Assembly: GCA_965649765.1 (NCBI GenBank)
Contig: OZ287757.1
Location: 52,080,001-52,144,000, forward strand
Direction: 5' to 3'
Length of the DNA stretch: 64,000 nucleotides
Source: Bispira polyomma
Taxonomy: Eukaryota
Shown: positions 1 through 64,000 of the stretch, piece by piece
Position numbering within the stretch: the first letter of the stretch is position 1
How the letters are laid out: the number at the start of each line of letters is the position of its first letter
Position numbers and translations under genes: made by a program
The notes under the pieces: generated by a model
The model's input: only the letters and a program-made list of their open reading frames with translations
What the model was told of the DNA's origin: nothing
Databases searched by the model: none

Positions 1-581
1 ATCATGGTAGAAAAAAGGTGGCCAACAAAAACAAATATGTTAACTGTTGCCTGCTGGCATATGTGACATTTATTAAATCATCATTCTCTCATCACACAGA
101 CTAGAGTAGCCAAATTGAATTAAGGTGTGGAAGTAGGCCGGTGGAGAAATAAATGTCCAAAAAAAAATTATACCTATGAATGGTAGTACAAAAACAGTTT
201 GTATCATTGTTTTTTTAGATGCAGCCTCATATTGTTTTCTTTCTGAAAAAGGCGCTGTTTCTTTTTTAAAAGACAATTCTTGTTTTATAGTTTTTCATAT
301 GCTGCACCCAATTCATGGAATTACCTACCACAATATATTAGATGCGCACCTTCTCTTTCAACTTTTAGAAGACAAGCTGAAGATACATCTCTATCAAAAA
401 TCTTATCCCTTCTGACACGGTCTTAGCATCACTGACTCCCTCTCTTGTAACGACCCTTTTCCTGTCCGCCACAATATGATTACTGAATAATGATTTTGTT
501 TGTTGCACCTTAGAATTCGCTAGTACACTAAGCACCATTATGGAATTAATTAGATTATAGATCCTGTCTTATCTATTTCAG

Positions 582-1104
582 CCACCACACTTCAGCAACC
601 TTCCCCAGAACACCACAGAGATCTCAGGGACAATAAGTACAGCCATCACCATCACCCCTTTATCCACCACAATGAGGTCAGTCCTCCAACCTATCACCCG
701 TACTACCACGCCGCCACTACAGACAGCCATCATAGTAATGGACCCCCCTCCTCATTCTACGCCAGTAGACACCATCACCATCACGTGGTCGACCATAACG
801 GTCCCTCTGTACAGAACACTCATCAAAGCCTGTACAATAATAACAACGGCATCGTCAGCAACAGTGAACACTGCCAAGATGTAGACTTGAAGAAAGAAGA
901 GCACAGTGACTGTAAATCTGACGACGAATTAGTGGACGATACTGGCAGTCACCATGACAACTACTCGGGGTGCCTGGATGACGACATGGACATGGATCCA
1001 GGCAAGCGGAAACAGAGAAGGTACCGGACCACTTTCACCAGTTTCCAGTTGGAGGAGCTAGAGAAAGCATTTCAGAGGACACACTATCCGGACGTCTTCA
1101 CAAG
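582..1104 (+). CDS. Arx: aristaless/Arx homeobox gene, internal coding exon (His-rich region, acidic stretch, N-terminal homeodomain); 5' exon(s) lie upstream of the window
   Basis: Acceptor ttatctatttcag (AG 580-581); frame open from 584 ([14 protein letters not shown]...HHHHH...) to [34 protein letters not shown]; donor AG|gtaaaa at 1105. Confidence 0.9.
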
Positions 1105-1242
1105 GTAAAAAAATAATCACCATCATTATTATAAGCACCCTGGTCTATATAGGGCTTTCGAGAGCTAGTGGATGTTTCCATACAGGCAATTTTCTGAGGT
1201 GATCAGGTGACGGCCGATTTGATTGGTTTCACTTTACATAAG

Positions 1243-1578
1243 TATCTGTTTCCATGTGAGCAATGTCGATAGGCAGCAGGCAATTTTTTCGCGAAAATAA
1301 TTCGCCCGCATGGCATGGCATGTTACACTGTTAACAATGCCAATTGCTTATTAATAACTCAAGGTTACTGAAGGTAAAAAAATTCATGATCATGTCGTGA
1401 GAAAGCTTATTTTGTTGGGTTTATTGTGCTTTTTTTGTTGCATCAAAAGCGATTCAGAAATGGCTATAATATTTAAGTTTAAATACAGGTATCCATTTTT
1501 CTTAAATAATTCTATGGAAACATAAAAATGGCCAATTGCCGTCAAACAGCAGCTGATTTCTGACATGGAAACTTAGAC
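1243..1578. mobile_element. possible MITE in an Arx intron
   Basis: Imperfect inverted ends tgtttccatgtgagcaat / atttctgacatggaaact, with internal ggcaatt/aattgcc repeats. Confidence 0.35.
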
Positions 1579-2339
1579 TGAGTTGTATCTGATTTAATCC
1601 CTTTTTTTGTTAATGCAACTGTCCTACAATGACTCCACAAAGTATAACGTGTTGGCATGGTTGAGAACCAGTAACATTAATTAATGTTATTCCACAGGTG
1701 TGGCCTCTTTATATGACAGGCGTTTTTCATCTGCTCAAACCTTTTTGACAAATGACCCCCCAGCATGACAACATCATATTTTTGAAGCAGATATTTTGTT
1801 CAAGTCAATGTAATTGGGTGTTTTAAAGACAGCAGTCTATTTTTGTTGGATGTTTTTTTTTAATATATTTTCTTGGGCTATTAATATTACACAGATAGAG
1901 AGTGATTGACGGTATCCAATATCTTAAAGAGACTTCTTCGTCATGAAAAGTTCGTAAATTCAGCTGGAGAGAACAAGCATGTTTCTCTGGTCATATTTTG
2001 AAAAGAAGTTAATGTTTCAAAGAAATACTTGACACCAAGCAGAGCAGATAGAAGAAATTTAATATTTTTTTTTAAATCACATTTTGAAACCCACATTCAC
2101 TTTGCAGGGTGATGTGTCCAAATATTAACATGTGACATTAAGTTTAAAAAGTCACAACGTATCTGCAACTCCGACCTTGTGGCTATCACACTCACTTCTT
2201 AAAAAAAAGAAGAGTATTCTCGGTTCGATCCCAGTCTGTGGCAGATATATAACGTAGACATATTGGTGCTGTGTCAATAATGTCTGTCCATACTTAAAAA
2301 TATTTTCCTCGTCAAATTCTCTTTCAAATTTCATGTCAG

Positions 2340-2690
2340 CACGTCCAAAGCTGTTAGCTCTTAACAACCACTCCTACCTTGCTAGTCATCTTTCCTTCAG
2401 TAACCTCAAGAGAGGAAATAGACTTTCTGTTTCCTCTGTAAAACCTACCAAGAAGGCTGGGTCTTTAGCTTTCTCTGTTGCTGTCCCTATGTTATGGAAT
2501 AGTGTCCCTGTTTATCACAAAAAACACTTTCCAGGCTCAGGAGAAAAATTTAAATCCATCTTCCCCAAAACCTGCCTACCCCGTATACACTCCCACATCA
2601 TTCTTTATGACCTTGGCTATATTTTTTGAATTTCTTAATTGGTTTTGTTGATATGCTTCAGAAGATGACTTGCGTGAAAATACAATACAA
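2340..2690 (+). mobile_element. L2-like LINE 3' fragment in an Arx intron
   Basis: YLASHLSFSNLKRGNRLSVSSVKPTKKAG..AFSVAVPMLWNS aligns to the C-terminus of the ORF at 48457-49815; followed by a similar 3' UTR and an (AATAC)-like tail. Confidence 0.8.
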
Positions 2691-2824
2691 TTGTGAGTGG
2701 TAGTGAACATCAATGTATTTCTTTGTTAATGTATTTCTATTTGCAAGACCACAATGTACTCTGACAAAGTACACCTACACAATGCACTAATACATGTCTA
2801 ATGGTGTGGTATTGTTGTTTTCAG

Positions 2825-2870
2825 AGAGGACTTAGCCATGAGAATTACTTTAACAGAAGCAAGAGTTCAG
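2825..2870 (+). CDS. Arx: Arx 46-bp homeodomain exon (R-EDLAMRITLTEARVQ)
   Basis: ttttcag acceptor and CAG|gtaaga donor; joins the flanking exons in frame and completes helix 2-3; the Q|V intron position is typical of PRD-class homeoboxes. Confidence 0.95.
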
Positions 2871-3544
2871 GTAAGACTTGAACAACACTATATAATGGAA
2901 CCTCTACTATCTGAACACCTTGTAAATAAGGTGATAATGTGTTCGGATATTCGAATATTCATAACAAAATCTGCCATACCCTTCTACTACGGATGTGGAC
3001 GAGAATGATGTAAATTGATTGTGTTTGCTGTTTCTATGGTTAAATGTATGATTACCTTCCATGAATATATATAAAGAATACATACACGGGTACGAGTGAC
3101 CACGGAAACATCTAGTTTCACACTCTGTCTGCAAAATCAGGTGATCAGTTACATGGAAACACAGTTTTCATCTCTCTCTCCACTCCAGTATCCCCCCCAC
3201 AATCCTCACTATTTATGTCACTCGCTTGTTTTTTGTCCCTATAAAATCCTACGCAGATTTTCACACTTTGAATTTTGAATTGACTTTTGGCGCATAATGT
3301 TTCCCAACACATGTGGTATCTGTGATCTGCCTAACTAAAAGCAAAAAGGCTGTCTGTGTGAATGTTGATTTGCAGCACATATTACGTTTATAATGCCCTG
3401 TTTATACAGCAGAGAATATTTTTTGTATCTTTGCTTTGTACTCTTGTGATGTTTAATGAGCTGTCTGTAATTTTATAGCCATTAGCATAAACATTCATAG
3501 ACTGAAAAGAAACTGAAAAGTGGGAGAAGTCTCTACGCTGTACT

Positions 3545-3690
3545 GGGGGGCTTCGGTGGTGCCGTGCTAACACACTCACCTGGGGCTATAAGTTGGAAAG
3601 GTTGGCAGTTTCTTGACGATGGTTGCTGGTTTTTCGCTGTAGAATCTTGACCAACTAGTATACACTGGTTTCATCCGTCATTAAAACTAA
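3545..3690 (+). mobile_element. degenerate tRNA-derived SINE (Meta-SINE-like core)
   Basis: ggggcttcggtgg head and core ggaaaggttggcagtttcttgacgatggttgctggttt, shared with the copies at about 32.0 kb and 41.1 kb. Confidence 0.6.
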
Positions 3691-3739
3691 TAAAAAATTT
3701 TTTATTTATTTTATTTACACTGTAATTCTGTTCTTTTAG

Positions 3740-4555
3740 GTGTGGTTTCAAAACAGACGCGCCAAATGGAGGAAGAAAGAGAAGGTGGGTCCTCAGTCTC
3801 ACCCCTTCAACCCGTTCTTGCCTGGTGTTGTTGGTGGCCACATGGGTCTCACCAATTCATCGCTGCTGCAGCAACGCCAGAAGCTGTACAGCGACCTACT
3901 GCTCAAGTCAATGGAGAACCACCCTTTAGGTGGTGTGGGTATGATGAACCCCTTGTCACGCTTTATGTTTGCCTCCTCTATGCCACCCGTTGTTGGCACT
4001 GCCGCACACCTAACCCCCCAGCTGTCGCCCGCAGCCCTTATCCCCCCGTCATCCTCCTCCTTATATTCAGGCAACCTGCTGGCTCTGTCTAGTCCAGTGT
4101 TTGCCCCAGCAGGTGGCGGCGGCACAGGCATCACGGCGCCCATCCACCAACACCACCAGCAGCATCACCCTCTGATGCAGAGCCATCACTTGCCAATCCC
4201 CTCAGGAACCTTTCAGCATTTACTTGCCTCCATGTCTATGAGTGCCTCCTCACGCAAGGACACCACCCAGCCCATGGTTCCTGTACCACCACCAACGCCA
4301 TCGACCACAGGAAGTAGCAGCCCAGCTTCAAATCACACGGCAACCACCACCTCGTCTTCGTCTTCCTCCCCCAAACTAAGCCTCACTCCCCCGAGAAGTG
4401 AATCACCCCCGGCCCCTTCTGGAAAGGAAGTGGTGGTAGTAGTAGATACAGAGAGGAAGTCAAGTAGTATTGCTGCACTTAGACTGAAAGCCCGAGAGTA
4501 TGAGAGAAGGGTTCAGGGACCTGGAGGTCAAAGGCCCACTGGGGTCAAGACATGA
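3740..4555 (+). CDS. Arx: Arx last coding exon (helix 3 with Q50, Pro/Ser/His-rich linker, OAR/aristaless domain)
   Basis: ttcttttag acceptor; VWFQNRRAKWRKKEKVGPQSHPFNPFLPG closely matches the aristaless post-homeodomain sequence as I recall it; C-terminal RKSSSIAALRLKARE is the OAR motif; TGA at 4553-4555. Confidence 0.95.
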   Translation: MWFQNRRAKWRKKEKVGPQSHPFNPFLPGVVGGHMGLTNSSLLQQRQKLYSDLLLKSMENHPLGGVGMMNPLSRFMFASSMPPVVGTAAHLTPQLSPAALIPPSSSSLYSGNLLALSSPVFAPAGGGGTGITAPIHQHHQQHHPLMQSHHLPIPSGTFQHLLASMSMSASSRKDTTQPMVPVPPPTPSTTGSSSPASNHTATTTSSSSSSPKLSLTPPRSESPPAPSGKEVVVVVDTERKSSSIAALRLKAREYERRVQGPGGQRPTGVKT

Positions 4556-6549
4556 GGAATAGTATGTGTCAATGCGGTGCCTCAGTATATGAATGGTGAA
4601 TCAGATGATCTCTTTATTTGAAGGCGTTTTATAAGCTGTAATATAGGAAACTATATGAAAAACAAATAAAGGGGCTCCATGTGGGAGATTTATCATGATG
4701 TAAATGATGAATCATTCTTTTAAAAACTGTGAAATAAATTGACAGTGGGGCTCTAGATGGGAGATTTATGTTGTGCAGAGGAGTTAATCTTTTATTTTAA
4801 AATATATACAATAAAAGTGTGATATTATTACTTGTACGCGACAATAACTAAATCTCAAAGTGGGGTTTTATGAAACACTGTTATAAGTAGTAGTTATAAA
4901 GGAAATTTAACAGCATATATTGAAGACATAAATATATTACTTTATGTTTCGGTGGGCCATTTAAAGTTTTATTGAATGCCTTGAATTTGTGGAAAAGTTC
5001 CATAAACTTGCTTTAGCAAGTGGCCTTGTATTGTATTAAATGTGGTTAACTTTACAAGCCATATTGGGGCTCCTTTGGGCGTTGTGAGGTTGGCTTTTAA
5101 TGAGTGGATTCATTTGTATATTAAGTACATACCTTTCATAGTTTCACAGTGTAAAAACAACAGTGAAAACTTTGAGAGCAGTCAAACTTCAGTTTTAGGA
5201 AGTCTTGTATAGTATTGTTATACATAAATATATAAAGAAGTGGTTACATGCATTGAATATCCAACATGGTGTAGTATGTGTCAATATATTTATGTTTTGG
5301 AGATGTCATTTCTTGTTGAAATGTATATATACCTGTCAATACACTTCACCAGAAGACTGGGAACGAAATATACCGGATTTCGTTTGTCTTCTTACCTCCA
5401 AGAAAACGGTTTTGATTTTTGTTAACAATTACATAACTTGTTAACTTCATTAGTTCATTAACCATTAGTAATGTCTTCTTAGAAACCTGTGGGAACAACT
5501 GTGTACCAAAGTGCTTAAGTTATTGATCTATTACCATGTATAACCAAAGTGCTTAACATTATATCTAATTGTGTGTATTTATAAATATAAGAGCTTATAA
5601 ATATAAGAGCTACACAGCATTTCTCCCAGTGATTTTTTTAAATTTTATTAAGTTTTATATATAATTTATATGCACCATAAATAATGTATTTTGTTTGTAG
5701 CTCTTTTTTTATTAACTAGTCAAAGGAATATTAAGGTGTATTCTTTTTTTGGAAAAGATATTATATGTATATGTAAAATCATATTTTTATAGATCATTAA
5801 TCTTGCATAGCATGTAATTGTAAAACAGCAAACTTGTAAAAAAGTGTCATCACAATCTATGGTGTTGAATGTATATGTTCAGTTGTAATATGTGGTACAT
5901 TTTTTATGTGTTTTATGTGCACTGTAAAAGCATTCACAATTTCTTGCATTTTTACTTGTAAAAGAGGGATTTTTTTGGTGAATTAATATTTAAAATAAAA
6001 TTTTACTGAACACCATGAATCATAAAAATTATTTATTCTTCGCAAAAAATTTAATACACTTTCTTCCATAAAATCGGTAGTAAAAAATTCATGAAAAATT
6101 GTATTCTAGCTAAAAGTATGTCCAGTTTTGCTAGTAAAACTAAAGTTTGAACAGTTCAAATTTGTATTTTTCTACCTGGAATTGCTCTAAACAATTTATG
6201 TGAACTAGAGGTAAAATTTGTTTATCAATATCAGCAGTTGATTGTTTTATTTTTGGTAGCCGATATTGATGGGTAGTGTCAGCATAGCAATAGCACATAG
6301 ACTGGTATATCTTCTCTTTTGGGAAGGGCTTTTACCACACAAATTTATTGGTATATTTTGACACTTTTCTACATTCCTTCACTTTAAAGCCAGTTTTTAC
6401 TTATGAATCCGAATGTAAACAATTTAGCCGTTCCTACTTCCTGTTTCATTTGGGTACTTTTTAGTTAAATTGTTCCCAGTTTATTGGTATGTCTCTCTAT
6501 ACCTCAAAAAAAAAAAATCCTTGTTTTCCTATTCATTATCAAATTTTGT

Positions 6550-6900
6550 TTAAAATTGATGTTACATGACTTTCAAAGCTGTTGTCTTTCAACCACCTTC
6601 CTACCTTGCTACTCTTCTTTCCTTCGAAGGTACATACTGGTTGCTCTGTTAAACCCCTTAAGATGGGTGGATCTGGATGAATAGTCTCTTAGTTGAACCT
6701 AGATTACTAGAAACACTTTTTAAGTTTAAGACAAAAAATAAAACCTATCTCTTTAAACTAACTTACCCTCTTTAGTTCCTTCCCTATACACTCCCACATA
6801 CTTCCTTACGAACTGCAAAAATTTTCTTTGACTTTTCGATTGGTTAAGTGATTCTGTCGTTATGCTTTAGAAAATCAATAAGGGGCGTTAAAATTCACAT
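6550..6900 (+). mobile_element. degenerate L2-like LINE 3' end
   Basis: Matches 49590-49940 (cctaccttgc..tctttccttc, aaaacctatctctttaa, ctcccaca..cttccttacga, atcaataag..gcgttaaaa). Confidence 0.7.
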
Positions 6901-8051
6901 AAAATTAAATGTACCGATATCGGCTGCTATTATGATTATTTCACCTTTTGAGACACGAACTATATTTACCTACTAGTTAAAGCTAGACCCACCATATCAT
7001 ATTCTTGCAAAGAAACATTCAGTGGCAGGGACTAACAGTCCAGATTGTAAGGAATAGGGTCTTGTATAACCCAAGCATTCTAGTAATATCATTGGCAGAC
7101 CCTATGGGTGTGTCTGACTGGTCACCAATCGGATTACTTGATTTTATTTTTACAGCCAATGAGAGTTAGTTTCATAGATTTAACATTTATTACTTGGCTA
7201 GATATATTTAATGTATATAACTTTAGTGTTCCTACAAGTCATGGAAAACCTAAAAAAAACAAAGGTGATTTTAGAAAAGTCTTAAAAGTCTAGCCCAAAT
7301 TTTATACCGTAACTGCGAAAAGATGAGGAGATATAATTTTCTAACCCCTGTCCATGTCACTTTTCACATGATCCAAGACCATATGACAATAGACGTGGAA
7401 GTGGCTGTTGTAAAAGGTTGTGGGAGGCCATACTATTATATAAGTACAGTGGAACCTTTTTTATACGAACTTCCATTTTCCAAATAGGAGATTTATACTC
7501 ATTTTTCACTGTCTGAACTCGATGTATGCCTCTTGTTTTATGCACAAATGTCTTTTCCGTTTTTACTATGTGGTAACTTGGCAACTTATGTCTTGCCCAC
7601 ATTTAGCTCTGTTGATTTTATGCCATATGCAGTGTACTACAAGCATTTTCGTTTCTGTGTTTAGAAACCCCAATTATCTGGACAGTTGATGAGTGTAACT
7701 AATCTTGAGATACATAAGTGTAATAAATTCACATTTTAATAAAAAGAGAATTTTTATAAGACAATAAGAAACAAAATCCAGAAATTTTGTTTGTTATGAA
7801 TGTACAAGAACAATAAAAAACACTTAATATATTTGGATAAAGGAAAATTTAAATGATGATGATTCTACAGTACCTAATGATATAAATTATGCATATTTAT
7901 ATAAATAATGTAATGTATAAAAGCCTTTTGTGTAAGGCTGTACATTTTGTATATCGTTAAAACAGTGTTTTAGTATTACCAAAAGGGGCGATGAAATATG
8001 AAAGCATTATAAGATGGACATGTGGTATACATGTCTATATCTTTTATGTAA

Positions 8052-8082
<31 letters not shown>

Positions 8083-11000
8083 TGTATAAATTATATACTG
8101 CATAAAGGTTATATATAAATATATGTATCTGTCTATTATTATTTGTGAAAATATTATTCAAAGTTAAGATTGTATATGTTAAGAATGTATTTTATTTTGT
8201 CCTTCATGCAAAAAGCATACCATGTAAACTGTTAAGCATTGGTGAAACTATCGTCTTGTTAAAAACTGTTTCTAATAAACATACTGATATACTTGCAAAA
8301 ATAAATCTGTTACTTTAATTAACCCAGAAAATTATTCTTGGTTGTAGATATAGACCTACACACATATAACCTGTCTAAAACTGATATTAACTTTAATCCA
8401 ATCAACTTTACTAGAGGAAAAACAAAATTGTCAAACTTGTTTTACTGTAATACAGACATCAGAGATACATTTACCTGATTTAATTGGTTTCTTTCAGTAT
8501 TTAATTTACATGTATAATAAAATATCAGTTTAATTTATTCAGTCCCAGTGTCAGAATATATTAAGTGTTAAAAAATGTTAAATTTTGTTTAGAAATTTCA
8601 ACAGTAAAGACAAGTACAAGCACACAAAATCAAAGCTGTCCTATATGTAAACAACAATTCTATTGCAATATAACCATTTTCAACAAGATAATCAAAACTT
8701 TAACATACAAAAATAACAGTTCTATCGATTGTGCAATGTAACACAAAAAAATCAATATGTGTAATATCCACAAACAACGACATTATAAATATTTTACTTA
8801 TTATTATGCAAAATTTTGAAGCTTTACCACTTCGGATAAACTTAATTGAAAATTGTTGAAGTTAGATTTTGACAGAAAAACTTTTTCAGAATCAACCATA
8901 ATTGTAGTTGTATTTTGACAGAAAAACTTTTTTCAGAATCAACCAAACCAAAAAGGAGACATTTGACACTGTTCCAAAATGCTCACATTTGGTTTGTTAG
9001 ACCAATATTATTTTTACATTTTAAGCTTAAAACCCTTTCTCAACTGGGAGAACGTAACTTCCAGGAATTGACTGAAAGTTTTGGAAAATCGGTCCCTCAC
9101 AAGTAAAGTCACCACAAACTACTTACACCATTAAATATCGACCTCCTGTATTAATAACAGTAAGTTTGCTGCACTAACAGTTTCCTACTGCGAGGAGTTG
9201 AAGGAAAATATAATCATATTTTTGGGATATCAAAGGCTTGCCTACAGCCATAGGTCCTGGGAGGAACAATTGCTGGCGGCTGCTTGTCAATAACTTAAGA
9301 CGTCGAAAGGGTTAATACTTGAAAAGAAATAAATATAGAGAAGTTATTCATTAAAGTTCCGACTCCTTTATCCATATTTACAGGTAAAAATTTGATGGGA
9401 TTAGGGAGAATGTAAATATATTGTCATAGAAGGTGTATTTAACATTTATGTCTCTTTTAAAAAAAAGACAAATTTTGTCTAGATACAACATTTTCTTAGT
9501 TTGACTCTCCGTAGTTCTTTTTTGAAAGATGTAATTCAAATGTCTCCTTAAAATTGTTCGCTTAATTTAAATTCCAATATTAAGGACTTTTATGATACTG
9601 TCTACTTAATATTTTTACAACCTGCGCTTGTGAACATACTTTTTGTACTGCCTGCCACCTTATAGCATGTTCCATACTTTTTTGGCTTGAGTGCACAGAT
9701 ATGGGTTCTTAACAGACACATCACTTCTCTGTGAAACCAAATGGACTATATATAGTTTAGGAACAAGTTTTTTTTCAAGAAAAATGGTCTTTCAGCATTT
9801 CCTGAATTTTTGTCTTGTTGTAATTGTTTAGTTTCATCACATCCTTTTCACTGGGCCTTCGGAGTTTCCCCTGTTGTTTCTTTTCAATTCTGCAACATCA
9901 ATGTATAAACAACCGAATCACCTTAAAAATGTTTCAATAATTTGTTTTTCACATAAATTTGCTTTAAAACCTGATAGAAACAATTTTTATATATTTTGGT
10001 AGCTCACAGAAGTTGGTTTGTTTACCTACAAATATTTTTTTTTACAGCTCTCAAAATGACCAAACCATAATTTATTTTCCAATTTTAATATTTTCACCTG
10101 TTATAATTTGCAAAGTATCCGAACTTAGTCCCAAGAATGTGAACCACTAGTTAGTGGTCAAATAGATTTTGTCTTCAGTGGGTGGTGATATAAATATCAC
10201 TAAAAATTTTAAAATGTAATTTATCCTACACAATTAAAAGCTGGTATAACCTGAAAAGGGTAAAATAATGGTCAAATATATACGTTTTGTCATTTAGTTG
10301 CTACAACTTTTCATTGGGCTGTTTCTTTGTCAACTTAAGGGCGAGTTTAAAATGCACCCCACCTTGGGCGATCGCTAAGGTTGCCTCTTAAATAATTTTA
10401 ACCGAATTGTAGGTCACCCTGATCGTCCAGCAGTCACTACACCACATCTACATTGCAGATGGGCAAAACTACATTGCAGATGGGCATGCTATCCCCCAGG
10501 GAATGAAACATACAAAGCCAATCACTTATCAATTTGGTAAAAGTGGAAATATTGTCTTTCAACATTGCTTATATGTTGAAAGACAACACAGTAAATTAAG
10601 ATAGTAAATTGAATTCATCGATGCATACATGCTTATAAAGAATTATAGCAAGTTTTGAACCGTCTGTTGAAAATTAATGTCTTGAATTCATGCTTGATCC
10701 AAATTTGCTGGAAACTTAATTTTTTGAATTCACTGAATGAACAATTTGGCTGGTAAAATGAACTCTATCGTTCAGCCAAGGTGGGCCAAAAAAGAGATAT
10801 TTCTTTATTATTAAGCACAAAGTATGTACAGTTAACTAAACAAAGGTAAGCATTTCCAATTTATTAATTCATGACACTTGGTGTATATTTATCTACCAGA
10901 CTGAGCTGCTCTGTCACTGAGCTATGATGTATTATGGTTGACACTACATCACTGGAAATCAAACCCTGGTAAAAACAGCTTTTATATTTTATTTTTCAGT

Positions 11001-13299
11001 GAATAAATAAGAGATAATATAGAAATTACCAAAACCGGAAATAGTGAAATATAGTTGCACAATGATTAAGTGCACAAAGAGATAAACATATCAGTGAGTG
11101 AATGTATGTCCTGAATATCAAACATACTTTTGCCTGATTTCTGTATAGAAATGTTTTTACTTCTATAGTACCACAATTAGTGACGAGACATCCTCTCTGC
11201 TGCACATCTTAGCCGGTATGCCTAATTATCTAATAATCCCCAATTTTCTCTATTGTCTTAAGTATATTGTGAGGCTTTCTCGAGTTTCATTTTGACCAAA
11301 ATTACCTTTACAAATAGCAGACAGCCTACTTATCATCTATGTTATCTTTAAGCAATCTCACCAGATGGAATCGTTACCATGTTATCGCCAAGCAATCTCA
11401 CCAGAGGGAATCGTCTCTCCATCTCCAACTTCTTATCCTGAAACTGGTTGGTTCAAAATCACTTAATGCTGCAGTACATGCTTAATGAAATAGTCAGACT
11501 TCAGATAAAGCTCAAAACACATCTGTATCAACTTACTTTCCCGCCTTACCATTCTTCTGCTGGTTACGACTGAATAGTGGTCATGGACCATTTCTCGTAT
11601 TGGACTGTTATTTTTCAAATTGAGTGGGATGTGAACCAGGATATTTTTATGTTTATTTTAGACATTATATATATGACACAAAAAAAATATATAAAGATGA
11701 TACCTGGTCGATGATGATGACTTGTGATTGTGGTGCTACAGAAGTTAATATTTAACATTAGTATTTTATCTACTTGAACCATCAAATGCCTGAAAATGAC
11801 TAATCACAGAGGGGAAGGGGGCCTTTATCATAGTACATATGGTATAAAGTATTGTGACTTGATAACAATTAATTCCAATATTTTGTATCAATTATGAAGT
11901 CAGGCAGTTTATGCACAAAAATAGGTTATTTATACCTATGTTTGTAGCATGCTAAGCAATTAAAGGGTTAGGTGTTACTTTACTACATAACAATTTGATA
12001 GCCACATGACAACTAAAATTTAATCGAAACTTCTCATTGTTCAACTACCCAATACGGTCTACAATTGTGTGATATGATATTTGCTGCAAGTGAAATTCTT
12101 TTGTTTATCAAATTTTTACTCTCCCATCCCTTACAGAATTGTACAAAAACCCTAATACTGCTTCACGGTCATACAGGATACAGGTATACAGGAACACAGT
12201 TCAGACTAAGTTGCACTGCTGAATTTTTTTTTATTGATAATCTGTTGCTCGCCTAGGTTACCAAATACATTGAAAATCTACCCACATAATATCTATAGTT
12301 GTGGCAAATATGAAGTCACTGCTACTTATACTTACTGAGATTAAGTACAGTGAAGTTGCACCACCATGCCCCACATCTGGAAACCTAAAAGTATGCAACA
12401 GGTAAAATATATCGAATTTGGTGTAACATCATTTGTAAATTCTTACTCATTTTACATCTCTATACTAGTTAGACATATTATCTGAAACCTATTTAACATT
12501 TTCATTATTCTGTTTACATACATCTATTTATTAACTTACATAGCTACTTAAGTGTTTTTTCACCATCCATCGTCCTTCGAAGGTCGCTCTCAATGTCTAC
12601 GCCAGTTATGGCATCATTTTTCTCTTTGGCCGAGTTGCTGTCATTCAGACCCCCACATGCAGCCTGGACTGCGGGGGGAAGCTGCCCTACCAAAGTTAAG
12701 GGGTGGGGATATAACCTAGAGTTGACACAGAGTGCTGCTAGTGGTACAAACGGCCTCAGAAATGGTGCTCTTGCTTACACTTGAAATTGATGTAATTAAG
12801 GACACTTACATCCCTGATGTGAAGGGACATTGGTGGGCACTGTGTAAGTGTTACATATTTGAATGAGACATTACATTGAACATGTTGTTACTCCTGCTGA
12901 CATTTAATAATGAATAATTAAAGAGACTAATCTCATTATTCATTTACAATGAAGATGAAAAGATTAAACCAAATTTGATATCCACCATGGACCACAAAGT
13001 GGGAAAAAGGTATTAGTAGCCAGTATACAATTGATACCAGGAATCAATGTTTAAACCATTGGCAATCTGCTTAAATTTAATTGCACGTGTCACTAACATG
13101 GAACACATGAATTCCTAGTTCAATTGCAACACTTACTGTGTAAGGATTAGAAATTTTACTATAGTCATTGTTACACCATAGTTTGCTGAAAATAATTAAT
13201 ACATACAGTTTATTATGGAATTTGTGTCCGTTTAATGGTAAACATAAACAAAAGACATGGTCAGTACAAAGAAAGCTTTTTTCTTCTGGAACCTACCTA

Positions 13300-14075
13300 C
13301 CTCTGAAAGGTCAATAGCAGTGGGGTCGAATGGCCACAGTCCAGACCCCAGAAATGAAGTTTTCACAAGAGATGGCGTAAGGTAGTAGGGAACAATGCCC
13401 TTGACATTTTAGTACATATGGCTGCGCGACGGACAGTGATGCACAAACTACTGTATTTTTCCTTCAGCGGACCAAAAACAGCAACATCTAAGGGCTGCAA
13501 TATGTATGGGGTGTGAGGAGGCAATCCACCCGAAATATACGGTTGCATATGCAGTGAAACAGTAACATAATGGTCATCGAGGACTGCCACAGACTGCATC
13601 AACATTTGCCCATTTAATACCAGGTAATTGCTATCAAATGCAACATTTGTAATGCAGTACTTTGTGGAAAAAAGCAAGACATATATTGGAATGAACAAGG
13701 GCAGGTGTAAGGGCTTGTTAGAAGGCAAGGGTATATGTTACAAAACAATTTATATGTACATGAAGTTGCTGCTTCTTGCAAATAAAAATGCGTTTGTCTG
13801 ATGGGTCACTTTTAAACATTATTGTAAAAAGTGTCTTCACAAACTAGGTAGAAACAAACCTGATTTTCTTTCACAAGTTTAATCACTTCTGTTGAAAGTT
13901 GTATTTCTCCTTCTAGAATTATACACATACCATTAGGACTACAACCGTAAAGCTATGACTTTGTCAGATCATTCCTCAAACAGACATTCAGCAGGCCATT
14001 CTCAAAAATCAGTAATGATGGCAGCACTCATCCATCAGCACAAATGCAGGTTATACCCCTGATGTGGTCTATATT
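13300..14075 (-). mobile_element. decayed pogo/Tigger-type DDE transposase fragment
   Basis: Minus-strand LPPHTPYILQPLDVAVFGPLK (catalytic motif), upstream ITCICADG.VLPSLLIF and downstream GLWPFDPTAID; contains stops and frameshifts. Confidence 0.8.
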
Positions 14076-15644
14076 GGGTGGTAAGTAAAAGTGGTATATT
14101 TATGGATTTCATTCTACAAATAACAATAACCAAACTTTTCATAACTATCAAAAATTAGACAACCAGGCTTCAAACAAAAAGTGTCTGCCCTGGAGGCACA
14201 AGCCTGGGGTGCTTTCAAGATGTGTGTATAAAGTGTGTTGATTTCTAATGTTAATAATATGCTGAGTGCTAAGTGAATTCAATAAAACAAGAGGAAAATG
14301 GTTTAGCGGCCATATCATGATGCCACTACAAAGCAACTACAAAACTAGTCATCGATCAAATAGATTGCAGGCCGAAAATAGTGTACAAGCAGGAACTTCT
14401 ATCGCTCACAGATCTCGTTTTTCTATTAAAATTAAATATTAAACAAATAAAGGGTACTTGCTTCTATTTGGAGTTTTTTGCCTTTTGTAACCGTGGTAGT
14501 AGTATATAAAAAGAAATTATACCCTTGCAAACTTGATTTTATATAATCCTAACAATGAAGGTCGAAGCTTCACATATAATACATTATTTATGGCAAACGT
14601 CATAGATAGAATTTAATCCTTAGTAACTGAAATATGCACAAAAAAAGTTTATTTTTTGGAAACAGGGTTTACTTTGATGGGGCATCATATATAGAAAAAT
14701 AGGGGCTTGGTGTTTTGGGGGGAAAGATTAGAGGGTTAGAAAAACTCAATATGGCCAAAGTAAAGAGCATAATTAACAAGCAAGATAAGAGTGGCCCATA
14801 GGGCCACATGTAGATTGTCAGTCACTGAGTACTTGCTTAATACGATGAAGTTATTATGACATTAGACGACATATTCAAGTATTATTTCTTTTACCAACCA
14901 CATTTTTTTAAAGTAAAAAGTTTCTGTCGGCAAAATAATATATGGTCAATACTTATATTTTCAGCTCATTTCACGTTTTTACCAATACTAAAAAATCAAT
15001 CGTGGTTTTAAAATTAATTCGTACTTCAACAAAATAACATTTATAAAAATATACCCATGTCACTTCACAGTATCCATTCTGGGAATTTCTAAATGTGGGG
15101 GCACTCCCTACTATCACTGAAAAAGTAGGGCATTACAATTTAAATGGGAAATAAAAATCAGCAATTTAGCCAATATTTTAACATCAAATTAAAATTGCTT
15201 ATATTCCTAAAAAGGATATTGGAAGCAGACCACACCATATATGCCGTCTTATATATGCATCTGATGTGCAATACAAAAAAAGAAAACTTCCCTTTTATGG
15301 TTGCTAGGGTTTAAATAAATTATACACTGCTTTTATTTTGTCATGCTGGTTTTATGTGGCAACAACTCGCACACTCTCTAGGTGGCACTTGCAATTTGCT
15401 AGAAGAAAGCTAGTCGTTGATTGCTTGTCACAGGACAACTTCTCAATTTTAAATCAATGAAAATGTAGCAGACAAACTGACTGTAGTTTAATATTTTAGA
15501 AGCTGCGCAGAATGAGATATTTGGTTGTTTTGTTCACAAAATGACAGAATCTCTGATCAAAGATAATGTTATAAAATAAAGCTGATATAAGGTATTTTAT
15601 TGCTTTAATATGAATAATAATTATAATATAACAACAAGTTTTTA

Positions 15645-15815
15645 TTAATACGCATACTCCCTGAAAATTTCAGTGAATACACACATATTCCCTATTTTGG
15701 ACAGGAAATATGTATATTCCCTATAATTACCCGGGAATGTGTATTACCCGATAGTATTAGGTAATTCTTACACATATCCACTGAACTAAATTCAGTGAAT
15801 ATGTGTAAGGGATGA
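15645..15815. repeat. cluster of nested short palindromes (MITE-like)
   Basis: ctgaaaatttcag, catattccct...ggaaatatg, ttacccgggaa, cttacacatatccactgaa...ttcagtgaatatgtgtaag. Confidence 0.55.
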
Positions 15816-15987
15816 ATTTCATTTTTACAAAACATTAATGTTACACAATATGCACATATATGGTTCATGGATTCTTGTGATGAAATTAAGTAAAATCAGA
15901 TATAAGTATAATCAGATATAAGTGTAAGTGTTCAGTTTCACACACTCATCATATTTATGTTAAAAGGATCAACGTCACTTTTAAATC

Positions 15988-17195
15988 AAACTAGACCTAG
16001 TGCATTGGAGAACCGATGCATATTTGTATCCACCAGAAAGAAAAAGCACCCTCGGTAGCAAACACTCTAGCTAGCACCCAAACTAGAAGCCTACGATTTC
16101 CTATAGGGCATTTATGCTAAAGCCTTAAATGGCACAAGTGGGTTTGACATTGCAAACCTGTGGGACCAATAATAAGTCTGTGATAGGGACTTTAAAGTTT
16201 GGCCTACCCGTTTTACCTTGCACGAGGGATCCAATGTTAAATGTGACCAAAAGATTAGCAACCCATGTTTCCTGTAGATTGGTTTCACATCCCAAACCTC
16301 TACGTCTATTTCCTTAAATTGGTTTGACATTCCAAATCTCTAAGACCAATAATAAGCCTGTTATAAGCACTTTTAAATTTAGCTACCCTTATTTGACCTT
16401 TAAAGAGGGGCCCAAGGTCAAACCTGACTACATCAGAAGACTCCTAGCCCGTGATTACCTATAAGTTAGTTTCTCATTACCAACCTGTAGGACCAATAAT
16501 TAGCAAGTTATAAGCATTTTTAAGTTTGGATATCCTCTGTTTGACCTTGAAGAGGGGGGGGGGGGGGCAAGGTCAAACCTGACCACATCAGAAGACTCCG
16601 AGCCCATGATTTCCTATAGGTTGGTTTCACATCTCAAAAGTGTAGGACCAATAATGAACGAGTTATAAGCACTTTTAAGTATGGTTATCCTCGTTTGACT
16701 TTAAAGGAGGGGCCCAAGGTCAAATCTGACTACATCAGAAGAGTCCCAGCCCATGATTACCTATAAGTTAGTTTCACAATGCAAACCTGTAGGACCAATA
16801 ATAAGCGAGTTATACGCACTTTAAAATTTGGATAACTTGTTTGACCGTGAATGAGGGGTTCAAGGTCAAACCTGACCAAATCTGAAGATTTCCAGCCCAT
16901 GATTTCCTATAGGTAGGCTTCACATGCCAAACCTCTAGGACCAATAATAAGGGAGATATAGAAACTTTTAAAGTCTGCTATGAAGGGGTACTTTGGCACT
17001 CTGTGGATGGCCTTGAATGAAGAGCTGTATGTAGGTCAAATATCTGTATGCTTGTAGAGGACATATATATCTATTATACATATTACCTGTGAAAAGATTT
17101 AACCTTCTAGTTATGAGAACCAGCCAGTAGAAAAAGGTGGATAATTTTCAAAGAAATACCCATGGCGGCCATCTTGTTTTTCAGAATGTAGCTAA
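15988..17195. repeat. non-autonomous element with about six ~147-bp core tandem repeats (HINE/pearl-like)
   Basis: gaccaataat recurs at 16164, 16344, 16491, 16646, 16793 and 16939; units carry ttgacctt...aaggtcaa; starts aaactaga and ends near catggcggccatcttg. Confidence 0.75.
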
Positions 17196-17202
17196 TTTGA
17201 AC

Positions 17203-17283
17203 ACTTAGGCTTAAATCAGTATACTTTTGTGCTAGATTTAAGTCTAAGACTTGGCTAAGTCCCTTCGTGAATACGGGCTCTGA
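17203..17283. mobile_element. Harbinger-like MITE end (same family as 41886-41990)
   Basis: Shared aaatcagtatacttttgtgcta.atttaag and terminal gtgaatacgggc.ctg. Confidence 0.55.
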
Positions 17284-18464
17284 TTTATGTGTACAATATT
17301 CTTAAGAGGGATTACACATATAGTGTATTAATATTCTAATTAATATTTTTTAATGATTTCATTTACAACTCTCATTGGCTGTACAGACAAAAATAGAATG
17401 GACAAAAATAAAATGGACAAAAACAGACAAAAGGTATTTGGAAAAAGTATTTGCACAAAAAGTATCACTACTAGGACAAAAAGTATTTTTATGGGATGAG
17501 TGTATCTTTTCATTGATACTCAGTAACTTTTAGAACGTGAGCATATAGTTAAGTGCAAATACACATTCCTAAATATGCTTTAAAAAATTTAAAATAAAGC
17601 CATTAAAGGAGATTACAAAAGAAAAGGACAAAGGAAGTCACTACTATGCATCTTTTCAAAATAAAACTCATGTATTATGGTTATGTATAAAATTTCAACA
17701 AAATATAATCCAAAAAATGTATGTGCATTGAAACTGTTTGACACTGTTATTGATGTTACCCTGTGACCACTATGATACTGTTAAGATCTATTTATTGTCA
17801 TTATATTGATGTTATTAATTTATATACTTTAATGGCTATCCATTTGTGCACATAAACTCAGCACTGGATGGTTTATTTTGACAGACAAAAATTGCAATAT
17901 TGAAAGCTGATATTTAACTCACAGCTTACAAAATTGTAACTTAAGAGCTTTAAGATACTTTATACTGAGCTATATGACATAGGATATATATAAGTATCCT
18001 GAATACCACACTATGTTGTAGTAGAAATGAAACTTCTCTATAAGTTACAACGCATGTTTTTTCTAAAGAAAAAAACACTGTATAAAAGAAGAACCACTTT
18101 GAACAATTCAAAGACACACACACTGGTATACACAGAGTAAAGTATTGAATTGAAAAAGAGGGAAAGAGATATAAAAAAAAAGATATAAAAAACCTACTAT
18201 TTCCCCCATTAATTACAAAGCTAAATGAGCTAACCACACATATAGCCAAATATTCACACATACACACAAGATAACTTTATACTGATTTTTGTATCCAGTG
18301 GTATTTTGTGTTCTGTTGGATGTATTTGTCTTTATCATCTGATAAGATAACAAGCACAGGCAGGACTATTGATTTTCAATTGTGGCTTGTTTTATAAGGG
18401 GCAGGGAGGAGAGGGGGGCAGTTACTTGTATAGCAGAAAAAGAGCCCCCCCCCCATGACCTTGT

Positions 18465-19150
18465 TTATGACCTGTGTACTTTGGACTTATATTTTGGAAC
18501 AAGAAGGAATCTATTTTTGGAAGCGGTTCTCCTGGTATTGACAATGCACTTGTAGTAACTCAAGTGTGGTTCAAAGTATTTCGGCAAACCTGAATCGAGA
18601 AACTTATATACTATTGTAGCAGTTTTAAAAACACACTGATACCTAACAGGGAGCCAGTGGAGTGACTTTAGAATCGGTGAAGCATTTGAAAGCTGAGCAG
18701 AACAACTGACCAGACGTGCCAATGAGTTTTGGATGCATTGCAATTTCTTTGGGTCCTTTTTGGTCAAGCTGCGATACAGTGAATTGCAGTAGTCCAGTCT
18801 GCTACCAACCAGAGCATTTGCTGCAGTTATTGCAACCGATTTTGGAAGGTACCTCCTGATTCTCCTAAGGTCTCTGAGACCCATGAAGCATGACTTACAC
18901 ACTGATTGGATATGACTGGAAAATGAAAAATCACTGTCAAACAAAACTCCCAGGTTCCTCACTTTATCAGTTGGGGATAACAGTGTCCCAAGAATGTTTG
19001 CAGGAAAAGAATTTGATAGTTCAGCACGTTGAGTGCCCAACCCAAACAATATAAATTCTGTTTTTGCAGGATTCAGCTTGAGCTTATTTAGCTCCATCTA
19101 ATTTTGAACATCTGCTAAGCATTTCTGAAGGACTTCCAGGGCACCGATTG
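18465..19150 (-). mobile_element. L2-like LINE ORF2 fragment (C-terminal part)
   Basis: NKLKLNPAKTEFILFG, VRNLGVLFDSDFSF, ALVGSRLDYCNSL, LHWLPV motifs. Confidence 0.9.
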
Positions 19151-19578
19151 TAATTTACTGGGCATATTTTTTCAGCATTATATATAAAATAATAAACCAA
19201 CGTTACATAGACCCGTATAGCAATCCACAACCTTTAATTGTAAATCATTTAAAAATGAAAACCTTTATAAATAGTGAATGTACAGCAGGAAAAATTTTAA
19301 TATCAATAAAAAATAAGCAATTACAATCCAAAGTTCAAATGTAATAGCAATAATAAATATTTAACCAAAGCATTGCAAAGAACAATTGGAAATCCAAAAA
19401 AAATATACAAAAAAATACATTTACTATATGTACAAATGCAACATTGTACAAAGCATAAATTTATTACATATAAGGTTACCTTGCCTTGTAAAATATAATA
19501 GGACCCACGAGAAATATCTATGTCATGCTTCATAATTAGATTTTATCTGCCAACATAACTTCTGAAAAATAAATGAGA

Positions 19579-19621
19579 ACAAACAGTAGCCCATGCACAA
19601 TGTGCGTGGGCTACTGTTTGT
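19579..19621. repeat. 43-bp near-perfect palindrome
   Basis: acaaacagtagcccatgcaca-a-tgtgcgtgggctactgtttgt: 21-bp arms with one mismatch. Confidence 0.9.
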
Positions 19622-21027
19622 AAATGCTGAACGTGAATTTAAAGTGATTACAGTAAATATTTGGCGCAAAAAATGGTCATTCATACATGTGGTCACTTTT
19701 TGGTATTAACAAGTGAAAAAATGAAACACCGAATAAGGTATGAGCTTCACAATGTGATCAGCCCAACATTTAAAATTTTAAAATTCATCACCTAAGCACA
19801 TCATTGACATTCAGCATTTCAACATGTACAGTTCATACATGGACCAAAACCCGCATCACCATTGGAAATGGAAAGAAAATACAGTAATCTGCAAAGGGTA
19901 AGAGAAATTATAACATTATTAATAAAACACATATACTTTTAAAATTGTATTCATCCATGTTACATATAATAATGTTACATATAATGTAGACATTGCAGTA
20001 AATTTTCAGAAACACCTACAAATTAATACACCAGACTATATGGATGCGTGTATTTTTTTTTAAAATAAAAAAACAAACAAATTATACCAATGATTTAACA
20101 TAAAGCACCATTCAATAATTTCATTGAAAGATTGACCCCAAATCAGAATTGTGTCATTTCATAGCTAATGTGAATAATCAGTAGGAAAGGCAAAATGGCA
20201 TACCTTAATGCAGTATTCATTGTGCAATTGTTGTGAGCACTATTTAAAGATAAACACAACCAACATATCCACAGAAACGTTTCATTGTAATGTCCACATT
20301 CATTCCTAAATTACAGTAGCATTAATAACGCAAACTGTGCTGTAGGGACACAGTAACAGTATGCCTTTTTCAATGTGATATTGCACTAAGCAAAACATTG
20401 CTGTTGTAATTATTCCAAATGTCACATGCTTGTATTTTGTCATCAATCATTGTAGATGAATTTACTGGATTTGGGATAAATGCCTGGAATATGACCACTG
20501 AATATTATGTGCATGGAACTCGTTGACCAACCATTGAAAAAGTAAGTCATTATATGCACGTTATGTTAATATAATTGTGCTCAACATGTTCATGTTGCTG
20601 TGTTGCATTTTATAAAAGTCAAACCTTAAGAGTTACCACCTTTAGTATGGAATACCCTGTCAAATTATATGAACTTGAATTAGTACATTTAAAACAAAAA
20701 TAACAGAAACTCACAGCTTCTTCTACAACAAATATAAACATATTATATGTATATTGAGCAATCATCCTTTACAGCCCATGTAATGTAAAAACATTTAATT
20801 AGTTTCACACTGTAGCCTGTAAGTAATACTTATTAATGAGAGTAGAAATAGACATGCACGTCATGATGAAGTCATGTTAAGGAGCATGTGTTTGTGAATG
20901 TACAATTAATATGAATGAAATTAATAACCTGTATTAATTCAAGCAATAACGGACAAATAGGGATTCATCAATTTGTATTTTGCCTTGCAATTTCAATGGC
21001 TTGTCAATGACATTAAGCCAGACATAT

Positions 21028-21500
21028 TCACACATGATTTCTCGAATATAAGCCGCCCACTGGACGGAGGTGTTTTTGTAGTTGAACCCTGTGGTTAAAA
21101 GCACATTGGAAGAGTGAAGACTTCTCTAGATACGACCTAACAAATTGCATTAAATCTTGAATCGTGAACTTAGACATTGAAAAGAATGATCTCGTTCTCA
21201 TTGAGGATTCATGATCTCTGTTTTTGTTGCATCGTAAAGAATAACCATCAATTGTTTTCATGCACTGTTTTCGGAACATTCCTCATCACAGTCTTCGCGT
21301 TTACATTTTGTGCTTGTTGGTAATAACTTTTGTGCACAACACCAATCGATAACAACGTCATTGGACTGCAGCATTAGCCCATAGAAAGTCCAGGGATTTA
21401 TCATTTCGACCATTGAAATTTCATTCACGTCTTTGATCCGTTCACGGAATGTCCCAAGGTAAACGTCGGACACGATTGGCCTTATATTGTTCACTACAAA
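21028..21500 (-). mobile_element. Merlin/ISXO2-like transposase N-terminal fragment (frameshifted)
   Basis: Two overlapping ORFs give W....LLPTSTKC...C......DGYSLRC......SMRTRSFFSMSKF, the zinc-ribbon plus S.R..S.F..SK pattern of IS1595/Merlin transposases; no DDE core follows. Confidence 0.65.
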
Positions 21501-23830
21501 TGTATAAATAATTTAGGTATGCATGTTATACCCCGGTTCCGATGTCACTGTCAATTTTATAGTCAAATTGCAATTATAAAACATAATCACAAACAGTACG
21601 CCACACACTGTAAAATGTTTACATATCCCCAGTTGTTCCTGTTCTCTTCGTTTACAAAATCATACTGACAAACCCTTTTTACATTAACTTTGGAAACTTT
21701 ATATATGCGAACAGGCACATTTATAGATGTAGCCATTTTTTGTCCAAAAGATCTTTCTAATTTGCAATGGCCAATTTTTAGCCTCTCCGATAATGTCTTG
21801 TATTTCTGTCCAAATAGTAAATATGTACCTGTTCTTTGATATGTGCCTGTGTTCCAAGTACGCTTCAGCCATTTTCTTTTTCTTTCTTCTCTACTTGTAT
21901 GTGACATTTATGCACAATATAATAAGTGATACAGGTAGTACCAAAACCTTGCTTTTTATGTAGCACAAGTTTTTTGTGGTCCATAAAACGCAATGATTTC
22001 CTCAAGGGCTAGAGCAAATTCTAGTCTTTTGTCTGTCTTTTACCTCTCTTTTTTTAATTTCTTTTCTAAATTTTTAGTTCAGACCTATCTGCACAAATTA
22101 TACCCTTATCTTTCTCAATAAAACTGGCAATGGATTTTTGACCTAATACTACACTATGTTAACTATTTACTAGTAGTTGTAATTATGAAGTCCCAATGTT
22201 TGTAAGTGTTACAACGAAATTATTTATGATATATTTATTTCGTTGCATTTGGAAGTTACAATTAAAAAATAAGTTTTCAGTTTTCGATCACCATTTGGAC
22301 TGCACAGTTTACACTATTTGGTTTTTAGATTGATCAAGTGTATCAATACCCCACTTAATTGATTTCGAACTAACCTTGAGTGTATATAGGGCATTCTGTT
22401 CCATATGTAAATATGACCACATTTCTTATGTAGTGCATTACATAAATGTTAAGGTTATGGGGATAATTTTTTATTTAAGAGTGCATATTCAAATGACATG
22501 ATGCTTTAATTTCATTTCATTATTGACAAAAATTTCAGACAATTTTTTGGTTGAAACTATGTTTTTTTGTTTTTGTTTTGTAATATTTTGAAGTATGAAA
22601 TAAATTTGAATTTGTAATAAAGTTATATAAATATAAGTTTGGTCTGAAATAAAGTACCTGTGCAATTGTCGCGTTTTCTCTAATAAATGTTTCTGTCCTT
22701 CATACTTGATGACATCACTTGACAATACATTGAAATGCTTTTGGTTACCTTGATTAGTATGTGTGAAATGCATTTCAATAATGTCTGTTGCCACACATTT
22801 GCTACAAATGTTTTCATTTGTGGGGTTTTCAATTTCTTCAAAGTCATATCATTGAGAATTTTATATGGCAATAACGTCCTCATACACATGCCAAATTACG
22901 TTTTTGGTAATTCATATTCAAATGTGTTTTAATTGGTAAACATATCTTAACTTCATATTGCTATCCCTACTTCATTAACTTGGTAATTTTCTTAATTACA
23001 TTTCCTTATGCATAAACCATTTCCTCATTTGTATTTCATTTGCAAGTGCAATTAATAATTCTTTCAACCATGAAGCCATCAATATTTCAATTGTGATATG
23101 ACATCTTCCTTTTCAATCTTGGTTGTTTACAGTGAAGGTGACATTTCACCAACTATTACATTTGTCCCTAATTGCATTGTTTATTGAACTATTGAAATTT
23201 TCCATTGATGATATAATGCACTCATACACGCTTCTTCATAAATGTTTCAGTCACTGAAATATTTATATGATTTTATTTTTTTCTTTATTTTGATGTTACT
23301 TTAGTAAATTCATAAAATTCAAAATTATTTAAAGATATTTTAATCAAACTTTGGTTAATTCCTTTGGATAATTGTTTCTTTCTTGAATTACATCTTTATT
23401 ATTACCTGTAAATATAATGCACTCGTTCTCTTTTACTTTGGAATTACATTTTCATCATTACGTTTAAATATAATGCACTCGTTCTGTATAATTTTGATCA
23501 ATCAATCGCCATTGGCAGTAAGTGTATTGATTGTTACTATTTATAATTGGTTAGTGTTACATGAACTTGGTGTTAATTGGCTCATTTTGTCTGTAACCAT
23601 GACATATACGGAGAAGCGTCTATGTTTGTTGTTACACATGTTTTAGGAGGTAATGACGTAATGTAGGGGGTTATTTTGATTTTAATTATTGAATTACGAA
23701 TTCCATGTGGGTTATTACATATTGAATATGGTATATTGAAAATTGGGGGATTTATTATAGAAAATTTTAATTTTAAATAGTTGCTTCAGTTTTTTTTTGT
23801 AATTATATGCAGTACGTTAAAAACACAATA

Positions 23831-24033
23831 TTTGCAATACTTCCCGAGGATTATTTGAAGATTATATATAGTACCTTAATACCCCCGGGGACTATTATAA
23901 CAAATTGTGATTTGCAATACTTCCTGGGGATTATTTGAAGATTATATATAGTACCTTAATAACCCCTGGGGACTATTATAACAAATTGTGATTTGCAATA
24001 GTCCCCGGGGATTATTTCAAGATTATATATAGT
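23831..24033. repeat. 2.5 copies of an 80/81-bp tandem repeat with CCCCGGGG palindromes
   Basis: tttgcaata starts at 23831, 23911 and 23992. Confidence 0.9.
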
Positions 24034-24846
24034 GCAACAAAAAACCCCTAGAATAAAAAACCAAAAATGAAATATGTAGAGAATGCCAAATTGTTGATTT
24101 GAAATCCAAAGGTGGAAATCGTTCTGCTAACCTCTTAGAGTGTGTGTTCGGATATCATTGGTGTAGGGGTGCAGCAGCACCAGCAACAGATGTAGTGTAT
24201 CAGCAGCTAGGCAAGCACTAGACGGGCAGAGGTATGGTACTCTTCACCCAGACCAGTCCGTACAGCCTCCTAAGTCCCAGCAGCACTGGTAGCTGTTCAA
24301 CAGCCTCACAAAGAAAAACCAACCAAGGTTTTCCCTCCCCAACTGACAGAAGCCCCTCTAGCGGATCTCCCGAGTGCCGGGTCATGGTTGGCTTCACCAG
24401 CTATCCTCAACTCCTTATACCAGAGGATTTGCAATAAAGTAGTATTAGCGTCCTGTAGCGTCAGGACTGCCTGTGTCAGCTGGCCTAGCTGCTGAGCCAT
24501 TACATCTGTGGCTGGCCGCTGCTACGCCCCTACACTTATGACATCCAAACACACACTGCGGAGGTTAGTTTCGACTGTACCAGGTGCTTTCACAACACTG
24601 CGAGTACTAGGTCTCCTGACAGGAAATGTGAGCTTACTCGTCAGATTAACTGTCGGCTGCTTGCTGACATCTGGCAGGAACAAACTGTTGATAGTCTTGG
24701 CTTTAGCATTCTTCGGTTTCTCCACTGAAATAAACGCTGCTTGGTCAGGAAGAACTGCAACTCTGTCAGAGCTGCAAGCCACAATCCCACCTGCACTGAC
24801 TGGGCCTTCACTAGCCTTTTTATATAGTCTAATATTAACACTGTCA

Positions 24847-25200
24847 ATAGAGAATTTTAATTAGTAAATTAAATTTTTGTTAACTAATATACTTACCCAG
24901 CAGACATTAGCTATACGTAGGCATATGCGGGTGCACACGAAAGACAGAAAACAGTGTCCCAGGCAAAGCCCCAGCCAGACCAGAACTGGTTCCCCAATCA
25001 CCTGCCAGGAGATGGTGGCGCTTTGGTCCATTTTTTTAATATAATAATTTGCCGCAGTATATTGTAATGGTGGGGTAGGCAGGGTGGGACTCCCCTGTCT
25101 GCCGGGTAAGCATATTAGTTAATATAAATTTTATTTACTAATTAAAATTTTCTATTATATTACACTAATATGTACTTACCCGGTAGACATTAGTGAAATG
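24847..25200 (-). mobile_element. DIRS1-like terminal structure (ITR plus internal complementary region)
   Basis: 60-bp inverted repeat 24847-24906 / 25096-25155 (54/60 identical) plus a third partial copy at 25164-25193, with tacttacc/ggtaag cores. Confidence 0.55.
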
Positions 25201-26499
25201 AACTACCCAATGGTTGGAGGCTGTTAGACATAGTTAGGTGAAAAGGTCTTAAAATAGCACAGATTTGGTGCTCATGTTGTTTCTAAAGGTTCATGTCTAG
25301 GTCACCGGGTAAACCGGTCAGGCCAACACTCCCCCCTCCCCCCTCCCATTGTTTTTTCTCACCACTATGGGAGTAAGAGGGGACAACCATAATCAACACA
25401 CGTCTAACCACAGGGAGAAAGCGTGATCAAATCATTAAAGCATTTGCAAAATATTAGGAACCAAAAGAATGAACAAAGAGCAATTATCAAAACATCTCAA
25501 ACAATTACAATAATATAATGCATGGTAAAGTGGAAATTCAATATTATGCCTGCTTCTGTGTATATGTGTGTACTTGTGTATATTTTATGGTTTTTTCTTT
25601 ATCTGTGTTTGCTTGTGTTTGAGATTCATATACCCAAAACTGCATCGTCCTGCATTCATGCCATGTCAAATATAGTAGTTCTTGTTTACTATAGAGCAAC
25701 GTGTAGAGTCCATGGAAAGCCAGTTTGAGTCTGAAGATGAAGAAAACCTTTTGACACAGATCAAGAGAATTGACATGAGGTTATCAGAACACATAGAGAT
25801 ATGTAGAAGTAGGTGTTGTTTTGTATACCTATAGAACCTCTTCTTTTTATGTCTTGTAATTAATCTATTACAATTATTAACATTCAAAAAATCAACCGAT
25901 ACCCGAGAGATGACCATGGAGAGAATACATCAGTAGAAAAGTTGTGCAGGCTTCGTTTTTCAGACAATATTTTAGTTTATTTATTTGAGGTTGTGTTTTA
26001 AAAATCCATAATAAAATACAATATGTTCCACAGGATTTTGGCTGGGAATTCTAAAATGGTCAAATTGTCAGCTACTGCAGTAGAAGTCTTGACTATATCA
26101 ATACTACTTCAGAACTGATCATGTTTCTTTATGTGTTTCAGAAACTTCTTTTAATGTTCACTTTTTTTCTGGCTATTTTTTTCATGAACTTGCAGTTGGC
26201 CCACAATCACTTCAAGTATATGTAAGTGGCCTTATAGGTCAAGATAAGTGGTAGTGACTTTAAAATGTCACATATACTTCTAAGTTGTGTGATGATGACC
26301 TTACGGGTGAAGTGGAGTGGTTGTGACCATGAGAGCTAATGAAATCGGATGCAGTTTGGGATAAATAATATAACCCACTTGTGGTTATATTGTTGATATC
26401 AAAGTTTCTCACACCTCATAAGCTGTGGTTTTGTCACTCAAAATGTTCCCCAATCCTAATTTATTAAACACCAAAAATCATATTCATTATATTTTCAAG

Positions 26500-26571
26500 G
26501 TCCAGTTGAAGAAGAGCGCATACAAGGAGCAAAGGGTGATGTCGATGTTCCAGGAGATCCAGGGTCTCGAG
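26500..26571 (+). pseudogene. decayed collagen Gly-X-Y exon (72 bp, phase 1-1)
   Basis: ttttcaag|GT...G|gtagac; reads GPV EEE RIQ GAK GDV DVP GDP GSR G. The three non-Gly first positions (GAA, CGC, GAT) are each one base from a Gly codon; length is 8 x 9 nt. Confidence 0.65.
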
Positions 26572-27849
26572 GTAGACCATGATTTATTTTTAGCGTACAC
26601 ACTATATTGGGGGTATTGTTTTCATCTGAAACACCATGGTCTGATTTCAGTCAATTAATGTGCTGTTTTGGCATGTATGATATGCTATTTGTAGTATTCT
26701 TTTCAACACATTCGACCAACAGGTGATTGGGGTTCTGCACACCAAGTTACATTGTATGTGCATGAGCACAAAAAAGTACACCGGGTCTGCTTCATGTTTG
26801 ACAGTATTCCTTCGATGCATCTCCATCAGTAACTAGTCACTTCTAGTTATGATGGCTATATGATTATATTAGGGATCATTGATTTTTGGTTTAGTTTATG
26901 CCTTAGAAATCTGCAAGCATGGCCTAAAATCACATTACAGCGACAATATGTGACAGAGGCTCTGATCTACCACATGTGCAAAACACCGTGTAGCAAATCT
27001 AAATGACTAGACGTTGTAGGGATTACAATATATCCTTTTTTAATATTCTCATGTGTTCTCAACATGTGTACAAATAGTTTAGTAGTTACAGAAATGGGCA
27101 AGCCTTTAGTGTAAATTTTACATAGCATTGGAGACAGAAATTTTTGAAGACATGTCAAACATGTCATACGTTTTCTTAAAATGAAGGCAATGTTTCTGGG
27201 GAGATTGCTAAAATGGCTTTAAACATAGTACATTTTCGTGCTACTGGAAATGACAAAATTTGTGAGAACTGATTAAAATTGAGTAAGTTTTTTTACTGGC
27301 ATACACAATACATACGCTCCCCTACACATATAAGGTTCACACAATTTTTGAGTGTATTCGAAATGGAAGACCAGTGTGACCACGGCATAAGGTTTGAATA
27401 TCTAGCAGCAATGTGCACCTTGCTACCAAGCCTGTCATGGTAAAGTATCTGCCTCCGTGTAAAGAAGCAGAACAATCTCAATTTCATCAAATGTGCACCA
27501 TAGATATATATGCAATAATAATAACCATATGTTGTTCGTACCACAAACATTGCTTGGGTGTGTGTGTGTGTGTGTGGGGGGGGGGGGGGGCAAAGCTGTA
27601 AACAAACTGTAAATTATGAAATTGGCTCTGATGAAGTTCTGTCAATATTTCGTTCTGTAATATTGCAACCTTGTCCAACACATAAACTTCCCTACCCATA
27701 TTCATGGGCATACACTAGGGTGCCTGCTAACTCCTACTGATTTCAATGGTATCAGAAATATAAAAAATGTTGCATCAATGATCATATCATAATCATCAAT
27801 GATTATTTCTCAATATCCTGCGAACTCGATGCTCCCTCCCCACAATATT

Positions 27850-29070
27850 TTGCTGTCACACAAAACACTTTTTGTCAATTTCCTAAAATCAATATGTCAG
27901 ACCTTAGATGAGATTTGGATGATACGGCCTTCGCCAAGTCTCCAGCCGATAATGCGACTGATCTATACACACAGTACCGTGCTGATCTACAATCTCTCCT
28001 AGAATGCCATGCTCCATGTAAGTCTAAGATGTTGAAAAAGCCTGGGACTGAGTGGATCACTGGTAGATACCAGAAGTTAAAAATACTGCGTAGACAAGCT
28101 GAATGGACATGATCACAGAAAGCGAGGGTAAAGAAACTTTGTAAGAAAAATAACAACACCCTCCACAGGAAAAACAGACTATACTACCCAAAAACAGTAA
28201 TAGTAAATCGCTGCCAAACATTTTTAATACTTTTTTACTAATAAAATTACCAGAATCCGTGACAGTTTTATATTAGCTACCCCAAATACTCCTTCACCAT
28301 CAGCTCCACCAACCATCTTCAACCATTTCTCCACAGTAACTGTTGATAAAGTCGGGAAAACTATACTTACATCACCCTTAAAATCTTGATTGTTAGATCC
28401 ATGGCCTACATTCCTTGTTAAGGAATGTATAGACATTTTATTGCCCTCAATCACTAAACTTATCAACATCTTATTGGTCATTGGTGTCTTTCCAAATGAT
28501 TTTTAAAATGCCATGGTCACTCCTTTAAGAAAAAAATCGTCTCTTCCAAAGGCTGATTTAAAAAACTACCGTCCTGTCTCAGCCTTTGCTTTTTTCCCTA
28601 AGTTGGTTGAACGCATGTTGGCCTTACAGATCAAACAACATCTCAATGTCAGTTGTCTATGCAATAAGTATCAGTAATCGTACAGAAGTAGTCATTTTGC
28701 AGAGACTGCACTACTCTGCATCTAAAATGACGTTCATATATCTTTATCTAAAGGTATGCCTACTGCCTTAGTACTGCTGGATCTGTCAGCGGCATTTAAT
28801 ACTATTGATCACAAAGTTCTTCTTGAGTACCTATTGTCTTGATTTGGTATCAGTGGTACTGCACTTTAATGGTTCACGGCATATTTGTCTGATAAATTCC
28901 AATCGGTCAAAATTGGCAACAGCTTATCCAACAATACATGGTTAATATTTAACGTTCCCCAGGGTTAAGTCCTGGGTCCTCTTTTGTTTTCCATGTACAC
29001 CACTCCACTCAGCAAGATCATTGCTGCATACAAAAACATAAACTTTTATTTCTATGCTGATGATACCCGA
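27850..29070 (+). mobile_element. decayed L2-like LINE ORF2 fragment
   Basis: HAPCKSK, LKNYRPVS, LVLLDLSAAFNTIDH, VPQG.VLGPLLFSMYT and FYADDT motifs, interrupted by stops and frameshifts. Confidence 0.85.
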
Positions 29071-29143
29071 TTCTGCCCAGAATACAAATTTACATTAAGA
29101 TAGAATTATGTCAATACGTTAAACTATATTAATGAACTTGTAG

Positions 29144-29306
29144 GAGCACAAAATATCTGAAACGTTGAACGTCAAAGTTCACCTGTCAGGCAATGGTCCT
29201 GTGTATACCATAAAGAGTATGAAACAAGATGATACAGGAAGATACTTTTGCAAGGTCATAAATTCTCTGGGATATGATGAATCTTTTGCTGACATTGATA
29301 TCAGAA
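29144..29306 (+). pseudogene. Ig-domain exon (C-terminal half), NCAM/Fas2-like
   Basis: ttgtag|GAG...YTIKSMKQDDTGRYFCKVINSLGYDESFADIDIR A|gtatgt (DxGxYxC motif). Confidence 0.75.
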
Positions 29307-29707
29307 GTATGTATTACCATGTCTTGCCACTATATTTATCTATGTATAAAAAAATTAACAGGATAATTATATATATTCTTGTTATTCATTTTCCCTTCCC
29401 TTGGTATATGAAGCCCTCACTGACTATAATAGGTTTCTATTATTATGTCTTATTTGTGAGAGAGATACAAATTATATTTCTAACAAAAAATTGCTATGTC
29501 GCTATGTGAGTTTAGTTTAGACCAGGTATGTTTCAAAAATATAGTTTTGACATGTCACATGTAAACACTATTTAAAATTCAATGAAGTTTGGTTTGTGTT
29601 TAGTGTGATGTATAGAAGATTTTCATCATAACACAGTAGAACATTTACATAAGTTAAAGTCTTTCATGACCATGCATAATGCTAAATTGTGGTTGTTAAA
29701 ATTGCAG

Positions 29708-29922
29708 TTCCACCAAAAATTAAAGATCTTCCAAAAAAAGGTTTATTAGAGGGACGATTGGTTGAAATTGCAGTTCCACCAAAAATCAAAATTCTTCCAG
29801 CAAAAGTTGTATTAGAAGGACATTTGATGATGATACCTTGTGAAGCTACTGGTGATCCAGAACCATCAATTACATGGATGAAAGATGGAGAAGATCATGA
29901 GTATACTCTTGGTCATCAAAAG
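29708..29922 (+). pseudogene. Ig-domain exon (N-terminal half) with duplicated acceptor (alternative start 29774)
   Basis: ttgcag|TT CCA CCA; PPKIK..LEG..MIPCEATGDPEPSITWMKDG; AAG|gtaaga donor; phase matches both neighbours. Confidence 0.8.
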
Positions 29923-31559
29923 GTAAGACAGTTATCCTTCATGAGCTTTACATATACTATATATGTGGAAATAATAAATTAATTAGCATGAATAGGAAAC
30001 ATGATTCTAGTAAAATCAAACTTGTATTAATAATTTGTTTTTTTTTGAAAAGGTATCAATATTAAAAAGTAATTCTGATAAAGTTTCATTGTAAAATAGC
30101 GTAATTTAAATTACATATAAATTCTCCTTGTGTAGTACTTACCATTATTCTGATTAATTCACCTATTGACCTTTCCACACTGTCAATCAAACCAATAGCG
30201 ACAGCCAATGAAATTGCCGCTTTGTAACAGTTCAAAAACGGCCGCCACAATGTCTCACTAATAAACAATGGTAGCCGTGAAATATGAATACATATAATTG
30301 GAATATATGATTTATTAGAGGATATATAATTAGCGTTTGTGCTATATTTATTTGATATTAACTACATGAAATATAATGTGATTGTTTGTTATAGGTGAAA
30401 GTATTTTTTATGTATCATATGGTGTTTGTTTACATTTTTATTTACTTCCTGGTTATGGGTTGGCAACTGTTTTTTTTATTAATTTCTGTCTAGAATATGT
30501 CTAAAATAAATAAAGCTGTATGTGATTGAATTCTACTCCAAATTAGCTTTTATTTGATGCCCATGTTGCCCAGGTAGATGGATCAGTGATATGAAAATTA
30601 ACCGTAATTATCTGTACTACTGAATATTTCAATGTATTTATGTAGGGTAATATTTATATACAATACTTAGATTAAATACCAACTATAAGGATATAAATAT
30701 ATAACATATAAGAATGAGGAAAATCCTAATAAAATAAATGAATGCATGTACTGCACCATGTTCTGTACCATCTTGCTGGTGAGTATTAATTGAAGACATT
30801 TTCATTTGTAAATATATTTTATACCCAGCTGGTACATACCCAAGTAATTATAAAATACTTGGCCATTGTCCATAGTTATAAATTTTGTGTTGAAAAAGCT
30901 TTCGGAAATATATTACTATATATTACTAGTACCGTTGTATAGTTCTCCGATCTAGGTAAAAAATTATAGATGTCTGAGATACTAAGATGATAGACTGATA
31001 TTATGTTTAGAGAATTTATTCTCCTGTCACAGCATCAATTTATAAATTTTATTATATATACACCCCGTGTACACACACAGAACCCAATATCATATGTAGT
31101 ATGAACACATGTTTGCTTTAATAATTGTTATTTTCCATGAAGTTCTGTTAATTGCTTCCTTAAAATTCATACACTAACGGAATACAAGTTTAATATTGCT
31201 ATTTTCTGGGATTTTCGTTTATTGCTTCCTTCCAAGGTATATGTATAAATTTAAGGTAATATATTTTGGTGGTTCTTGCCAAGGCAAAAGTCAGAAAACA
31301 GTTAAATATCCTTATATGGAAGTTGCTACGTCTCGGTGTATTCTACGATGATAGGTTAACCTATTTGCTTTTAAAATAGTAAACAAAAAAAACTTACCCT
31401 AAATTATTGTCATCTTTTTAGAAGATGTAACTTATAATAATATATTTGTTATTGTGACAAAAGATTCTTTGATTCTATAATATAACAGCACTATATAGAA
31501 TGCATACTTTGACACCTTGCTGCTAGAAACTGACCAAGCAGCCCTTGTAACTTTCTTAA

Positions 31560-31830
31560 CCCTTTAGATGCCAACAAAAAACTCTCATAGAGAACTGAAG
31601 AAAATTTCTCGTGTTATAGATTAAAGACAGCTGGAGTCACTATAACACACACCACAGATTTTTTTAACGTGATTCGCTGATTTTGCTTACTAACCATTTC
31701 ATATTGCAATGAACTAAAGGAAAATAAAAAAAAATTTTTTTTTGTGATGTCGATTGCTTGTAGACAGTCATAACTTCTGTTAGTGACAAATGTTGTCAAC
31801 TGCTGGTCAACAATCTAGGGTTCGAAAGGG
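31560..31830. mobile_element. piggyBac-like MITE
   Basis: TTAA|ccctttagatgcc ... gggttcgaaaggg|TTAA; a similar right end (cgaaagggttaa) occurs at about 9304-9314. Confidence 0.6.
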
Positions 31831-31924
31831 TTAATTATGTAAATATTATTTTGTATCAAATCAAAACATTTTTTGTTATATCATGACTGGCAGTTAATTT
31901 TAACTATTGCACGAAATCCAATAA

Positions 31925-32075
31925 GAAGATAGTTGGTTATGGTTTTCTGCTCTGCAAACCACCAGCCTTCAGCAAGTGTACTGCCAATATTCCATATAGA
32001 TGCCAGGACCAAGGTTTAAATCTAACACTGCAGTTGTATGAGGTTAGTTTGTTACCACTACACCACCGAAGCCCC
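31925..32075 (-). mobile_element. tRNA-derived SINE copy
   Basis: Reverse strand ggggcttcggtggtgtagtggtaac...ttggcagtacacttgctgaaggctggtggtttgc. Confidence 0.6.
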
Positions 32076-34239
32076 TACTCCGGTTTAAACTACAAATTTT
32101 GACTGACAAATTAATCATAATTTAACAGAAATTTCAATTTATTTAGCAGATATATGTTGCTCTTTAAAGGCTATTCAAAGTACAGTATTTCTAATATTCA
32201 ATTAAATATCCCACTAAGTGAAGTCTACAAGTTTGAACTTGACCATCCAGGGTTCATTGATAAAACCCTGCTGGGAATAATCATAGTTATTAATTTACCC
32301 TGGAATTTGAACCCAGATGACATTATCCTTCTGACACTTTCTGGCATAATAACTGTCGAGACATATTCAATGAAGTTTCAACTTTCAGCCTTTGCCAAAT
32401 CTACTTAAACTTCCCCAAAAATATGTTATGCTCGAGATTCAAACCCATGATTGGCAATCAGGTACATGCCCATGGATCACGGAGCTGGTATATCCTCTGG
32501 GGTGTTGTAAAAATATTACATACAGTAAAAATAAAATTATTTCACATGACTGATACTTTATTCATAGATTTACAAAAGCTTTTATTATTTGATGATATAT
32601 AGGAGGTCCTTTAATATTTTGATCCGTGTTGATTAATCACCCTCAATCATCTGGAAATGTACTTGACTGTCTCATCTTCAGTATTACCATGATGCAATTT
32701 CCTTTTTCTTCAGGAATTCCCACGGTTCCATCAATTACGAAATACTGACCAATCTATTTCTTTGTCAGATTGTGCCTTGATGTTCAATAACCTTGAATAT
32801 AAGTAAAATAAAACGACACCCTGGGTATTATTTGTTCTAATTATAAACTTAAATGGTTTCGAGAAATAGGCCATACAAGATTTGTAAAGAATATATGGTT
32901 AAGCCATTAAAGCAAACTATACCCCACTGTCTATACAACCTACCTAAATTATTATTTTGTAGTGAATTTGAATTATATAACTTGGCCATTCTACATTTGT
33001 GAATTTCTGTATTTCAACCTAGATGACTAATTTTTGTTGAAAAATTATATAATATGGGCAGAAATTTGCTAACAATTGAAATTGAGCTTGCAATGACTTT
33101 ACATCAAAACGCTATATTTCCATATTATATTTTATTCAAAATTTCTACCACTTTCAAATAACCAAGAAATATGGTGAAAACCTACTGTTAATCTTATCGA
33201 CACAGTGATTTACCAAATTCTGTAGTTCTATAAAGTTCTGTTATAGTATGATTTAATACAATTTATATTATTTTTACCATTGTCGACACAGTGCTGTATA
33301 AAACTAACACTAATAATAATACAGTGATCTATCAACAGTTATCTTTTCAATATCCACCGCAAAACATACATTGATTTATGCAACTGTAACTCCTTTTGAC
33401 ACAGTAATTAAATAAATTCAACTGCCTTTGACAGATTTAACAAATTTCTTAGAACTTCCAAAAATATATTTCTCGTAATTGACTGTAAATATCCACCAAA
33501 TTTACAAAAAACCTGGTAAAAACTGCTATTGATTACTGGTTCTATACTGTTACTGCCTCTGGTTATAATTCGGACTCCATAAATCACCTTTACCAAGCAA
33601 ATTCTTTGCCAGAAAGTAATAAAATTATAGTTATAATACTTTGATACAAAAATCAGCAGTTATTGATCTAATTTTCGCCAAATGCATACTCGAAATTGTT
33701 GATTTTCTGCTCATTACACATTCAAAATTACAGGTACATCAATATTTGCAGTCCTATCTATACTGCAGTAGGATCATTTGAAAAAGATACGAATTGAATA
33801 TAAAACATAATTTGAAGAATGATCTATATTTTAACACACAAGATTTTATATGGACAAAAACAATTGTATACAGCAAACGTTTCCTTGATTTTGGTTTAAT
33901 TTACCAAGGGCAGAGAATGGGCGAAATTAGGGACAAAACTGTAAATAAAAATATCTTGTCATTTCTTTTGGTATAATAAATTTGCTTAAGTATATTTTTT
34001 ATGATAGTTTTTTTATCCTCTCTGCAATTTTTACCCTTTTCATTAAGAAACCTCTGTTGATTAAGCAGTTTAAAAAACAAGTCTGATCCGCCATTTTGTA
34101 GGCTTTGTTTGTGAGACATCGCAAAAGTGGGCGGAGCTTAGCCGATTCGTTGGAAAGGTCATGTGTTTTACCATGAATGCCTAATATATGTAATTCTAAT
34201 GCAACAATTTGTAGTTAAATTTGTTGGTTTAGTTACAGT

Positions 34240-34360
34240 ATTATTATTATTATGCATTTTTAACGCGCTTTATTGATGCCAGGCATCTTCTAAAGCGCAA
34301 TAGCAGAATCAGTGATCCAATCGTAAAGTTCATGGGCATAGCAAGGTCGTAAAGGTAGGG
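34240..34360 (-). mobile_element. L2-like LINE 3' tail
   Basis: Reverse complement of 49850-49950 (gcgctttagaagatgcctggcatcaataaagcgcgttaaaa plus (AAT)n). Confidence 0.85.
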
Positions 34361-34468
34361 GGTTAACAGCTGGTTAATCAGCAAGCAACCAGACTGGGTG
34401 TTAACTCACCCCGTAGCATCCGGCGGAAAGGGGCACAACTCCCATTAACATACCATTATATTTGGCAG

Positions 34469-34619
34469 GAGGACAACCTTATTCATGTCTCCAAAACAAG
34501 CTCAGGACTCTGCAAGCTCATCATTTACAGAGTGAAAAAGTATCACGCAGGCGATTACATCTGCATAGCCAGAAATGCTGCAGGTGAATCAAGAGAGAGG
34601 GCCCCTGTTACTGTTGAAT
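34469..34619 (+). pseudogene. Ig-domain exon (C-terminal half); not in the ORF track
   Basis: ttggcag|EDNLIHVSKTSSGLCKLIIYRVKKYHAGDYICIARNAAGESRERAPVTVE T|gtaagg; phase 0 to phase 1, consistent with its neighbours. Confidence 0.8.
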
Positions 34620-34642
34620 GTAAGGTGTTTACTGTTGCCTTA

Positions 34643-35061
34643 TGCTGCGGTCACACTGAGCATGTTCGTGTTTACATTCGCTTTGTTTTAAATGTAAGCA
34701 AATGGGTCTAAACAAAGTAGAAATTCGGGAAAACATAACAAAAAAATCAATGTATGGCCATGTTTAAGCTTGTTTTGATCTTATTCTCCTCATTTTAAAT
34801 ATTATTTGGATGTATAGTTTTACGGCCGTCCATCAAGTCATATTCACATTGATTATGTGTCATACGTTATAGACGAACGCACTAACCATTTGGTGAAAAT
34901 GAACTTAAATTATGAGATTAAGGGACCATCTTACTAACGCATGCTTTCATTTACTAAAGTACACTATGTTCACTATGCAAATGCTTACGTTTCACTTACG
35001 TGTGCCATTTTTAGACATTTTTCCGGAGTGATCGAAACGTATAGCCAGTGTGACCATACCA
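34643..35061. mobile_element. PIF/Harbinger-like MITE
   Basis: TTA|tgctgcggtcacactg ... cagtgtgaccatacca|TTA. Confidence 0.65.
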
Positions 35062-35597
35062 TTAATCTGGACACCTAATGCTACTGTGAAATTATTCAAA
35101 GGCTAATGTTGATTCTAAGGAGTCTTTGTATTAGTTCTCTCCTTATACATTATACTGCCACGTTGCTATTTGTTTCCGTGTACTCAATACCTATGATTCT
35201 TGCATCTGATAATTATACTATGGGGTATTAATGTGCTACTTCATACATAGAAGGCTAAAATAAAGTCACGAGTGAGATAACGTTCACATATTTTTGACTC
35301 TGCCATGCATCAATGCATGTTGAATCTAATAATAATTTTTTTTTTCTGCAGCAAACAGACAAAAATAACAATGAAAGAATCAATGAAATTAACAAAAATT
35401 AGTTATTGGTTCAATATATATATATATATATATATATGTTATTATTCTTAGTTCTGATAAGTATATTCTGTTGTTGCATATTAGAAGGGGTCTCACATCA
35501 ATAAGGCGCCCTTAAAAATCCATAATACAATACACACAGTAGAAGGTACCTTACATTTAAATTAGCATTTTAATAAAAAGTATCCATTTGTTTTTAG

Positions 35598-35785
35598 TCT
35601 CACCTACAGTCAACATCTCCGAATCAGAAGTGATGGCCTGGCCAGGACAAAGACGAAACATTACCTGCTATGGCAATGGTCTGCCTCTTCCAACACTCAG
35701 TGGTTCAGAGGCACACATAATATGACAAATAATGACATGTACAGAATTGAAACCACTAGAGGCGATGTTGTGGCAAGCACTCTTT
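35598..35785 (+). pseudogene. Ig-domain exon resembling NCAM Ig5, with a 1-nt frameshift
   Basis: tttttag|; FSPTVNISESEVMAWPGQRRNITCYGNGLPLPTL, then after a 1-nt shift WFRGTHNMTNNDMYRIETT...VASTL; the unshifted frame stops at TGA 35723-35725. Confidence 0.75.
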
Positions 35786-36245
35786 GTAAGGCTATTATGT
35801 AAATACCCATATTTATTTAGCGTTTAAATTCCTAATCATTTATTTTTTATTACATGTACTTATATTCTAGTCGTACTCTTTTCCTAGTTCTCATATCAGG
35901 GTTTTAAAAAAAAATCTGAAGGTAAAACTTTCACAAATATGATCTTAGAAAATTATATTACTAAAAGGTATTTTTTTTTTTATTGTTTGACTACCTCCAG
36001 TATATTTCAATATGTTTAAATTCTGCAAAAGATAGTTTGAAATCTGTGTCATACATAGGGTTACTAAATATTGCCTCAAAACCTAAAATTAAGTCCTTGT
36101 AATTTAAATTTGATAATGTATAATATAGATAAATATATAGTAGCTCTCTATTTGTTAATATCAGATTATAGTGATGTATATAAATACCTACTATTCTGTT
36201 TCTGTACAGTCTTTGCTTAAATGTGCATATATTGGTTTAATGCAG

Positions 36246-36359
36246 ATTACAATGGGAGATGAACCTTGGATCTATGACCGCTATAAATGTACATCAAAGA
36301 ATCACTATGCCAATGTCACAGCTACTGTAGATGTTAACTTTGGAGCACATTCACCGTAA
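36246..36359 (+). pseudogene. last recognisable Ig exon (C-terminal strands), ending in a stop
   Basis: tgcag|ITMGDEPWIYDRYKCTSKNHYANVTATVDVNFGAHSP* (YxCxxxN motif). Confidence 0.7.
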
Positions 36360-37514
36360 AAACTCTATTAGTGAAATAAAGACAAATATCTGATGCTCAG
36401 ATTGAATATGTCAAGTGAGGTTCAGGTGAAATAGGATTATAATGGTCAATTTCTATTATTTAATGTCATATATCAAAAAGTACATGTATTATTAATACTT
36501 GGAATTCCAGTTATATACAAAGATAATATGTGAAAGTTACTGGTACATTTTTAACGAGTTTCGATCCTAGCTCAGGATAGGTCGAAACTTCATACTTACT
36601 TACCTGTTGTCCGTGTTCAATTCTGGGTGCAATGCAGTCGATTCGTTTACTTAATAACAAACTATAATAACAGTTTTAAAAATGTGGGTTGCATTGACAT
36701 TTTATTTTTTTTTTCCTTATTTTTCATATACATCAGCCATGACTCTGCATACCTATGGTCTTACTAACATACGATTGTATGTTAAAAAATAAGGTCGTAA
36801 TGCGCCTAAAGCAGAACAAATATGTTACCTGTCTTTAAACTTTAATATTACAGTTTTATCTCAAAAAATTGTTAAGTTATTAATAATCAGCTATAAAAAA
36901 ATTCCCCCCCCCAAAAAAAAAAAAAACAAAACAAAACATTTAGCAACATTGAATAGCTGTAAAATTTTTGTGAAATATAAAAAATATAGAAGAGTTTCAG
37001 AAGGTGGAAGCAGATCTCTTATATCACTTAATACTTCCAAGTTAATTTTTTTAGCAATGCCTCATCTTTACATATTCGATTTTCTCTGCAATTTTTAAAC
37101 AAACTTCTAACACGTAGCCATTGATATAAAGCCGTTAAATTGGTTTTTAATTAAACGTAAACAACTATTTCTTTCTTTATACTTGCTGAACATATGGTTA
37201 CTCATAATAAACATGATTATACTATGCTTTAATGTCTTTTTTAGGCGGCTGACAAAGTCACAGACTTATTCCCATGGGTCTGCGTATGCGTACAAGTCAC
37301 GAGATTTTTCTCCAAACCTAAAGGGGGCTCGTTTTTCCTGACTTTTTGCAGGCACCTTGGGGTCTGAGGATGAAGAAGTATTCATGGCATCTGAGTCAGG
37401 TTATTACCTGGGTCTACAAAATATTTTGAATTTTTCCTATCTTTCCTTTACAAGCAGCACTTTCTTTGACAATCTTCTCCGGAACCACCGAAGGGATCAG
37501 TGTGTAATTTTTAA

Positions 37515-38391
37515 GGGTTTAGTGACGTAAACACATAAAACAATCCCGGAAAACCATCTTATGTGTGCTCGAGCTTCTCAGAAACTACACAACTTTTTCT
37601 TTGTGGCCTTTAACCCGTTTTATAGATAACATATTTACATTTTCATCAGTATAAGTAATAAAGAATGACTTATATTTTAATTATATACTAATTCATATAT
37701 TTTGAGTATCATTTTAATAGATGTCTTGAGACATACAATACATATTGCAATGTGTCATATTGTAACTAAAATGGGTAATATTTTCAAAGTACATGCTTCA
37801 CTAACGTGACACAATTCATATACCAAAAAGGGATCAATACTGAAGTATTGTATTTGAATAGAAAATGGAAAACATCAGCATTATTTTGAATGAATTTATT
37901 TTTCAAGAAAAGCACAAAAACGGGATAATTTCAGAAAAACTTGAAAGTTACACTCTTCTAAATAGAAAGATACTTTGTATTCTTTGTTTATACAAAATAA
38001 GGAGACATATTAAAAAATGTAATTCATTCAAAACAATATACACGTTTTTTAAAGTTGTGTAGCCTATACAATATCTTTATATATGCTGGATCAATACTTG
38101 TATTGTGTCACAATAGAAGGGGCTCTCTGCCAGAAATGTTTACAAATATGATGTTCCACCATAGATTTCAAATTGTGTGACGTGACAATACAGGAATCGT
38201 TGTATAGGTGTTTTTATAGTTTTATAGCATAGTATTAACCTTTTAAATAGTTTGGACATATAAAAATGGGTAAAAACCCTACTAAAGTGTACTTTAGACT
38301 CCTCATAGTTGTTATACAGACTAGAAATGACTCGAGTAAAAATAGCATTCTTTATCCCTAGCCCCATTTATGTGTTTACGTTACTAAAGCC
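37515..38391. mobile_element. Kolobok-like MITE nested in a larger repeat (about 37240-39300)
   Basis: TTAA|gggtttagtgacgtaaacacataaa ... tttatgtgtttacgttactaaagcc|TTAA: 25-bp TIRs with 2 mismatches and purine-purine termini. Confidence 0.65.
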
Positions 38392-40987
38392 TTAATACAA
38401 ATGCCTTGCCACATGTATATTACAATTTGTTCATGGCATTTTTCTCAGATTTTTAGGTTATACATTTTTACAATTTTTTTTTGCCAATGAAAATGAAAAC
38501 GTTTGTTGTCTCAAAAACAGTGTGAGGTAGAGAAATTTCAAACTCATTTTTGGCCAACAGGGCATGTTTTTAAGGATCCATAACAACTTTTCACATTTTA
38601 CGATTTTGGTGGCCATCTTGAATTTTCGCGTCTTTTCCAAAAATGTCTGCTATCTCATTTGTTCAGTTTCATAATATGTTAAATATTTGAATAACTTTGA
38701 GGTTTAGAGATTTTAAATGTATTGGGAGCCTATAGAAAACCAGGGTTAGGCAATCTAATGCACTGGTCAAATTTAACCTACAACATTGAGTTCAAGGTGA
38801 AACTGGGATCATTAAGGTCATTTTCTAGTGTTTTTGTCTCATGTCTTAAAAAGTATCACTTAGAATGCCACCAGTCTTTGTGTTACTCAGTAACGTTACT
38901 GGTATACTGTAGTATTTCCCCATACAGATCTGTTTTTAAGGTCCCTTTTCTGGCCCCAAACAGAATCATTTTTAGGTTTATGCTTGAAACCTCTTAACTG
39001 TTGAGTTCAGAGACTTGCAATCTATTGTGAGCCTATAGAAAACTAGTGTCAGGCAATCTAATGCACTGATCAGATTTGGGGGAGGGGGGGTCATAAAGGT
39101 CAATTTTACGTATTTTGTGTCATATCTAAGAAAAAATACTTTGAATGCCACTGAAACTGCTACATGATATCACTGTAGTCCTCCTTTATCATATTTGATA
39201 TCTGAGCTTAGATTTAAGGTCAAATTGGTGTCATTAAGGTAAATTTCCAATATTTTGTGGCAAAATATTTCATGTTTGGCAGAAGAACTTATTTTGTTAT
39301 TTCTGTGTTATTTTACATATGTCAATGATCAAAATATAGTTCATATTTCCTGTTTAATTTAAAATTCATCCGCATTTTGTTGGCTAACTTTGACAGGACA
39401 GACTAAAAATATTCTTACCTGCACTATTGCTGCAAAGATCTTCACCTACGATACTATGTTTTCTGGGATTAAAGTTGAAAACGTAGTTCAAATTTGCATG
39501 TTCAGGAATTCTGAAAATTCATTAAAATATTATATTATTTTCTGCAAAATAAATTGTTTTGATGAGATAGATTTTAAAGCTTAAGTATGTGAAAAGATAA
39601 TTATTGAAATAGTTTTTGGAGTAATTTTGTTTGTTTATACAAACAAAAACTATAGCTAGCTATACTTTTAATGCATTTAGTCTATGTGGCCGCCGATATG
39701 GCTCAAGTTCTTGACAAATAGAGGCGTATTGATGTATGTTGTGCAAAATTAAAAGTATCTATGTGAATTATATTGAAATGCATTAAGTCAATTGTAGGGT
39801 TTTTTATAACTTTTTGAGAATATTTTACTTTACCAAGTATTTGACGTGAAAGTTCGATCACAAACAGAAGTTCGTTCGGAGCGGACTGAACACCGAATTT
39901 GCCTTTTGCACCAAACTTGCAGTATTAATCTGCACACACGTTTGATTTAATAATTATCTTACATATATATGCACATGTTAGTGAGTCAGTTACAAATTAG
40001 CATTCATTAAATGGTTATAATTGTTATATTGGACTTTTTATCTGCTTTTTTCTTTCATTTTGCAGTATTTGCTGATAAAATGTGCCTTTATTTTGACACC
40101 AAAGAGTTATGATAGCAGACCAATAAAAATTTCTGGTTAAAATAATCAAGACAAACTTGAAACGCCTGTCCATGACTTTAAGGGCTCCACGACTTAAAGT
40201 ACACAAGCAATACTTGGACACTGTATCCTGAGTCCCAAAATAGACGTAAGCAAGTAAAAAAATTTATTTGTTAAATATTTTATTCTAATGAAAATTTTTT
40301 ATAATATAAGCCAATTCGACCTACGACGATTTACACAACTTTTATGATTTTTTTGCTTAGAAAATCTGCTATTTAGAGATTAAGAAAAAGTGAATTAGTC
40401 ACATGTTGCTTAGAAATGTGTGTAGCTTTTATATAAATTTGTATTAATCAAATAAAGACATTTTAAATATGGAGTTAAACTTTTGGGCGATGGAACTCCA
40501 TCTTCTGAAGAGTAGCCTAGCTTTGTAAGGTAATATTTTAGGAAATCTTTGGCTTTGATTAGCAAAAAAAAATAAGAACTTGGGCAATAATAAAATTAAT
40601 TTTTCTTACATTTACTAATGCTGCTTACCTTACTGTGGTGGAAGTAGCTAGTTGGTGTTCATTATTGAAAGTTGAACGAGTATGTGATATCGGTCACTGA
40701 ATACTTGTTACAGCATTGATGTCAAACACTTTTTACACTTCAAAGGGTCAATTTTAATGTTTTTTACTAAAAATCAACTTTACTGTTGTTTTGGGTACCG
40801 TAAAATGTATTTGGGTAATACGAGTGTATAGACAACTAGGATCAGGAGTTAAACAGGACAAATATCCTAAAGGTCTACAGTACTAGACTTAACACCATTG
40901 TAATCATCTACATACTAACAGTACAATATTTAGATGTAAACATATTCGTAAGGTATGCAGGCCAGATTTTATAATGATCTGTGAGCT

Positions 40988-41222
40988 ATAACGCCCATTC
41001 TAGTACCTGTTTAGGTTATATTAAGACGGGTAGTTGGAAACGCTGGAGGAAACACTGCATACAGTTGATCAAGGTTCTGCACTGAAACCAGCGGCCCACA
41101 GTAAGGAACTACCACCTTTCCCACATAGGCATCGACGGGATTCGAACTCATGCCGCCCAGAGGTGAGAGACCAGTGATTGTGAAGTGCAATGCTTGTTAA
41201 CCACTGGGCCACCACAGCCCCC
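40988..41222 (-). mobile_element. tRNA-derived SINE with Pol III A and B boxes (Meta-SINE-like)
   Basis: A box gtggcccagtgg, B box gagttcgaatccc, core tgtgggaaaggtggtagttccttactgtgggccgctggtttc, then gtttcctcca. Confidence 0.75.
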
Positions 41223-41885
41223 GTTTTTGGTGATGAAAAAAGGGCCAAGTTACATGTAATAATTCTAGACACATGATTTGTACACATTACCATCATATTT
41301 CAACTATACAAAATGAGTCCGTCGGTATGCCTATTCTGTGATTCAGTTCTTGCTTCAGGTTATCACAAATCACCTAGTCTTTGAAGACATAATGCATGAT
41401 AGATGTTTGAGATGAATCAAAGAAAAACATTCAACACTGCTTTCTGTATGAGTACATAGTGACAACAACCCCCACAGTAGCTGTGTGTATCTAATATTTG
41501 ATCATAATTTAAAACTAATTGTTAATTAAATTATACAAAATCCATAGCTTGTTTCTATGAACTTATTAACATACCTTTCATCGCCAAAATGATAATGACT
41601 GGTGTTTTCCGCTTCCTTTGCTGCATACTATTTGTGTAATTTCCAGATGTAAAAATGGTTTTTACAGCCCTATCACTAGCCATTACTTTTGGTTTATTTC
41701 CTAATTTCAATCAAAGTAATTTGGAAATGTTGACATTAAAGGCTTTATAGCTTAGACAATTAAAAACCTGGTGCCTTGCTTGCAGCATGTCCTTAGCAAC
41801 CGAATTAATTTAATTAAGTAATATTTAATGCAACTAAATGGTATATATGATGCACCTATAGAGAAATAATTGACCTACTATATAT

Positions 41886-41990
41886 CAGGGCCCGTAGTCA
41901 TTAACTGACTTAGGTCTTAGGCTAAGGCAAAATCAGTATACTTTTGTGCTAAATTTAAGACTTACCTAAGTCTGTTGGTGAATATGGACC
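41886..41990. mobile_element. short Harbinger-like MITE
   Basis: cagggcccgtagtca ... tgaatatggacc; shares its body with 17203-17283. Confidence 0.55.
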
Positions 41991-43879
41991 AAAGACCTTA
42001 AACTCAAATACTGTCCTACGTAAAAAGATATTAGAATTGGTATTCTGAAACTCATTCCTACGTGAAAGTTTAAGCATAAAAATTATTTAGCCAATGAAAG
42101 TCCTTGTTTTATTTCTAAATAAAAGCAAACTATACGAAGCTTCATACAATTACATAAATTTGACAGGTAAGTTTCTATCATGTGTTTGGCCACTCGCATG
42201 AATAGTTTTACTAGTCTATGTGTATATTCGAGTGTACATGTAATATCCTGTAGTACAGTGGCAGTTATACTGAACTAAAAAAATAAGAATGATACAATCT
42301 TTTGAAAACCAGTTTTCTAGATTACCTGTGAGTCAAATCTTGTGTTCAACCTTTTTTATGAAATGTAAAAAAGGATGATCATTCTCTTGCAACAACCTTG
42401 TCTACCAAATCAATTGGCAGTTCTATTTTGTCACAACTAAGGAGCCAAACGATTTTATAAACTCCAGAATAACTCAAGGATAATTAACTTATTTGGTTTC
42501 AGTACAGAATTTTGCATCGTATTCTTGGTACCCAGAAACTACTCAATAAAATAGGCATAGAGTCATCTCCAAATTGCTTCCAAATTGGTAAATCCTCCCA
42601 AGAATCTATAATTCATATTTTCTCTCTTTGAGTTGTGACTGTGTCCTGTGACTCTGAAAGTGATGAACCAACATTACACATGCATAATATTAATGTTCCA
42701 GCCCATCAATTATTTATATATCCAAAAATATATTCCAATTTTTATCAAAATGTAGGGCCATGTGTATACCACTTTTACAACTCTGTCAATGGTATATATC
42801 TTTTAAAATAAACATCTATATACAGTCATGTAAAGACATATAATTGAAAATGTTCCTTGTTAATCACTTCATCTGATGTGCACCTCCACACACTTTATTT
42901 CACCTTAGCTGGGATAAATCACCTTAGCTGGGCTTAGGACATATCACTCCTGCAGTCTCTGGATAACCAAGTATAAACCAAGTCCTTTAAAACATTCTGC
43001 ATAGAATAAACATGCATAAAATATTTGGTATTTCAATGCAAATATAAATAAATGCTACATTTAACTAAACTGGAAAGCAAGGGGTATTGATGACATTGTA
43101 CGTATATCCTTTAAAATTAGCATTTGCTTTACAATTATGTTGAAAATATGGTTCTCGTTATAACAATATTTGCGCAACAAGTAAAGTATTTATATATTAT
43201 CACTTACCATGTAATTTGGTGGCCTTTATATTCTATATAATAACACAAAATAATCACATGATTTATCATACAGCTGATTAGCATTATAATAGACTATAAC
43301 TTAACTTACCTTTTTGTGTACCAGAATGATATTATGAGAGAAAGATATAAACAGCCATAAATAACGTCATGACACAGTTTATTACATTATGTACCTATAT
43401 CAAAACAGATCATCAAATCAAACTTGCCACTGTATCTTAGTTGCTAACAGTTGATATATCAGAGTGATACAATTAGAAAAGGATATGGACAATCACAAAT
43501 AAAGTCGTGACACAGTTATGTACATTATGAATCTATACCAAGACAGAACATGAAATGAAAATTGCCACTGTGGATGGTAACATACTCGCTTAAGAACACA
43601 GAGGACAAGGGTTCTATCTTAGTCTGGGTGATATTGTTTGCATATTATATTTATATTGCTAAATTATTTATACTATTATAACAACCTCACAAAACGCAAA
43701 ATACGTTATTCATAAGTGTATCATTGTGCATACGCAGTGTTGGTATTCTCATATGCTCAAACAGAAAATGGACTTTAACAATTGACCCAAAACTCGAAAT
43801 TCCATAGCTTAAAACACATGTTGAAGACTATTAGAAGTATTGTCAAACATAAGTAAGAATTTATTGTACATAAACTAGA

Positions 43880-44616
43880 GGCTAAACTGCAGAATTCCCC
43901 TGGAGGGACGCCATTTTGAATTAAGGAAGTAGTTCAGTCATTAATAGTGAAAAATAGTTCTTGATATAGTAAAAATAGTTCTTTTTATGTTCATGGTATG
44001 TTATCCACATAGATAGGTTGACATGTACACAGGTTGACAGGTCGACAGGTAGACAGTAAAAAAAAAAATGTTTGGTAGACAGGTCGACAGGTAGACATTT
44101 AGAAAAAAAAAAAAAATTTTATATTTTTTTTATTTTATTTTTTTATTCTACCTGCAATAATTTTTTTTTCAACCTGTCGACACGTCTACCTGTTTACCTT
44201 TTAGACATAGAATATACATATACATATATGTGTACCCTGTCTACCTGTCAACCTCCTAATTAAGAAAAAATAATTACAACTGTCTACCTGTCGACCTGTC
44301 TACCTTTTAGACATAGAATATACACATACATATATGTGTACCCTGTATATCTGTCTACCTGTCTATCTGTTAACCTCCTATTTAAAAAAAAAATTATTTT
44401 AACTGTCTACCTGTCGACCTGTCTACCTTTTAGACATAGAATATACATTATACATATACATTTTCAAATGTCTACATTTCGATCTATCTACCTGTCTACC
44501 GTAAGTATTTTTATTATTCATGAGTTAATTAACATAAATTATACAATTTTTAAATTCACATGTCATATCACTACATTCAAAATGGCGTCCCTTCATGGGA
44601 ATTCTGCAGTCGTTCC
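43880..44616. mobile_element. Merlin-type non-autonomous element
   Basis: GG...CC termini, about 42-bp TIRs (core actgcagaattccc..gggacgccattttgaat), exact 8-bp TSD AAACTAGA (43872-43879, 44617-44624), internal inverted arrays of acaggtcgacaggtagac. Confidence 0.8.
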
Positions 44617-46103
44617 AAACTAGATTTAGTTTCAGATTTTAGTATTATGTGCAAAACAGTTAATGTATCAAAAGTCTCATTTTTGTTAGTTGCTTGTTAT
44701 GTAACATAAATCAATGAAAACAGGTCATAATATATATTATTGTTCTGGGAAGATGACTACAGCAACACATTATAATTCAACAAACCATTTTCAAATAGCT
44801 GTACTTCACACAGAGATAAACTCAAAGCACAAATTTGCACACAAACTAGTGTTTGTCTAGATAAAGTGCTATTCCTGTAGATTTCCTGTAAATTATGTAA
44901 AGCAGAAAAACATAACGATTTTCACCTGTTCCATTAACTTCTCCAGACATGTAGCACAGATATGCCATGACAAAAGCAAGTGTCTTGTCAGTGTACAGCG
45001 CTGGTCTTATAAAAGTGCTGTCTGAAATGGATTCCATTTTGAGTTGTGCACTCTTGGGTTATTGTCCCTGTATGACATGTACAATGAGTTTAGTTCATGA
45101 GACAAATAAAACTACTCCACACAACATAAATCCAATAAACACAATACTGGTTCCCGCACAACACCAGGAGCAGCACCTTTGATTATTATGATTAAATTAT
45201 TGGTTAGTACCATACCTATTCTATCTCTGTTAAAATACTAATGCTTTCCTACTATGAATATTTATTTTGTGGTTTGATTGTTTGACTTTTTGAAAATAAA
45301 AAAACTATTTATTAATTTTGTAAAAAAAAAAAAACAGTAAAAAAATGACAGTAGCAGAGCAAACAAATCATTATATCAGTCTTTACATCACTTAAGTTTA
45401 TAGAAACAAGAATAAACTTGATTTACAACAAACCATTATTTGGTAAAATATTCAATGACAAAAGTAGAAGAATTACATAACACAGAAACTCCAAGTTAAA
45501 TGACATGGTACAATCAAATACAACTTCATTCAAATCTTTAAATGTTATGTTGTTCTCTGTATATACACTTCTTTTTTTTTAATGTAATATCACTGGTACA
45601 AGGAAACATACCCAATGACATGTAATCATTCGAAGCACCATGTTTTGGCAACTACATCAATAATTTTGGGTTCAGATATCCATGTAAGTTTGATGACTTA
45701 CATTATGGTGTCATAACGCCATTGTATGAAACATACACACAAAGGTATAACATATAAATGATTCATGAGGAAAAAAAACAACAAAAAACTAGTTTCAGAT
45801 ATCCATGAAAATTATATTATATACATTATGCTGTCATAACGTCATAGTAGCAGCCATACACACATGACTGAAACATATCAATAATTCATGAGAAGAAATA
45901 CTGGCCAACTAAAGTTACTGTGAGAGTAACTGAAAAGTATCAAAATCTATTCAAGATTGAAAATAACATCACACCAACTGACAGTAGTAAGCCTTAATAT
46001 TTTTTCAATGTGGATTACTGAACTTCAATAATCTGAAGATTAGAAGTATCAGTTATTATTGTTAATAGATTCATTTCCTCTTGTCCTTAACTTGAAGTGG
46101 AGT

Positions 46104-46713
46104 CTGGCGGCCGCATTAACTAACATTGCGATACTTAGAATTATTCTTAAAGCTAGGAAAAAAAATTATCTAAGAATTTTTTTATTCTTAGTACAAAATG
46201 GTATTCACAATGAAATTCTTGGCTAAGAATTAATTCTTACAATAAGAATTTTCTCAGCGAAGAATTGTGAATAGAAATGTAGGCACACATGTTTTTTTGA
46301 TAATCATGCGACCACTATTTACAATACTCTCATCTCCAAAAATGTTGAATAATATTTGAGTGAATACCAAAATTCTTATACTTAGAATTCTAAGAATAAC
46401 AGGAATGTAAGAATGTTATTGAAATAGGTCACAAATCTTTTTGCAGAAAGTGACACAAATATCCAACTCCAGCTTTAGAAAACCTCAACGGCTCATGAAA
46501 TTAATACTCACCAAATACATAAAAAGTCATGTCTTTTTCTTAATTTAAGTTAGATATTGGCCATTCTTAGAATCAAAAGATCATTCTTAGAAAATTTTCT
46601 AAGAATAAAAAAAAATTTAAGGATAAGACTTTAGTGAATGCCAATATTCTTATCTTTAAGATTATTCTTAAAAATTCTGGGTTTAAAGAAAAAGTTTGTG
46701 AATACAGGCCCAG
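46104..46713. mobile_element. Harbinger-like MITE rich in ttctta/taagaa motifs
   Basis: ctggcggccgcattaactaac ... gtttgtgaatacaggcccag. Confidence 0.5.
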
Positions 46714-46777
46714 GACTTGAGCTTCAGTTTCTGTGTATTTCTCAAAAATTTTACACTTAAACAGAACATATTTCCTG

Positions 46778-47019
46778 GGCTGGTATTCTCGAACGTATAC
46801 TCAGCTTAAACTCATACTCAACTCAAATCTGGATGCTCTATATCTCTGGATATGTTAAATATATCTAAAATCTGACTTGATATTTGAATTCAGTGTTGAA
46901 AGCTCTATCAAAATGAATGGTCACAAGTCTAGGTTAATCCCATGTACAAGGATTTCCACATGGCCTATATTTGAGTTGAGTATGAGTTTAAGCCGAGTAT
47001 ACATTCGAGAATACGGGCC
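46778..47019. mobile_element. PIF/Harbinger-like MITE
   Basis: About 50-bp TIRs (gtattctcgaa.gtatactc.gcttaaactcatactcaactcaaat) and a CTG target duplication. Confidence 0.8.
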
Positions 47020-48159
47020 CTGATCTATAACTCTCTATTGCCGCAGCAGAGTTTGCCTCTAGATGGAATTTTCCACATGCCATATGCTAAATTGACGGGT
47101 AACATGTAGCCATAAAGTCTTCTAAGAATGTTGGGTCTTTATACTATACTTATAAGGGCGACGTCTGTGATAGCTGCTGCTGTTGCCACGCATGTGATAT
47201 CTGCAGCTGCTGCGACATATATGGTATCAGCTGCTGCATCATATGCAATAGCTGCAGCTGCGATGTATGTGATAGCTGCTGCTGCATCATCTACTGGTGG
47301 TGTGGAGGCGGCTTCTGGTGAAAGGCAGGTTGCTGTTGTGGCATCTGCTGGGGCACAGCAAAGGTGGTCTGACGCTCTGCCTTATAACTACTGCTGCTCT
47401 CCTTGATATATTGGTAGTACATCATTATGACGTTCTGTGACAGAGGTCAGGGTGAATATTTTGTTTGCTACTTGTCGTGAGCCACTGCCCCTAGTGTGAG
47501 ATGGCTTCCTTCTTCTTCTTCTCCCCCTGTTATTGCTACAGCTAGGTCAACATAAAGCATTTTATTTTTTTTGCTCATTCCTCCTGGCAGCGTTGGTCCC
47601 CTCCTTCATGATCTGCAGCAGCTTATCCTCCCCATTCCTGTATCCGTTCCCCGCCAAGATCTCCAGCTCACTCTCAGACTGTGCCATAGAACCAGCCAGC
47701 GGGAGCAGCAGCAGATGAAGGAATAAATTCAGCTTTTTCCTACTCGTCCTCCTCAATGACAGGCTTAATGACAGGCTACTTGACCTCTGGCACCACAGGC
47801 TGACCCCTCTTCTGTTTTTTCCACCCGACTCCAAATGACTTTGGAGGCATCTTAAATTCTCAAATAATTGTCAAAATACAAAAAAAAAATGAAAGCCTAT
47901 AGTATTATAATAATCATTCAATAATTTTCAAAGTATAAAATGTAGACATTGACTCTACGATGATAAGTAATAAACTGAATGAATTTCTCAAAGTGCAGCA
48001 TCTCACATGCATAAACGTGCTCCGATAACAATACTATTGTGACACATAATCAATAAACTTGCTAGGTAAGAAATGCACACTCACAAGACACACAATAATC
48101 GGTGTACACATGCGATACTAATTAAATATTTGACCGCAATGAACCAAATGTATGCATAG

Positions 48160-49972
48160 ATTTTTATTGAAAAAATCAGCAAAATTCGTGACGCCTTCCC
48201 AACGATACATCACTTCAACCCTCCAGCCCCAGGATATAAGGTTTGTAACCTGTTTCATTTTAGTACACTGTCAGAGCCTGAAGTTCTGAAACTCATCAAA
48301 TCCTCTACCATTAAATCTTGTGACTTAGATCCCATCCCAGCAGTTATACTGAGTCAATGTCTTGACATTCTTGTCACACCCATAACAAATATATTAAATT
48401 TTTCTCTTCGGGATGGTGTTTTTCCCACCTGTTTCAAGACGGCAAACGTAACTCCCTTGATTAAAAAACAAGGGCTTGATAAAAACCAGCTCAAAAACTA
48501 CAGACCGGTGTCAAACCTCAGCTTCGTCTCAAAAGTCATCGAGAAAGCTGTAGCTAAACAAATTTCTGACCACCTTAATAGACAAAACATTCAAAATCGC
48601 CATCAGTCTGCTTATAGAAAATTTCACTCTACAGAAAGTGCCCTTTTTTCAATTAGCAATGATATCAATCTTGCACTGGACCGCACCGACACAGTGACCC
48701 TCACCCTTCTAGATCTCTCAGCTGCTTTCGACACTATTGATCATGTCCTGCTCTGCGACACTCTCAAGTGGTTCGGTATAAATGGCAGTGTCCTTAAATG
48801 GATCAGATCCTACCTTACTCTTAGAGCACAAAGAATTAAACTAGATGATCATCTATCATCTTCCATAAAACTTCCATATGGAGTACCCCAGGGATCCGTC
48901 CTTGGTCCTCTACTTTTCACCCTTTATACACATCCTCTCAGCACTGTCATCAATAAACACAATATAAAGCACCACATGTATGCAGACGACACTCAAGTCT
49001 ATCTCTCCCTCAATCCACAAAATGCAGATACTAACATAGACCTACTTGCAGACTGTCTGTCTGATGTCCAGGCGTGGATGAACTACTCCAAACTAAAGCT
49101 TAACCCGGACAAAACAGAATTCATCCTCATAGGAAACAAGAAAAACAGTGAACTCCTAAAATCTTTGTTTCCCATCTCCCTGCTGGGAAAAGACATACTA
49201 CCTTCCGAAAATGCTAAAAACCTGGGTGTCACTTTTGATTCAGCTTTTTCGTTCGATACGCATGTTGCCAACATCTGTCGCTCCTGCTATTACCACATAC
49301 GTGACATCAAAAGAATCAGAAACCACTTGTCCATGGACACAGCGATAACTGTGGCAAATGCCCTTGTGAGTAGCCGCCTCGACTACTGCAATTCTCTCTT
49401 GTACGAAGCAAACAAGTCAAACATTAAAAAGCTCCAGTCCATCCAAAACTACCTATGTAGGGTCATTTTTCGCCTGGGTTGTCGCACAGATGTCACTCCT
49501 TACCTCAAAAAATTACACTGGTTGCCCATTGAATCTCGAATTTTGTTTAAGATTCACGTTACCACTTTTAAGGCTGTAGTCACTCAACAGCCACCCTACC
49601 TTGCCTCCCTTCTTTCCTTCAGTAACCGTAAGAGAGGAAACAGACTCTCTGTCACTTCGGTCAGACCAATCAGAAAGGCGGGTTTCAGAGCATTCTCCAC
49701 TGCAGCTCCACGGTTATGGAACAGTCTCCCAGTCGACCTCAGATCAGTTGATACGCTTATCGGTTTTAGGAAAAAGCTTAAAACCTATCTTTTTAATCTT
49801 GCCTACCCACCTTAGCTTTCCTCGTGCACGCTCCCACTTCCTTCCTTACGACTTTGCAATTTCCACGGACTTAATGATCGGACTAATGATTCTGCTGTTG
49901 CGCTTTAGAAGATGCCTAGCATCAATAAAGCGCGTTAAAAATCCATAATAATAAAATAATAATAATAATAAA
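48160..49972 (+). mobile_element. 5'-truncated L2-like LINE with an uninterrupted RT frame and (AAT)n tail
   Basis: Frame open 48160-49815: KSCDLDPIP, NYRPVSNLSFVSKVIEK, LDLSAAFDTIDH, GVPQGSVLGPLLF, YADDT, LHWLP; 3' UTR then ataataataaaataataataat. Confidence 0.95.
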
Positions 49973-52394
49973 AGAAGCCACAGTGTATGCAATAAGCGGG
50001 GAAGACATGTGACACTAAACAAATAATTGACTGTGATATTTGCATAAGGATCACAATATTCGACAACTGAAATTGTAGGTAAGCAATATACACACAAGGT
50101 ATGTATAGCATACATTTACACAGCTGGATAATAACAAAGAAAACCATTCAGCGTTAAAATTGTGCAAAAATGTGTTTTGCTTATGACTGCATATTAGTGT
50201 GCCACCCCCTGCTGTGACAAGAGTATTGCGGAAATTTAAGTTTAAATTACCACAATGGCAATGGAGATTCACGCTTACCCACGATTTCACACGGAAATCA
50301 TTGTAGGTTAAATTTTTTATCCAGGGATTCTTTTGTAATCGCCATATACGCAAAAACATTGCTTTTCTAACTCGCTGAAGTGAGAGGCTACTTAATTTCT
50401 GGTAAACAAGTTTACTTTTTTCACATGCTAAATAAACATAGTATGCTTAACATTTACCAAAAATTAAGAGAGGAGTCAGTATTTGATTTGGGGAGTTAGA
50501 ATATACCTCTTGCCAAATACTGACACTCTAATGAGAAACTTTAGAGGAGTCAGTTAATTGCACTACAGTGGTGTTCTGAAGAACTTTCTTATACAACCAC
50601 TGTTCTTGCTTGGTTCCTGTGAGGTCACTTTGTATCTACATGACAGAGTTTGCTGAATGAAAAAAAATGGCACGGTTTGTGGTTGCATGTGAGTAAAAGC
50701 TATTTAGAATGCTTCAATTACTGTTTTATACTATATTACGTCACTTTAAAGTGCACGATTTGCAGCAGTGCTTCCATATAAAATAAGGAAGCCTATTCAA
50801 AAACATAAATGACTTAAAATACTTTACACGTTTCTAAACTAAGCTAGTTTACACAGTGTGTAAAATAATAAGCTAGATCAATACCCTCAATATGTCACAA
50901 TGCAATGCCCTCTGTTTGTGGATTATTTACATATATGACAATCTTTTAAAGCTTCAATAAAGCTAGCGACATCAGTGACAATCAAATATTTCAATCGCCA
51001 GACCAATTCTCCAACAACTACACCACAGTAGTGATAGGAGACGAGACATGTTAAAATTGATATTGAACCCAAATAAACTGAAACCTATACAGTAGCGCCA
51101 AGTGCTAAGAAACAAGTAGTTAATTTTTGGTCTCTCACAAAAATCCACTGATAATGTGTACTCATTGATTCCTGTGCAAATAGACTTTGTGTTTTCACTT
51201 CAGTTAGTAAAGGTCTTTAGGTTGTTAAAACGAATTTACTTATATGGAAGTTTTTATTGTAGGCATTGTCAGGTAAATCAGAGACTTGGTGATTTCCGCA
51301 AAGCCTACATCCACTTATGAATTATCCCAAACCATCTTTGTATTGGCCAAGGTCATTTTTATGTCTTGGTCACATGGTTGAATGTAAGAATGCAGACTGG
51401 TGTAATATAAAATCGAGTGAATGTGTTGAAAATCGTGAAGTATAGCTCTATTTATGGGAGTTGTGTCTATAAATACAAGTAGAAATATCCTAGATGTACT
51501 AGATGAATTAACACCCTCAATTCCTGGTTGTTTATTTGTCTTCTTCGTATTTGCCAACGTGCAGGAGAACACATTCGATTTCTACCTGTTTTATCTTCAG
51601 ATTAGATTTCAACCAGTAATTTGCAAAGCAGAAAACATTGACTAACCACCATCAATTTGATAGTCTTTTAAAAATATTTTTACGTTAAAGTGAAGTCATA
51701 TGCTTTAAAATTTAAGCCTTCTCCTTCACTGTATCTGGCATTTAACCATTGACTTGCATCATATCTTACCTCAGGGTATATCACTACTGTCATTCCAGAA
51801 CAACAAACTGTAAATCAAGTAATTCACAACATTCGTTCTACCATAGACAGTGATGGCTCTGTGATCAAGGTCAATGTTTTGTAAATGGTACACTTAACAT
51901 CATATGTGACTTACTGGAGTGGAGTCGTGATATTGTGGACTGCACTGGTTTAACCAATGCAAGTAAGCATTCTGAAGCTACTTCACCTAGGCTTCTAAAG
52001 ACAAGGGTAATCACTTTGTATTCTGGTCGGAAACAGGATTGGTAGCCAGGATAACACTTTTAATGCTGTAGTATTACTGTCGTTTTTGCATATTTGTTTT
52101 TAAGTCTCTGTAATTATTTTATTTCAACAACTGATATGCCGCTGTATAGAGTATTTTGCATAGTCAAGGCTAGAGTCCTGAAGCAATTGTTGCTTCCTCC
52201 ATCATCAGACTCATCTTGGTAACTTTCAATTTGTATAAGTATTTTGGTCTAAATTTTGGTCCAAATTTGCTCCAAGGGCTGTGTTTTATCCTGTCATTGA
52301 TGATGTCAATTGAACATGTGGTTGATTTGTTAAATTGATTCCATGAGCTGAATAGTATTAATAAATGTTTTTGCTAATTCATTGTCAGCCTGTT

Positions 52395-54560
52395 TATAAT
52401 AATAATAATAATTAAAACATTTTATAAAGCACCAGAATTGATGAGAACATCCCTTCCGAAGGTTGTATTTAAAAAGAATGCGCTGTTTGACAGGTAGCCA
52501 GTGGAGTTTGTTTAGGTATGGTGAGACATTTGTCAAGCTTGTCCACAGAATGTCAGAGGGAATTTTGGACTCTTTGGAGTCCTGTTATATTGACCTTATT
52601 AATACCATACAGCAAGGAATTGCAATAGTCTAGCTGCCGGCTCACCATTGCATTTTCCCCCTGGACCACAGTTTCAAGACTGAGATACTTGCGTAGATGG
52701 TAGTAGCAGGCCCAGCAGACACTAGCTACATGACTACTGTATGAGTTGTCTTGGTCAAAGATAACAACAAGGTTCTTTACTTCACTTGATGGGGCCATAT
52801 TGTTGTGAAGGAGACTGATCAAGAAGTAGTAATGAATTCAGATTTGTCTGGGTTGAGTTTAAGCTTAACACTTTCCATCCATATTTGCACAGTCTCGAGG
52901 CATTTTGCCAATTCTGATATGGTTGAGTCACAGTTTGTTGCATGTGGTACTAAATATATTTGTGTGCCATCAGCATACAGGTGATAGGTAACGTTAAACC
53001 GAGAGATTATTTTACTGAGGGTAGTGGTGTACATGGTGAATAGAAGAGGGCCCTATACAGATCATTGTGGAACACGATGTGGTAATGAGAAAGTTTCTGA
53101 GAATTTATCACCAATTTTAATGTTTTTGCTTTCTACGATAGCACCGAATCCAACTAAAGACGTTGCCATCAATGCCAAATCAATTAACCGCGCAATTAAA
53201 ATGGATAATATGGTCAAAAGCAGCAGACAGGTCTGACAGCATGAGTGCTACTGCTCTGCCATTGTCATCAGAGGCAGATATATAATTTTGAATTTTCCAC
53301 AGGGCAATTTCAGTTGAATGATAGCATCTGTACACTGGTTGATGTGTATTTGTGGTGCCTCCGTGGGCCATGAAGTAATTTAATTGCTTTGCCACTGTTT
53401 TCTCAATGAGTTCGGAGACATAGCTTAAACTAGATACAGGTCTATAATTCTTCAGGATATTTCTGTCGAGGCTGTCCTTTTTCAAATACAGATTGCAGCA
53501 CTTATTAGGGAGGATTGAATAAGCTTAAGGATTTCTTTCTCGGACCTAGTCCGGAAGGAGATATAAGTGTTGTGTATAGTTTGTGAGTGTGGTTTCGAAG
53601 GATGATGACAAGCTGGATCTCAACTTGGTAATTTTCTCTGAGAAAAATTTGCTAAAATATTCACCAAGTCGGCCACTGATTTCCTGTCAGGTGGTATAAC
53701 GTAGAGGATTTGTGAAATACTTTTTTGAATAAGTTTTGCATGACCTTTCGGTTATCACCGTTTTCATTAACAAGCTTAGTGTAATGGCTTTGTTTGGAGA
53801 GTTTAAGCATGTGATTATAGTGGTTAACCGCAGTACAGTACCTACTCCTTTTAATGCTGGTCATATCTTGATGCCAGGTGCATTCCATTTTACGCTTGAG
53901 GTGCTTGGCAGCCAGGATTTCTTTGTTTATGAAACCAGTATCCGGGTGTCGAGGAATATTTGTTGGCTGGTGCTTGCCTATGAAGTAGATCTCTGAGGTT
54001 GTTAAAGTACTGATGACTTTAGAGACTAGCAGTTTTGTGTGGATACCTGATGAAGTCAGAGTTTATAATTTGAGCCTTGGAATCCTGTGCATTTATTTTG
54101 TTTAACTTACACATGTTTATATGTCTGTAGCTGCATGCAACTCTGCAGACCATGTATCTGATGAATCAATATGAAAATGTAAATCTCTGCAAATGACATT
54201 TTTATGATTAGATAGAGCAGCAGCCTCCATGAAAACAGTGAAGTCCTCTATAAAATGGCTCTTTGAAGCACTGGGGATCTGAAAAAGAGATAGATCTTGA
54301 CAATTTTCAAAGGAAATTTGCAGAGATATGTGTTTGAATGAATTGAATATGCTGGAGGGGGTTGTAGTTCTAGGCTGTGGCTTTGAAAAGCAAGGAAGGT
54401 AATATTAAGCTGGTTTGCACTCTAGTGAATGATGGAGTCTATGTCGAAAGTATATTTCCATCATAGCATGTCATTGTGGAGTTTCACCAGGGCAGTTACA
54501 CAGCTGAAATACTTCCTGTTAGCCAATTGATAGTCCGTGAGTAAGTCATTGGCATCATAA
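52395..54560 (-). mobile_element. decayed L2-like LINE ORF2 (probable AP-endonuclease remnant plus RT)
   Basis: Minus-strand pieces HFIEDFTVFME...ICRDLHFHID (APE-like), [46 protein letters not shown], and an (AAT)n tail near 52400. Confidence 0.85.
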
Positions 54561-56149
54561 TGGTTAAAATATCCAGAAGAAACCTCAATATAACTAAATT
54601 AGTTTATATTTTATGGTTTTTTATGTCTCACAAGTAAGCCGTATGGCCTTTTAAAGTTTTAAAAATCATATATTTTAAAACTTTTGTATAGTTGTACAAA
54701 AATTATCTGTAAATAAAAATTCTCCAAACTAGCATCAGATTTTCCAACATCCAACATATCACTACCACTTCATCTTGACTTCCAAATAAAGGTCAAAATC
54801 TCTAGACACAAGTATACTATTTTGACCATTATTTACCACCAGCTATCTTGTGAGACTGTCATACTCGCAGGTGTTGATATCTTTAACTTTGTCATTAAAT
54901 ACTAAAAGCAGCACGTCTGTTGCTAAATCGTGTGTTCCGTGTAGAAATTTCCAAAAAAAGCGATTGCAATCAAGAAGCAGACCATGATAACTCCACCTCG
55001 ATTTTTAGACATACATGCGCACATTCTTTCCGGACCAGCCGCAGAGAAAACACAGAACCAGAGGAAAAAATGTTTTAATTGCCAAACCACTAGGACAGGG
55101 GACTGTCTTCAGATACCACAAAAGAGAAGATGAGAATAAGTATAAAATGTATAATAGTATGTTGTTGTGTAATGAGATTATAAAACATTAGTGACTGCAC
55201 TGAATGAGGACGTTAGGAATAGAAATAATAAATTAGACAAAAATAGTAATAATGGGGACATTATGATAAATAATTATCATAATGAACACATATCAAAAAC
55301 AATATTCAGAAAATATAAATTTGACAAAATTTATAGTAATGAGGACATTATGACAAATACTGATTATAACGCACACATATTGAAATCAATATTCAATAAT
55401 AATGTTCAAGCTATAACAAGATATATAGTGGTGTAGTATGGATATTAGGACAGGCACAGAAAAGATGAACAGTTTAAAGTTGTTGATGTGTTAATTAAAA
55501 TATCCGTTTTCTAGATATATATATATATCAGTACCAAAATTATAGATAATAGACAAGGATACTATGGAGTATTGACAAAACAGACTTAAAGTTTACTGGA
55601 ATTTATTTTAAAATGTTAGAAAATGACAGTCTGATATTACAGGATGATTGTTATAATGTGTGTGTCACATATGGCTGGGTATCTACCATATGGTTACAAG
55701 GTCAAGGTCATTGGACATCGTATGACTATAAGACACAACATCACAAGCAGAAATAAAAAAAACAGACAAGATTAGAAAGACACAATACTATGAAAGCATT
55801 ATAAAACAGGATTATGCAAGCACCGGTTACTGAAATAACAACAGAAAAAAAACCAAATACAAAAACAACTAACAGACAAACAAAAAATAGCACAAACAAA
55901 CAATAACATACAAACAGACAAATATAACATAATATCAGAAGATTCACAGATAATAACAAAACCATACAAACGTGAAAACAGACATACCACATATATTGAG
56001 TGATAATGCATCATCAGTGATCACCACTTTGTTAAAACATAATAAGGATGGCACAGTAGACAGATATACTGAAAATATAATCTCTATAGGACTGAAATAA
56101 GACCAGACAGACGTTGACAGAAAATTTGGGTTTATAACATGCACTTTTA

Positions 56150-57900
56150 TAGGAAACATACACAAAGAATTTCATTGTTCACCACTCCTGACATGACCAA
56201 AGATGGGTGAAAGAGTGAAGCTCCCAAAAGTTGATATTGAGCATGCGTTCATAAATCAATGAGTTGACCCACTTGACTGGAGTACAAAAAGAAATCTAAT
56301 CATTACATCAATCAAGCTTGGACTTGGGTATTTTGTGAGAGTTTCTTATTTGATTACTCATATTTTGCAAGATCATTATTATAAAGTGTTTAATTATTTT
56401 GATGATATTATTATCGTTGAAACTGAATCTAAGGCAACCTTAGCCTATAAATGTTTGCAAGATTTACTACATTAGTTAGGACCACCTATAAATAAGAAAC
56501 AAAAACACATTATTTATAAATCGTAAATTATTACGAGATTCGGTTAATCAAAAACAGTAATATTAAATGGAGAATTTCAGAAAGAACTGAAGTGGTTCAT
56601 GAAGTTAAAAAAAAAAAAAAGACGAGATATTTCATTGCAGTTTGATGCATACCTGCAATGTATAGGAATTTCTGGTATGGATGTATTCACAACAGCACTT
56701 CTGATTTGGATTACACAGGCACACAGTATTGTGCATTTTGAAATGCTTGGTGTTACAAATTATGGGCTACAAAATGGAAAGATAAAACGATACAAATACA
56801 TTCAGATAATTAAGATGTGCTATTGATGTACACATTGACCACATAGAAAACGAAAAAACGAAATATCATAGCAGACACCCAGTGGCATGCCAGTGGCATG
56901 ATTTGGGAGCTCAAACACCACAAATAAAAACACAAATTTGTAACAAATTTAATATGAACAGATTTCCTATTAATGTATTTGTACTTGACAATGACATTTA
57001 ATTGTTTTTCAAACAACACAAACACTTTACGACCACTACTGACATCAGCCATGAATAGAATAAAACAAGTCACAGACTAAGAACTATTAGAATGCATTAA
57101 GGTCAAATCAGATAAGAATTGGCTTTTGTGATATATCACAACATACAACACACTTTTTAACTTTAGTACAATTTTGGCATTTATGGTATTTTTACAACAA
57201 AAAAGTTTGTCATAGAAAGTAATGAACAATTATTTGGCAGCAGTAAGGCACTTTTCAAAACATCTTGGTCTAGAAGACACGCATTTATATGATGCAAGAA
57301 TAACGTCTTGTCAGAAATCATTGATGACAAAAACAAGACAATGCCAATCACTTCCATTTTCAGAATTGTACCGTACAGCATTTCTGTTTGCTTGTTTTGG
57401 ATTTCTTAGAATGTCTAACCTTACACCACAATCAGCTACTTCTTTTTATGTGACTAGACACATCACAAGGTCATATAATTTTCGCTCATCCTGGCATACA
57501 TTTAGTTTTGAAGTGGTCCAAAACCAACCAAACAAGGACACAACACGATCTTATACAACTACCAAAATTAAAAAAAAATCCATTATTATATCCAGCAAAT
57601 GCACCAATGGCATTATTTCAAGAGTATCCTTTGCCAGGACATGCACCATTATTTTGCAGACCTATTAGCTAGATGAAATTGTGTAACAGAAACAAAGTTG
57701 AGGACAATTTTGAAAACACTTTTGCAACAAAGTAAAATTTCATAAATAATACATTTTTCCATTGTTTAGAATGTCAGGAGCCGACCCTGGCCTTTAACAA
57801 CAATGTAAAACTACAAAATATACAAAAACACAGATGCTGGAAATCTGATGCTGTTTGACTTATTTAGAATCCACCTCTCACACAGCTAACATTATCCCGG
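56150..57900 (+). mobile_element. decayed YR retrotransposon (RT, RNaseH and YR remnants), related to the intact neighbour
   Basis: KVDIEHAF..VDPLDW, YFDDII, FDAYLQCIG, SIVHFEM, NNYLAAVR, AFLFACFGFLRMSNLTP, and TLAFNNNVKLQNIQKH.CWKSDAV parallel the ORFs at 60011-63502 in the same order. Confidence 0.8.
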
Positions 57901-58346
57901 ACACTTTTCCTGCTATTATTTCCCTTTTTCTTTAAATTTTGGCTTGATCATTTTTAAAATTTTAAAACTTAAAATTTTATGTATAGTTGTACAAATTATT
58001 TCCAAAAGGAAATTGTAAATAATATTATCCCCCAAACAGCAGCATTGGTTTCCGGCATCAACTTCAATGAGCTGCATAACTGATAGGTCTTCTAGTGTTA
58101 GTTAGTTTTCTAGTTTAACACAATAAACTTCATCTAAGGACACAATTTTAGGGACTGTGTCAGTCACTGCCAACAATAGTGGCATGACCTCCCAGTAAAT
58201 ATATTACAGTAATTGAACCCCAACAACAATAGGCATTTGCTTGTTCTTAGGGTCGTTTTCTGTTGCTTAGATTTGGGGCACCAATTAGCATTACTGAATT
58301 GAACAGTGAAATGAAAACATGAAGAAAAAAAAAACAGAAAACATTT

Positions 58347-58442
58347 TACTAGGTAAACCCAACGGGGTTAGTGAGATCAGTGCAGACCTTAAACCCTCTT
58401 GTTAAAACTATTCTGGTTATGATGACCTTGGCTACTGATTGG
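58347..58442 (+). repeat. split direct repeat A1 (minimum extent)
   Basis: Identical to 63905-64000 over all 96 visible bases. Confidence 0.95.
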
Positions 58443-58865
58443 CCAGCAGTCCCCCCCTTTTCCTCTCTAAATTCGCGCTAAAAGCCTGAAACCTCACTTT
58501 AAATTAAGAATTTGTGAAGGGCAGAACGCCATCTTAAAAAATTTGCAACTATTTTAACTTTGTTTTTATATTTTTACATAACTCTTTTATTGTGTGTTTT
58601 ACCAAGGGCTTCTACATTACCGAGTCTTTATATATGTTGTGGTCAATGGATGGTCACTAATTGGACTTAATTGGAGGCTTGCTGGCACCAGACGGGAGTT
58701 ATTTGTCAAACTGCTTTGACATATGCGAATTTTGCTCTTCTTCTAGGGCTACGGTTGAGGGCTGTTTTTTCTTTGGTTTGGAATTTATCTAAATTTATTT
58801 AATAAATACTACCTCAACTTAAAAGATCCGCATATACCAAAGCATTTTTCTGTACATTTGTAGAG

Positions 58866-59993
58866 ATGGCACCTAGGGTGAACCATGACTGTAGGGCGTG
58901 TAAAACTAGTCACAAGAAGCCCATTAATGACAATTGTCCGTTTATAAATCAAACTGAAACTGTTGAACAAAGTGACACTTCTAGTGTAGCGTTAAATTTA
59001 CGCATTTTAGAAGAACTAAAAGGCTTGAGTGGCCGCATGTCAGCAATGGAGAAACGTGTAGAACAGAGTGAAAATAGACATAATGTTGCTAGTACTTTTA
59101 GTGCAGGTTCCGTGGCTACTGCTTCTAGTGAACTTTCTGCTATACCCATGTATGCTCAGCCGTCAGCTAGTAGTATTTCTAGCACACAGATCGGGGCCCC
59201 TGTTCCCGTGGGGTTTCCTACTACAGCCACGTGTATACAGTCCACAGTTCCAGTAACCAAGCCAGCGGCTACAGTCCAGGCAACACTTCCTGTTCCAGAG
59301 ACGGAAGACACACTGGTTCCCTCGCTGACTACCCTGAAAACATCAGACTACTTACAACAGGCTGTGGATTCTAGACTTCGTGACCTTGCTGGACTTAATG
59401 AAAAAGGTAACTTTAAATCCCAAAGAGGCGGAGCCGAAACGGTCTGGGTTAAACGTCAAGTGGCCTGGCCACAAAATCATATACTTGGGGGGACCACAAA
59501 AGCGCGGACAACCTATGACAGTCTTTCAATGGCTCAGTGGGTATCCGGTTTCTGTTCTATAGTAAGAGATGAAAACAATGTTGACATAAAGAACGCTATG
59601 CTCGATTATGCCCAAGACTTAATGGAAGATTGTAATGATTTTTCCTGGCCAGCTGCCAAAGGCAGCCACGCAGTCTTACTTTGCCGTATGGAAGAGGGTA
59701 AAGTTTCATGGGACGAGACAACAAAAATTGACCGGATTCGAAGGGCTCATGCCCAAAAAGTAGTCAATACTTCTAGTCATTCCACATATCACAGTGCAAA
59801 TAGGCAAAAAAGTAACGAAAAGGCGTTTCCCTGTAGATACTTCCAGAAAGGATCGTGTCCTTATAAGATTGATCATGAGACTAAAGGTCAAATGTATCTG
59901 CACATTTGTGCCACTTGTTTTACGTTTGGCAAAAATTTCTCCCATGCCTCCAAGGACTGTTATAGAAAACAAAGTAATGCAAAAAACGAGTAA
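58866..59993 (+). CDS. ORF1 gag-like protein (N-terminal CxxC, coiled coil, C-terminal Cys/His zinc-finger motifs)
   Basis: 375 aa; CRYFQKGSCPYKIDH and HICATC...H..KDC at the C-terminus. Confidence 0.85.
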   Translation: MAPRVNHDCRACKTSHKKPINDNCPFINQTETVEQSDTSSVALNLRILEELKGLSGRMSAMEKRVEQSENRHNVASTFSAGSVATASSELSAIPMYAQPSASSISSTQIGAPVPVGFPTTATCIQSTVPVTKPAATVQATLPVPETEDTLVPSLTTLKTSDYLQQAVDSRLRDLAGLNEKGNFKSQRGGAETVWVKRQVAWPQNHILGGTTKARTTYDSLSMAQWVSGFCSIVRDENNVDIKNAMLDYAQDLMEDCNDFSWPAAKGSHAVLLCRMEEGKVSWDETTKIDRIRRAHAQKVVNTSSHSTYHSANRQKSNEKAFPCRYFQKGSCPYKIDHETKGQMYLHICATCFTFGKNFSHASKDCYRKQSNAKNE

Positions 59994-62500
59994 GGCACTG
60001 CAGTACAGCAGTGCCCAAATGTCATAGAAAAAATGCTACTTATGGTACTAAGATACCTGTAAATGACTGTAAAAAATGTTATAATGGTAGAACTATAAAT
60101 AATGTGAATATCAAACACTTGTGTAGCGACAACTGGAGGGCTGATTGGGCCAGGTTTGAAAACAAAACATATGCTCAGATAGTCAAACAAAATAGTGGTA
60201 TTTCAAATAGAAATAACAAGCATGAAAAATCTGCAAAGACAGGTCGAAAAGTTCCCCCCAATTGTCGCCCAAATGTAAATAAAAATGTGTACAAAAAGAC
60301 AGCAACTACTAGTGTAAACAGTTGTATGTTTTCAGAGGTGAAGGTGAATGTGGCACAATCACACTACCCGAAAATGGAGATCAAATGCCCCAAAGTACCT
60401 ATTGTAAACAATAGGTGCATCGACACCTATAATAATAAACAACAGGGTGTTCACAAGGTAATCTCAGAAACAATGAGTGGTTCATTGTGCAATGTTAGCA
60501 CAAAATGTCACCGTAAACAACAGGATGTTCGCAAGGTAATCTCAGACAAAACGAGTGTCCCATTGTGCAAGGTTAGCATAAAATGTCACAATAGGTTCAC
60601 ACCTTTGCAAACAGGCATGGGAAGTAACACGAATGACAATAACACACCATTATACTTGGCGGATGATATCCCCAATAATCAAGCAGGGGACAAATACGAG
60701 CTACAATTACAGGTGAAAAAGAAACATAGAGAAGCTATAGCCAAGGCGGAAAACAATCCTTTCTTCAAAAAATGGAATACTCAAAACAAAGAAAAATTTG
60801 GCTTTATTCCATTAGGTGATCTTAAACTACCAGAGGAGCTAAAGGCAGGTCCACACTTAGGTGACCCTCTGGAAGTTCATAAATTAGTCAAAAAAGGCAA
60901 ATGTCATAACTTCTTAGGTACTCAAATACCAGTAGCCTCTCAGCTAAATGTCGACGAATGGCACAAGTTACTAAATGACTATTGGGATACCCAATTAATT
61001 CATTTGATAAAATTCGGATTTCCCTTAGATTTTGATAGGGCTTGTCCATTAGAAAATAAAGGTGATAATCATAGCTCGGCCATCCAGTTTAAGGAAGATG
61101 TACAAGCATATTTGAGAGAGGAAAAAGAGTTTGGAGCAATCATTGGCCCATTTCAAGAACCCCCATTAGCTCACTTACATGTGTCACCATTCATGACCAG
61201 ACCCAAACCGGATGCTAAACATAGGAGGGTTATCATTGATCTAAGTTGCCCACACGGCCGGGCAGTCAATTCAGCCATAAGTAGAGACCAATATTTGGAA
61301 ACCCCCTTTATACTAACACTCCCCACTGTTGACGACATTACGCGAAATGTAATCAAGTTAGGTAAGGGGGCACTATTGTACAAACTAGACATTAGTCGTG
61401 CATTCAGGCATGTAAAGATTGATCCAGCTGACTATGAACTCTTAGGATTACAACTGGACAACTACTATATTGACACGTGCCTGCCATTTGGCTATCGCCA
61501 TGGCAGCGCAATTTTTCAAAGACTAAGTGACGCAATTCGGTTCATCATGACGTCACAAGGTCATGACATCATAAACTATATTGATGATGTAATAGGGTAC
61601 GGCCTCCCCTCAAAAATCTTTGAATCATTTGAAAAACTGAAAGAGGTATTTAGTAGATTAGGTTTTGCAATCAGTAAGAAAAAAGTTGTGGCTCCTAGCA
61701 CCAAAGTGGTATGTCTAGGTGTCCTAGTTAACACGGAAGACTATACTGTCTCTATTCCAGATAACAAATTAGAAGAAATAAAACAAACATGTACAAATTG
61801 GATTCACAAGAAAAGCTGTACTAAAAAACAGCTACAGTCGTTACTCGGGTCATTATTATACATCTCTAAATGTGTCAAAACTTCTCGAGCCTACTTAAAC
61901 AGAATGTTGGACACCTTGAGAAGCTCTCAAAATACTCAGGAAATTAAGTTGGACATAAGTTTTCACCAGGATTTGAACTGGTTTAATACTCTGTTAACAA
62001 CATTCAATGGCATGGCCTTCTTTGACCATAGACCAGTTACAGACCAAGTACACCTGGACGCATGTCTACAAGGCCTAGGTGCTTGTTGTAATAATCAAAT
62101 TTTTGCAAAAGAGATTACTCTCGGGTACAGAAATTACACTATCGTCCACCTTGAGATGATAAATATTTTAGTTTCCATTAGACTTTGGAACAAGCAGTGG
62201 ACTGGACAAAAACTATTAATACACTGCGATAACCAAGCAGTTGTTTCTATTTTGAATTCTGGTAAGACATATGACCTTACTTTGGCAGCCATGACCAGAA
62301 ATATTTTCATGGAAGCTGCAAAAGCGGATATAGAGTTAAGAACAGTACATATCCTGGGCAAAAGAAACAACATAGCTGATCTACTCTCTAGGTGGGCTAT
62401 TACGCCAGATAGAAATAAAAAATTAAATGAATTAATGCCAAATAAACCCACCTGGTTACAGGTCTCTGATGACCTATTGGAAATAGATTGGTCTATTTAG
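59978..62500 (+). CDS. ORF2 reverse transcriptase / RNase H (frame opens at 59978, overlapping the end of ORF1 in the -1 frame)
   Basis: HVSPFMTRPK, RRVIIDLS, KLDISRAFRH, LPFG, NYIDD, CLGV; RNase H residues in HLDAC, HLEM, HCDNQA, IADLLSR. Confidence 0.95.
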   Translation, partial: CKKRVRHCSTAVPKCHRKNATYGTKIPVNDCKKCYNGRTINNVNIKHLCSDNWRADWARFENKTYAQIVKQNSGISNRNNKHEKSAKTGRKVPPNCRPNVNKNVYKKTATTSVNSCMFSEVKVNVAQSHYPKMEIKCPKVPIVNNRCIDTYNNKQQGVHKVISETMSGSLCNVSTKCHRKQQDVRKVISDKTSVPLCKVSIKCHNRFTPLQTGMGSNTNDNNTPLYLADDIPNNQAGDKYELQLQVKKKHREAIAKAENNPFFKKWNTQNKEKFGFIPLGDLKLPEELKAGPHLGDPLEVHKLVKKGKCHNFLGTQIPVASQLNVDEWHKLLNDYWDTQLIHLIKFGFPLDFDRACPLENKGDNHSSAIQFKEDVQAYLREEKEFGAIIGPFQEPPLAHLHVSPFMTRPKPDAKHRRVIIDLSCPHGRAVNSAISRDQYLETPFILTLPTVDDITRNVIKLGKGALLYKLDISRAFRHVKIDPADYELLGLQLDNYYIDTCLPFGYRHGSAIFQRLSDAIRFIMTSQGHDIINYIDDVIGYGLPSKIFESFEKLKEVFSRLGFAISKKKVVAPSTKVVCLGVLVNTEDYTVSIPDNKLEEIKQTCTNWIHKKSCTKKQLQSLLGSLLYISKCVKTSRAYLNRMLDTLRSSQNTQEIKLDISFHQDLNWFNTLLTTFNGMAFFDHRPVTDQVHLDACLQGLGACCNNQIFAKEITLGYRNYTIVHLEMINILVSIRLWNKQWTGQKLLIHCDNQAVVSILNSGKTYDLTLAAMTRNIFMEAAKADIELRTVHILGKRNNIADLLSRWAITPDRNKKLNELMPNKPTWLQVSDDLLEIDWSI
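59981..60015 (+). promoter_or_regulatory. predicted -1 programmed ribosomal frameshift signal
   Basis: A_AAA_AAC in the ORF1 frame (59981-59987), spacer GAGTAA, hairpin GGCACTGC-AGTACA-GCAGTGCC (59994-60015). Confidence 0.75.
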
Positions 62501-62516
62501 TTTTTAACAATTTCAG

Positions 62517-63502
62517 CTTCCCCGACCTGGTTCTCCAAACTAGCAGATAGAGCAGTCACTCGAGCACATCAGGCCTTTCGGCCTTCTACACAAAAGGCCT
62601 ACACATCCATGTTTAGAGTATTTTTAGCTTACTGCTGTTTTGCCAATATTGCCAATTCTAACATTACACCCACAGTCATTCTGGCCTTTTTAGAGGTCTT
62701 AGTAGTTAATAACACATCACACACTTCAGTGGCCAACTACCTCTCAGCTATAAAAGCCAGTATGTCATTGTATGGACTACAAGTAACTGCTTTTTCGGAT
62801 CAAAGAATCAAGTATTTTCAAAAAGCCCTCATTTTACATAAGCCCTTTAGGGCTAAAATTAATGGCATTATCGACATACATTTATTGGAAAATATAGCTC
62901 TTGTGTGTGATTCCATGTACATGGGACAAATCTATAAAGCTGCTTACCTTTTAGCCTTCTTTTCATTTTTGCGAATCTCAAATTTAGTCCCTCACTCTCA
63001 AAGTTCATATTCACCACTGCAGCAACTTGCCAGGGCTGACATTATATTCGCCCCGCCAGGTGCGCATATAATAATTAAATGGACAAAAACCCTCCAATCT
63101 CGTAATGCTATTAAGCTTATTAAAATTCCTGTGTTAAAAAATAAAACCATTTGCCCGGTAGCAGCCCTGAAAGTACTTCTGGCAATCACTCCTGGAACCA
63201 AAAACTCTCCACTATTTCAGGTTAAAGCTCACACTCAGTGGTTGACTTTAACAGATAGTAAAATTCGCAAAAATCTTAAGGATATATTAACTAGATTAAA
63301 TAAACACCAGGCAAACATTACTTTCCACACGTTTAGACGTTCTGGGGCGACCCTGGCCTTCAATGCACATGTCCCTTTACAGGACATTCAAAGTCAGGGC
63401 ATCTGGTCTTCTGAATGTGTGTGGAGGTACATCACACAGGACCATTCAGCCTCTGATCAGGTCGCCCTGGCCCTCCAATCTTTGCTCAACCCTACTTCCT
63501 AG
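62517..63502 (+). CDS. ORF3 tyrosine recombinase (coding frame extends upstream of ATG 62609)
   Basis: FLRISNL (R), KWTKT (K), HTFRRSG (HxxR), GIW, VWRY (Y); AFRPSTQKAY lies upstream of the first Met. Confidence 0.9.
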
Positions 63503-63904
63503 TTGGGCCTTGGTGGTTATTGTATCTTTTACTATCATTACAGCGTATAAACTTACAAAATTTTATCTATTAAGGCCACCTTATAGTCAAAACTTTGCAT
63601 AACCTTAACTACACACATGTAAGGCTTAGGCCAATTGAAATCTTGTAATTATGTTAAGGTTACCTAAAATTCTGGTAAACTTAAAGTCTAACTAAAGTTA
63701 CGTTGACCTTAAATTTAGTATGTGAAGTCACCCTTAAGGTGATCTTAGACTAAACTTAAAACTTTTAACTAAGGTGGCCTCACTGTCAGATCTTAATATG
63801 TTTTATACCAGTTAACTATATGTGTAGTATAGATTAAATATATATAATCCCAACTGCTAGTTTCAATCAAAGGTCACTCTCCTTAATGCAAGGGCAAGGC
63901 ACTG

Positions 63905-64000
63905 TACTAGGTAAACCCAACGGGGTTAGTGAGATCAGTGCAGACCTTAAACCCTCTTGTTAAAACTATTCTGGTTATGATGACCTTGGCTACTGATTGG
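63905..64000 (+). repeat. split direct repeat A2 (cut by the window end)
   Basis: Identical to 58347-58442. Confidence 0.95.

Follow-up and report, generated by a model that had tools for sequence, protein, structure and literature searches.

Predicted −1 frameshifting and predicted splicing in the expression of a Ngaro-type retrotransposon of Bispira polyomma and its relatives

A Ngaro-type element with three reading frames on one strand

For the way in which retrotransposons of the DIRS order obtain three proteins from one RNA, the literature found offers no tested mechanism, and the sole proposal in it, a frameshift for the Ngaro tyrosine recombinase (YR) by Poulter and Butler (2015) as quoted in PMC13003380, concerns YR alone. 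The question is raised by a locus in a 64,000-nt stretch of the Bispira polyomma genome (GCA_965649765.1, contig OZ287757.1, positions 52,080,001 to 52,144,000, forward strand), hereafter the window. Comparative sequence analysis indicates that positions 59981 to 60015 very probably form a −1 frameshift signal for a minority Gag-reverse transcriptase (RT)-RNase H fusion, with YR made from a spliced RNA. All features below lie on the plus strand and are numbered within the window.

The host of the site is an intact, recently amplified Ngaro-type retrotransposon, assigned by gene order, repeats, and domain content. Ngaro elements are DIRS-order tyrosine-recombinase retrotransposons, set apart from PAT and DIRS1 by the absence of a methyltransferase in the definitions of PMC3783388, PMC8547959, and PMC4157794. 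Like them, the window element has its gag, RT/RNase H, and YR frames all on the same strand within split direct repeats (A1-ORFs-B1A2-B2) and contains no methyltransferase domain (no Pfam match at E 0.01). Repeat A1 (58347 to 58558) forms the 5′ end, shares this boundary with near-identical copies, and matches A2 at every one of 212 nt (100% identity). B1 (63513 to 63904) is 99.7% identical to B2, located beyond the window (L061:1843-2234), and directly abuts A2, which starts at 63905 and reaches the window end at 64000. A 725-nt spacer between A2 and B2 is the element's own feature relative to Ngaro; the whole element measures about 6.9 kb. Of four other copies checked, two contain the spacer and B2 and two stop after B1.

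ORF1 (58866 to 59993) encodes a Gag-like protein of 375 amino acids (aa) with C-terminal Cys/His boxes, ending K-N-E-stop; it has 129 homologues and no Pfam match. ORF2 (59978 to 62500), in the −1 frame, encodes a variable linker, RT (RVT_1, aa 409 to 582, E 1.7e-12), and RNase H (RT_RNaseH, aa 710 to 763), and ends about 30 aa past RNase H. ORF3 (62501 to 63502; predicted exon, 62517 to 63502) follows the ORF2 TAG in the same frame and encodes the YR, with 503 homologues and matches to Phage_int_SAM and Phage_integrase. The RNase H and YR matches are weak and mostly under the curated Pfam cut-offs, that of RNase H in the window included. No relative of the element was found in IMG/VR, the metagenome search returned at least one related locus (L181), and the Atlas search gave eukaryotic clusters only. 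The two Rfam matches are both at chance level.

A slippery heptamer and hairpin at the end of gag

ORF1 ends GCA AAA AAC GAG TAA, which places A_AAA_AAC at 59981 to 59987 in the X_XXY_YYZ register of the gag zero frame. The 6-nt spacer behind it (59988 to 59993) contains the gag stop, 3 nt past the heptamer, and is followed by the predicted frameshift stimulator, an 8-bp stem with a 6-nt loop (59994 to 60015; arms, 59994 to 60001 and 60008 to 60015). A 33-nt piece with this stem-loop folds at −15.7 kcal/mol (z, −5.5), which none of 200 shuffled versions matched; z weakens to −2.5 for an 80-nt and −1.7 for a 141-nt piece. Among 559 slippery-type heptamers on the plus strand of the window, 25 of them AAAAAAC, only the one at 59981 to 59987 is followed 5 to 9 nt on by a perfect stem of 8 bp containing at least five G/C; no heptamer on the minus strand has a comparable stem at that distance.

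These results bear out the preliminary description of the locus, which had pointed to the heptamer in the correct register at the ORF1 end, a perfect 8-bp hairpin 6 nt downstream, a −1 frame uninterrupted from 59978 to 62500, and a first ORF2 ATG at 60326. The open −1 frame measures 840 codons, and the preliminary estimate of about 1210 aa for the fusion comes close to the computed length of 1211 aa (374 + 837). Contigs of three public runs (type uncertain) break off at 59979 to 59981 and at 60014 to 60015, the edges of this cassette.

The cassette is conserved across related families

The cassette was compared across 42 related families with 38 to 86% protein identity. These are not independent events, since they have a common origin and a single genome contributed most of them. 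In this comparison, which the preliminary description had suggested, heptamer and spacer length are kept in relatives: 36 of the 42 families and 115 of 130 loci (11 loci are duplicate places) have A_AAA_AAC in frame at the end of gag, and a stem of 6 to 13 bp, of four sequence types, begins 5 to 9 nt past the heptamer in all 36. Scanned in 40-nt windows, folding energy averages −15.8 at +5 nt versus −2 to −6 at distances of at least 20 nt to either side. The gag stop lies at +3 after the heptamer in 29 of the 36 families, with all three stop codons represented, and 18 to 21 nt away in the remaining seven. Of the six families without an exact in-frame heptamer, one has G_AAA_AAC instead, four are represented by one copy each, in which frame breaks or foreign sequence occur close to the site, and the sixth, the metagenome relative L181, has gag-TGA-pol in one frame and no heptamer.

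A noncircular test was based on 35 families chosen on protein alone. Here, the terminal lysine is AAA in 35/35, the asparagine is AAC in 35/35, and the preceding base is A in 34/35. In contrast, 26 other conserved residues with two-fold codons use both (majority codon, 50 to 94%), and AAC makes up just 31% of gag asparagine codons. Gag proteins also end in K-N in 65 of 74 cases from other assemblies and in 41 of 68 more distant cases; its absence from 27 of these 68 shows that the signal is not universal. Lysine-rich Gag tails yield some K-N matches by chance.

Could the cassette instead serve as a cis element for packaging, dimerization, or priming, or promote polymerase slippage on the A run? 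Within a clade the stem is nearly invariant and does not covary, and the window loop contains the palindrome GTAC, as such an element might. However, the palindrome is not conserved, the spacer is constant at 5 to 9 nt, stem sequence differs by clade at a fixed position, and the heptamer is in the gag codon register at 115 of the 118 loci that have it in any frame. The run is also only A6, closed by a fixed C, which speaks against polymerase slippage. Either role is thus highly improbable, and conservation strongly supports a −1 frameshift fusing Gag to RT/RNase H. Sequence, frames, and their conservation are observed directly; slippage and its rate are what we infer from them.

A simple stem-loop as the predicted stimulator

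In the 21 families with the window's stem type, column identity is 0.98 and 0.95 in the arms, 0.73 in the loop, and 0.58 and 0.51 in the flanks. The compensatory stem changes that the preliminary description proposed to look for did not appear within aligned clades (0 of 7 pairs), which instead differ from each other in stem sequence. Most of the apparent pair changes in a second stem alignment are due to the misalignment of three rows or to an outer pair.

The preliminary description had further proposed that the loop pairs with GTACT at 60045 to 60049, making the stimulator of a genuine frameshift an H-type pseudoknot. GTACT is indeed complementary to five loop bases and occurs in 22/22 close copies, but in none of the seven diverged copies that retain the cassette, and the loop sequence differs in 12 of the 21 families sharing the stem type. 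The pairing that the window loop can form with downstream bases does not exceed that of shuffled sequence (P = 0.48), and no conserved second stem of the MMTV type was found. Such 5-bp pairing would also leave no base for loop 1. Elsewhere, loop-downstream helices reach 9 bp in L167 (P = 0.05) and L137 (P = 0.04), values uncorrected over 36 tests, and 7 bp in L175 and L150. For the window, the GTACT pseudoknot is therefore rejected as very unlikely, although the frameshift reading itself stands on the conserved heptamer, spacer, stem, and frame. A simple stem-loop is the predicted stimulator, perhaps aided by the adjacent stop; an 8-bp stem is nevertheless short for a stimulator acting alone.

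RT/RNase H lacks a conserved start of its own

The downstream frame lies in −1, is open across the site, and has no conserved start: all 17 unbroken long RT frames extending back to the heptamer are in −1, and the first ATG after the heptamer comes 0 to 378 codons on, depending on the family. In the window, a conserved 17-codon block (W-R-x-D-W; 60131 to 60181) in the −1 frame comes ahead of the first ATG. Found in 17 of 21 families, it precedes the first ATG in 12 of those 17, and its departures at codon positions 1, 2, and 3 (35, 31, and 97) indicate protein constraint.

A spliced or subgenomic RNA or an internal ATG could alternatively supply RT/RNase H, leaving the short gag-pol overlap incidental. 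The element does have working-looking splice sites, and in the window copy a phase-1 acceptor is present at 60335 and the heptamer is directly followed by GT. Examined across copies and families, each candidate was rejected: ATG 60326 is missing from 11 of 30 copies, the AG of 60335 is private to the window copy, and a donor (GTAR) directly after the heptamer is present in just 12 of 36 families. No conserved RT start codon or RT splice acceptor was found across families, and acceptor-like sites in ORF2 are evenly split by phase (65/64/56), no bin drawing on more than 3 of the 33 families. This alternative also leaves the fixed K and N codons and the 17/17 −1 frames unaccounted for, and there is little chance that it holds in place of frameshifting.

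A predicted splice from gag to the recombinase

The route to YR, predicted here beyond the preliminary description, combines a splice donor in gag (AG/GTA, 59405 to 59409; last exon base, 59406; phase 1) with an acceptor before YR (TTNYAG, 62511 to 62516; phase 1 in the YR frame). The donor is kept in 38 of 40 evaluable families, and every one of 21 aligned Gag proteins has the glycine at this point. The acceptor is present in 84 of 90 copies and 36 of 37 families, compared with 23 and 22 of 90 copies for the other two phases, and carries T at −6 and −5 in 99%, though the search asked for YAG only. The donor (GT) and acceptor (YAG), both conserved and matched in phase as in spliceosomal introns, predict a fusion of the N-terminal half of Gag to YR (GagN-YR), from which we infer the splice. 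No gag-to-YR joint occurred among 15/23 joints in the contigs of the three public runs of uncertain type, and no genomic copy lacking the intron among 40 of 149 DNA and 150 of 8000 protein candidates. A 526-aa match (P0255) was rejected as a splice product and represents an RNase H-YR fusion.

Readthrough of the ORF2 TAG or a second frameshift would deliver YR differently. The former would fit the window, where YR follows the ORF2 stop in frame; the latter, the Ngaro proposal quoted above, would fit the 15 of 37 families with YR in −1, several with overlaps of 25 to 46 nt. In contrast, YR occurs in each of the three frames relative to pol (0, +1, and −1 in 14, 8, and 15 families), 17 families have no overlap, and the phase-1 donor and phase-1 acceptor are both kept. 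We consider such routes unlikely, and the clade points to splicing for YR.

Proposed expression scheme and comparison with known systems

On RNA retaining 59407 to 62516, most ribosomes would end at the TAA, yielding the 375-aa Gag. Some would pause as the hairpin meets the mRNA entry channel, tRNA-Lys and tRNA-Asn would shift one base upstream on A_AAA_AAC, and RT and RNase H would then be translated to give the 1211-aa fusion. In a second RNA, joining 59406 to the acceptor at 62516 would remove the frameshift site and all of RT/RNase H, giving a 508-aa GagN-YR protein. Across a large Ngaro clade, a two-switch program seems likely as a joint reading, in which the conserved heptamer would set the Gag to Gag-RT ratio, the splice would delete that site with RT/RNase H and join half of Gag to the recombinase, and short hairpins, long hairpins, and H-type pseudoknots would form a natural series of stimulators after one fixed heptamer.

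The mechanism of −1 frameshifting is textbook; what is new is that the signal occurs in this class of host, is conserved so deeply, and is paired with splicing, itself predicted. A_AAA_AAC occurs in the −1 frameshift signals of MMTV gag-pro and HTLV gag-pro, and the cassette resembles retroviral and LTR signals in heptamer class, 5- to 9-nt spacer, 3′ structure, nearby gag stop, and a predicted Gag-Pol product. It differs from MMTV in its predicted short hairpin in place of a pseudoknot. PMC5009743 ranks A_AAA_AAC among the shiftiest heptamers, gives a 5- to 9-nt spacer, places pol in −1 in 28 of 51 animal LTR retroelements, and describes a stop codon 3 nt past the shift site of pea enation mosaic virus. 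The stop of any kind one codon past the heptamer in 29/36 families recalls that virus, with another heptamer and host, and with the stop 18 to 21 nt off in the other families. Unlike retroviruses and LTR elements, Ngaro elements carry neither protease nor DDE integrase according to PMC3783388, and the integrating enzyme here would lie outside the frameshift product, given the predicted splice.

In copia, splicing controls how much Gag is made relative to Pol. As in Ty1/copia-type elements, where an integrating enzyme is expressed through splicing, several proteins would arise from one element RNA by alternative splicing, whereas the splice predicted here drops RT/RNase H and joins half of Gag to YR. 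The literature searched, which did not include Poulter and Butler (2015), yielded no account of a gag/pol slippery site in a Ngaro or DIRS element, nor was two-switch expression found there for any tyrosine-recombinase element. The scheme implies that RT and YR enter particles as Gag fusions and that annotations beginning either at its first ATG are too short. The clade supplies exact coordinates for testing frameshift and splice, a Gag ending in K-N provides a simple protein marker, and dozens of natural stimulators after one heptamer offer a resource for frameshift studies.

A predicted 5′ UTR intron

An 88-nt intron (GT...TTTGTAG, 58776 to 58863) is predicted in the 5′ UTR, ending 2 nt before the gag ATG. 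A strict TTNYAG lies within 12 nt of the gag ATG in 12 of 33 families. Three other deletions of at least 30 nt in copies lack GT...AG ends. Among 20 aligned loci, one genomic copy (L044) precisely lacks the 5′ UTR intron, with a 1-nt ambiguity in placement.

The element and its relatives

The element comprises gag (ORF1, 58866-59993), RT/RNase H (ORF2, 59978-62500), and a tyrosine recombinase (YR; ORF3, 62501-63502). Domain searches returned an RVT_1 match and a weak RNase H match for ORF2 and weak integrase matches for ORF3. Repeat A1 lies at 58347-58558 and B1 at 63513-63904; A2 starts at 63905, and B2 lies beyond the window, after a 725-nt spacer. This 3' arrangement is common to two of four other copies checked; the remaining two (L182 and L185) end after B1, without A2, spacer, or B2. 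By its structure, the element fits Ngaro. Genome size and the type of splice site point to an animal host. Among 40 scored candidates in the 1.04-Gb host genome, 15 copies show at least 99% identity and seven 92 to 95%; the gag domain alone gives more than 9,000 first-look candidates.

The comparison covered 130 sequences: the window, search matches L052 to L060 and L121 to L140, 59 stretches hand-picked among 120 lower gag-domain matches (favoring those without stops), 40 selected for diversity from further search matches, and one metagenome locus. By single-linkage clustering at 85%, these fell into 42 families.

A predicted -1 frameshift signal at the end of gag

The slippery heptamer A_AAA_AAC lies in the gag frame at 59981-59987, followed by a 6-nt spacer containing the gag stop and an 8-bp stem (59994-60015). 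The -1 frame is open from 59978 to 62500, with its first ATG at 60326. All coordinates given in the preliminary description were correct on recheck. Relatives conserve the heptamer it proposed: gag ends with it, in frame, in 36 of 42 families and 115 of 130 sequences, a copy count slightly inflated because 11 of the 130 are duplicate places. The terminal K-N codons read A_AAA_AAC in 111 sequences, G_AAA_AAC in five, and A_AAA_AAT in three, with none in 11. To avoid circularity, a control set of 35 families was selected on protein only (38 to 86% identity, median 48%). In these, the terminal K is AAA and the N is AAC in 35/35, versus majority codons of 50 to 94% at 26 other conserved two-fold residues; AAC makes up 31% of gag Asn codons. 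Fixed terminal codons beside mixed codons elsewhere therefore indicate constraint on nucleotides. K-N is also kept in 65 of 74 Gag proteins with a full Cys/His box from other, possibly few, assemblies. Among 68 more distantly related Gag proteins, 41 have it, where chance is estimated at about 1 in 5 (from a set of 150, 76 were dropped for lacking the Cys/His box and six for long tails).

RT-bearing frames of at least 640 codons numbered 26. Seventeen reach back to the heptamer, all in the -1 frame; seven are broken, starting 103 to 874 nt downstream of it; and two, L161 (indel-fused) and L181, have no in-frame heptamer. Across relatives, the first ATG of ORF2 lies 0 to 378 codons past the heptamer. 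Seventeen of 21 families carry a W-R-x-D-W block in the -1 frame, which in 12 of them precedes the first ATG; its changes fall mainly at third codon positions (35/31/97). Acceptor-like sites in ORF2 of relatives showed no phase or position preference.

In damaged copies (L160, L161, and proteins P0052 and P0066), an indel joins gag and ORF2 into one frame; these show that the post-heptamer sequence is homologous across assemblies. L181 (1290-1400), a metagenome relative with 33 to 36% gag identity, is a genuine exception to the signal: gag, TGA, and pol share one frame without a heptamer, and the gag donor and YR acceptor are retained. It is either a readthrough variant, which is possible, or a damaged copy.

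At the stem, a 33-nt piece has a predicted folding energy of -15.7 kcal/mol (z -5.5, against z -2.5 and -1.7 for longer pieces), and among 559 slippery-type heptamers on the window's plus strand, only that at 59981 has such a stem at 5 to 9 nt. With starts of 4 to 10 nt scanned, predicted stems of 6 to 13 bp, of four sequence types, start 5 to 9 nt past the heptamer in all 36 families that have it. Mean folding energy of 40-nt windows in these families is -15.8 at +5, versus -2 to -6 at least 20 nt to either side. Across the 21 families that share the stem found in the window, the two arms have column identities of 0.98 and 0.95, compared with 0.73 for the loop and 0.51 to 0.58 for the flanks. 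Independently of this comparison, contigs of three public runs lose their match at 59979-59981 and 60014-60015. On the opposing side, compensatory changes, which the preliminary description had suggested seeking, were absent from seven pairs of the second clade, and apparent ones in another stem alignment came mostly from three misaligned rows.

The proposed pseudoknot between the loop and GTACT (60045-60049) did not hold up: GTACT occurs in 22/22 close copies but 0/7 diverged ones, the loop varies, and the pairing gives p 0.48. A pseudoknot in this element's family is very unlikely. In the L167 family (e.g., L131, L167, L172, and L180), a 9-bp second stem 8 to 60 nt past the heptamer (p 0.05, uncorrected) makes a predicted H-type pseudoknot behind the same heptamer plausible; L150, L175, and L137 are weaker candidates.

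On sequence grounds, the cassette (59981-60015) is a genuine -1 frameshift signal of the textbook kind, and its conservation runs deep. RNA unspliced across 59407-62516 would very probably yield Gag and, through a -1 slip, Gag-RT-RH. In the portions available, PMC5009743 ranks A_AAA_AAC among the shiftiest heptamers, gives spacers of 5 to 9 nt, and does not mention DIRS or Ngaro; the available portions of PMC3783388, PMC8547959, PMC6681497, PMC3266345, PMC9210276, PMC7192593, PMC4157794, and PMC3212892 describe no slippery site. As far as the literature found goes, the signal is new for the Ngaro class, and it is paired with a conserved, predicted splice to the recombinase; the 2015 review or the 2004 Ngaro description may already mention gag/pol frameshifting.

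A predicted splice route to the recombinase

The frameshift signal is accompanied by a conserved, predicted splice route from gag (donor 59406) to YR (acceptor 62516). In 38 of 40 evaluable families (100/110 copies), a phase-1 donor A-G|GT-A directly precedes the conserved gag domain, and a phase-1 YAG marks the YR start in 36 of 37 families (84/90 copies; remaining phases, 23/90 and 22/90). T occupies positions -6 and -5 of this acceptor in 99%, although both lie outside the search pattern. Poulter and Butler (2015), in the passage quoted in PMC13003380, considered the Ngaro YR probably reached by frameshifting. Relative to pol, YR lies in frame 0, +1, and -1 in 14, 8, and 15 families, and 17 families have no pol overlap, a pattern that neither readthrough nor frameshifting to YR can explain. 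There is good reason to expect that spliced RNA would give GagN-YR, a predicted 508-aa fusion of the N-terminal half of Gag to the recombinase. No intron-less gag-YR junction was found among the DNA and protein matches scored.

In one of 20 loci, the near-identical copy L044 (G000:C7:10735057-10738638), exactly 88 nt (GT...TTTGTAG, equivalent to 58776-58863, with 1-nt placement ambiguity) are absent directly before the gag ATG. L044 is likely retrotransposed spliced RNA, and this single case suggests that reverse transcription acts on element RNA that has been spliced but still carries an intact frameshift cassette.

Other features of the locus

A 78-nt in-frame tandem duplication lies in the ORF2 linker (60436-60589; one unit is missing in L050 and L051), and L033, L036, and L043 carry another, about 141 nt long, in the gag linker (equivalent to 59118-59259). 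The last bases of repeat B (63896-63904), AAGGCACTG, are identical to the nine (59992-60000) opening the frameshift stem, which may be chance. A decayed tyrosine-recombinase-like frame from a different element lies directly upstream (57216-57668), and 37508-38275 matches, at 83%, the flank past the element's 3' end (L061:2300-3106), which belongs to another repeat family.
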